A stretch of 64,000 bases of DNA from Hydrolagus colliei (taxonomy: Eukaryota). The stretch's first letter is position 1, and each line of letters opens with the position of its first letter. The notes under the pieces were generated by a model that saw only the letters and a program-made list of their open reading frames with translations, ran no database searches and had not been told where the DNA came from. The position numbers and the translations under genes are program-made. The stretch is taken from positions 19,096,001 to 19,160,000 of the forward strand of contig CM068749.1 in the NCBI GenBank assembly GCA_035084275.1. The letters run 5' to 3'. Shown piece after piece: positions 1-64,000 of this stretch.

Positions 1-122
1 AGGCAGGGTCGTGTGTGTGTATATGTGTGTGTGTGGGTGTGTGTGTATGGGCTGTGGACCACTTATGTCTGCCTCGTTTCTTTGTTGCTGGACTTTCATA
101 TTCCATTGTTCATCTTTCCCAG

Positions 123-288
123 GTAATGCTCATGTAACAGCAGACAATCAAGTGGAGTACAGGCCCCTGTCGGGAATTCGCTACATGTGGTGGTACCATT
201 TAATTGGGCTTGTCTGGACCAGTGAATTCCTGCTCGCCTGTCAACAGATGACCATTGCTGGAGCTGTGGTGCGCTGCTACTTTAACAG
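123..288 (+). CDS. SLC44A3: Choline transporter-like protein 3, internal coding exon (gene starts upstream of window)
   Basis: ttcccag|GT..TTTAACAG|gttaaa; encodes (G)NAHVTADNQVEYRPLSGIRYMWWYHLIGLVWTSEFLLACQQMTIAGAVVRCYFN(R), a CTL/SLC44 segment. Paralogue A3 rather than A1 chosen from tail-to-tail position with CNN3 and ALG14. Confidence 0.93.
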
Positions 289-638
289 GTTAAAAAAAAC
301 AAGGGCAACAGATCCAGTCATTGTTTAGCTACAGGTGCGATGTGTTAAGAAGCTATTTGCAGGAACCGGGATTGTAATGCTATGTTCCACAGGAAAGGCA
401 GCTTTACCGGCTGCCAACGGTGACTTCAAACCGAGAAAGTCTTGGGGGGAGTTATTGCCTGGGACACCGACCGGAACTGAAATTCAGACGGGTGGATCAT
501 TACCACGTTGAATGTCTCAATTTTGTCACCTCATAAGTTTGGAAAGTAAAGGAATGAGGATTTGTAAGATATCAAGTGGCTGGTGGCTTTAGAGGCCCCT
601 GACTCAACGATCACCAGATATTGGGGAGATATTTACTC

Positions 639-658
639 GGGGGGGGGGGGGGGGGGGG
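639..658. repeat. Poly-G run (20 nt) in SLC44A3 intron
   Basis: Directly visible homopolymer. Confidence 0.9.
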
Positions 659-2255
659 AGGAAAAAAAGAGCAATTTGTGAATGTTGCCTTAACTTACTT
701 AACAGATGTGATGCTTGCCGATCGTCAACCCAACATGAGATAAGAAAAGAGGAGAAAAAAATAGCTTTGACATAAGTCTAGACTGGCTTCGCACTCAGAT
801 CCTGTGAATGTACAGATTTATAATAATGGTGATGGATGATGATAATGCTTCTATTTTGCGTAGTGCCGTTCATGTTGGGAGCGCATCCCAAATTGGAATC
901 GGTATGAAAATCTGTGTAGTCGCTCAGAGCGACTGGTCCTAGATAGCTTGGCCTTGTTACAGGTCAGAGGTGGTGAGAGAGGAATTTTGTTTTTGCTGTG
1001 GGTTTTCTGCCCCTTCAGTTGTGGTTGGGAGTGTCGCCAAGTGTTACAGGCCGATTCATGTACTCGTAACACAAACCCAAAGGGCAGAGACTGTTCTCAC
1101 TGACTGATCGACCCATTTATCTCTTTAACCATGAACTGAGATGAGTTGCTGCACACAAACAACTCCCAGATTAATTCTTTGTTCTGCTCCTCAATCAGTA
1201 CATCCGGCATATATATATAAATATATATTATATATAGTTACCAGTGTACATGTGTATCCATAGTCCCAGTCACACTTCCCTGTAACCACTATACCCAGTC
1301 ACTGTTTAGCAAATGGATTTACGGATGACAGCTCCACAAATGTACTTCCTGTACATTGCCTTGACTAGCAACCATCTGTCCACTGTTATTGCCCTTTGAT
1401 GGGTGTTTCAGGATGCAGGAAACTGCAGTGTTTCAGACGGCCTTTGTGATCTCCCATGAAGTCTAAACATGTAAATCTCATTTTGAAAATACCAGTGTGT
1501 GCGCGCGTGTGTGTGTGCTGACTATCCTTTTATTATAGTCGGAGCACAGCTGCGCTTTTGCACAGTTTGGGATTTGGCACCGAAAATCATGAGCAGCAGC
1601 TTTTAGTCTGTTTTTATCTGGCAAGGACAGACAGATATGACTTCAAAACCAATTGTGCTGAGTTCAGTCTTACCTAGCAGACATCAGTCAGTAGCTGTGC
1701 TGTAAACATGCTTTGTCTAGAACTGGGCAGTGAGCACTGCTGGGGTATTTGGCCCGAGCATCCGTGGTGTGTTGTTGGTACCATGTGTACAAAACCAAAA
1801 GATAGTAATCTCTGGTGAGATAGACGAGCATATTCACGTGGAGTTGATGGATCCGCACACGTCACAGGGAAGTCAGCGATGGGAAAAAGCGAACCACTGG
1901 GAAACTGAACCCTTCTTCCCAGTGAATTTGTCTGCCGTGAATTCGCCTGTCTTGGTAGATACCCTGATTAGGAGATGGGATTGAGATTGATAGGGACAGA
2001 TTTACAACACAGACAACCCGATATTCCCCCAAAAGAGAATTCCGACGCTGCTGAGGCTATGGAAAACTCATTGGCCAAGTGACCCGTGGCTGCAGTTTAT
2101 CATCCTTCAATTTAAATTTTTTCCAGTGTTGTTAGACTCATCCAAATTGTTAAATTGAGCTATGAATATGCATTGATTCCCCCTCTCTCAGTCTGAGATT
2201 GATATCAGGACCCTCATCGGTAGTTATATTATTAAAATGTAACTTATTTTCTTAG

Positions 2256-2412
2256 GGATAAAATGCATCCACCGAGCAACCCAACCCTGACGGCTGTAAC
2301 AAACCTATTTAACTACCATCTGGGAACGATTGCGAAAGGCTCGTTTATAATCACCCTGGTCAGGATTCCACGGATTGTGCTGCTGTACATTCATGACTGT
2401 CTGAAAGGAAAG
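2256..2412 (+). CDS. SLC44A3: SLC44A3 coding exon
   Basis: ttttcttag|G..GGAAAG|gtgaga; [52 protein letters not shown] contains the YHLGT-AKGSFII motif; phase matches previous exon; absent from ORF track. Confidence 0.93.
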
Positions 2413-2563
2413 GTGAGACAACAGCCTTGAGAATCTTATTTTCCGTGATCTCATTTTAAAGTGGGGCTGGATAGAATTCATACCCTTTCAAATTAATTTG
2501 CCATGACTGTGGTCACAATACGTTTTACCAAGATGCGCAATGTGTGAGATTTGCATGACTTTA

Positions 2564-2907
2564 AATAATTAATAATAATAATAAGCCTTGAATTTGATAT
2601 AACGCTTTTCACATCTTCTAGACGTCTCACCAAAGCGCTTCACAGAATATACTGTAAAGTGAATTGACGGTATACTTGTGGGCGAAATGCGGCAGCCAAT
2701 TGCACATAGTAGTGTGCCACAAACAGTCGTGGATTGAAATGAACAATTTTATTATTTTTGTTTGAGGGATTATTATTAGGCGTGGATTATTATTAGGCGT
2801 AATAAGGAAACTTTACCAAGATTTTGCCCTGACCTGCCTGGATTCGAACACAGGTCTCTAGCTTGTAAGGTGAGTGCTCTAACCACTGAGCCACAAGAGC
2901 TTCACAA
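2564..2907 (-). mobile_element. tRNA-derived SINE with L2-type (ATT)n tail, near full length
   Basis: Minus strand has A box TGGCTCAGTGG, B box TGTTCGAATCC, shared body and TCAAATTCAAGG(ATT)n tail; aligns by eye with copies at 5570, 47737, 54661. Confidence 0.9.
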
Positions 2908-3994
2908 GATTTCGGAAACAAAAATTTACGTTTGAATGTCCCGTTGTGGGCGCTGTTACCCCTGTGATTGTGTATCTTTATTTACTGAATGGCTAATTGG
3001 TGGTCAGCTTCTATTTCTGTTACAATGATTGAAAAGTATTGGCAACAGAACTTAGTGACTCGCCTCTGAGATCAGCAATGAACTGTACAGATTGTTATGG
3101 ACTTCACAGTGTTCCAGGACTATCAGTAATTGCGTTCTGGGGCCTGCCCGCCTCTTATTTCCAAAGTGTTGTACAGTGAGGTAATGGTTTAGGAATGTGC
3201 GTTGTTTTTCTGGCGAGGAAATGAGACCATTGAAAGTCACAGACTGGCATCTTACAAAACAATCCGGTGGGGTAATCGCAGCATGACTATGTGCAAAAGC
3301 ACTGGGACATAAAGAGTATTTTTCTCGGCAGAATTTCCGCGAGTCACACACGATGTATGACCTCAGCTCTGATGAAATCTTGTGTCTGGACCAAAATCTT
3401 AGGGGTCTTCCCAGAGACAGTGTCCGTTTACATCACAGGCACTTGACCTTGCGCATGTGGTTAAGAGCATTTATTTTTAATCTGTTGGGGATAAGTTTGT
3501 ATATTAAAAATATATAGCAATGTGAATCATGTTGCAAAGTTTGAGATGCGAATGTTTTCTTGAGCAGAATTCTTGCTTGTCCTCCTACACACCCATTGTT
3601 TGTGGAAGGAATAGATAAGACATTTGAGACAGTATATTCCCATTAAGTGCAGCATTAATGGACAAGTTGTACTGTTCTGGATAAATCAGTGTATTGAGGG
3701 AATAGGCATTAACCTGAAGGATGCATTTTTTTTCTCCTAACACAGAGTCCTGAAGTTAATGATTGGTATGTACACTAGAAGAACATTATTTTGAATTAAG
3801 CCTCACACTCCACTTGAACATACAGAACTACTTCACCACATACAGTTGCGCACATCTTGATTGAATTATCATTCAAACTTATTGAATACTAATTCAGTCA
3901 TTTGAAATGTTTCAAATCTGTTCTTTTTCTTTACTACTTTTACAATTAGTTGGAGTCTTTCCATCAAGTTGCCTAACGTTTTGTAGATGTAACG

Positions 3995-3995
3995 A

Positions 3996-4026
<31 letters not shown>

Positions 4027-4165
4027 CCTTGCATTTGATATAGCACTTTTCATGTCTTCTAGGTGTCTCAAAGCGTTTCACAGAATATACTGTAGAGTTA
4101 ATTGACTGTATATTTGTGATGGAATGCGGCAGTCAATTCTGCACAGCAGTGTCCCACAAACAGTC
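3995..4165 (-). mobile_element. 5'-truncated copy of the same SINE
   Basis: (aat)n ccttgcatttgatatagc..gtcccacaaacagtc matches the family 3' half. Confidence 0.88.
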
Positions 4166-4339
4166 AAGAACGTAAAAAATTTAAAGTAAAAAGTAAATGG
4201 GAACAAGAGCCTCGAATGAAGCAATACTGACGACAAAAGTTATTTTATTTTTTTAAAATAACGTTCAAGAGCAACTTCCGAACTACAAAATAACTTGATA
4301 TATAAACCAAGTTTGACTGACTTTCATTGCCTCTTTCAG

Positions 4340-4423
4340 GAAGGTGCCTGTGCCAGATGTTTGGGTAATTGCTGCATGTGCTGTCTCTGGTGTCTGGAAA
4401 AGTGCCTGCGATATTTAAACCAG
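4340..4423 (+). CDS. SLC44A3: SLC44A3 coding exon (Cys-rich)
   Basis: ctctttcag|GAA..CAG|gtaaaa; [28 protein letters not shown], 84 nt, phase 0. Confidence 0.94.
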
Positions 4424-5569
4424 GTAAAATCCTCAACGAAAAACTGTGGAAAGGACTTTAGCAAATGCGGTGTCAGGAATGAATTTACGTTGCTTACCAG
4501 AAAAGGTAAGAAGTGCCCCTCGCTTGATTTGAAAGGTTCAAATAATTCCACAACTGATTCACTCGAATATGTGGAAATAAAGATGAAAATGAATCTGAAA
4601 TTTCCCCCCCACTGACCTTGTGGGTGAAAGCAACACTCAGTACAGCACAGACCAGAAAGTCATAGGTTGAAATCCCAGGCTGCCCTGGATTAATCGCCTC
4701 AGAACCCACTCCTGTGATCTGCTATGATTGTTGGAAGATTGAAACCGCATGGGGATTTTTTTGGGGGTTATTGTTCGAGTTTCAATGCATAAAGGTTGTT
4801 TGTTTATTTATTGAAGATTTTAAACAATGTTACTTATAAAGAAAGGTCTTAGCATCGGGGTTAGTTTCAATTGTGCAGTTTCAGATGTTGTCAGTATGTG
4901 TGTGTGTGTGTGATGTGTTTTAGGTTAGGCTTCTTTTTAAAAAAAACCAGCATTACAGGAACCATGGCGCTTTGTGTCTGCTCCTTGACTGTTGGGTTAT
5001 TCCAAGATATCTTTTTCTGGCACGGATAACGGACTCGCAAAAGACAAGATCGGATGTTACCATGGTAGCCATGTGTCCCTGATCTCCCTCCAGTACAGTG
5101 TATCTCACATTTTACCACTTGGTTCAGCTCCTTCACAAAGCATTGATTATTCCCAGCAAACAGTGTATGGAAAAAGAGCAACTGGAAATGTGCCACAAGG
5201 CTGTTCTCATGGATCTTACTGGCTGATCTTTCCCGATCTACATGACTCCGAGGTGAACCGGCCAGAGGAAGTGCATTTTTTAAAATTTGCATAAAATTCC
5301 CGTCAAGTAAATCAGATTTGCCGCTGAACTCATCTTTCCAATTCACACCACCACATTTATCTACTCACTCGGGAACGTCTCCAAACCTCACTTGGCATTT
5401 CAGGGGAGTTGACGTATTGATGCATGGCTTATTCTCACGATTTTTGTTTTTCATTTGGTAAACCAACAATCCTTCAGATGAATCGGTCGATGTCACCGCC
5501 TGCTTGTTGCACAAAATGATGGTCACTGCACTCGATGTTATTTATCCTGCTTGAAAATGTAAACTCACC

Positions 5570-5879
5570 AAATAATAATGATAATAATCCTTCCATTCGA
5601 TATAGCGCTTTTCACGTCTTCTAGACTTCTCAAAGCGCTTCACAGAATATACCGTAAAGTGAACTGACTATATTTGTGGGCAAAATGCAGCAGCCAATTG
5701 CACAGCTGTATCCCACAAACAGTCGTGGATTGAAATGACCAATTTATTATTGTTTTTTTTTGGAGGAATCATTATTAGGCATGTGGATTAAGGAAACTTG
5801 CCTAAGGTTTCATCTTGCCTGGAAGTGAACCCAGGTCTCTCGCTTGGAAGGCGAGTATTCTAACCACTGAACTCTACAA
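5570..5879 (-). mobile_element. tRNA-derived SINE, near full length
   Basis: Same tail, body and tRNA-like head (gaacccaggtctctcgcttggaaggcgagtattctaaccactga). Confidence 0.9.
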
Positions 5880-6194
5880 TAAGTTTAAGAATCATTGAAA
5901 TCATTTTGTAACCTATTGTTTGATTCAGAACTGCAATACCCACTGCCTGCTTGGTTTAACACATCAATAAAAGACTGTTTTACTGGGGTGTCACAGCATT
6001 GAGCAAATGGGGGAGAAATCCAAAGTGATGACAAACATTTGTTCAGCAAGAAAGGGGAAAAGAGAGAGGATCCATTTTCATCCACTAAATGATATAGAAT
6101 TGTTCCTTTAAAAAGTACAACAAAGTTAAGATCCACGAGTAAAGGTTTTGTAATGATTTGCTTTGTGTATCGTGAGTTTTTCTCTTTGTTTCAG

Positions 6195-6332
6195 AATGCA
6201 TACACGGCAACTGCTATCAACGGGACGCATTTCTGCACTTCAGCTAGAGACGCTTTCGCTTTGATAGTAAATAACGCGCTGAGTGTGGCAACTGTCAACT
6301 CTTTTGGGGACTTTCTATTATTTCTTGGAAAA
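6195..6332 (+). CDS. SLC44A3: SLC44A3 coding exon
   Basis: tttgtttcag|AAT..AAA|gtgagt; [46 protein letters not shown], 138 nt. Confidence 0.95.
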
Positions 6333-7169
6333 GTGAGTACCCGGCATTGTTAATGCTTCATTAACAGGCTGCTATGTTGGCTTAAAGGTCAGCGTCAGTC
6401 AGTAACAGGAATCACATTGTTATTTGCGGCTCGTAGAATATATTTTCCGTAATGAAACCATTAATGCAATTTTAACGTCATTACTGTATCACACAGAGCT
6501 TGGGAGCTGTGAGTTTGGGGTGTTATAATAAGGTCTAGTTTACAGCCAATCTTCCTTAACACAATAAAGTGTCATTTGGAAAATAATGTAAACTGTGGTG
6601 CAGCAGATGTCTAAACAAGAATGTAATTGAGATTTATTCTCATTGTGAATAATGACGGAAACTGAATCAGTTTGGGTCACTGGTGTACAGCTGTTGACCT
6701 CCACTGTTGACCTCTGTTGTACACAGACATCGCTCTCTGATGCTACTTATCAGAAACACTTGAAGATCTCTGATCAGCCTGATGTGGTCTGGAAATTAAA
6801 AATCAATTCTTAATATAAAAGTGGTCATATTTTTGATCTGTGCAAGACTTTTAAACACAAATGAAGTGCTGTTGGGGGAGGCTTCAGTCTATTGTGTATT
6901 CGGTGCGCTTAAAGTCATGTCGTGAACATTTAATAGCTTTCCCTTAAATAAAAAAACTGGTCATAAATGCCTACCACCTGACTACGGCGCTATGGATATA
7001 CTTGACATTGATTAAAAATCTTTCACTTAGTAACAGTATCTGATATTGTCACAAGACAATGTGAAAAAAAGTATTGAGTTGCACTTGATGTCGCCATATT
7101 ACTGCACATTGATCTTTCTCGGTCTGCGTGAGGGGCGCTATATAAATGTAAGTTGTTGTTGTTTTTCAG

Positions 7170-7406
7170 GTTTTTGTCATGTGTTTCACAGGCTTTGGAG
7201 GTCTTGTGGCTTTTAACTATCACCGGGATCTAAATGTCTGGGTGGTCCCCCTCATAATTGTGTGCTTTTTTGCCTATCTGGTGGCACACTGCTTCTTGTC
7301 TTTGTTTGAAATGGTGGTAGACATCCTGTTGATGTGCTACACTATTGACCTGGCAACGAATGATGGCTCAGCAGAAAAACCATACTTCATGGACAAGCAG
7401 TTGATG
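7170..7406 (+). CDS. SLC44A3: SLC44A3 coding exon
   Basis: gtttttcag|GTT..ATG|gtgagt; VFVMCFTGFGG...LFEMVVDILLMCYTIDLATNDGSAEKPYFMDKQLM with the NDGS..PYFM motif, 237 nt. Confidence 0.95.
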
Positions 7407-7461
7407 GTGAGTGTGACAAGCAATGATTTTAACATCATTAAATGTTAAAATGATGTTAAAT

Positions 7462-7561
7462 CATCTCCCTATAATTGCTTCTTAATATATATATATATGC
7501 ATCTCTATAATTGTGCATCTCTCTATAATTGCTTCTTAATATATATATATAGAGAGAGAGA
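7462..7561. repeat. Local tandem duplication ctataattgcttcttaa(ta)n
   Basis: Two full copies and one partial copy, followed by (ag)n. Confidence 0.8.
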
Positions 7562-8530
7562 TATAAACACAGACGTACTGAGCGATGTTCATGTCCTGTG
7601 TGCAGAACTGTAAGGAGCAATGTGCAATCTCAATTTAAAAACATCTTCAACTCTTTAAATGTCACAAATGAATTTATTTTACTCAGCCTCTGCTCAAATG
7701 GATGGACTGCAAGACCTCCATGATAAACTGTGCAATGCGATCGTGCAATGTACACAAGGTTTAGTTTGTATAAAAGTGTGAGCAATGTGCTGCATACAAT
7801 TTAACTCAATAAAATAGTTCTATTTAAGGATGAAATGTGAGCCTTTTCTCTTCCTCTGCCAGTAACTGGGGAGGAATTAATTAGACCTCCCTCAGAGACT
7901 GATAAACAAAGGGACTCTTGGATTCCTTATGATTTGGGTAATGTATAACTCAATGCAGAGTTATATACCCATCAATGAAACCTTACAACGTCAGTAAGTT
8001 GACGACCTTATCAGGCTTAGCTATGGTGAACGCAATTCAGGTTTTGAAGGCTACAGTTCATAAGGAAGCATATTTTCCACCATGTTGTTGAAGATGAATT
8101 GTTTTAGCTTCGTTTGTGACGTTCTTGCCCTTGTGCTGTTTAATTATCATTGGTCATTACCATCATTATGGTTCAGCCTGGACTGCGGCAGCAGCTATGA
8201 CACTGGGAATGGAGGGGGAGGGGAGGAGACAAGGAGGGGGTGACTTTGAAGTCAAGTCCAAAGCTGTCCACATGTGCATTTTCCATCACAAGTCTCAGGA
8301 TAGTCATCAAGATGTCTGATTTTCCATTCTAAACCTCAGAGGCCAATTCACATGGTCATAGTGCATGCTTGACTAAGAAATCAAGCTATGAGATCTAGAT
8401 TGTTTTTACTGGGATCTTTATTTCTTTGTTGTTTGATGCAGTTTCTGTAAAACTTTGAAAATCCTACAGCCAACAAATTATGTTCACATAACAGTTACGA
8501 TTCCTTTGGTCTTTTTTATATATTGTATAG

Positions 8531-8620
8531 GAGTTTATGGGAAAAAGCAAACGGATTGCAGAGAGAAACAGAAGCGACGAAGTGGAAAATAACAGAGATG
8601 CAACAGAACTGCAGTCAATA
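8531..8620 (+). CDS. SLC44A3: SLC44A3 near-terminal coding exon
   Basis: ttgtatag|GAG..ATA|gtaagt; EFMGKSKRIAERNRSDEVENNRDATELQSI, resembling the EF...TELQAI end of CTL3. Confidence 0.85.
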
Positions 8621-8939
8621 GTAAGTAGAGAAGGCAAAGTATTGAGCAATTACACACTTCCTTATCCATGAGAATAACTGACACACATTCAAAAACGACA
8701 GATGAGGTGAGATGCACTTCCTTTGTTGATGCAAATACTAACCAGTTGGAAGCTGATCAAGAGGCCATCAAATAGAAATTTTTGTAATCTTTTAAATTTT
8801 GATTTTCACCATATTTTGAGTTAGCTGATCTAATTGGAGGTGGTGGTAATTTGATTGCTGTAAGCAGCGTCAATGCTCTGCCTATGAAAGGGGGAATAAT
8901 CCTGATTGCTCCAGCAAGCTCAACCAGAGGTCTCTGTAG

Positions 8940-9060
8940 ATAATAATAATCCTTGCATTTGATTTAGTCCCATCTTCAGGATAACTCATTGCTTCACAGA
9001 ATATACTGTAAAGTGAATTGACTGTATTTGTGTGGATGAAACAGGTACAGCAGCATCCCC
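8940..9060 (-). mobile_element. Degenerate 3' fragment of the same SINE
   Basis: ataataataatccttgcatttgat..gcttcacagaatatactgtaaagtgaattgactgtatttgtg. Confidence 0.8.
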
Positions 9061-9204
9061 ATTCCCAATTTTTCAAAGCTCATAGGTGAGCAATTATACA
9101 TATTAATAGCTGGGTGCTCATTTTATAAAGCAGTTGGCAATAAGCAGTCTACAGTCTACTAATTTTAAGTTTCAATGTAAATGTCAGCTCTATTTGTATT
9201 GCAG

Positions 9205-9261
9205 AGTGCAAACAGTATGATGCTCAGTGAAGAGAACCGATTGCCAACAGAAACCAACTAA
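9205..9261 (+). CDS. SLC44A3: Probable SLC44A3 terminal coding exon (SANSMMLSEENRLPTETN*)
   Basis: Acceptor ctctatttgtattgcag followed by an open phase-0 frame to TAA at 9259-9261. No homology support that I can recognise. Confidence 0.5.
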   Translation, partial: SANSMMLSEENRLPTETN

Positions 9262-11999
9262 TGATGCCTTAATCTTCAATGACTGCAAATCCATACAAGT
9301 TGAGCCCTGTTACATTAATCTAGATTTGTTTTCATTAAGAAAATATTTTGCATTTGTGTTGGTCCCATTTCTTTGTAAGAATTGTATTTGTGTACTGTTT
9401 AGTCTTTCATAATCTGGACAGGAATTGTTATGAAGGCTTCCCACCCCCTGCCCTCCACCTTCCCCCAGCTCAGGTCCAAAACACTGACTGTCCAGCATCT
9501 TAGAATGGCCTCCTGACGTGAAAGGCGCTCTATAATTTTGGTGTTTTTAAACTGAAGCCAGGAATAATTTAGCAGACTTTTATATTGCTTTCTCCTGTTC
9601 ATGCAAGTGATGTCCTGCAGACAATTTCATCCTATTTGGTTTGACAATGCAAGCATCAAGATTGAACAGTTTGTACAGTTCATAATTTTATACTGTTTTT
9701 GCCTTAATATTTAACTAAGAATGAAGGCAGCTTAACTGGAAAGTTATGATTCAATATGATTATTAATACTTGCCATCAATGGTTTCAACTGTAAAATAAT
9801 GTTGTTCTGATGTAGTTAATTAGTGGGTAAATCCAATCACTACAAAGAAGAATGTGAAGTTGAGCATTTTAAGAGTTGACTGTTTATATGATGACAGATC
9901 TCATTTTTAATTAAAACAGAAATTCAGTTTCAAAGCATGAAGTGTTCTGCATTAATATTAGTTTTTCAACACTAGAATTTATACTACCACAAATTATTAC
10001 ACTTGGAGAACACAAAATCTCATCCATTATATTATGGAAAGGGAATGGCGATTAATTGCATATTAAAATAGGTTTTCCTTCCACTTAATTAAATCCTGGT
10101 CTACCTCTCAACTTATCTTTCTTAGCTCACTAAAGTTGTTTCTTAAACCTTCAGTTAATGAATCCTCCTTCCTGCTGAGAGTTCAGGTGAAAGCTGACTT
10201 CTATGGCTTCCTTTCTACCTCACACAGCAATCTTGGATAATGTTGGCAAAGTTCCTCATGCCATTCTGTTCAGCCATTATGACTGAACCTTATATTTGCC
10301 TATTAAGTATTCCACTCAGACATGGGGCTTCTTATTGAAGTTCTCCCTTTTCCTTGCAACTTTATTCTAATCCTTGAAGTTAGTTTAGTTCTCAGAATTA
10401 AATACTAAACCAATTATTCATTAGCCAGAGGAAGTTGCCAGGAATTCAGCCCTCTGACTGTAAACTTGGTTCTGTGTAAAGTTATCTATAACTGTAAACT
10501 GTGTGCCTTTTTTGGGGTGGGTGGGGGGGTGGTAGGAGAAGAAACCTGGACTAGGCTGAGTAAAGTAAATGCTTTTAAAAACTACTACTGTTTTAATCAA
10601 AACACCAATTTCACATTTAGTAAGCTTACAACCCAACAACAGCTTGGTGTTGAACTGTTAAATTGCCCGTCAACAGTAAATACTACAATCAAGGTATTGT
10701 TTAGCTTCATTAGTACTTACACCAGAGACATTGAGTGCAGAGTGAATGGGACGCTCATTATACCATTCCCCCATCCTTGCCTTGTTATAATAGAGGATTG
10801 GCTAGATTCCAATACTTATAACAAAGACTTAGTGTTCTGCTACAGGACATTGAAGCAAAACATTCAGTGACAGAATGAATGCAGTCTTAATCAAAGATGG
10901 TAATACTTGACTTTAAAAGACTTTTAAAAAATGTAATTCAGTTGGCTCTAACCATTAAAAGTCTTGCATCTGCTTTTATTCTGTACGAGGCATTTAAAAC
11001 AGAATTTTGGAAGAGCCACCAGAAGCAGAATTTTTCATGACATTATTACAAAAGTGTGAATTCATTTCACAGCAGTTTCTATAATCAAAAACACAAAACA
11101 GCTTCCAAAGATAAATGAAAGTTATTTATAAGTTGCATTTGGATTTAATGTAAAACAAATCTTTAATGTAAAAAAGTAAATCACCCGCCTCATACAGCTC
11201 TTCATTGTGTTCAAGCTGTTATCCCTTTTTATCCGGTTACTGTGCTATTTCATGGTTTACAGTAGTTGGGACAAATAGTTGCTTTCCTTCATATAACTTC
11301 TTTAAATAGATTTGATAGCTATTTTTAATATATCAAAATTCACTTAATTTCACAAGACAAACACAAAACTCAAGTTCCAACTACAGTGATCCTATCTTTA
11401 CAATCTGTCCCTAATGTATCAATCCAGTCCCATAGAAATATACATCAACATCCTTTGCTGATGTCATTACCTCTCTCTCCTACCATTATGTGTGAAAGTT
11501 TATTTCCACTCAGCTCCTGTTAATCCTGCAAGCCAAAGCCTTAGTGGGTAGGATCCCACTAGGATCCCAGTTGGACGAGCAGCAGAAAGTGCTGTCAATG
11601 GCAAGCTATGTGGTTTCTGCTGGTTGGATTCCAGCAATACCCCACGCACACTCTGGGGTCCCCAACCCTTGGTTCTTGCCAACATGTGCCAAATACTTCC
11701 TGGAATTAGGTAAACAGGACGTGTCCTTTTGGTATAGATAGTGCTGCACATTCCATTCCAACAAATACTGATGTGAAAGGCACTATATAAATGTAATTCT
11801 GTTGTTGCTGTATTTCTGGAATTTCACATAGATGGGATGCATAGAACTCTTGTTAGGTTTGGATACCTTTAAGCATGGTGATGGTTTTCTGCACATGGAA
11901 TTCAAAAACATTTCCTCTACACTGCATAAGACAAACAATTAACACAATTATGACCAGAAAAATACATGCACCAATTGTAATCGACTCAAACTATTATGC

Positions 12000-12215
12000 C
12001 AGGGGTTCCTAGTCCCACATCCTTCATTTTCTCTAAACCATATCTTGTGCACATGGTTGCTTCCCCAACAGCTGACTGCAGCAGTCCTACCACTCGGAAA
12101 GTTTCTCCTGATCTCTATTCTAGACTGCCAAGTTGGAAATGTAAAATTATGCCCTCTAATTCTGGACTCCCTGAACACCAGAAATAATCTCTCTCCATCC
12201 ACCCTATTTAATTGG
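12000..12215 (-). mobile_element. Degenerate CR1 3' fragment
   Basis: Minus strand MDGERLFLVFRESRIRGHNF..IRRNF, typical of the CR1 ORF2 end. Similar relics at about 24790-25000 (+) and 45455-45610 (+). Confidence 0.75.
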
Positions 12216-13196
12216 TGCTGGAATTTGCTGGTTCAAACTATTAATCAGATTGACATCAGTCACCAAATAGTTTCAGATGAGCTACCAAACAAAAAAGGAA
12301 CAGAACAACAAATGCATGCGATTATAGCTGCGCTGGAACAAACATGTTATATAACCCTAAATCGAGAAATTTGATCAAGTCCCGATATTAAAGCATTGTA
12401 ATGAATGGAAGAAATTTGATGATTATAATCAAATGGAAGTTTCATACGATTCTCTTTATTTCAGCAGATTCTATTGAAACTAAAAGTTGATTTGCAAAAT
12501 GATGAGATTTAGCTCTTGGATAGAGACAAGTTATTCAATCATTATTTTCTATAGTAATTTTAATTCACAAAAAATGGACCATACACATGAACTTATGCCA
12601 AGAAAAATGGCAATAAATACAAAGAGAATTCCTACATGGATAAAATATGGCACATAAGTAAAATACATTTAATCTACAACATTATGAAAATTAAAAAGCA
12701 TTCTCCCTTTTTTTAGTACACTCTTAATCATCTAACCGGCAAATTGCTTCAGTCACTTCATTTGGTTAATTATAGTGAAATGAATGGTTCAGTTTTCAAG
12801 CGAGCTCACAAGCTTTAGTCTCTTTACTCACAAACATCTGAATAGTTTTGAACACTGAATATTTTGGTGCACTTAGTTTTTAATTTTATTACCCCACACA
12901 TTGCACCCTGATTTTGTTGTTAAGATTTTAATGTGTAAAGGGTTTGAGTGTGCAAATGGTTAAGGCAAGGTTAAGATTATTAAGATTCCTGTCCTAATAC
13001 AGTGCTTTTGGCCCTATTAAACAACTTTGTACTTGTTTGCAACTGTGACAGGCCATGTTTTACCTCAGGTTATTTATTTCGGTGTTCTTCAGGTTTTGTA
13101 TATGAAAGGTATTTTCACAAACATTAAGATTATAAAAAATGATATTCTTGTAAGGCCCCAGCAAGTGATACTGTATAAACTATAACCTGTCCGAGC

Positions 13197-13202
13197 TTTA
13201 TT
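13197..13202 (-). terminator. Candidate CNN3 polyadenylation signal AATAAA (alternatives at 13073-13078 and 12885-12890)
   Basis: tttatt on + strand about 530 nt past the stop codon, preceded by U-rich TTTTGTATGTTTT. Confidence 0.55.
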
Positions 13203-13735
13203 AAAACATACAAAATGCATAGACTGAAGTTTGTGAAAAGTAGCTAGCTATGACACACATTTACACTTATTTCATCTTTTCACAGTATTTGCTATAGCAT
13301 TATATCTGATAGCAGTTTAGTATAGGAAAAGGGTTTTGTATTTGCTTAAAGGAAAATGCCAAGTGCAATTAACATTGCTTCGGCAGTCTTCTAACAATTG
13401 CAGTAGAATGTTGGAGAAGTTAAGTTGTCAATTTTTTTTAAAAAAGCATTTTGAATTATTAGATATTCCAGGTAAGACTTTAAGGTTCCTTTACATTGGT
13501 ACAAGGAAATGTCCTTGAAGAATATTCAGAGTAATTGAATTATCCTTAGTAATTATAATGGTAATTATAACAGTAAGTGGCCATAAGTAATAGAAAGCAT
13601 GGCAGCAAAATTGCTGATTTAAGGATTAGCTGTATACAGCAAAGCTGACAATCCAATTTTTGGACCTTTAAAGTAAAATTTATGGAAGACTGCCTAGCTA
13701 GTTCTTGAAGGCATAACGTGTCATAATACTGCCTA

Positions 13736-14077
13736 TTAATAATCAGCACCTTGTTCAGAATATTCACCACGGTAGTCTCCTTGGTAATACTCCTGGTATT
13801 CGACAGGATAATCGTCAGGATAGTCACCTTGGTAATCCCCATCACTATATTCTGATCCATTTGTTCCTTGGCTTCCATTGTGAATGACTAGATCAGTTGG
13901 GGTTGTACAATATTTGGAGTCATAAACCTGCCGCCCCAAGCCATAGACAGTCATACCTGTCTGAGAGGCTCCTTTGTTGGTGCCCATCTGTAGTGATATT
14001 GTGGAGGTGTCGCATTTCTCCGCTGACAATTTTTGGTCATAGATGTGTCTTCTGGTCCCTGGGGCTGTCATGCCAGC
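13736..14077 (-). CDS. CNN3: Calponin-3 exon 7 (calponin repeats and acidic tail, stop TAA)
   Basis: ccctatatccag|GCTGGCATG; [76 protein letters not shown]; the long acidic Tyr-rich tail is diagnostic of acidic calponin. Confidence 0.97.
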
Positions 14078-14965
14078 CTGGATATAGGGAAATAAAGGAA
14101 AGTTTATTCAAGTGAATTTAATTTTAACAGTTCTGAAAGAGTGCAGTTTTAAGCCACTAATAAGACTTGCTAATGGCATTTGGCAGAATCCTGGAATGCA
14201 ATGTGCATGCCAATTATAAAACTGCCATTGCCAAAATATCAGATTGTTTTTTGCACAGGAATAGAGTACCATCCAGTTAAGATTTCCTGACTATGTGGTT
14301 AGTGGTTTACATATCTGTTAGGCATCTGTGAAATACAACCTTGCTCCGCAAAGATCAAATATCAGAATTTAACTTAAAAACATTTGATTCTCTACAGAGA
14401 AACTACCTGTAATACCAATCAACACTGTAAAGAGACAAAAAACAAACACATACGCACGGCTAGTTATGAACATAAACTTAATACACCGTGCAAATCCCAG
14501 GCCAGCACAATTCTTTTGAAGAGCTCATATAAAACAGGTCACAACAGCAAAATTTGATCTATTGGGCGTAGATAATAAGCGTTGTTGCTAAACTACAGAA
14601 ATGCAGTGTGTAGGAGGTGAGTGTGTAGCTGACATTTCTATCCAACACTGCAAGTTGAACCCTGATCAAGGCAGGATTAGATACTGGATATCAGCAGAAT
14701 CAAACAACATTTGACAGATATTTTGTATGCACTAAAGAAAATGTTTCATGGAAAGATTGCAAAAAGGCAAGGTATATGCTGTAAGCTGGTGATCGGCCCA
14801 CACAAAGTACTGGAAGAAGTTTCAGCTAGTAAAATCCAACATAAAAAGATAAATGGAATGGTGACAGTGGTCAGACAGAGGGAAGTGGTACAAAGGAGAA
14901 TGAAGTCTTGTGGGTCAAATTGTAATGCAATACACACACATACATCTCCAAGTGGAGTTGCTTAC

Positions 14966-15112
14966 CTGACTGGCACCTTTATTTGTTCCCATTTGCAAAC
15001 TTATGGTAGTTTGATCTTTTGGTTTTTCGGTATGAGTCTTTGGATCATAAAGATGTCTCCTGGTCCCATAGGCAGTCATACCTGCTTGACTGGCACACTT
15101 ATTGGTCCCCAT
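14966..15112 (-). CDS. CNN3: Calponin-3 exon 6
   Basis: catttcag|ATG..CAG|gtaagc; [49 protein letters not shown], 147 nt. Confidence 0.97.
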
Positions 15113-15345
15113 CTGAAATGCACCAATCACATTGTGGTTCATTGGCAGATGTTATGTAAATGTTAAAAGTACAAAACTCTTGTATTTAGCTGACCTTGAA
15201 CTAGACCTTGAACATTCAGAGTTAATACCAAGGATTGTAATAGTTTGTGTATATATATATATGTGTATATATATATATATTACATATATATTTTAAAGAG
15301 CTCTTTGCTTGCTGTTTAGGAACTAAATAGCTGGTAATGACAGTA

Positions 15346-15613
15346 CAGTAAAAGCCCGTTTATCCGGCACCCACAGGACCTGGCCAATGCCAGTTAAAGC
15401 GCCTGCCAGATTTTCGGGCGGCCCGCAGCCAAAAACCCCAACAAAAAAATTGAAGTTCTCTTAACACACATCATATATACCAGACTAAATAATAACAAAT
15501 ATTGCATTGGTACTTATTGTTAAAACTACTCTCTTGCGGTTCTCACTTTTACTGATTGAGGTTTATAGTTCAGCGATTCTTTTTTAAATGGAGGAAGCCA
15601 TTCGCTTTTACTG
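15346..15613. mobile_element. Possible Tigger/pogo-like MITE relic in CNN3 intron 5
   Basis: ta|CAGTAAAAGCCCGTTTATCCGGCA left end; 10-bp inverted match gcttttactg at 15604-15613; right flank is gta rather than ta. Confidence 0.5.
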
Positions 15614-16401
15614 GTACAATTTAAGATGAATTAGGAGTATACAAAGGAGTAAATTGTTTACAATAATATCCCAATAATGGCAAAGATCAGATTCAAATCA
15701 GATAATAATTCTTGCATTTGCTAACTTACATTATTCACTTTTACCATGTAAAATACTTCAAAAGTATGCAAAAATAAGTTTGGGGAAAACAGAGAGACTG
15801 GATAGACATTACAGGAATCTGTCAAATGGACCATGAACTTCCATAAGTTTATGATGCACGGTTGGAGATCCACACTATGCCAGAAGAACAGAGCAGTGCA
15901 CTTCTGCCACTAACATGTGGCTTCAGCAGGATCTAGAGGTGGAACTAGAGACCATTTTTAACTCCTTGGATGATTTATAACAGTGTCATTTTATCAGATG
16001 GGGTTTAACAGTACTTTCGGCAAGCATCCTATTCCCACAACAACAAAATTACATTTATAGAATGCCTTTCACGTCGGGAGGACATCCCAAGGCGCTGAAA
16101 TCCCCAGGCTTCTATATCGTGCAAGTCTGCCAATGGTAACAGGATCCAGGTGAGGAAAGTAACAGCTAAGGCTCCATTCCTCATTATTCTTCAGTGATCG
16201 TTTAAGAATAAAATAGTAGATGTAAATAGCTCTGAAGATCTTTTGTGGTCAAGGTTTAAGCTGATGCCTAAGAATGGTTACTGGCAGGTTACCAAAGCGC
16301 AGCAGGAGCCCATGAAACCATATCATATTGTGAGCCAGCAGTTTCAGGTGAAGGAGGAAGACAACTGTAGTGGGGTGGTGGGGAAATAATTATTTTTTTA
16401 C

Positions 16402-16518
16402 CTGAAGTCCAATTACACTTTGTCCAGCTTTCATTTTATCATCCCTGAAGTGCCTCTCTTGCTTTTCTGCGTATTTAACACCAATGTCCATTCTCGTATG
16501 AAAGCCTTTAGTTTTTGC
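16402..16518 (-). CDS. CNN3: Calponin-3 exon 5
   Basis: aaaacag|GCA..CAG|gtaaaa; AKTKGFHTRMDIGVKYAEKQERHFRDDKMKAGQSVIGLQ, 117 nt. Confidence 0.96.
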
Positions 16519-16682
16519 CTGTTTTAAATAGAAAAACGTGGGTGACTGAATGCAAGCCATTGTACTCTTCAAATTGTAGAGGCAACACTTTGTGAAAATT
16601 ACATACAAAAAATTTAAAACTGTACATGCATCAGGTATTGTAGACTGATGCATACAAATTAAGAGTCTTCTATAGTTCCATG

Positions 16683-16987
16683 GTGGGGTAGGAGGTTGAT
16701 CAAAAGCACGGTCAAAGAGGACGGTCTTGAGATGGGTCTAGAAGGAGCCAAAGGATGGGGCGAGGCAGAGGGATTACAAGATGGAGTTCCAGAGCTGGGA
16801 GCAGCAGAGTGGCTATTGGCCCGCCCCCCAATTGTGGGCCGGGTGAGCCAGGGGCCATGAAGCAGGCCGCAGCCCACTGAGCAGAGGGAGCAGACAAATT
16901 AGTAGGTGGTTAGGAAGTCGCAGAGGTAACAGGGAGCGAGGCCACAAAGGGCTTTGAAGTGAGGACCAGGATTAATTGATGAACCTG
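16683..16987 (-). mobile_element. Degenerate L2 ORF2 3' fragment in CNN3 intron 4
   Basis: Frameshifted FKALCGLAPCYLCDFL and RPTIGGRA..SAAP remnants similar to the 32774 element. Confidence 0.85.
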
Positions 16988-17254
16988 AGTATTGATCCCT
17001 CAAGATGTAATATCTTTTGATTTGATAACACCTTTCACATTGAAACATCTCAAAGCAACAATCTGTAGGAAACATGGCAACCAGATATGTGCACAGCAAT
17101 GTTCCATAAACAGCCAGGATAGTTCAATGAGATCTCTTTTGATTCTTAATCTTCTTGTTTGAGAACAAGTTTTAAAAACCGATAGAACTCAGCAAGAAAA
17201 AGCTTATCAAGCCAACAGTAGAACAACCAGATTGTCTCTCAAAATCACACTTAC

Positions 17255-17392
17255 CAGACTTGCGAGAGCCAGCAGTGTAGTCTGTACTTGAGTCAAGTTC
17301 CCATTTTCAAACAAGTCATTTGCTTCAAAAATGTCATGCGGCTTCATCCCATAAAATTGGATAGCTTTAATGAAGTTGCCAATATTCTCCAG
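17255..17392 (-). CDS. CNN3: Calponin-3 exon 4 (CH domain)
   Basis: ctcttcag|CTG..CTG|gtaagt; [46 protein letters not shown], 138 nt. Confidence 0.97.
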
Positions 17393-17951
17393 CTGAAGAG
17401 AAAAATAAACAAGTTAAAGAAAATAAAAATTCCACTCATTGCTGGAAAATCGATTATAATAAGTCCCTCCTCCTTTTCTCCCCTCCCCCTAAAATTTCCT
17501 TCCAAACCTCTTTTCCCTTTCCCATAAAACATTAAGTGAGACATACAAATAACAGTTATCTAACATTGTACAACAACACCATTATAAGTTCTCTTGTTGC
17601 AAAAAACCTCCCCCCTCACTTTTCCATGCATATTGCAGTAATTAATGGCAACATATGAAACCAAAATACAAATGAGGATACGGGATATCATATCAAATAC
17701 ATCTGTGTGCACATATGCAGCCGAATTACCTCCAAATTGCTCAGCATTGAGATGTTTCAATGTGAAAGCCAACGTCTCACAGTCGGAATACTGTGCTTAA
17801 GCCTCCAACATGGCTGGAGAGAACCAAACTCAATATGAACAAACTCATCCACTGGGGTTTCTGATTGCATGCCAGTACTTTGCTGCAAGTGCCAATTTGT
17901 TGCAGTTAGTCACCTGTACACCACCCCCCAGCAATAATATGTGGTTCTTAC

Positions 17952-18018
17952 CTGGTGCCAGTTCAATTTGGATTCATTGATTTTCCTGATAATCTCTGGA
18001 TGAAGCTTGTTCATGAGC
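17952..18018 (-). CDS. CNN3: Calponin-3 exon 3 (CH domain)
   Basis: tttaaaag|G CTC..CAG|gtaaga; LMNKLHPEIIRKINESKLNWHQ, 67 nt, phase-consistent. Confidence 0.96.
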
Positions 18019-19077
18019 CTTTTAAAAAAAACAATTGAAGGAATTAATAATACCTTTCATAAGGTATTTTAAAAGCTAAAGTAAAAAAATACTAAGATCA
18101 AGATGCATTTGGTTCAATGCAATAGTTTAAAAAATGTGGTTCCAATTAGAATTTCTCTCATCTTAAACTTTAGTACAGCTCCCACCAACCTATCCTGGAC
18201 GCTCAGTAGCACTTGCTGTTCACTGGAGCCAGAACCACCATTCATGTTATTGCTCGAGTTGAGCACTTGCACCCAGTGCAGCCTGCTCTAGTCATCTAAA
18301 CAACCGAATGTGCCCATAGCACTTGTATTACAATAAAATGAAGGACAACAACTAGCATGGAGAACAACAACAAATGGTGTGCATGTTGCACAATGTCTGT
18401 CCAAATTTCAAAGTACAAAGTTACTTGTACAAGATACTTAAAGAGGAAAACCTACGGCATTGTTGGAGTTTGTAAAATTTTGTCACTTTCTCACTCTCTC
18501 AAGCCCTCCCCACTCCAAAATAAAAAATGTTTTAATCTGTTGTAATAACTTAGCTAAAGTTAAAAATACTGCTGGCACAGTAGTAGCATGATTTAAACAG
18601 CAAGAACTAAGGTCCAAGTTGTGCAGCCCAATTATATTGTAGAAAGGATGATCAGAACTCAACCTACAAGAATACTAATTATTGGCCTTCTGTACTGGCA
18701 ACTGCATTTCTACTGTGAGAAACAGGAAGACAACTCAAGATCAGCAGATTGGTAGTGGAAAGTGCTACTTAACTCTAAAAAGAAATATGTATTGAAAAGG
18801 CAGGTACTAGTTTTAACTGGTCTTACTGTGTTAAAAAGCACTCTGATATGTCATCCGACTTGAACAGAGCTAAATAAATGCAAGTTGGTGTTGCCCAGAA
18901 CAAGAGAGCCAACACCACCTCTTGGAGTCCACTGTATTAATCAAAAAATGTTTAGTGCAAGCAACATGAAACTCCACATCTGGTATTGGCACATCAAAAT
19001 CAACCCCCACTATTTCATAGTAAAATCTAACGGGTTACAAGCCAGGCTTGGTATACTGGAGCTGGTCAGCTACTTAC

Positions 19078-19199
19078 TTGCAAAGGACAATACCATCCTT
19101 CAGGCTCTTCTGGAAGTTCTCACCCAAGCGTATGCCTACGACTTCTTCAATCCAGATTCGGAGCTCTTCCTCTTTTTGGGGGTCATATTTCTGAGCAAT
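19078..19199 (-). CDS. CNN3: Calponin-3 exon 2 (CH domain start)
   Basis: ctcttttaag|ATT..AA|gtaagt; [40 protein letters not shown](K), 122 nt. Confidence 0.97.
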
Positions 19200-21958
19200 C
19201 TTAAAAGAGAAGTAAATATACAGTTAATTTAGTCTTTCACTCACAATATAGTCAATTACTTTACAATTACTTTTATATCCTGTGAAACACTTTAGGGCAT
19301 CTCAACAATGTGATAAAGCACTTTTTCAAAGCAAAGACGATTATTTAGGATCATTATAAAGATTCCACACAACAGGTCAAATGCAGTTTTAAAAAAAGCA
19401 CAAGACTGACCAAAGAGTCACCTTTGATGTGTTTTTTCTAGAAACAGACAAGAATTTTAAAACCTCGCAAATTCCTGCCACTGTTATAATCTTCTACAAA
19501 TGAAGTGCGAGACAATGTTGATCATTTGGGGTTTGTTCTCGATGACTTTCAAACAGTCGAAACTTTTTCATTCATTGACTTAGCTAAAGTGAGGTAAAAC
19601 ATCTGTCAATAGAAGCCTTAATTCATTAAACAGTTAATTAAAATAAATATTTACACACTTGAGACCTTAACCCCTGGAGAATGTGGGAATATTTCCTGGT
19701 GGAAAGAATGATGTAATGCAATGTAGATTTATTTAAGTAAAAAAGAGTTGAAATTGAACATTACCAGTGTTAAGTGTGTTAGTTTTAGTTGTGCTGAAGC
19801 CCTATTTAGACCACAGATGCACATAATAGTGCAAGAATTTTTCCTTCTTCAGTTCTGACTTTCATACCAGCATCACCGTTTTGTATACAGTGCATGAAAC
19901 CATTACATGGTTCTACTTGTAACTCCTTAAAATATTAACCAAAACCTCAACCACTTAAAAAAAACACTTCCAACTGCATCCTGTCTTGCTGAGGTGCTTT
20001 GTAGACATTCGGTTCTTCATACCGCAATGCTATGATCTACTTGTGTTAATGATTCCAGAGCCAAATATAAACATTGATAAAACCAAGCAAATTAAGGTCA
20101 AGGATTGAAGCAAAATAATCACAAAAAATGTTCTCCTGTGACAATAATTTAAATAACCACTGTAAAGAAAGCAACACAACAACATTACATTTAGAGCACC
20201 TTTCACGCTGGGAGAACTAGAAACATTACACACATGGATCTTACTGGAGTAGTCAACTGATTGTTTCGCTTTATGCAACATCCAGTGAGTTGATTATATT
20301 TCAGAAGTGGAAGATTATACATACACTGTAGCATCTGGTAAAGATAAATTATTGCTAAACAGATTTAGTTGCTAAACTGGCTTTTGTTTACATAAAGTAT
20401 AATTTACAGTTTCAGTTTAAATTATTTATGAAAAATGTGAACAGCTGTAGACTTGGCTGGGCAAAAGGAAAATGCAGCCAACAGTGGTGATAAAATGTAA
20501 ACTAGTTCTCCAGGGTTACCTTTGCATTAGCAAATTGTCACTGTATTCTGCAGCTCAACGAACTGCTTTGACGAAGATTTTGCATTAAAAAAATTAACCA
20601 AACTTCTGGTTTCTGAGCCAGGTGGATGGTTGGGAGATCAGTGGTTGGGAGCAGGGATTCTTTCCATTCCACTCCATTTACTCTGCATGTCCTCTCTGGC
20701 TGGAAAGTGAGTAGAGAATGGGACATGATTCCCCCCCGCCCTCCCATTTCAATGGTTAATGTTCATTATTAAGACTTGCATGAACAATAGGTGGACGGAC
20801 CAGTGGTAGCCATGCTTTATCATCGGCCAACAAAATAAATTCTCAAATTTGAATATTATTTGATTAAAATGAAATTAAGATAAAACCCTCCCAAACTAAC
20901 ACAGACTTACCTGGACCTGTGCAAATGTTTTTTTTTGTGTGTGTGAGAGAGAGAGAAAATTGGGGATGGGGTAGAGCTTCTTGGTGGCCCCATGGCCACT
21001 ACTGGTATAGTAGTGGCCATATCATACTTCAGCATCACAATGCAGGACAAGGGAATGAAAGGGGGAGTAAACTGTCCGAAACAAGAAGATACAAGGGCTC
21101 AAAAAACAGCTATTCTGCTAATGGCCCTTCATCCCATTTAGATCCATTCTTTTAGAACAATAATCTTCTTATTCATTACAGCAGTCAATATTATGGCCTC
21201 AGCCACCCTTTGCTGCTAACACATTCCAGCTGACGATTATCCGGTTTAAAAGCTCTTTAAAAGCAATGTTCTGTTCTTGTAATTGCCAACACCAAAAGTT
21301 ATACAATATTTTCTTTTGACAGAATGTTCCAATTGAGCCAGAGTCTGAAGTCATCGCTTTTGTTGCATCTCTTTTCTGATCTTGTAAAGTTACATTTTTT
21401 AAGCAGACGGCTTCAATAATCAAGAAAGGACCCATGCGTGGTTGTACTTAACAGTTAGCCATGAAAGCGATCAACTTTTCCACATGTGAAGGAAATACAA
21501 GAGACTTGAGAAAATTTCCCTCAAAATCGAATGCTAAATGGATTTTTTAAAATCCAAGCTATACAAAAAAATGCTGATCTGTTTTTATATAAAATCTTCT
21601 CAATTGATTGAAACACAAAATAAATGTGGAGTTGGGGATGTGATGGATGCAGTATTTTAACCTGATAGATTAGCAAATAGGGAACCAATAAAATGCAATG
21701 CATCAATTCTATTGGTACATTGTGCACCAGGTAATGAGGTATTGATCTTAGTCCTAATCACCACATGTATGGCAACAAACGTGCACATGATGTATGTGTA
21801 TATCAAGAAAAAGCCATTAGAATGCAAAAACAGCACATATTTGCTTATTAATTTTAAATAGTTAATTTCATAATCACTTATGATTATGAAAATGAGCAGT
21901 AATCACCTTATTTTTTGTGAAAATTTCAGAACTACCTGGATTCATACTTGAGGTTTGA

Positions 21959-22039
21959 GGTCACACGCCTCCTGTGCAGCGCCTTGGGACGTCCTCCCGA
22001 CGTGAAAGGCGTTCTATAAGTGCAATTTGTTGTTGTTGA
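21959..22039 (+). mobile_element. L2 3' tail fragment
   Basis: ggtcacacgcctcctgtgcagcgccttgggacgtcctcccgacgtgaaa matches the 32774 element 3' end, then ggcgttctataagtgcaatttgttgttgttg. Similar short tails at about 7127, 9440-9545, 11770, 16040, 20175, 25127, 27190, 44350, 58170. Confidence 0.88.
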
Positions 22040-25000
22040 GATTTGTAACAATAAGTTCAATGAGATCTGGGCTGTGCAACACATCCACTTCCTGCTCTTA
22101 CTAAAACAGACAGACACCAGGCCAGGTTTTCTTTTATATATTTGCTGGGTATTCTTTCTTCAGCATTGCCCATTGTTTGAGGCATTAGATGCATTCTACT
22201 GCCCTGTGGGTTTAAGGAGTAATCCGTCAAAAACAATTAAGCTGCGAATGCTTCACTAGTTTCATGGGCCATTGACTGGGAAAGACTGGCACAATTTGTA
22301 GAATCTCGAGGGAAAAAGTTCATTCTTATAAATGGAAGTGGATGGGCTGTGCAGCCCCAAATGACACTTTATCCATGGTTACATTGGACACATTGGCTGC
22401 AAATGTACTCTGTCTGCGAGCAATAGCAAGGACATAAAATCACACGCAAGAAATAGACAGGGTTGTTTAGCCAACCTTTGCTTATGTACTTTCTCTCCAA
22501 GCTCTCTCTGGTCAAACTGTGCATAAACAAGACCTTAATGAAATTACACCTTACCTACAAATTTTTAAAAAAACACAGCTTGCTTTGGTCCTCAGTACCT
22601 GTGAGAAACATAGATTTCACAGCTTCCATCAACAAGAATTGTGTGCAACATCAACATGTGCAACAAGAATTGCCTATCTAATGAGCAAACTAAATAACAT
22701 TTCCTGCCAGATCCACCTCCAGTATTAGAAAAATAGGACCATCTTGGATGCACCGTGAGAATGCAGCATGAGTCCATGCGTAAGGTAGAGCACTGGGTGG
22801 GCATTTTGCGCGCAAATTAATGAGCCGCATGAAGTAATTGGAGACTGGTTCTTTGACCTTGATAATTGCTTGTGGGCAATGATTACGTTTGATGAACACA
22901 AAGTGGAAGACAAAACAGGATTTTGTAAAAACAAAAATCAGTTCTTGCATGGTAACAATGCAGTAGATGTTGACCCAACAAGAATTGATGTAAAATGACA
23001 GGAAAGACACTTATCACAAAAAAACAATTTCCATTGGTACCATATTGTTCCTCTCAAAAGCAATAACCTCAGTATTGTCGTGTTTGTTTTGCCAGCACAA
23101 GCATTTTAATGCCTATAAAGTAAGGGGAACATGATTATCACATCACTATGCAAGAGTTACTAACAAAGGTCACCAAGTGCATATGATTTCACGCTTTTGT
23201 TTTTAACAAACACTGAAGCTAATGTTCAGGGTCAGGGTTACTAGATTATGGTTACATGATTGATTGGCACCAACCAATTCTTGTTTAAATTCCAGTATAA
23301 TTTTGAGCTATGTGTACCTTCCTACCACAAATTGAATTTTAAAATCACCTTTCCAATCAATGCAATTTTTTTTCCCAATCATGAGGATTCATTTTTGTGT
23401 CACTCAGCATTATTTTTCTTATTAAATAAACAAAGTATGCAAATCCTTGTCTACTGTATAAAAATAGAATTCCAAACAAAAACGATTAACTGGACCAACT
23501 GAATTGTTCCACACTTTCGTGAAGCACACAATGAAGCAGACCGAACCAAGCAGACACAATATGCAGGCTGACCCCATAATGTGTCCTGGTTTAGCACAGA
23601 TCCACTTATGGCATGGTCTTGCTCTGCACATGAAATACACTTCTGGCTTCCTGCACAGGCTTCCCAGGAGCTAGCGGTAACCCCGCAATCGCTGGAAGCA
23701 TCCACCAGAGCATGGCTACTGGCTTCCTGCACACAATGTGATATTAGAAGCACCCCAATGACATGGAAGTGCTGAATGGCAACCTATTTTTATAGTACGC
23801 CTTGTTCTAAAATAGTCTGAGCTTCTGTATACAAACCACTGTATTCCAATGAGACTGGCTTGCAATAAGGCTCTCAAACTGGCTTAACTAGAATGTAAAA
23901 GGGATTGGGGGAGAAAAAAAATCTCAATTTCCTAGTGTCCAATGGCCAGGGCATTTTAAAATACTAAATTATCTCTAATCGGTTTTTCCTTTTGGTATAG
24001 CCAAACAGAATGAGTATATTTAAAAAATCTAATTGAACAGACTATACCTGGCCAGCACCCATGGAATCAACTGCTTTCATGATTTAGCATCACTGTACAA
24101 TTGGATTAATTAAAGAGCAGTCTGTCTGTCCCCCCTCATTACGCTTCTGTAACAGTTGTTAAATGTTCCAATCTCCTAACTTTTGGATTCAACTGCATTG
24201 TTAAAATGTTTTTTTTAATAAATCAAAATTCATATGACCTTTAATTAAGTTGAGTGATATTTCAGACTATTGTGAGTTGCGTTATGGAACTTTGATACAG
24301 CCAATGCTAGGTTTTTGGCAATAATTATTTGTATTCAGGTCTGAATGACTAATGCTTTTGGAATACTAACGTGCCCCTTTCCAAGTCCGCATTTTCCATA
24401 CGCAACTTCTCACACAGTAACGTCTTGTTACTTTGACAATAACAGCAGAATGGAATGGTGGTGGAAATAAGTCACGTAAAAATGATATTTAAAAGTGGAA
24501 ACTGAGCAAAACTGGATTTTTTCACATGATCTCATAAAGGAAACATTTGATATAATTACTCAAAAGAGTCCTGATTTCACCCTCACTTCCTCCTAAAGGC
24601 AGCACAATTTGGGGGTGAGGAAAGCACCCTTTACTATCCCATTGAATAGCTTTCAATTGGTCGGAGCTGTCTCACCTTGCAAGAATTCACAAACCTGAAA
24701 ATGTTAATCCCTTTTACAATAACATTCAATTTATGGTAATCTTGGGACTATTCAAATGCCATTCAAATCTGCGGAAAGGGCCTGATCCATCTTTTATAGA
24801 TTCATGCCAGCAAAGGGCACTTTCGGTATGAACATCAAGAAACAATTCTTTATCCAAAGGGTAATTAATAACTGGAACGGGTTACCAGGTACAGTGATTA
24901 AGGGCAGGGCAGGAAACTCATCTTAAGAAAACACTTTGCTACTTTGATAGGGATAGGAGAAGTAGGATGAGATATCGATGGGCCTAAGTGGCCTTTTCAC

Positions 25001-28000
25001 CTGAACTGACCTTGTGAACTACAGTATATGGAGACATTGCCTTGGAAGGTACACCACCCTCATTAAACCTCCAGGAAGACAGATTATTGAATGAACATCT
25101 TGGCATTAAATCATGATGAGCATGGTAACAACAACAAAGTTTCACTTGTACAGTGCCTTTCATGTCAGGAGGACGTCCCAAGGAAACCACAGGCATCAGA
25201 AAGCATGTCTACAGATAGGCTGCCATGAGAGGTGAACATTTTGTTAACACCGAGGACCAAAGTTTGGCAAGTGTGCTTCTGAAACGTAAATATCATACAC
25301 TTCCAACAACATGGCCAAATGAAAACTTTAAAGTCTCCAACCAGCCAGTCTCCAACACACTCCCTGATACATGTGTCAATGTAATCATTTTTGAACCTCT
25401 CTGGTTTGAGAATTTTCCTCCGATGCCTGAAATCTGATATGTACGGTAGTCCAGTTTTCTGGCATTGCAAAATGAGAAAAAATTTAATTTATGTTTTATC
25501 TAGCTTCCTCCACGTCTGCTTACAAAGCTTGGTGATATTTCACAAAATGAATACACAATAACCAGGCTGACTACTTGGTACTGGACCAGTTGTGGTTGAG
25601 GATTTAACAAACAAAGCTGAAATCTGTATAGAATGCAACATTTTGAGTTTTCAAACAAAATTAACAGTAGTTAGGTGTGAAGAGCTTTCAGATGGTCTGA
25701 TGTGACAAAACATTAATTCTGGCTTTAAGTAAATCTATACACTACGCAATTCTAAGATTCAGTACTGTTACGTCAGGATGCAAAAATCTCAAAATGTGGA
25801 TTGAAATGCATCGATTCATATGCTATTGCTTAAAATACTTCAAAAACATCTCGAATAGCTTTAGGAAACTATGCACTAGTACAAGAACCTAACTACCGAG
25901 TTGTCTGCTTACAGAAAAACATATCCATTTTGTGCAAGGTTAGATAAAATGGCAGAGAAAAATGCTTTCAACGAAAATATCAGTTACACTTCCACTGCCG
26001 TTCAAAAAGTCACACGACTTCGATTGAAATGTTACCGAATAAATTTGATCCACAAAGTGCCTACTTTCTGCTGTAATTGATATTCTCTCTACTGGTTTAA
26101 AATACCACATAATAATCTGAATTTCAATATAGGCAGCATTCACTTTGTAGGTCATACTTGCAGCTGAAGTAACTTTTTCCACTCAAATAGTTTTTCAGGA
26201 ACGCTGTTAGAATGATTTCTTGCAGAATGCCTGGCAAGCAGCCAAGTTAAAGAGCCAGCCACCAGATGTCTTGGTTAGCACTCGTCTGTCTCACAGAACT
26301 ATTATTTCTCTTTGTGTTGATTCAAAGTGCAGATTATTAAATTAAATATGTTTTAATGAAATGGTTTGTTGCTTCTAGTACAATAAATTAAAGACAGACT
26401 GGCCATTTGAACCTCAAGGATCTATTTTTCTTCTTTACAATGCTGATGAACAATGTAATAACTTCATCATTCAATACTTTAATATTTACTGTACAAGATA
26501 CTATTTTGTGCTGATAATACCACCATCTTGTAGCAAAAAAATACAGAAAAAAATCTACAATAATGCAATCTCTTTAAGGGGCTGGATATTGTAAATTGCA
26601 CTAATAGTAATTGACACACCAGTGCTACATGAGAAATAGGTCATTCATTCTACTGCTGTTTGAGGGGTATTAGCTGCTTCATTTGTTCACAAAATCTGAA
26701 TATCAATATAATATTATTTTGTACAGTACAACATAAAATTACATTTTTAGAGAGCCCCAGTAGACTTTTTATAATGGAGGTTGGGAGGCAGACAAAAGGT
26801 GGATTGTAACATAATACTGGAAACTCCATTTCACAGTATATCCTGTGAAGCGCCTTGCAACGATGCGATTAGACCCTATGTCAACAGCAAGGTTTAAGAT
26901 TAATATTTTGCAGAAATAACCTCATTGTCAAACCAAAGGAAATGCAATCATCTTAAACAAGCAGATTTGTGAAAGTTAGAATGTGGGAATGTTCTTCAGA
27001 TAGTACTACCATATGGCCAAGATGAGATATTTGAATCCATCTGCTCAAAACCTCAACAATTCTTCTGGCCTTGTACACAAAATTACATGACCACACAGGA
27101 AACCAGTTTTAGAATCTCACTGTGATTATGTGGAAATGGCATCTCAGATCGTGAACTATATATTTTACCGCATCAAAATCACATGGAACCAAACAACAAC
27201 AAAATTACATTTCTAGAATGCCCTTCATATCAGGAGGACATCCCAAGACGTTGGATGTAAAATATTACAGTACTTCCCACCTATTAACCAAGTACTCACT
27301 TGTTTTTTAAACAAAGGAATTAGACATTTAGTGTACACTTAAACTGTACATGGAGTCAAATGCAACTGTAGATATTTACTTCCACATACAAAGTTTGAAG
27401 AGGGCTGCACACAGAAACATTTACATCAATTTTGTAATTTGCATAAATTGAATTTTATGAGTTAGGCTGTTAATCTGAGTTTTGCTGAATCACAGCTACT
27501 CAAAGGGCAAACAATACTTATGGCATAAGCATTACACCCAGGTGGCAAGATTTAATCTTCAAACTTTGGGAGTGGACAGAAACTACCTGCCAAATACATT
27601 TGATTTGCCTTCTGCACAATATGACTACACATTTCCAGTTTTGTATCATCAAAATAATCTAAACCTTTAAATGTTGCTGATGCTTATAAACCTGCAATAA
27701 GAGTGTTGAAATTTGCAAGCCCCCAAGATATTTATAATGCAAACAGATATGGATTTGTTTCATTCACAACATATGCATTTCAAAGCAAGAGAATCCAAGA
27801 GTTTCCAATGTTTTGTTACAATCCACCTTTTGTCTGCCTCCCAAACGCCATTATAAAGAAAGTACTGTACAAAACTCAGAAAACCATTTTATTCAACTAG
27901 CTTCACATTCCACTGCAGGATTAGGAGCAAAAAGGCAGTTTAAACTGTCTATGAATTCTATTCCTGCTTTAGGTTCTGAACTCTATATTACCTCATATTT

Positions 28001-28479
28001 TCTTTAACGTTCTTCTTAAATTAAGTGTGCATGTGGCATTGAAAAAAGTACAGGGTTACATTTATACATGAGTAATAATTCTTTTCTATCTGTATCATTA
28101 GTTCAATTATCTTTTAAAACATTTTTGATCAACATCACCTTCCATCTTCCTTCAACTAATTTTACACAATCAGGATGTGAGCTTCTCTTTAAAAAGTTTT
28201 TGTTTAAGACCTTTACCAGGCGTGGGATATATAATTGGATGGCCAAATATTCTGTAAACTTTTTAGGCCCCTTATACCCTCTAGTATAGTTTACCATTTT
28301 TGTTTAACGTTTTTGTTGTTTACATACAGTATTTACGAGATCTAGCAGCAAAGAAACTTTTCAATGTTGTAATATTTCTATCTGAAACATAGTATTTCTA
28401 TTCATCAACACTAATGATACAGTTGCAATTTTCCACTCTAATGTTATGTTGCAATTTTGTCACAACATTAATGACCTGG

Positions 28480-29240
28480 AGTACAGTTTCCAAACTTGCA
28501 GATGTTACTAAGCTAGAAAAAGTAGTAAACAGTAAGCGAAGTAGCAGATTGCAACACTACAGACTGGTAAATCAGCAGATGAAGTTTAATGTGGATACAT
28601 GCAAAGTGATACATTTTGGGAGGAAGAATGAGTAGAGGCAATATAAGCTAGATGGCAGAATCTTAAAGAGGGTGAAGGAACAGAGAGAACAGGGGGTTCT
28701 TTTAAGTAAATCTTTGAAACTGATAGGAAAGATAGGTAAAGCTGTTAAAAAAGCATACAGGAAATTGAATACAAAAATCAGAAAGCTACGATAAGCCTGT
28801 AAAAAACACTGGTTAGAGGACCGTGTTCAGTTCTGGGTACCATACTTTAGAAGGATGTCAAGGAAATGGAAAGGGTGCAAAGGAGATTTACTAGGATGGA
28901 GCCAGGAATGAAGGACTTCAGTTATCAGGAAAGGCTAGAGAGCTAGGATTATTCTCCTTGGAGCAGAGAAGATGTAATACAAGTTTTCAAAATAATGTGA
29001 GGATTCGATAGGGTGAACAGGAGAAACTATTTCCACTGACGGTTGGGTCGATAACCCAAGGACCCCAATTTAAAATAGTTGTTAAAATAAACAGGGGAGG
29101 CAAGAATTTTTTTTCATACTGTCGAGTTCTTCGGATCTGGAAAGTATTGCCTGAAGGTTGGTGGTAGTTGATTCGATAACAACTTTTACAAGCAAATTTG
29201 GGGGAGGACAAGTTTGCAAGGCTTGATAAATGCTTATCCA
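28480..29240 (+). mobile_element. Degenerate CR1-clade LINE ORF2 3' fragment
   Basis: SKLADVTKL (FADDTKL-like), QQMKFNVDTCKVIHFGRKN, KAVKKA, VQFWVP, ERVQRRFTRM remnants with stops and frameshifts. Confidence 0.9.
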
Positions 29241-30966
29241 GCTCCAACAAAAAGTGGTCATAGGTTGGCAAGAGCCAAAGTGTGGGGAATCCAGGAACCA
29301 GGATAAAAACAAAACATTTACTTGATTGTAATAGCCAATTATGTCACTTTGAAGCCAGTTCAGTGCTGAGGAATCCATGCTTATTCCCCAACTCCCCCCA
29401 CCTCCACCCAAAGAAAAAAAATCACAAATTACTCGCTGTTAAATATTTCACACTTCAGTTTGGAAGGTGGGAGATGGAAACAATGAAAGCTACAGCTACA
29501 CACCAGCAAACAAAATTCACATATAAAAATGGTGCAATGACCTCAAAGGACCAAATGGCCCACTTTAGTTCCAATTTTCCTATTCCTGTCTTTCACCTTG
29601 GCACAAAGGTGTTCCAAGATGCAGCAATTTTTCCACTTGAAAATAGCCAACTTCATATCTAATTCCTGTGAAATTCCACCTAGAGGGCTTTGTTTGCATT
29701 GAAAATAACACGGGCAAGCAGGAGGATGAAATAAACAGCACTTGAAAGATAGTTAATTATGCTGATTCAATCAATTCTCCTCATTTTACTTTGCAATTTC
29801 CTTATTCTCTCAATAAATAGTTCCAAACACCACAGCAAGTCACAAAACATTCAGAAATCCAGATGAACGTTCAAGCACACGGTTGAGTAGAGTGGGAGAG
29901 ATGACAAAGTTAACTTTGTGGCAAGGAAACATCAAGCTTGGGTTTTAAAGGCTTATAGATTGTAGCTTATTAGTCCAGGAATTCAGCAAATTGGATCCAA
30001 AGCTTTCCAAATTGCACAGGAGACTAACGTATCAGCAACTTGTCGTATTGTGATGTTGTAATACAAAACTGGAATTTTGCACTTCAGTCATTTGTCTTTA
30101 CATGATATTTAGGTCAACCATGCATGGTGTCCTCTTCAAAAGCATCAATGCATGAAGAGCCTCCAGTCATGCTATTTGCTTTAGAGTTCCTTAGTGCATG
30201 CTTTTATAACATCCAGATTCTTAGAGGATGTTGGCCATGCAAAAAAAAAATTGAATCTTGATTAAAGAGCAAAAAATGCATTTTTTGTAAATTATTTTTG
30301 ATTGAACGATACTGGTTTGATTAGGATTGCTCTATGAGTAGTAGAAAACAAATAAAGAGCCAATTAATGTATAATTGAGCAGGGTTGATATTCGTTGAGT
30401 TACAATTATTAATGCAACACGTAACAGCAACAACTCTGCCAGCTTTTCTAACACTTTCAGGCTCAATACTGTTACTCAAGGTCCCCTCCAGTTTAAGCAA
30501 ACAAAGTAAAAGGAAGTTGCAATTAAAATTCTTTATCAACTGATATCTTTTTAAAAAGAGTTTCCAGTAGCCAAGAACTGAATGTATCAACAAATTTAAA
30601 TTTACTAATAAGTATCCAAGGAAAGTACTTCAAATCTGCCAGTTCGCAAAACATATAGAACCAGCAAAAAGAACCAATGGAAAAAATAGATCTTCTATTC
30701 TACTGTGGAAAATAAAGCTACAATATTTTTTAAAGAAAAATGAACTGCTTATTAAAGTGGTCTGACTGACATTACATGGTTTCAGCCATCCTCCCACTAC
30801 TCATTAGGTGCAGTGCGGGGGAATGAAGATGTACCAAGCAAGTAAAAATGGAGCAAACATATTAGTTCTGTGAAAGATGTGTGATGTAATGGTGGAGGAA
30901 TGTCAATGAGGCCGAAACATTTCTTCCCCAACATTTCTCAGGGAGTAAATTCAGCATTTAACACCT

Positions 30967-31094
30967 AATTTGGCTGTTGCATTTTGCCCACAAATATACA
31001 GTCAACTCACTTTATAGTATATCCGTGAAGCGCTTTGAGACGTCTAGAAGAAGTGAAAAGTGCTATATCAAATGCAAGGATTAATATTAATTAT
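30967..31094 (+). mobile_element. 3' fragment of the same SINE
   Basis: ttggctg..cccacaaatatacagtcaactcacttta..gaagcgctttgagacgtctagaag..atatcaaatgcaaggatt. Confidence 0.88.
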
Positions 31095-32773
31095 GTCAAA
31101 TTGTTCAAGTGTATGTAGCCGTGTCGCGTTGAAAGTTGTGTGCCAGTTTTTAAAGTGCTCAATGTGATATTGTAGGTTTTTCTTCTAAATCAATTATGTC
31201 AGCATTCTTCCAGAAAGTCTATGTGACTTTCGAGACAGTGACTGGTCTTGTCTTGTATGGATCAAGGGCAGTCAATGCCAATTTTTAATTAAAAAAGGCA
31301 CAAATTGCCTCTTATGAACCAGTCATGGCTTTGAGACTTGATGTATCTGGTATGAATTACAGTATACATTTCTGATTTAATAATAAATTCAGAGTGACTC
31401 TGTACATAAAGAGGATATGTGAGAATGGATTACTTGAACCAGTTCACCAGGATTTGTTAAGACAAACACCATCTACGAAGAGCATACAGATCAAAAGCAC
31501 CTTTTTGTTTTAAAAAGAAGAAACTGATCAGAATTCTGCCATACATGTACAATGTTTGGTCGTTCACCAACAGACAACGGATTCATTTATTAAATTTCAA
31601 GCTATCCTCGAGGAAAGGAATTGTTTAACTATAAAACTAGCTGTGAGCAACCCATAAATTGAATAAGTTTTAATACATGCTTTTCTGAAACAAAACTACC
31701 TACAATAACTGCAAAGGATTGAACAATATCCATAGGCTTAACAGATGAATCAATTAGATTTAGCCTGCAAGTTTGTGTCTTCTGGCAATATCTTTCACTT
31801 AATTTTGATTCTTGACGCAGTGACATATCTGCTCATAAAAGTTAATTGTTAAATCCAGTTTGTGCAACCAAATCGCTAATAAGGAAAGACACAGCTTCCA
31901 TATAGCGGATGAGGTCGGTTTACAGGAACTTGTCTAGCCAGTACTCAAATAAGAATCTTAGTGAGTCTAAATAGTAACAGTAGCCAAAACAGTGTAAAAT
32001 TATTTATATGTAGAGATTTATTATTGCAATATCACTTCCACAATATGTAAAGGCACAAACCACACACGTGCTGAAACAAATGCAAGTTTTAATCCTATAA
32101 TACCAAGTTAGTTGCTCAGTATCTAAGGCTCATCCCCTGATGGAACAGAAAGTGATGCTGGAGAAAACGAGAGATAGGAAGTTGCAAGTGGTGACGGGAT
32201 TTGTAGGTGAAAGTGCCCCAATGTTGCACAAACCACAAAATGAAAGCATCCAACCTTTCAGCCAAATGAATGATTTGTGGGCAAGATCAATCAATGTCAG
32301 GATGTTTCTATAGTGAAATAAAATCACCTTGTTCTGCACCTTATCCAAATTCTAGTCCCATTTTAGCTTAAAAGAAAAGCTTATATACCTACACACACAA
32401 CTACACAAAAACCACTCACATTCAAACAAGTTATCATAAAAGGGATGGTTTACCACAAACTGTCTTAATTGAAGCATTCAATTTATTTCATGTGATAGTC
32501 AGTTTTTGACTATCTTCCCATTGCATGCACGAAAACCTAGGGCGGTTGCTGCCACATTTTACAACTAGAACTTTCTGGCATTACAGACTGATCACGGGGA
32601 AGAAGGCTTCTTATTAAACTACACAGCTGCAGGATCTTAAAGACTAATAGTGTTCCAGGGTTAAAACAAACTATTTCTATGTAACCCATTTTAAATCTTT
32701 CAAAACCAAATTACACATTGGTCTCGGTTATACCAACCTAGAATCCAAACATCTTAATGATAAATAAAAAGCA

Positions 32774-33552
32774 ACAACAACAACAACAATTTACATTTAT
32801 AAATTTCACGTCGGGAGGACGTCCCAAGGCGCTGCACAGGAGGCGTGTGACCCGAGCTGGGAGGGGAGTGTTTGGGAAGGGGTGAAACACGAAGGGAAGG
32901 TAAAAGAGTTCGGGGTGGAACAGAAGGCACGGTCGAAGAGGAAAGTCTTCAAACCGGCCTTGAAAGAGGAAAGGGAAGAGACGAAACGGAGGGATTGAGG
33001 GATGGCATTCCATAAGGTGGGAGCTGAGAAACTGAAGGCCCGGCCTCCGATGGTGGGGCGGTTCGGGCGGGGAGCTTGGAGCAGGCCAAGTCCTGTTGAA
33101 CGGAGGGTCCGGGTGGGCGTGTAGGGGGAGAGTAGATCGGTTAGGTAGGATGGGGCAAGGCCGTGTAAGGCCTTGTAGGTGAGGACGAGGATCTTAAACT
33201 CGATCCTCTGGAGGATGGGGAGCCAGTGGAGACGGGCGAGGGTGGGGGTTATGTGGTCGCGGAGGCGGGTGCGGGATAGTACACGGGCTGCAGAGTTTTG
33301 GATGGCCTGCAGCCTATGAATGGAGGAACTGGGGAGGCCGACTAGGAGAGAATTTCCGTAGTCCAGCCGTGAGGTGATGTATGCATGCACGAGTGTTTCG
33401 GCAGCGCGGGGGGTAAGATAATTACGGAGCCTGGCTATGTTGCGCAGATGGAAATAGGCGGTGCCGGTTAAGGCGCGGATGTGGGGGACGAAGGAAAGTT
33501 TTTGATCGAACATGATGCCGAGGTTCCTGATTGGCTTTGTGAGGTGGAGTGC
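32774..33552 (-). mobile_element. 5'-truncated L2-clade LINE (ORF2 C-terminal part, 3' stem-loop, (TTG)n tail)
   Basis: Uninterrupted frame RNLGIMFDQKLSF..AYFHLRNIARLR..LVHAYITSRLDYGNSLL..LQAIQNSAARVL..HITPTLARLHWLPILQRIEFKILVLTYKAL..GGRAFS..LWNAIP..FKAGLKTFLF; candidate TSD aaaagca at 32767-32773 and 33553-33559. Confidence 0.95.
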
Positions 33553-35399
33553 AAAAGCAGCAGCAATACAACTTATTTCCACTACTGCAGTCAGTGAGTG
33601 AGCTGCAAAATCTACCTCTAACCAAATAATTTTCAGGAGTCAGGGAGAACATTAAAAAGATAAATCATGAAAGTCATCACACAAACATCCAAGTCCCAGA
33701 ACCGCATTCCTTTGTTGGATACATGATATGCAATACAAAAACTTTTCATTTTAGTCAGTTTCGATTACCGGTAAATACATTTATCCCTACAAATAAAACA
33801 AACTTTGAAAGTATGAGTCATGTGGCAAAAACAAAATCAAGTTTAATCATTTTGAACAATTGAATTAAAAAATATACAAATGTTTCAGACATTTCTTCCA
33901 AAATAAATAGGCTCCAACATTTCATATTTAGGATTGAAAAGCATAGTATATTGGCCACAACATTTTAGTGATGTTGATTGCACTACTAAACTTTTGTTCT
34001 GCAGTTCACTGAGTGAGCACCAAGTCACCTCTGTTATCATTCCGGTAAACATTTCCAAATGGGCATACCAACATATACTGACTATTTTCAAAGAATTATC
34101 AAAGGCTACAGTTGTGTTTCACCAGCTGTTATATCTGATAACAATCGACTTATCAGGTGGAAGAATGCATGCATCAACTCCTTAATTTCAACTGCTTAGC
34201 AATATTAATTACAGGCAATTACTTCCCTTTCCATTATCCCTTATCATATAGATGCAAACAGCACGAAACCAAATCAACTCATGTTGCTTTCTGAAGAATA
34301 CTAATCCCAAATAAAAGAATGAAGCATCCGTTGATCTCCATCACTATCTCTGATCCCCCACCCCCATGTTGACAGAATGACCTGTTGATACATTTGAACT
34401 AAGTATCCATCAGGCAAACTTTGCCTTGTAATTTCTCAATTGAAATGCGAGAGTATTTATCAGAGTTGGAGATCAAAGTATGGGCAGTTTTTTTAAAAAA
34501 GTACACTCATGTAACAATGCCAACTACTTCCTAATAAAATCTGCCCGAATGCAAAATCCACTCTTAGATAATTCACAGTAAGTTTTTTGGCATAATTTTA
34601 CTCTCTTCGGGCTGTTTTGAATACCAATCACCTTTTGTTTTGTTTCATTTGCAGCTTTGAAACCTTTACCAATCAAGAGCTCTGTGAAACCCGGTGGGTG
34701 ACGACATAACTCAAATGTACTTAAAAATTGAGGACGGTAGACTTTGCACTTTATATAATATGTACACTTTAAAGCTCTCGGTCGGACAAACCGTTAGCTT
34801 TCGGCCATAAGTTAACAGGCGTTGCGACAAAAAAACGCTTTTTTAAAAAAAAATGGCTAGATTCATTCGGATTTAAAACGCCTCAAGCGGAACCACGAAA
34901 CTCTCCACTAAATCACACAATCAATCCACTCCTCTCTTCTCGCACGTTCTCCTTTTACTATTTTGACCCATTTTAATCCTTTCCTCTGGGGAGGGGTTTG
35001 GTGGTATGTGTGTGTGTTTGTGGAAAAGAGGGACGTGGCTGAAACTCACGTCGACCAATTCGCTCAGTATTTATTCTCCAAGGAATTTCTCCTCCACATC
35101 AAAGAGCTCTCTGCTGCTCTCTCACAGACAATGGGATTGGAAAGACCTTCATTAAAAAGACACCTCCCCCCCCCCGCCCCCATCTAATCCCTCCAAGACT
35201 TTTTTTGTTATTATTCTTCACTGTAAAATCTTATTACGAATTTCCGACAAGTATAGCAGTTCCTTACCCCCCCCCCTCACGTACAAAAAAATCCTAGGCG
35301 TCACTCAAACCACAGAACCTTCTCTTCCTTTTCGAGGTAAAAGTAAAAGGGACCGTTATCTTTTGTTCAGAATCCCTTCCTCACAAAATGTTGATTGAT

Positions 35400-36070
35400 G
35401 GTGGAGGCGGACAGGGAGAGGAAAGTTCAGTTACAACGCATTAGACCACAAAACTCAGCCCGAAAACATCGCCGCGCGGTTAAATTAAGTTCTTCACATA
35501 TTATAGATACTGCACATACACATATATATACACACACACAGTATTAAATGAAAGATTTTTTTTCTCTCGCTGGTTCGTTCGCTACCGGCCTGCGAATGCA
35601 AGGAATTTACCTTGTTCCGTACTTCTGCGGTCAGCCCGTACGCCGGACCTTTGTTGAATTGAGCCATTGTGTTGATGGTAATGAAGGTAGTGTGTGTACA
35701 GGCAGAGGAGATAAGAAATGGCTGTGGATATTGTCTCTCTCTCACTCACACACGCTTCTCACACAGTGACCTAGACTCACTGGGCAACGACAAGCGACAC
35801 GAGGTCGGGGGGTCCAGGGAACGTTCGAGAAGGCGCCCCGGCAGCGCTCGCGACGACGTTCTCTTTTCAAAAAAAACACTTCCCAACCGCCACTCGCTCG
35901 AGCGCCAACACAATGTTAATGTGGATGCTAGTGTTAACACTAATGCAGCCGCCGAAGCCTCGACCGATTGTCCCTCCCGCCCTGCGCGATTGGGGTGTAA
36001 GTGAGTGAGAGGGGAGGGAAAGAAGGGGAGGGAGGGGGGGAAGAGAGAAGGGGACCAATCGCTCCTCCCT
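35400..36070 (-). promoter_or_regulatory. CpG-rich CNN3 promoter/5'UTR region
   Basis: Local CpG enrichment against an AT-rich CpG-poor background; CCCGCCC box near 35976; CCAAT motifs near 35989 (-) and 36055 (+). Confidence 0.7.
35611..35667 (-). CDS. CNN3: Calponin-3 exon 1 coding part (start codon)
   Basis: acaATGG context; MAQFNKGPAYGLTAEVRNK|gtaaat. The seven exons sum to 990 nt = 329 aa + stop; intron 1 is about 16.4 kb. Confidence 0.96.
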
Positions 36071-36094
36071 CCCTGTCTTTGTTTCATCTTGGAA

Positions 36095-36532
36095 ACGCTA
36101 CTGCTGCTCTCCACTACACACACAAACACACTGCATACAAACTCTCCCCACCTCCCCCACCACACTCTGCTGTCCCCCCCTCCCCCCCCACACACTGCTC
36201 CCCACACACACACTGCTCCCCCCATACACACACTCCTGTCCCACACACTGCCCCCCCCATCATACACACACTGCTGTCTCACCCTCCTCCCAAATACACA
36301 CACACACACACTGCTGTCCCACCTCCCCCACACACATTGCTCCACCCCCCCCGTACAAACACACTGCTACCCCCCCCCCCCCCCCACACACATTACCATC
36401 ATTAGACACACAGCTCCCCACTCTGAACTCCCCCTATCCCACTATCATCTTCATTTCCAATCAGCAGCGCCTCCACCACCATCCCCCTCCACTGTGTGAA
36501 CCAGCCTCCTTCCCCCCCCCCCACCCCCCCCC
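36095..36532. repeat. Degenerate C/A-rich tandem array (unit like cacacactgctgtcccccc) upstream of CNN3
   Basis: Repeated acacactgct + C-run units; G-rich on the minus strand. Confidence 0.85.
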
Positions 36533-39500
36533 AAAAAAAGGGCCTGGAGTGAGCAGTGTTTGCCTTGGTTGGGGACAAAGGCTCCTCTCTTTCTCCATTC
36601 CTTCCCTCCGTCCCACGGGGATAACGGTCTGTTTTCAGGACGCTTCTATAATTGTGGTTTTTTTAAAAAAAAACACACACACATTATTTGGAAACTTTAC
36701 TGCTTGCGGTACCTTTAGTTTTGAATGACCGCATGCCTTGGTGTGTTAGACTTTCTCTACGTGGCATTTCAGATGTCCTTGTTTGAACTGTAAATCAAAA
36801 TGAAATTGTATTTTTTTTCATCTATACCTTATACCAGGAACTGAGTTTTCCCTGCACTGTACTTTGCAGCATTCTGTGGTTTTTCATTGCTGGGCACAAA
36901 GTACAATGACCCTGCTACATTTTACAAATGGTCAATATTTACACCTAGTTGAGACTGGCATTTTTGATTAACTCAAGGACTGCTGCTGCTTACACCTAGG
37001 TGGAGAATTGCACGTTGGAATTACTAAAGAGCACACACATTCTGAATGTTTCCTTACCCAACTCTTTGTAGAATCATTTGAAGCTTACAATCTGCTCCCA
37101 AACCGTTTGTACATCAGTGACAATCACAGCAGTAACCTGAAAGCATGCTTGACACACTTTATTAAGCTATCAAGCTAATAATGCTGTACAAACAGTTGCA
37201 ACTGGCAAGACCCTATATGAAAACATATGCTAAAATTGCATTATGTTGGTAAAAAGATAATTCACCATTAAGACTTTCTAAAAATCAGGCATTAAAAATA
37301 ATTAAAATCTTTTTGCAGCCTTTTGAATATTTTCTTAAACACTGAATGTTAAATGTTACAGAGGAATGATTATTTGTTTTCATTGATTTGAAAGAGTTAC
37401 TGAAGTGAATTAAAATACACACGCTGAAAATATCTTAATATGATAGTACCAATTGATGTTAATTCATCCTTTCAATGTCAGAATGGGTAAATCAATGATA
37501 ACATAAAATTTCACTTTGAAAGTCACCAGACAGTAACAAATGATTCAGATATTCCCGGGTTATCATAACTTTATGCAAGTTTTAAAAAAAGTCTTCCCAA
37601 TATAAAGTGCTTAGTCATTTTCTGTAAACTCAGTGTTTGCCTCATTATTCATTTTGGAAGTATTTATTAACTTCAGCTGTGGGAAATAGTCTTTATGTGT
37701 TCTCTGCCAATGTTGAGCAACTCAGTCACCTAGTACTTCATATGATGACCCTAGCAGTGATCGTTACACAAGAGTTGCACTGTATTTGACTAGGAAATGA
37801 AAAACAAAAGTTAACTTTGATAGTACAATATTCACATGCACCAAATGCAGCACACACCTCTTCAAATTGTGGATTATCCGTAATTACCGATAACTATGCC
37901 TTAGTTAAAGGAACCTTTGTTGGTTTACAGTCAACTCACTGGATGGAGAGTCACACAGAATGCTTGCTGTTCCACCTTTGCAGTCAACAGAAGAAACACT
38001 GGTGTTGCTGATCTTATTTTGGTTGAATTATATCACTTATTGGCAGATTAAGGAGCAGCATTGATAGTACTTCCAGTGAAATTTCCATTTCCATCTCAAG
38101 AGAATGCCGGCAATGAAATGCAAGCAAAGAAGAAAACTAAAAGCATAAACTGTATCATGCATGGAAATAATTTGCAAAAGGGTTATTGGCTACAATATGT
38201 GTAGGCTTATTGGAATGAAATACGGAACAGTAAATGTTAATGGTTACTTTACTGTTCATCATTCTTTGATTGTGAGGCAAAGTGGACAGTGTTCTAGATT
38301 GCTTTCAAAGGCACATTTGACCTCACTAAAAACATGAAAATAGCAAGGCTTGACTCATCCTGATTTTCCCAGCCTTTTCTCAAGTGTCTTGGCCGCGAGG
38401 AAACATTGTGAGGCAGAATTGGCTGACTTCACTGTGTGTGTGTGTTTTTGTATACACACACAATACTGAATATGAAAAATAATTTATTATTGAGTAGTTT
38501 ACAATCTAAAACTCACCATTTCTCTTGGCTTCGCTTACTTTAATTTTTTTTGCTGTTAATGTGTCTGGTGTCCCTTGTACACCAGATTCCTTGCATGATT
38601 TGAAGCAATGCTTATCCCAATTGAAGCATACAGTCTTGGCCTTTGCTGCTCTTCAATCGGTTTTGTCTTAGAATGGTTCCATAAATACAGCTCAGTTTTG
38701 CCCTGTAGAGTTTCGTACCAGTAATGCATCAAAGAACCTTCAGGCTATTTTCAACTGCCAAAACCATCCCCATTGCACTCTCTCACTTTATCTCTCTCAT
38801 TCTATCTAGAAGGTTTGGAACAATTGTTAATTCTTTAGTATCTTTAATGTAAATTCACACTAAGGAATACATCTGCCCAAACAGGTATTTGTGAAATGGC
38901 TTAAAAACTGATACCGGTCAGTGAAGAACTGTTTTTTTTTCATAATACTGTAAATAGTTTTAGGATGCATTTTTGTGGACTGGAAAATCAGCAGAACAGT
39001 GGGTTTTATTTTGAGGCAAATAGCTAATAGCTAACTAAGGCCAGGTGCTGACATATATGTAACAATGTGTTTAAATGCTGTCAATATGAGGTTAAATAGA
39101 ATCAAGTGAGAAATCACTATGGACTGTTTGGGCCTACTTTGATGGAAGGTACTGTATGAAGGAAGTACAGATAATTTGAAAGCAGTAACTGAGATATTTC
39201 ATTGTGTAATTCAGAATGTACTAGTATTGCAACTTTAACAGGCATTAAGCAATTTAAATGGATTAGACAGCATACATCCTACTATCAGAAAGTATTACAA
39301 CTGATTGTCAGTAAATATAATTGTGATAGAGATATGTGGAGAAACAAATATATTCCTCACAGTATAGAATTGGCATTGTAAACCGTGAGTTATATTTTTC
39401 CTAGTGTGAATTAGAATAAGTGAAATATTATCGTGCCGAGTTTGATCTGAGCTAGTGACATGTCTCCTGTCTTGTGGTGCAAAAGTATAATTCCTAGACC

Positions 39501-42500
39501 TGTGAGAACATACTGAATATATGAGTGAAATGACTTAATATAATCATTAAGCAAAAGACTCAATTGTTTTCAATACAATTTGTAAGTGTAGGAGAATGTA
39601 CAGAAACAAGATTTGAAAATATGAAAACAAGTTACAAAAACAAGTACTGTACTGTAATTTCTATCAGGCATATTTTATATCTACTCAATGTGAATTTGTT
39701 GCATTCTTTAAGTTAATTTACAATCTTTTCTCTGAAGTTGAGTTTATCAAATGTATATGTATCCCCGATAAGCCTTATTAGTGCCTTACCTCAGTCTAGT
39801 GTTTAGCTAGATCAAAGTCAAGAATGCTTCTTCCTACTCAGCTGTGTTTAATTACCATAAAAGCACATATAACAGCTCCAATAACCTTGGAATGTCTGTA
39901 GGTATTTTACAGAGTTGCCAACACTAACACAGAGTGCATTTAAACAGCTGGAAATCTTCAGAAATACTAATTCCGTCTATTTCTTTATCAGGATATGATA
40001 AAATATGTACAGTAGTCTTCTGAGTAAATCTCATTTCAGGTCTGAAATAGCCAGAGAAGAAGATCATCATAAAGAGTTCAATATGAAAGAAGCTTTAGAA
40101 GCTAGTGGAAAGAATGTAATTTCAATACTCTGTCTACTAACTAAACCAGATCTTTATTGATGCACTGTTTCAGTGATATACAGTACATATATTAAAACTA
40201 TTAACATCAAATCAGCATCTTATTCTTATTCATATACAGTAGAATGGTCTATCCCAGGACAGGCAATACCTGGAAATGAAGTTCTGCTGGTAGCAAGCGC
40301 AAATATATTTTGTGAATGATTTTCTGTTTGTCCATGTTATTGTGGTTTTTTCTCCCTCACTTATTGTCTCCGTCCCTTCTCCCTATCTTTTCAATATTGT
40401 CCGCCACACCCGCTTGCACATTTCCATCTTAACAGTTTAAGATTAATAAAGCGTACTTTATTTAGAGGTCCACCCCAGCTGGCCTAGTGTGGCTGGTACT
40501 CTCAGTGGGTGGTTGGCCTTGCTCATCAGGAAGGTAATGGAACAATGATTGGTTCATATTCCTCACTTCCCTCGCACTAAGAGCTGCTCACATTGCCCTC
40601 ATTCCTCACATCTGCTCTTGTTTATCAAACCTGCTCTTGCTCCTTACATTCATTCTGTTTCCTCTTGCACTGGAAGCCATTCTCCTTCTTCTCACATTCA
40701 GAGCCACTCACTTCTCTCCCTTGGAGAATGCCATCATCTATTCTAGAACACACTGAACAATGAGATCTACAACAGGACACAGCAGAAATACAGAAGCAGC
40801 AGGTTGAGGGTTAACAAATTAAGATCCAATGTTGCAAATCAAACAAATTAAAAAGTCAGAAATGCTTACCAAATCATTTTCTGCAAGGAAACACTTTGGG
40901 AATAATCGTAAAATAGTGCAATTATAAGATGTTACTGAATTACAACCTCCGTTTAAAAATGAAAATTGTTAAGTGCAAAATTCCCTCATGGATAATATGG
41001 AGATTATCTATTCTTGAAAGAAATGCATTCTCTTAACAGATCTTGGGAAAGGATGAGAAGTTACAAATCAAACCATCACCAGAAACAAAAAACTTTCATT
41101 ATATGCATACCAGTGGGAATTAAACTTTGTACTGCCAAATTATTGTACACCGTTGTGATAATTGTAAGAGATTAGAGACATAAAATAATTTATGACGATA
41201 ATTAACTTTTGAATCTCTGTGCCCATATTACCAAATGCAGAATTGCCACTGGAACTTGCATGTGTGGTTCAAGCAAAGATTTGAAATCCATCATTTGACT
41301 TCATAGAATGTTGATTTTTAGGCATAATTTAGAGCCAATAATAATTTAATTGTGTTATTTTCAACATAATTAATTTATTTAAAGATCAGAATCGTTCATT
41401 TATAATCATGCAGTAGTTACAGAGCTTTGCTGTTTCCAGCAGTTTGTCAGAAATGTTATCAAAGGAGACTTTTTTTAACCATGATTTAGAACAAGGCAGT
41501 TTAGAAACTGTTTCGATACTAAATTCCAACCATGTACATTATTTGTATATTCATGAGTACATGACCATAAAAGATAAATATATTGTCTTTTAAGTTCCAG
41601 AATGGATTGCAGACGGCTCCTGTTGAAGGTATCAATCACTTTCAGCAGAAGGAAATCTGCTTTCGTTACTGAATCTTTTTTAAATTCTAGCTTGTGGTGG
41701 TGTCAATTCAGAATTCAGATGAATGTTTTTGATAGAGTTTAAATTCCAAAGTGTGATACATTGGGGTCATGGTAGGAATCTGCACACTATATATTTAAGT
41801 TACGATTACAATGGCTGGGGAACACTATATGAAAGGAAGGAAGCTGGCTGCTGCATATGAATTATTGTTGCCTTCTGTTTGCATTCATTCCTTGGAGCTT
41901 GATACACTGCCAGTTCAGAATCGACTTCCAAACCAGTATTTATACAATACCTAAACTCAACATAAACACGAATGAGTCTTTGCTCTTTCCTTCAAAAAAA
42001 AACTTTCCTTGCAAGTCACTCACCACCATAGATAGATCTTTCTCTAGTCTAAAGGGGACAATAGTCTGGAGCACAGAGGGGAAATCTGAGAGATGGCAAG
42101 CTGTTTTTCCTATCACATAATACTGAATAACAACTTTTACATCATGGTCCCAACCATCCACTGAATTCTGTTATTTTAATCAGGATTCCTGGGCCAAGGT
42201 GGATATGGGGAGGGATTCTTGAGGTTATTCACTCTGTAGGCTTTCCGATAGGAGTTTAAATTCCAAAGTGTGATACATTAGAAACCAGCACCCATCAGAG
42301 CTGCACAAATTTAGGCTGATATTTTGTTGCTGCTGGATTCACAGCAATGGTGACTAGAAGAGTCAAAGGTAAAAGAACTCGGTGAGAGGAAGTGGGAGGA
42401 GTACAGATAAACCATAGAACAGGAGGAGGAAAACCTATGTTAAAAACAGTGGGGTGAAAAACAATCCAGGCTTAACAAACTAGAATCAGAGGATTAACAG

Positions 42501-43203
42501 AGAAAAAGAAACACACAAAGAAGGAAAAAAAATCAGAAATACAGCACGTAAAGCAGAGGCTGGGAGAAATCGTGTGAGAATAAACAGCAAGTTATAAATA
42601 TTTAGAGTACAAGTCTGGGAACTTTGGCTGTTTTCCTCCTCATTCACCCAGATTGCTGAAATTAATTGTAGCGCCTTTGCTGAGATCAGATAACAGCACG
42701 TTACTGAAGTTTGAAATACACCGATGTAGAATTAAAACATACAAAAAGATAATATTTCAAGACGGCACTGCTAAGTAATCAGGAGCATTGCGCAAGAGAG
42801 ACCCAAACACATGCACCTGAATCAACAGTCTCTATTAAATAAACGTACAGACCTCCATGGAAGAAACTTCATATTTTGTTGCTTAATTACAGGAAAGAAA
42901 ACTGAGAAGGGGAACACCTCTTGTATTAGGGAGACAGATAGAAGAGCAGTGAAGACAAATATTTGTTTTAAAGTCAACACTAATCGTTTGCAGTGGGGGA
43001 GACTGAAGAATCTAAGTAGTTTAAGCAGCTAACAGTGATTTTTTCTTAGAAAATCACTTAGTGCATTTACTCCCTCACACTCCATGGATGTACTCAGCTA
43101 ACATTTTGTTCTATGGGTGTGAGGGAGTCTGGAGATTACATTCTTCGCTGTGTTCCTACCCACAGACTTCGTACATGTTTAGAACGATTTTCCTATCAGT
43201 TTC

Positions 43204-43209
43204 TTTATT
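43204..43209 (-). terminator. Candidate ALG14 polyadenylation signal AATAAA
   Basis: tttatt on + strand about 120 nt after the stop codon. Confidence 0.55.
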
Positions 43210-43329
43210 TCTTCTAAAGAGATCAGGTCAAATATTTGTGCTCTGGAATGTACATTGTGCACAGTTGTTGGTTCCTGGCGCCCTCACATATGTTACCTCC
43301 CCAATCCTGTCAGTCTTTATCTTGTAAGT

Positions 43330-43560
43330 TCAGACGATTCTTCCAAGGTAAATCGATTTGGGATATTTCTCCTTTAAAGTAGACCACTGGACAAAAAAGT
43401 AATCCGACAAATAATACAGTATCTTCCCCGAGAGTGACAACGTTTCCACTCGGCAGATGCTCTCCACATATATAATTAGCACTTTCTTTATTCCGAATAC
43501 TCCAAGCATCAAAGCAGATAGACAGAGTGGCACACAGGTCCCTGGTCCATTGCACATCAC
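43330..43560 (-). CDS. ALG14: UDP-N-acetylglucosamine transferase subunit ALG14 exon 4 (stop TGA)
   Basis: ttctctgcag|GTG; VMCNGPGTCVPLCLSALMLGVFGIKKVLIIYVESICRVETLSLSGKILYYLSDYFFVQWSTLKEKYPKSIYLGRIV*, hallmark ALG14 C-terminus. Confidence 0.97.
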   Translation of the reverse strand: MMCNGPGTCVPLCLSALMLGVFGIKKVLIIYVESICRVETLSLSGKILYYLSDYFFVQWSTLKEKYPKSIYLGRIV

Positions 43561-43664
43561 CTGCAGAGAAACAAACAGGGTTATTTATACAGTTTGTAAA
43601 ATAATTTACATAGCTGAGATTTTAATGCAGCCTCCTGGAATTGTGTGTAAATTCATTGCCAAGC

Positions 43665-43875
43665 TAAAACAGCACTGGAAGGTCCCATGTTTCAACCTTG
43701 GTCTAAAACCCGATGGTTATGTGGGATTAGTATCCCTGGGCTGAGGAACCAAGCAAGCCATCCTACTTTTGATCATTATTTAGGAATTCCTGCTGGAAAC
43801 AGTGTGTATATAAATCAGATGGGGTTTTATCCACCCACCCCATGGCTGAATAGCCCATTGATTCATTCCCTATAC
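43665..43875 (+). mobile_element. Probable older tRNA-derived SINE relic of a second family
   Basis: ggaaggtcccatgtttcaaccttggtct head-like segment, then cctgctggaaacagtgtg..catggctgaatagcc; related pieces near 4630-4740, 51215-51265 and 52990-53060. Confidence 0.4.
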
Positions 43876-45913
43876 CACCATTTTGCTCAAAAATAGTTGC
43901 ACATTCTTACATAGTAGTAATGTGAAAACAACTGGACTGCTAGTTTGTGCAGCAGTTAAGTTGTGTAGCTATAAAACACTGCACCAGTCAAAAATGGACT
44001 TCAATTCTTTGGGGATTATTGTTAATGCTTGTGTGACATACTGACCAATAATGAAGCAGCATTGAGCAACAGTGAAAGGATCAACTGTCACACTGAGGGA
44101 ATGTGCCGACAGAAAGTAGTCGCGGGCCCGATAGAAAAACAAATGGGGCCAAAAATTCCAATCTGTTAGGAAACCAAGAATACACATGTGTGTTTTAACA
44201 TTTGGAAATTCTGACTGCTCCCACGCACTGGCCAAGCCAGCTGTTGTTAATGGAGAATGCTAGATAACAAAGATGAAACACTAAATTAGAGTACTAGGCA
44301 CCAACATGACTGCATGGATTTCACCCTCAGTTACAAGTTTTGCTCAGTTCAACAACAACACAATTACATTTGTATAGCGCCTTTCACACCAGGACATCCC
44401 AAGACGAAGGCATATATCGGTTCCGAGCTGGGGAGGGTGGCTTGCAGGAAGCGGGAGGTTCAGTTCTGAGCATATGAGTTTGGAAGCGGTGTTTTTAATA
44501 CAACCCAAAGCTGCCCCTCTCCTTGAGTTCTTTGGCATAGCAAGTAAGCATTGGCTGCAATCCAACTGTCCAGTTCCATTAATAACATGCTTCAGTGAGC
44601 AATACTAAGTATCACTAGTCAAAATACTGCAGCCACCTTTATCTGCATACACAGCCGACTGCTCACATCATAGAAATGACGGAATGCGTTATGCAGAATT
44701 TATTTTAAATGCTGTGAAATGGTATCAAAGCATCACTTCTATTTGTATATTCTTTTCACAATTGGTATTAATGGCAGGTAGCCACTAAATGGAAACTATT
44801 AACCACCTTCATCAGAAGAAGGTGAAATCTAATTGAATTCACTGATTTGAGTGCAGGTGTAATTAACAAAATTGCCTTTTGAAAATAATTGTTTATACTG
44901 CCAGAATATAAAACCAACACACAGAGTCAGTTGGAATCAAATTAACAGTATCTCCAGGTTTCCCTTTGCAGTGATCAACAGCAAAAATATGAATGAATTC
45001 CTAGGTGTTGTAAAGGCACCTACTCAATCAGGGGTGTTAGCAAATTCCCTTATCAAAGTATGAAGAAATCTTAATACTATCACTAACTCATCCAGTGGTA
45101 GCTGATACCTGTTTGATCTACCCCAGTCACATCCATGGAATGACTACATCAATCTTTAGAGTTGTGGGCTATGACAGGCCGAAAAATACATTATTTGCAG
45201 CTGATTTTCAGTCAAAGGTTACTACCCAAAATGGATTGTTAAATCCAGAAGGGATAGAATGAACAGGAGAAATAAAGAAAAATCAGTTCATAACACAGTA
45301 ATAATAATAGAGAACAAGAAAGATGAAGGAATGGAAAAGTAAAAAACAGTCTGACTATAATTTCACCACGTTAAAACTTATTGGAATTTTAACATTTTAA
45401 CAAATATATAATTTGGACTCCAAAGACTATTGATATGATGTTATATGCTTTTGCTCATATAAGAAGTTTTTAAATAATGAAGGGAACACGATATAGAGAT
45501 GTTTTCTGTGCTAATCTACGATAGGAACCAGAGGACAGAATTACAAGATAAAGATACTGATTACAGAATTATAATACTGTCACGGATAATAGGATTAAAG
45601 GATATGCACAAGATCAAATAACATTTTTAAATCAGTATTAGAATCCACATCATACGACTCCATCACACTGCATATTCTGGCTCTAGCGTTAATATATTCA
45701 TATCAAACCGGCATAAACTGAAAAGTTGATTGTCTCTTTATTCTTGTTGCAGAGAAAGAGAGTCGGCCAATTGTCAAACCTCCTCCCACTCAGTTTTTCA
45801 GTTCAACTCCGAAGTCCATGATTCACAATTTCCAGATGTAATTTCTTTGTATCAAATGTTAAAATGTGGTTCAGCTCCAGCTCGTATTTTGAAGCATAAA
45901 AGGGCAGCAAATA

Positions 45914-46149
45914 CAATTAGGCCTCGCTTAGCGCGTTTGTGAAAAGTGCAACTTGAAGCGAAACAACATTAAGCGAACCCGCAGAAGAATCTATGTACGC
46001 CTATACTACCCAAAGTAGTTTGTTTCCACCTGCGCGAACGACGTAATAATGAACGTCGTGACGTTGAATGAATATATGTTCCTCTATGTATAAGCAATGT
46101 AAAATCTAAACACCGTTGACCAAAGCAACGTTAAGCGAGGTCTACCCTG
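45914..46149. mobile_element. Tc1/mariner (Tigger/pogo-like) MITE
   Basis: Left end ta|CAATTAGGCCTCGCTTA; right end reverse complement ta|CAGGGTAGACCTCGCTTA; TA on both flanks; internal ttaagcga subrepeats; CpG-richer than flanks. Confidence 0.8.
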
Positions 46150-47736
46150 TATTGAGACTTCAGCAAACCATAAGAGATATAAGAGCCATCACATAGGAAG
46201 CAAGATGGATTCTAAAGGTTCTTGGTAATCCTCACATGAAAGTGAATATTCCGTTTACAAGGCAAGAAGTGTCAGAACCCACAAATGATTACGGTTAATG
46301 AATGAGGCACCCGATATTTACAATATTTGCAAACATTTTTCTGAATTTGATAGTAAATCCGACAACCAGAATCAAATTAATGTGTGGGAATGTTTGGTTG
46401 ATGTCACTGTGCCACTGGTTAAGCATAGAAAAATCTCCAGTTATAACCCCTTAGCTAGCTGGTAATCTTGTCATTAGATGGCTGTGTACTTTGGTAGTAC
46501 TAAGCAAAAAGGTCAAACATTGCTTTTCTTAAGGTTGGACAGACACAGTGATATTGTCCTTGAGGGAAACTTTGCCTGCTACAGCATATTTAGAGTACAA
46601 TGGCAGCTCAAACCTCCTCAAAACCATGTGGAATCATCAATCTAATCTAACCATATTGCACATCGCTCACAGTGTATGGTGCTTGGGCAGAACCATAGAA
46701 CAATGGTGAAATCAGCTAAATGTTTCACTGGTCTTCTTGTGCTCTCCTACAACAATATCTTTGGTGTCTCAGCAGATGAGACAAAGTTGTTATTTCTCCG
46801 TTTACATAAACAAATATTTCTAAACATGTTCTGATTAATCTGATGTCCTTCGTAGTGTTGTCTTGTACATAGGAATCGAGCTTCCATTTGTTTGGAAATA
46901 CGGGCATTTAGATTATCTTCTGTTTTGCCTTCAACTCTGGCCTACTTACCCAGGGCCAATTTATTTTTAGTTGCAGAATAGGCGAGAGTGTGACACTGAG
47001 TCTTGTCTTTGCACCAAATACAGAATGGATTATTTTTCTGAAAAGCAAATCCCATTTCTTTATGAAAAGTGGAGTGATTTTACTGAAATTGAAGAGGAAG
47101 TGATTAAAGCTCCGATTTCTGAATCGCAGTGAGACTGTCAAATGTCATTTTCATCGTCACTAGTCTAGAAGTCGTTAGGGTGAGGCTCCTAAAGAGATAT
47201 TGCTATGTGCAGTTGTGCAATTTTTTCAGGCACCACAGAAGTTACATAGGTTGAGATGCTGTAAGTTTCCATTTCAAACAATAAAATTGTTTATGACAAA
47301 AAACAAAAGGAGGAGGATACTTTTGTGTTCCTTTGAACAGAATGTGAGCGCTGAAACCTATAAAATATTCATTAACACTGAAAACCAACACTAAAACCCT
47401 CAAACACATCTAAGCGAGGGGAAACACATGGGTGGATGCAACCTCACCAGGGAACTCGGGATACTGTCTTTATAACAACACCCAAAAAACAAACAAAGAA
47501 TTATGCCTGAAGAGAAATGAGAACAATTGTCACCAATTTGCGTGCACTTCCAGTTTGTTGAACTGAACTTTCTGCGTTTCCAGCATGACCTTGTTAAGGA
47601 TGTTTACTTGTACAGTCTTGTGATCTTAAAGACTATTGAGATTTTAGATATTGTTAGCTAGAAACAAAAGGCATTTTCTGAATGCAATCATGTTAAATTA
47701 TCAAAACAATCCTGTTGTGTAAAAGGAGAACATAGA

Positions 47737-48051
47737 AATAATTATAATATTGATAATAATCCTTGCAATTGATATAGCGCTTTTCACATCTTCTAGACGT
47801 CTCAAAGCGCTTCAGAGTATACTGTAAAGTGAAATGACTTTAAAGTGAAAGGTGGGCGAAACGCGGCAGTCACTGCGCACAGCAGTGTCTTACCAACAGT
47901 CTTGGATTGAACTGACTAATTTTTTTTGAGGGACTATTATTAGGCACGTGGAGTAAACAAACTTCCCTAAGGTTACACCCTGCCTGGAATTGAACCCAGG
48001 TCTTGCTTGTAAGGCGAGTGCTCTAACCACTGAGCTACAGGAGCTTCACAA
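47737..48051 (-). mobile_element. tRNA-derived SINE, full length
   Basis: Minus strand head GCTCCTGTAGCTCAGTGGTTAGAGCACTCGCCTTACAAGC..CTGGGTTCAATTCCAGG; shared body and tail. Confidence 0.92.
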
Positions 48052-48344
48052 AATAGTTTGCCAAGAGGGAAGAGAGCTGTACTTGGGAAACTGTACCCAG
48101 GAAACTGTACCTTATTATGAGGTCTCAAAGGAGGATTACAGAAGATTAAATGGTGGCAAATACAAAAAAAAAGCAATAAATAACTTTTTAATTCTATGTA
48201 ATCCATCTGTTGGACAAGATGATAAATCGAATAAATGAGATAAATAGAATAATCCTTTTGACATTTTCCTTTTTTTAAAGTCTTACATGAGTAAGACATT
48301 AGAAGTCTTGTAAATACCAGTTACAAATGTTGTACCAGAACAGG

Positions 48345-48606
48345 CTTTGTTGGTAGTTCTCAATACAAAGTTGTGGATTTCTCATGTTCCAAGCATCACT
48401 CTGACTTCAATGCCTAGGTACTTAAAATGCAAGTCCAGGCTTAAACAACAGTGTTACTGGGGGAATTCTGTACTGGTGGAGTCTTTCAGATGAGATTTTA
48501 CCCTAAGGTTCTGTCGGTCTCTTCTGTTAAATCTTAAAAATCCCATAACACTACTCAAAAAAAAAGATAGTTTCTCCTGTCAGTCTGGCCATTTATTCTC
48601 CAGTTA
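48345..48606 (+). mobile_element. Old Deu-domain SINE relic (AmnSINE1/SacSINE1-like)
   Basis: cagtgttactggggga..gtctttcagatgaga..aaaaatcccataacacta..tctcctg..ctggccatttattc follows the Deu core order as I recall it (gtctttcggatgagac..aaagatcccatggcacta..ctggccaatatttatc). Confidence 0.6.
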
Positions 48607-51270
48607 ATAAAGAATAATAATAATCCTTGCGCTTGATATAGAACCTAATCAAGTCTTCAAAGTGACTTAAAGCACTTCACAGAATACAATTAAAAATTGC
48701 ATATGTACTATGCATCTTGTGGGCAAAATATATAAAAAGGATTACCTCAAGGTTGTTTGTTGCACACAAAATGGTTGTGCAATTGCCTGGAAAACAGTAA
48801 CTAAACTTAACAGTAACTGTAAAATGCTCGGAGACATTCCACAATAAGGTACAAGTTCTTTCTATTGTGCAAACAATCATGGCAACAGGTAGTAAGAGAA
48901 ATCTGTTAATATCCTAACCTCCTTATTTTGAAGGTTTTTTTAAAAAAAAACCTTGGGAGAAAATAATCTGTCACAAAAGAGTTGTAAATTATGCACAAAG
49001 CACAATTAGAGAGAAAGGAAACTGTCTGAAATGAAATGTGGTTTCGCAGTCCAATAATACCTCATTAGTAAACTCTACTAGGCTTACACCAAAAGGACTG
49101 GTGTCCTCTTACACTGCAATAGCACAGAATTCTTTGGGTTGTTGTGCTGTAAATTCATCATCTGGGTTTCCAGCCAGATAGAGCACTCTCACAGACCACC
49201 GGTGCCTCTCTTTTGATCCCTTTCTCTGCCACAGTGAAAATACTTTACAAGAAATGAAAAGAAAAATAGGTCTGGTTCTTTATAATAGGTTCGAAAAACT
49301 GAATTGCAAACTGGTTAATTTTAACAGCTATTAAAACACATTTAACCTTCCGTCTTGTACGTGGTCTCATTAGAAGGGCACGGTGCTCAGGAGAGTTTCT
49401 TCGCGGTTGAATGCTTTAATGATAAAGCTGCACAGAAGATATTATCCATGTATTAAGCGCCACTGAAACTGCGTTCCTGCCATTTGCAGTCGGCAACACA
49501 GCAATGGCTGTAGATTAGAAAAATGGAATCCTGAATTCAGCCTCTCGACTTAGCCTCTCATCCTCCCACAGAGAGGGAAACTTGATCCCATTTCGTTGAA
49601 GCTTTCAGACTAGAGACTGGCGGGTGGCCAAGTGCCGTGGATGTAGCCTGTGAACACAGCTCTTCTGTTCTGGCAAAATATGTAAGCATCACTGGGGGAT
49701 CAGACATAAACCCTACGGACCTAATGTGCTGTCAGGGCTGCAGAACATACCAGAATCTCTCTAATCTACCACTGACACTTCATCTGCTGTTGTACCAGAA
49801 TCAGGGCAGTCGTACAGAGAGCAATCATTTTAACGATCTGTTCAGAACATTTCTACAGATAGTGTACCTTACAATTGGTGTACAGTTAAAGAAACAGGAT
49901 GGGGGGGGAGTAACTTATCCTTAACAGGACCTGTTTTACATTGTCATTCTCGTCAAATGTTAACTACGCATTGAAGCCAAAACATATTAAGTCAGGAGGG
50001 GCTCTAATTCTGACTAAGTGAAACCCAAAGTGTATTATTTCATACTAAGCAGTTCAACTATGAATTAATGCATTAAATATGCATTGCTTCTCTTCAAATA
50101 CATAGACAACGAAGCACTGTAAAACTGACACTTTGAAACAAGCAGCTACAGGGCTTGATGTAATAATTTTAATCTCGAATAATCCCATTTCATTGAGTAC
50201 AGCAACAAGATATTCAATTGGTAGATGGCAAAGACATATTGTATGCAAGTGCCTGAGCAGATTTTCTATTTCATGTTACTGGCCCCATGTTTAATCGATA
50301 TTCCATATGCAGTTTCATTCCTAATAATGAAACCATACCGCACTGCTCACTTTGTAGGATGTTGTTTCGGTGGATTCATCTTACAATTTGAGTTTTTTTT
50401 GTAGCATTACATCTTGAAATAGTATAGCCACGGTTCCCACAAGCAGGATCTGGATCCCCACTTATGCTGATCTGCCTGACTGAATGCGTGCCTGGTAAGG
50501 GGTGGGGGAGAGATTAACCATTACCTTGTACTAATTTGCTCTGCCCATGGAGTGTGTCACTCCACTGCACTGCATTTAAACATCCGCGACTGGTATCCAG
50601 TATGATTTATTCAGACGGTAGCCACAGCCAAGGGGCCCTCACACTCATATTTGTCATCTAGAACCTGAGATTGTTTTTATATCACATTTACTACAGTATC
50701 AATTGTAGTCTCAAAGTGTTTTACTTTCTGATTAATATATAATAGCTTCTCAAACTACAGCACACTGTAAAACAGAGTAATTTGCAAGAGAGCTCAATAG
50801 AATGCCGGTGATTAGTTATCTAGCTATCAAAGCACCCGACTGCAAAAACTATTATTTTAAATGGATTCCCCATGAAGCGGGTTTTAAGATGCATCACTGT
50901 TTTTCAAAATAACAAGTTGGTCCTTCCCTGAATGTTCACAAAAATGTAGCTGAACAGTAGCTGCTGAGCTGATTAAGGATACGCATGAGCAAAATGTTCC
51001 ATGTGTCCTATTGCTTAGAAACGCATCTGATCCAAATACAAGAATGTCAAGACATTTGAAAATAAGTGACTAATTTAAATAAAACGCTGCAATCTGGAAA
51101 CTTGGAACTCAAGGTAATGTCCCTCAGGGATTGATGAAATTCGTGGATGACATCATTCTTTCGAACGATTATTTCAAGCTTGTATGTGAGTTTCGGGTGA
51201 GAACAGCAAGCAACAGGCTTGGATGTGATGCCCACCACGGTTGAATAATTACGTGGCACTGCCTGTTAAG

Positions 51271-51634
51271 GTGGAATCCCGTAGTTCATTCATTAGAGCA
51301 TTCGCCTCCCAAGCGAGAGAGCTGGATTTGATTCCTGGCAGGGAATCCTTGGACAAGTTTCCTTACTCCACACGCCTCTGTTTGCCTAGCAGTAAGCAGG
51401 AATCTGGTTATGAGTCAAATGGCAGATCGCTTTTCTGGGGTAATCATTTCTTAAAATATTAGATTAGTCCCTCAATCTACGACTGGTTTGTGGGACATTG
51501 CCGTGTGAAAACGGCTGCCATGTTTCGCCCACAAATTAATCAATTCACTTAACACAATATTCAGTGGAGCGCTTTGAGACACCTCAAAGACATGAAGTGG
51601 GGATATATTAAATGCAAGAATTATTATTATTATT
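51271..51634 (+). mobile_element. tRNA-derived SINE, longer variant
   Basis: Head gtagttcattcattagagcattcgcctcccaagcgagag..gatttgattcctggcaggg; extra internal sequence; tail aatgcaagaattattattattatt. Confidence 0.85.
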
Positions 51635-53496
51635 CTTCCTGAAGCACTGGAAAAAGTACCAGAGGTGAACAATATCCATTGAAACTCTGCTCTTCACATG
51701 TGTTTCTCAAACTCCTGGAGGAAGAATTCAAGGAAATACCGGGACGCAAAAAAAAACGCATTACAGTCAGTTCCTGCACTGTAAATCTTATTGAAGGCAT
51801 GTAGTTAAAAACAAACCTGAAGAATTTATAAGGTAGGTAAATGCTGGATGCAGAATTACTTGAGTTTCTTAAGAGGGAGATTATAATATAAAATACTTGG
51901 GAACTGATGGTTAGAGCGCAAAGGCAACAAAATAGGATTGGAAAGGTAAAGTGCTGCCATTAACTAATAAATGGGAACAAATTGCCTACATCCTCTTGCT
52001 CTTAAGGTTTCTAATCATCTAATATATCATATTTGTAACTGTGGATAATTCTTTAAATACATCTGCTTTTTAAAAATGTGTTTCTTATTAATTCAAACAG
52101 AAAAACAATACATCACAATCAAATGTGTATTATATGGTCATCTTAACATACATTAACTACAGCTTGGGTTTACAATAAACAGTATGCTGCAAATATCCAG
52201 GCAGTACTGTTTTTTTTTTCTGGGGTCAGGAAGTTACGGGGAGTCACTACACAATGTACCAAACTTCTTCTGGCACATACATCAGGAAGCAACTGGCAGT
52301 TCAGGGGCAAGTCCTGATTACTGAAGAAAAGCAAGATGGACCGACTATAACATCATGCAGATTAAGAGAATAAGCTGTTCAGAGATTAAAAAAATGTTGT
52401 TCCTCTAACAAATAAAGTAAATGCTTTGTTCGGATATACTCCCCCGGGCATTTCCTCCCCTTTAATGAAGTGTTCTTATCATTGTAATTGTTGCTTTGAA
52501 ATGAAGGCCAAGCATACAATAGCTTGTGGATCCCGCACTTTGCTAGGAGTTCAAGAGGTTATTTTGCATTAACTGGTTCATATGCTGCAGTAAATCATAC
52601 CAAAACCTGCTTCGTCTGAATAATATACTTCCTACATATTTTTCGACATCATGACTTTGCTCGGTGTAATACAGTGGTGTGTACACCTGATCTTTATTTG
52701 TTCTACTTCATACTTTCTAGCTCTGTGACCTTTTTCATGTATTTCCGCAACTTACCCTTTTGCCCTGACAACTTTAATCCCTTTCCCTCCTCACTAAAGA
52801 CATTTAACTTTTCCTTTATGGGCACCAAGCTGTATATATCATGATAATACAGTTTAGATGACCCTGCCCTCATGGACTGACTGAAATTCAGGTGAATGTC
52901 ACATCACCTTTGGCGATGCATGATTATAATGGGGGAAATTCCTTCAGCAGCAGATATGGCCAAAACCACAACATCTGACACCAAAGGGCATTTGCACAGG
53001 ACTGGGATCAAACCTGGAACACTCTAAGTCCGTGCAGCTTTCCTAAACACTGATTAAATTTGCGTAGTCATTAAAGTATGTGAATGCTGTTCATATCTTA
53101 AGTAAGTGACCCTGCAGTAGTTATTTTAGCACTTTCTCAGCTCAGTGTTCCTTGAACAAATCCAGGCATTTACACAGCGGTTGTAAACAGAACCAATAAA
53201 TCACTGTCAGCTTCACAGGGCAATTCCAAATAATGTCATGGAAGTGAGTAAATTCTAGTGTGAGCAACAAGTGTGGCCACTCAAAAATCTGCACATGCTC
53301 TGGGATTATGGTTTAGTTTTGACTGCAATCAATACTTCCCTGGTTCTATAGAAAATTATAGTTTAAATACTGCAATTGGGCGCACAAAATTGCAGGATTC
53401 TGAGCTTGTCTTGGTAATGCACTGAGGAACTTCTGCATCAATCCACTGACAGTATTGGCCTTCAAATAAAGCACCAGCAATGGAAGGGCAAAAGGA

Positions 53497-53726
53497 CTGG
53501 CAGGGCAAAATCTTGGGCAACTTTCCTTACTCCACACACCTGATAAACCTTCAACCACGAAAAATTGGTTGACAATCCACAACTGTTCGTGGGACACTGC
53601 TGTGCACAATTGGCTGGCTGCCACATTTCACCCACAACTATAGTCAATTCACTTTACAGTATATTCCATGAAGCACTTTGAGACGCCTAGAAGACGCGAA
53701 AAGTGCAAGGATGATTTATTTATTAT
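53497..53726 (+). mobile_element. SINE copy lacking most of the tRNA head
   Basis: ctggcagggcaaaatcttgggcaactttccttactccac..gtgggacactgctgtgcacaattggctg..tgcaaggatgatt. Confidence 0.88.
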
Positions 53727-54660
53727 CAGCATTGGTTGAAGTAAAATTACTTTTATTTTAAACATGAAAGTTACTTTCCAAAAAACTTACTTTTTAATGC
53801 TAAAATAAAAGTTTGTAAATAAAAGTCGCATTCCTTTAACTGACAATCGTGTCTTTAAGGAGCCTGCAGGCATCAGACAACCTACCAGGCACTGCCCTGA
53901 AGCAGGACCAGTCGGTAAGCCTGCACGAGCAACTACAGTTGCCGTAGCTGGATAATAATACTGGCATCAACAGAGTAACGGGAGCACTGCCTGCTTCAAT
54001 TACTATGATTTTTAAATAACAGAAACATTAAAAATTCATAGTTTACTGACAGGTTGCCAGCAGCAGTCATATTACCGCTCTTTTCTATTGGCAAAAATCC
54101 TGCCTGAGCTATATTGTTCCTTTAACAATCGGTTGCCATCAATACCGTATATGGCTTCACGTACAATAAGATTACTAATTATACAATGTATTCTTACACC
54201 TTGCAACTCTTCTGCACAGTATTTTCCATGTCTTTGAGTTCTTTATTTGTCTCCCTTTCTTATCTTTATTGTTCCACCTCTCCGTCTTATATTTAGTTTT
54301 TTCTTGATTGTCGCTATTCTATGGTAATCTTTTGATTTAAGATTTTTCCAGAATAATCATTCCTCAAACACTTCACTCATAGATCTAACATTTCTCTGAT
54401 AGATTTTCCTCCAGGGCAGTTAGTTATATTCTGCTGGCATTCTTCAGTCATCAAAATTAAATCCCTTCTCCCCTGCTGATGTCTACACATGAGTCACTGT
54501 TTACTTTCTGGTTTTCATATTTGGTGACAGATGGTTCTGCTTTCTGTCTGAATCCTTGCCCAACTTGTTAACACTATCCCACTATCCCAAAAAACAATGC
54601 TAGTTTCTCTCATTTTACACAGACTAGTATATTTTCAACAGCTTCTCTGCTTTTGTTAAC

Positions 54661-54971
54661 GATGATAATCCTTGCATTTAATAACGCGCTTTTCATGTCT
54701 TCTAGATGTCTCGAAGCGCTTCACAGACTATACAGTAAAGTGAATTGACTGTATGTTTGTGGGTGAAACGCAGCAGCCAATTGCACGCAGCAGTGTCCCA
54801 CAAACAGTAGTGGATTGAAGTGACCAATTTATTATTTTATTTTGTTGAGGGATTATTATCAGGCAGATGGAGTATAGAAACTTACTGAAGGTATTGCCCT
54901 GCCTGGAATCGAACCCAGGTCACTCATTTGCAGAGTGAATGCTCTAACCACTGAGCTGCAGGGCTCCACAA
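54661..54971 (-). mobile_element. tRNA-derived SINE, full length
   Basis: Complete tail, body and head; B box GGTTCGATTCC on minus strand. Confidence 0.92.
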
Positions 54972-55941
54972 CTTACCTACTTTAACGTGTGTGTGTGTGT
55001 GTGTGTATTGAAGCTGCTTACACAGGACTACAGATCTGCTGTGCATTTGCACTGTGATCACTGCACAATTCGCATAGTCAAATTATTGCTATCAGAAATC
55101 CAAGTAAATAGGCATTTTTGTTGTAGTTTTAAAGTTGTACAACAAGAATCACACTCAATCAATCTGAATCTCATGGCACTAACTGGTGCTCCTGCTTCCA
55201 TTATTGGGTTAAAGGAGCAGTAACAGCAGAAATGTTAATGTCCTAAGAAAATGTAGGTCAATTTTGAGAAAGAAAAATCACAGATCATTTTACTGTGCTA
55301 CCAAGGAATGTTATTCGACCTGGACTTTGCTATGTGCCTCTGCTCATCCCTTTTCTCAGTGGCTCACTAAGTATGTGGCGTTAATATAAATGTAAAATTC
55401 CATCAGGAGGGATACTGTAGGAGGAATAGATAACTCAGTAGTGATTACAAGGCAGTCATGTATTCAAGACAATCATAACTCACAAGACTATCAGTTGAGC
55501 AGGTTTTTTTAAACAAAAAATGAGACTTGTGACCTGGAAGCAATAACTGCAATCCCATAATTTAAACAATAAGAGCTTTCTGAACCTGTACAGTTAAGCA
55601 GCTGGTTCACACATGTACGACAATTTGAAAAAATATATATGCAGCGATGGAATCTGAAAACATTAACAAATCTTAAAAGAGTCACCCATGCAAAATGAAG
55701 GGTTGGGTTTTTTACAGTTCACATACTGTTGTGGTTTAATTCGAGTCAGCAGAATGCCAGAGCTTGTCATTACAGTCACAAGGGTAGAATTTATCAATGT
55801 ACGGTACATTGCCCCAACCGCTTAAGCCGGATTCTTAATCCAGAACGATTAAAGTTTACAACAAGGCAAATGAAAAAAGACTTAAAATATTCTCTCATAG
55901 AAACATAACTACAGCTTGGGCTGTTGCTTGGCTATACATAC

Positions 55942-56064
55942 CATGTCTGGTTTCAGTTGGAATACTAATGGGATGGAATAGAGGATTGAGTGCACAGTGG
56001 TGACCACTGAAGAAATCCAGGATTGTCTAACTTCACGACTGCGAGGTATCCGATGAATGGTGTA
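55942..56064 (-). CDS. ALG14: ALG14 exon 3
   Basis: gtcttacag|TAC..ATG|gtatgt; YTIHRIPRSREVRQSWISSVVTTVHSILYSIPLVFQLKPDM, 123 nt. Confidence 0.97.
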
Positions 56065-56609
56065 CTGTAAGACAAACGGTAAGAGGAAGTAACTGCAACA
56101 ATGATTTTTAATGATACAAATAGTTGCTGAACCGCATACTATCACCATGTGCGCGAGGAACAAGGTTTGTCATGGAGTCGTGGCACTAGTTTCTGATGTG
56201 CTTTGTTCGATAAAGTCCTATTCACACCAATTTGGAACTGTGCCACATTTATGTGACACCGGTTTGGAAGTGGTGCCTTTCCAGACCAATTTGGAAACAC
56301 TCAATGTTTCATATTTATGAATCCCTGCTCCCCGCTGTTTCCCTGTTCTTGGCTAGTCATGCAAATATGATTAAAGCTCCACTAAATAAGTCAAGAATGT
56401 GAAGGTCCAGAACCATCCAGAGCTAGGGAACTACGTAATCCAACAGCTCCCGATCTAGTTCAACGTTGAAGTTAGTTGTATTCTTAGCAGTATAGTAAAA
56501 ACCTCTTACTTCTATCGGATTTTAATAATTTATAATCCTTGGATTTGATACAGGACCTTATCAGGTCGAAACATTGGAAAGCACTTCCAAGAGATTTTCC
56601 TCTAGTGTA

Positions 56610-56865
56610 ATGACTGCATTCATAGGCAAACAGGGCTGCTAATTTGGACACAGCAATGCGCCACAAACAGACATGGAGTGAAAGATCATTATTCTTTTTT
56701 ATTTGGCGGATTTTTGGCCAGGATACTGGAAGAAACTCTTTTCGAATAGTGCCTTGGCACCTTTAACATCCACCTGAACAGGCAGACCTACAATTTAGAC
56801 CTCCTCCGAACTGGAGGACAGCACCTTAATCAAATCAGTGTGCAACAGAGTGTCATCTTGAGACC
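56610..56865 (-). mobile_element. Old Deu-domain SINE relic
   Basis: ttggccaggatactggaagaaactcttttcgaatagtgccttggcacctttaacatccacctga is the reverse complement of the same core, joined to gctgctaatttggacacagcaatgcgccacaaacag. Confidence 0.68.
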
Positions 56866-57452
56866 TGTAAAGGGAATGCAGGAAAACATCACCCACAATT
56901 GAAGAAAACAGATGCTATGCCGGGGTGACTTATGACATTACAGTGTTAACAATTTGAGGCTGAATCAAGAATGTTGCTGAGCAAAGGAAGAGGGAAATGG
57001 GGTGAAAAGCAGAGTGTAGGAGAGAAAAATCATATCAAAGTGAACAACAGGCTGCTTGCCAGATCTGAAACCCTAGTCTAAATATTCCTCAAAGCCACAA
57101 TAAAATGTGTCTCACTGCTCCACAATCTAACTCAGCATTACAGCATCATATGAGCCTAGTGTGTCAAAAGTAAAACCTTACTGTAATTGTAAAACTTGAT
57201 ACAGCGTGATTTAATTCATGTTAACAAACACTTTTGGCACCGTTCATTTTAAACTGTAGGACAGCACATTTTGTGCTTCATAAGTGGCTTAATGAAGAAA
57301 GCTGCTTCAATTTCCGCATCATTAAAAAAAAACTGCAATTTCTTTTTAAGAGTTTAAAGTAATGCAGACACTATATTCCATTGTATTCATGATTCAATCA
57401 ATTATGCTCATCTTTATCAAATAAACACCTCAACTTTACATGAACACGGCTT

Positions 57453-57684
57453 TTGATCGGTGGCCGGGCTTTCATCCTCTCTGCCTCCACGCTTTGGAAC
57501 TCCATTGCACAATCCCTTCACCTTGCTTCCTCCCTTGCTTCCTTCAGCTGCCATCCTACCTCTCTGCCCTCCCTCATCCTAAACCCTAACCACCATGCTC
57601 AGGTCTTAACCCCTGACTGTTCAGTGCCTTGGGACTTCCACCTGCTGCGAAAGGTGCTCTAGAAATGTAATTTGGTTGTTGTTT
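57453..57684 (+). mobile_element. Degenerate L2 3' end
   Basis: IGGRAFILSASTLWNSIAQSL then gtgccttgggac..gcgaaaggtgctctagaaatgtaatttggttgttg. Confidence 0.85.
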
Positions 57685-58769
57685 GATAGGAGACCCTTCA
57701 AGAGGTTCACTTTGAGCAAGACTTCCATTGTGTGCTGCACATGTCCAATTTTGGATGTAGCATGTAGCCAAGAATACAGAGAGATATGATTTCTAGTTCA
57801 GCCCTCCCCCCCCACCCCGCAGTGCACACTGCTCCTCATATTAAACAGCTTGCTGCATGTTCACCTGACTTTTAAGTAAATTTGATTTCACTAGAGTCAT
57901 TAAAGTTAAGCAACGACCACATCTCAGACATCAACTGTAGAAAATATTTCCCTGGCAAGTGAATTGACAGCTGGGCTCCCGTCCCTATTTGTTCATTGTT
58001 GATATGGTTCTCGTTTGTGCAGATGGGGCCAAGAAAAAAGATATTCCTAGCAGGGACAATGGTAGTGTCAGGGTATGGGACCAAATGACAGATAATCTAC
58101 TGGGGCATGACTAAGACCTTTGTTCTGGAGGGCTGGAGGGAATGAGTGTTAGCTAGGTGTTGACCACAAACGACAACTTGCATTTACGTAGTGCCATTCA
58201 CACCTGGAGATGTCTCTGAGCCCTTAAGAGTGCCGCAGCCTCTTTCATTGGAGCGTTCCTCGGTTGCCACTGCACACTTTGCCTTTGCAGAATTAGACTG
58301 GCGTCTTATTTATGCAGTGCTGATAAAAATCACCAAAGCAGACAACAAATTTGGGAATTCGGCACATAACAAACACTCGGAAATGTCTGCTTCTTTTAAA
58401 GACTCTGGTGCCATCTGCAGGGTTGGATATACCTCAATTTCTTCTGCAATCATTCTTTCAAAAGTATGGCATCTCACGGTGTTCCCCCCAGTGTCTCAGG
58501 CCACACATCCCATGTTACTCAGACCTAGCACCAGATGGACCTTGGTCTTCTTTTGCCCAGCAAATACTTATGTTCTTAAATATGCACGCTACAGGTGAGG
58601 CAAGGTTCTTACGAGTTTGGAGATAACTTTGCGACAATGGAGAAAAATACATTTTTAAGAAATCAAAACTATAAGTTAGAATGACTAGCGATTTTAACAA
58701 AATACTGCAGCAAATTCTACAAACACAAAAATGTTGAAGGATACCCCTTCAGTTCCTACCAAAACCTAC

Positions 58770-58921
58770 CTGAGGTTCAGTATCTTTTTTATTTTTAGCT
58801 GCTTCAACGATGTGGACTTTCTCTTCACTCATCTTGTCTGTATTAGCAATGACATAATGCCTTGGAGTATATGATGGGGAGAGGCTGCTCACCAGTCTCA
58901 GAATCTCTGTAGTATGACCCC
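58770..58921 (-). CDS. ALG14: ALG14 exon 2
   Basis: cttttttag|GG GGT CAT..CAG|gtaggt; (G)GHTTEILRLVSSLSPSYTPRHYVIANTDKMSEEKVHIVEAAKNKKDTEPQ, 152 nt. Confidence 0.97.
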
Positions 58922-58983
58922 CTAAAAAAGAAAACAAAGTCTAAGTAGGTAATATTAAGATAATTTTTGTCATATTTTCTGTA

Positions 58984-59089
58984 GTTTCCCCCACAAATAT
59001 AGTCAATGCACTTTACAGTATATTCTGTGACGCGCTTTGAGACGTCTAGAAGACGTGAAAAGCACTATATCAAAATGCAAGCATTATTA
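58984..59089 (+). mobile_element. SINE 3' fragment in ALG14 intron 1
   Basis: cccacaaatatagtcaatgcactttacagtatattctgtgacgcgctttgagacgtctagaagacgtgaaaagcactatatc. Confidence 0.88.
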
Positions 59090-59504
59090 GTTTTGGGGTA
59101 CATATTCTAGGTAATAGTTGTACGAATGACTCTGGTGCATGAATGGTTAACAACCATCTCATTCAACATAGGAAGGAAGAGAATAGCATCTATGAAGTTT
59201 GAAGTCGTATTCATCTGTTTGAATACATGATCTTAAATACTCTTGATATATATTTTATTGCTGGCCAATTCAAAGAGTACTGGGTATTAGTTACCCTAAA
59301 CCTGTTGAAAACATAGATTCTATGCATGGAAGGGGGAAACAATGCAAAAATATACATACTGTATTATGTTTCTTTTAAACAAAGCAGAACCATTACGTAT
59401 AATATATTTAACCAAAGTGTAACTCACAATGCTCAGAGTGTAATACAGATTGTGATAGTTGTGTGTGTAATTAGAAGAAAGAACATATGAATGAATGAAA
59501 CCCA

Positions 59505-59601
59505 AATAAAAGTTGCTGAGGAAACTCAGCAGGTCAAACAGCATCCACGGAGAAAGGAAAAAGAGTCAACGTTTCGGGTCTACAACCCTTCGTCAGGACT
59601 G
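59505..59601 (-). mobile_element. Short Penelope-like element terminal-repeat fragment carrying the hammerhead
   Basis: gctgaggaaactcagcaggtcaaacagcatccacggag..gagtcaacgtttcgggtc..cccttcgtcaggac resembles a common chondrichthyan dispersed repeat as I recall it; minimal hammerheads are a known feature of PLE termini. Confidence 0.65.
59564..59600 (-). ncRNA. Minimal type I hammerhead ribozyme motif
   Basis: Minus strand reads AGUC-CUGACGA-A-GGGU(UGUAG)ACCC-GAAA-CGUU-GACU: stem I AGUC/GACU, core CUGANGA, stem II GGGU/ACCC, GAAA, palindromic ACGU stem III, GUU cleavage triplet. Confidence 0.8.
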
Positions 59602-59784
59602 GGGCTTGTTTGGAAGGAGAGTCCCCAGTCTATCTCTGGGATTTCCATGTGTAGGTGAGATGCACTGCAATCTGTTTGGCTTGGATACTCTTAAGCAGGG
59701 CAATGGGTGTCCGCATATGTCAGGCTCCCAGTTGAAATATCTCAACACACGCACACATACATACATATATATATATATATATAA

Positions 59785-59978
59785 AATAATATAATAATCC
59801 TTGCATTTGATTTAGCGCTTTCCACATCTTATCGACGTCCCAAAGCGCTTCACAGGATATACTGTAAAGTGAATTGACCGTATATATTTGTGTCGCGGAA
59901 TCGCGGCAGCCAATTGCGCACAGCGGCGTCCCCCACAAACAGTCGTGGATCGAAACGGCCAATTTTATTATTTTTTTG
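59785..59978 (-). mobile_element. SINE 3' half, CpG-retaining copy in ALG14 intron 1
   Basis: ataatccttgcatttgatttagcgc..cgcggcagccaattgcgcacagcggcgtcccccacaaacagtcgtggatcgaaacggccaatt. Confidence 0.9.
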
Positions 59979-59989
59979 TATATAGTGTG

Positions 59990-60190
59990 TAATATATACA
60001 CGATACACACACACACACCGTATATGCATTGTATATACACTATACACACACACTATATACACACACCATATATATACACACACCGTATATGCATTGTATA
60101 TACACTATATACACACACGCACTATATACACACACCATATATATACACACATGACACTGTATATACGCACTGTGTACACATACACACAAA
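59990..60190. repeat. (TA/CA)-rich array with an approximately 65-bp tandem duplication
   Basis: ccgtatatgcattgtatatacactata at 60018 and 60083. Confidence 0.85.
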
Positions 60191-60240
60191 GTGTGTGTGC
60201 TTGCCTCTCATACACACATAGTACATACTGTGTGTGCCTG

Positions 60241-60636
60241 CACTCCCCCCCCTCACCCCCCCCCCACACACTCCCCCTCCCCCCCTCACCCCCCCCACAC
60301 ACACTCCCCCTCACCCCCACCACACACACTCCCCCTCCCCCCCTCACCCCCCCACACACACTCCCCCTCCCCCCCTCACCCCCCCACACACACTCCCCCT
60401 CCCCCCCTCACCCCCCCACACACACTCCCCCTCCCCCCCTCACCCTCCCCCTCACCCCCCCACACACACTCCCCCTCCCCCTCCCCCCCCCACACACACT
60501 CCCCCTCCCCCCCTCACCCCCCTCACCCCCCCACACACACTCCCCCTCCCCCCCTCCCCCTCCCCCTCCCCCCCCCACACACACTCCCCTCACCCCCCCC
60601 CCCCCCTCCCCCCTCCCTCCCTAACCCCCCCCCCCC
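60241..60636. repeat. C-rich minisatellite (about 31-nt unit cacacactccccctcccccctcaccccccc) at the 5' end of ALG14 intron 1
   Basis: About 10 imperfect units; G-rich on the ALG14 sense strand. Confidence 0.92.
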
Positions 60637-60647
60637 GGGTCACTAAC

Positions 60648-60810
60648 CGGAGCCCAGCACCACCAGCAGCGGCACCGGGAGCCGCTCGGCCTCTCTGTGC
60701 CTCTTGTTGTTCCTCAGGGTCACAAGCAGCCGGAGGGTCAGACAGGCGGCGGCGGGGAGCAGCCACAGCCACAGCCACCCCCCCCACCCACAACACCAGG
60801 CCCAGGCCAT
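60648..60810 (-). CDS. ALG14: ALG14 first coding exon (hydrophobic N-terminus)
   Basis: Strong Kozak gccggccATGG; MAWAWCCGWGGWLWLWLLPAAACLTLRLLVTLRNNKRHREAERLPVPLLVVLGS(G)|gttagt; phase-1 junction restores the GSGGHT motif. Four exons total 669 nt = 222 aa + stop. Not in ORF track. Confidence 0.9.
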
Positions 60811-60868
60811 GGCCGGCACCCAGCACCCAGCACCCAGGCCTACAGCAGGGACAGAGGCCCGGCTCTAC

Positions 60869-61445
60869 ACTCCCCCCCCCCCCTCCACACTCACCCCGCT
60901 CTCTCCTCACTTCCCTCTCCTCCTCCTCCCCCTCCTCTCTCCCCCCGCTCCTCTCCTCTCCCCCTCTCTCCCCCTCCTCTGCTCCCTCTCTCCCCCCGCT
61001 CCTCTCTCCCCCTCCCCCCGCTCTCTCCTCACTTCCCTCTCCTCCTCCTCTGCTCCCTCTCTCCCCCCGCTCCTCTCCTCTCCCCCTCCTCTGCTCCCTC
61101 TCCCCCCCCGCTCCTCTCTCCCTCTCTCCCCCCGCTCCTCTCCTCCCTCTCTCCCCCCGCTCCTCTCCTCTCTCCCCCTGCTCTCCTCTCTCCCCGCTCC
61201 TTCCCTCTCCCCCCGCTCCTCTCCTCTCTCCCCCTGCTCTCCTCTCTCCCCCCTCCTCTTCTCTTCTCTCCCTTCCTCCCTCTCCTACTCTGTCCTCCCC
61301 CCCTCCCCTGCTCTCCCCACTTTGCTCTCCCCCCCCCCCTCTCTCCCCCCCCCCTCTCTCCCCCCCCCCTTCTCTCCCCCCTCCCCCCCCCCCTCTCTCC
61401 CCCCCCCTTTCCTCTCCCCTTGCTCTACCCTCCTCTCTCCCCCTC
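60869..61445. repeat. Polypyrimidine/polypurine tandem tract (ctctctccccccgctcctctc units)
   Basis: Almost purely C/T for about 575 bp, bounded by the 11-bp direct repeat cccggctctac. Confidence 0.92.
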
Positions 61446-61524
61446 CCCGGCTCTACCCAATCCGGCTCTAGGCGGCGCCATCAGTCTGGAGCAACTCGAA
61501 ACAGCAACATAAAGGTCACCAGGG
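61446..61524. promoter_or_regulatory. Candidate ALG14 core promoter island between tandem arrays
   Basis: Only non-repetitive stretch in about 1 kb; CCAAT at 61457-61461, YY1-like GCGCCATC, AAAGGTCA at 61511-61518, several CpGs. Confidence 0.5.
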
Positions 61525-61900
61525 GGAGACAGACTGGGGGGGGGGGGAGAGACAGACTGGGGGGGGGGGGGAGAGAGACAGACTGGGGGGGGGGGAGAGA
61601 GACAGACTGGGGGGGGAGGGGGGGTGGGGAGAGAGACAGACTGGGGGGGGGGGTGGGGAGAGAGACAGACTGGGGGGGGGAGAGAGACAGACTGGGGGGG
61701 GAGGGGGGGTGGGGAGAGAGACAGACTGGGGGGGGGGGAGAGAGACAGACTGGGGGGGGGGAGAGACACGGTGAGGATGAGCGGAGTGAGGGGAGACAGT
61801 GTGAGAGTGAGCGGGGTGGGGGGAGACAGTGTGAGAGTGAGCGGGGTGAGGGGAGACAGTGTAAGAGTGAGCGGGGTGGGGGGAGAGACAGTGTGAGAGA
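61525..61900. repeat. G-rich tandem arrays: (gagagacagactG9-14)n then about 30-nt gagcggggtg..gagacagtgtgagagt units
   Basis: Nine gacagact+G-run units to about 61765, then four copies of the second unit. Confidence 0.92.
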
Positions 61901-61985
61901 GAAGGGGTGGTGGGATGGGAGGGTGGGGGAGTGTGGGGAGGGAGGGAGGGAGTTTAGCGGAGCGAGAGATGGGAGAGAGGGGAGT

Positions 61986-62164
61986 AACAATAATAAAACA
62001 ATAACAATTCTTACATTTGCTAAGTGTTTCATCACGTCTTCGAGACGTCTCAAAGCTCTCTACACAATAGAGTGTAGAGTGAATTGACTACATGTATTGT
62101 GTGCGAAACGCAGCAGCCCTTTGCGCACAGCAGCGTCCCACAAACAGTCGTGGATTGAAATGAC
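61986..62164 (-). mobile_element. SINE 3' half
   Basis: tcacgtcttcgagacgtctcaaagc..tgcgcacagcagcgtcccacaaacagtcgtggattgaaatgac. Further degenerate copies at about 19240-19350, 26830-26900, 48605-48790 and 62685-62804. Confidence 0.87.
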
Positions 62165-64000
62165 TGGTGTATTCCTTTCTCACAATGTACACATACAGGA
62201 TGTAATTGTGCATTGTTTTCAAATAGTGCAATTAAAACAATTGTTAAACGTAAGTTGCTTTATTGTATATTTTAATTGGGAATGATGTTTTGACTTGTAG
62301 TAAGTACTGTACTTTTGTTGACATGTTTGTAGCATCCAGCATTTTTTGTTAGGTTGCTGTGTTTAAAAGCATTTCACAATGTTATCAGTATTGCTCTTCT
62401 CGGCACCATTGCTGACTGAGTCTCTAGTTTCCTATACTGCTAATCTCTAGATCTTCCTAACTCCACCCCTCTGTCTAACCTCAACTCTCGCTACCTTTAA
62501 GTCCTTCCTCAATACCTACTTATTTGAACACACCTTTGCCCATCTTTCCCGCCCTCCTTAAAACCAGTTACACTTCATTCTTGTGATCCATCACATTTTT
62601 TTCATTCCTCCATCTCCTCTAAAGATACAAACACTTTAGCTAAGGTGCGGTTCCACAAGCTTTGGCTGCTCTTTCGATGGATAAATAAATAATAATATTA
62701 CTAATCATCCTTGTGTATGGAATGGCGCCTTATCACATCGGTCGATACGTCTCAAAGCGTTTCACAGGATATGCTGTAAAGCCAATTTGTGTATTTTGTG
62801 GGTGTACAAGCCACTATGAACCTCTATTTAAAATAGATTATTGTGAGGGTCTCACTATCCCTGACTGTACTGCTCCTTCTCTTTGCCTGATTACAAGCCT
62901 ATTCTCCCTGTAAACAGTGGCCTGCCTTCTGGACCATTTAAATGCGAGAGAAATAAACATGAGGATATTTGTATGTGCCATGACCGGTTTAAATGAATAA
63001 AGTAATGATTCAATATCGTCCAGTCAAACAAACCTCATGCTCTCTCCTCGGGGTTTTATCACTGTAGTTAGGCTTGATTAAAGCTTTTTTTTACATATAG
63101 TGACAAGTTCCTGTTGTCACTGGAGCTGTCAAAGTGTGTGTGTGTCTATTTATTGCTGCTGGTGCATACAGTTTGGGTGCAGAGCAAAACCCTGGGAGCT
63201 TTGTACTGAAATTATTTCTCAAGATAGAATCTTTGCGAAAGGGATTTAGGTGCTCGTGCGGTATTCAAGTAATATTCCGCACTCGTGGATACAGCTGCTT
63301 CTTCCTCCGGCAAAAGGTAGGTAGGTAGGTAGTTAAAGTTAAACCTCAAGGTAAGGAAAGGCAAATTGCATCTATACGCAGGCAGCAACCTACTGAAGGG
63401 AATTGCTTCCAGCTAAACATTTGGTAATGTGATCTTGGCAGCTGCTTTTAGGAAACTGGCAAATCCAATTGGACCATCAGTTAGTAATACCTCACAGATA
63501 CATGAGGAAATATATTCTAGAGATCTTCCTGGCTGAGACATCCATAAATATTTCAAGGGTCTCCTGCAACAGGGGCCTTGGAAGCGAAGATTCACAAGAT
63601 AGCTGGATCAAAATGTATTTTTGTTCTTGAAAGATGAGACCAATTAGCAACTAGTTCCACCAGTAGGTTTACAAACTGCACAGAGGAGCGGAGTAGATTT
63701 CAGTCTGATACAACAAGTCACCATTGAATAATTAAACAATGCTTCTACATTTTCATCTAGGTACTTGGTTTCATAGGATCGCAGGTTCTGTATAGGTTCT
63801 GGTTCCTGAGTTGCAGAGAAGCTGGAACGCTCAGTTTGTGGGGCAAAATCCAGGACAAAGTTTGGCCTTGAGGTGTTAAGTTACTTTATTTATGGCTCCA
63901 TAACTCCCAACATCACACTGTCTCTGTATGAGGGACGGTATGTACTTCCATGTGTTGACACTCAATGATGCAAACAACCAGAATGAATTTTCCCAAAGAG

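Follow-up and report, generated by a model that had tools for sequence, protein, structure and literature searches.

The ALG14 locus

The window analysed here is a 64,000-nucleotide stretch of the Hydrolagus colliei genome that contains the gene ALG14 on its minus strand. Exon 2 of ALG14 (58770-58921) matches the Pfam family Alg14 (PF08660) with an E-value of 6.6e-9 and is flanked by AG and GT, and exons 3 (55933-56064) and 4 (43336-43569), the bounds of which are approximate, match the same family. All three PF08660 matches in the genome fall inside the window, and ALG14 is single-copy. The putative coding exon 1 (60648-60810) has no Pfam match on its own, and was assigned on the basis of an ATG start codon, a hydrophobic stretch, an open frame, a phase-1 GT donor at 60647 and a GT..AG pair. 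With exon 1 so placed, intron 1 spans 60647-58922 (approximately 1.7 kb), and the hammerhead motif described below lies approximately 640 nt before its acceptor. Intron and exon are evenly covered by one sequencing run, the coverage of which is DNA-like; no joint removing just the ALG14 insertion was seen in that run, a result that does not prove fixation.

ALG14 exon 1 lies between long low-complexity tracts rich in purines or pyrimidines (60290-60640 and 60870-61900); they are prone to G-quadruplex formation and their assembly is possibly less accurate. An abundant tRNA-headed repeat, probably a SINE, is found at 5810-5881, 47976-48044 and 54894-54965 (-), with Rfam tRNA matches at 35-39 bits, and in numerous shorter fragments, among them 59785-59976 and 58984-59089; two of the pieces are in ALG14 intron 1. 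Downstream of ALG14, minus-strand exons at approximately 13739-15151 encode calponin-like repeats and an acidic tail, and we take them to be those of CNN3.

Hammerhead motif in ALG14 intron 1

The minus strand at 59600-59564 has the sequence of a minimal type I hammerhead ribozyme, with its letters as given in the original prediction, and it is in the sense orientation with respect to ALG14, as was also predicted, the gene being on the minus strand as well. The motif consists of the 5′ strand of stem I (59600-59597), core nucleotides C3-A9 with a C at position N7 (59596-59590), an extra A between positions 9 and 10.1 (59589), stem II (59588-59585 paired with 59579-59576, including the G10.1-C11.1 pair formed by G59588 and C59576), nucleotides G12-A15.1 (59575-59572), a 4-nt palindrome at positions 15.2-16.2 that replaces stem III (59572-59569), a U at position H17 (59568) and the 3′ strand of stem I (59567-59564). 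The cut site predicted between 59568 and 59567 is correct under hammerhead numbering; hammerheads with U at position 17 cut slower than those with C. Both stems had been described as 4 bp long, which is true of stem I, but the predicted fold of stem II has 5 bp, the last of them a U-G pair next to a loop of 3 nt.

The core (CUGANGA...GAAA..UH), the single base between positions 9 and 10.1, the G10.1-C11.1 pair, the palindrome in the absence of helix III and the 4-bp helix I are the features of the minimal hammerheads that were described in metazoan Penelope-like elements (PLEs) by Cervera and De la Pena (2014, PMC4209133). The Schistosoma families in that description have a helix II of 7-8 bp whereas that of H. 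colliei has 4-5 bp, which is no difference of kind. According to the same report, these hammerheads are inactive as monomers and have low activity as dimers.

No second copy of the motif with 12 or fewer mismatches is present on either strand of the window, where the original prediction had seen no second intact copy, none with 11 or fewer mismatches is present in the next 20 kb, and no cis partner was found within the ALG14 pre-mRNA span. Searches of Rfam at both gathering and E-value thresholds yielded no match of a hammerhead model to the motif. The CUGANGA box alone occurs in the window at chance level (30 seen, 32 expected), and the z-score of the fold is -0.7.

The parent Penelope-like element

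The motif is part of a 126-bp fragment (59496-59621, minus strand) that was identified by BLAST to long copies as the 5′-truncated 3′ end of a PLE, of the short (tail-less) class, with 21 nt preceding the motif and 68 nt following it. When a 241-nt query was searched against the genome and 40 of the 3,132 candidates were scored, the matches were approximately 125 nt long, and over this length the ALG14 fragment is 94-96% identical to the best-scoring copies. No convincing target-site duplication was found at the ALG14 insertion, the best candidate being 6 nt long and far from the junctions.

Stepwise upstream walking from motif copies led to four PLE copies of approximately 2.3 kb, two of which have inverted 3′-end pieces at the 5′ junction and none of which has an unbroken open reading frame. 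Pfam matches to RVT_1 (E 4.4e-6) or GIY-YIG (E 3.7e-4) were obtained in five of the nine frames scanned, and the domain scores, from broken frames, are just below the curated cut-offs (27.0 vs 29.6, 21.2 vs 22.6). The translations contain PLE-type reverse transcriptase motifs and a CX4CX2C linker preceding the endonuclease, and the linker is present in long copy P0001. The motif is located approximately 300 nt past the GIY-YIG stop codon in the long copies, which places it in the PLE's terminal repeat region. The finding of a parent element with reverse transcriptase, linker and GIY-YIG endonuclease bears out the original attribution of the motif to the minimal, dimer-type type I hammerheads of PLEs.

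The succession from a reverse transcriptase to a C-terminal GIY-YIG domain with a CX2-5CxxC linker, the heavy 5′ truncation, the inverted 5′-truncated partner, the optional 30-40-bp tail and the hammerhead near the 3′ end are shared with endonuclease-containing (EN+) PLEs of the Neptune clade as described by Craig et al. (2021, PMC8557442). The family may be tentatively assigned to Neptune by the zinc linker motif only, a linker that Nematis has as well. A direct partial-tandem pseudo-LTR, as in the Neptune elements of that description, was not seen in the four long copies examined. Heavy truncation, inverted partners and optional tails were all seen in the H. colliei family, and inverted partners and optional tails have been described for PLEs (PMC8557442; PMC11167929). 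Pieces of the element are on both strands at 40 of 104 loci, an inverted partner is within 4 kb of 29 of 53 exact motif copies, and a second motif piece on the same strand is approximately 2-2.6 kb away at three of 53 loci. There are two classes of 3′ end: of 149 pieces, 64 end at +60-79 and 75 at +90-109, and two such classes are also reported for the Poseidon element PAc of the anole (Frangieh et al. 2024, PMC11167929); the open reading frame of PAc starts at stem II, whereas the H. colliei motif follows the GIY-YIG stop codon.

Abundance, variation and decay of the motif

The exact 37-mer is present in 93 copies genome-wide (47 forward, 46 reverse), compared to none of the reversed control, and the core plus palindrome, with stems not required, has 2,287 matches compared to one for its control. 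Metazoan PLEs were likewise reported to have left solitary motifs by the thousand, scattered with truncated elements, as well as opposite-strand pairs, and the vertebrate genomes in that report also contain thousands of dispersed minimal copies (PMC4209133). The density of 2.3 motifs per Mb corresponds to a 14% chance of finding one in any 64-kb window and to an expectation of 0.02 motifs in sense orientation within one 17.5-kb gene; hundreds of genes probably hold such a motif, though any single gene is unlikely to. Two of the loci (L045 and L046, on C2 near 129.13 and 129.46 Mb) are alike over all 3 kb compared and are either a segmental duplication or an assembly duplicate, so not every one of the 93 exact copies arose by a separate insertion.

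In a second subfamily, which has the same core and stems, loop II differs and stem II ends in a C-G instead of a U-G pair. Variation in the stems of the family is one-sided only, with no two-sided change in stem I or stem II among 10 copies. Position 2.1, opposite G1.1, is either C or U (16 and 37 copies), so that pairing is kept, and the free position N7 has mutated from C to T in 13 of 53 copies, compared to 2-6 transitions at each of the other five CpG positions. Because of the pairing kept at position 2.1 and the excess of N7 transitions over those at other CpG positions, we infer that selection kept the motif in source elements and not in their copies.

Decay among the copies was assessed at 58 loci picked with upstream queries that excluded the motif, 54 of which were used, as four are without the 3′ end. 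An initial comparison of core to flanks suggested a conserved core (P 0.001), but it was set aside because subfamily-diagnostic sites and bases of higher mutability had entered into the flank rates. In the corrected test, from which four subfamily-diagnostic sites were dropped and in which rates were matched by base, the non-CpG core sites have six substitutions vs 9.9 expected (P 0.14), the stems 20 vs 20.2 and the loop and free sites eight vs 8.5. The core deficit leans towards conservation in what is a small test. The essential nucleotides G8 and G12 are altered in seven and four of 53 copies, respectively, and genome-wide the essential U16.1 is lost in 40 of 2,082 copies compared to 35 of 2,117 for the tolerant H17 (P 0.56, breaks being included in both counts). 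Thus the core conservation that the original prediction had named as a sign of function is not clearly above background. The motif is structurally intact in 21 of the 54 copies, and since core and stems decay approximately at the background rate, an intact copy such as that of ALG14 is ordinary.

Traces of cleavage and 5′ ends of the copies

If a cleaved 3′ product had served as a template, copies should start at G1.1, at the cut site. Among 2,117 copies genome-wide there is no pile-up of starts at this site: 35 lack the T that precedes G1.1, and among 30 of these that were examined, 17 proved to be breaks, approximately 1% of the 2,117. With so few copies starting at the cut site, cleaved RNA left no genomic trace. 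Similarly, in the report on anole PAc, unprocessed RNA is the main insertion template, the PLE hammerhead does not cleave without PLE protein and RNA-seq ends are absent from the cut site (PMC11167929); in both species, insertion appears to use RNA that has not been cleaved as its template.

The orientation of copies within genes was approximated by the skew of T over A, a crude proxy for the gene strand used in place of gene annotation. On four tiles of the two minus-strand genes of the window, the skew ranges from +0.006 to +0.053. It is +0.011 for single-orientation loci (36 of 60 sense-like, P 0.21) and +0.013 ± 0.011 for the 8-kb flanks of exact copies (15 of 24 sense-like, after exclusion of 29 of 53 copies for inverted partners). 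The strand bias of intronic copies that had been proposed as a check on function was not detected by this weak test; strong depletion of sense copies is not seen, and a moderate bias is compatible with the crude proxy.

The 5′ ends of PLE copies do cluster, the place being the 5′ strand of stem I (equivalent to 59603-59596 of the window) and not the cut site. The four bases before the core are kept in 579 of 968 core-bearing copies, compared to approximately 90% expected from the substitution rates of long copies, and 47 of the 80 exact copies examined start within 3 nt of the first base of the motif. In 10 of the 20 copies whose start coincides with this first base, the preceding base is G. 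Many of the clustered copies are head-to-head inverted pairs. The ALG14 copy reaches 21 nt beyond the cluster. An origin of the cluster in spliced RNA was rejected because no upstream exon is common to the copies that break within stem I, most of which have an inverted partner at that place. The site fits an initiator-like consensus, and the short copies are likely to be run-off cDNAs ending at the start of the element transcript; the Penelope element of D. virilis is reported to have an internal promoter with an initiator (PMC2377424). Alternatively, reverse transcriptase may stop at stem I.

Predicted folding of the ALG14 copy

At the 5′ junction of the fragment, an 8-nt sequence (59623-59630, minus strand) is an inverted match to 59604-59597; it is likely to be a remnant of the inverted 5′ piece that is common in this PLE family. 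The two are predicted to form a hairpin of -13.8 kcal/mol that hides the 5′ strand of stem I. The pairing probability of the upstream match is predicted to be 0.78-0.99 when at least 60 nt of upstream sequence are included and 0.99 in co-transcriptional snapshots, and the probability of stem I is predicted to be 0.00-0.02 with at least 21 nt of upstream sequence. If 40 nt are included on either side, the probability of this pairing drops to 0.04 and another misfold dominates, with stem I still absent. Similar inverted matches of at least 8 nt within 60 nt upstream are found at seven of 53 exact copies. The folding model discriminates poorly, however, as the predicted probability of stem I is low in most other exact copies too (median 0.03; above 0.5 in eight of 38).

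In the bare monomer, G5-G8 are predicted to pair with the palindrome and the cut site (-10.8 kcal/mol, compared to -7.5 kcal/mol when only stems I and II form), a misfold of the common motif that could possibly be a built-in off state. The predicted energy of even half a dimer is unfavourable, at +6.2 kcal/mol bare and +7.7 to +20.8 kcal/mol in context, values of a nearest-neighbour model that is crude for the hammerhead core and gives relative hints only. The predicted hairpin would leave the 3′ strand of stem I free, as would suit a trans partner.

Interpretation of the ALG14 motif

The motif is the hammerhead of a PLE 3′ end, carried into ALG14 intron 1 by a 126-bp truncated insertion, and is very probably an inactive passenger, spliced out uncut. 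Cutting would need two RNAs to swap strands, with both stem I and the palindrome formed between molecules. With the 5′ strand of stem I predicted to be sequestered by the upstream hairpin, the ALG14 RNA could be at most a substrate, which would be bound through 8 intermolecular bp for as long as a short-lived first intron of 1.7 kb lasts.

It is unlikely, but the best of the alternatives, that a small share of ALG14 pre-mRNA is cut incidentally with the aid of RNA from an expressed element (in the germ line, for example) or of PLE protein, as a side effect common to many genes rather than a selected control. The core of the ALG14 copy is intact and the motif is identical to 92 others, so that partners with matching stems exist; the predicted upstream hairpin would free the substrate strand; the anole PLE hammerhead is reported to cut once PLE protein is added (PMC11167929); and an engineered fast hammerhead placed in an intron lowered the mRNA of a zebrafish gene by up to 20-fold (PMC11856399). 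However, the same zebrafish report describes most natural ribozymes as unsuitable in vivo owing to slow kinetics, and finds that intronic placement lowers cleavage. The unfavourable half-dimer energies and the monomer fold that occupies G5-G8, the palindrome and the cut site also argue against incidental cleavage, as do the lack of an unbroken open reading frame in the four long copies examined and the lack of a tail on the ALG14 copy.

A broader version of this idea, decidedly improbable, is that PLE hammerheads on the sense strand of introns are latent substrates, and that derepressed element RNA or protein would cut host pre-mRNAs including that of ALG14 co-transcriptionally. Intact sense-intron hammerheads of this kind probably number in the hundreds in the genome, and in the case of ALG14 the modelled upstream hairpin would open the substrate strand in advance. 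In Xenopus, there are many monomers and approximately 43% of copies are intronic, according to a preprint on non-LTR retrozymes (Li et al. 2026, 10.64898/2026.07.22.740005). The retrozymes have type I hammerheads of likely PLE origin, as does ALG14, but they are tandem arrays, whereas the ALG14 copy is a solitary truncated end, the only one in 64 kb plus 20 kb.

Less probable still is the domestication of this copy as a regulator, kept because trans-dimer cleavage tunes ALG14, and with it N-glycosylation, to the level of repeat RNA. The sense orientation, the first-intron location and the unmutated 37-mer fit such a role, and hammerheads of likely retroelement origin are conserved in introns of amniotes (PMC7761336); the dimer dependence of minimal hammerheads and the conserved intronic ribozymes have been reviewed (PMC6765202, PMC7761336). 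Like the amniote hammerheads and the HDV-like ribozyme of CPEB3, the ALG14 motif belongs to a self-cleaving class and lies on the sense strand of an intron, but the amniote ribozymes are described as few and highly conserved (PMC7761336), whereas the ALG14 motif is one of a large repeat family and has no stable helix III. Instead of few copies with a fold competent as a monomer, there are 93 exact copies, no helix III and a predicted stem I probability near zero. Unmutated motifs are frequent (intact in 21 of 54 copies), nothing in the skew proxy points to selection on sense copies in either direction, and the local context is predicted to disfavour the fold. A literature search for ALG14, intron and ribozyme found no such paper. 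The repeat-dependent control of ALG14 that the original prediction had put forward is thus disfavoured, the motif being one copy of thousands, without clear core conservation or strand bias by proxy, and with a stem I predicted to be disrupted; the kind of motif is already known and host regulation of ALG14 is unsupported. A chance resemblance to a hammerhead, to which the lack of an Rfam score, the weak fold z-score and the chance frequency of the CUGANGA box might have pointed, has next to no probability and is refuted by the copy counts (93 and 2,287 vs control counts of 0 and 1), the position of the motif at the expected place in a PLE and family variation that keeps the pairing of position 2.1 with G1.1 and falls on the free N7.

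As it stands, the ALG14 motif is one more dispersed PLE hammerhead, and an ordinary one. If cleavage of host introns in trans or with protein assistance were true, retrotransposon activity would be tied directly to the decay of host pre-mRNA, and the in vivo role of PLE hammerheads would be explained. The pattern of 5′ ends across the family is a more useful by-product than the ALG14 motif itself, as it suggests a start site for the RNA of the element and, in vivo, the use of uncleaved RNA as template.
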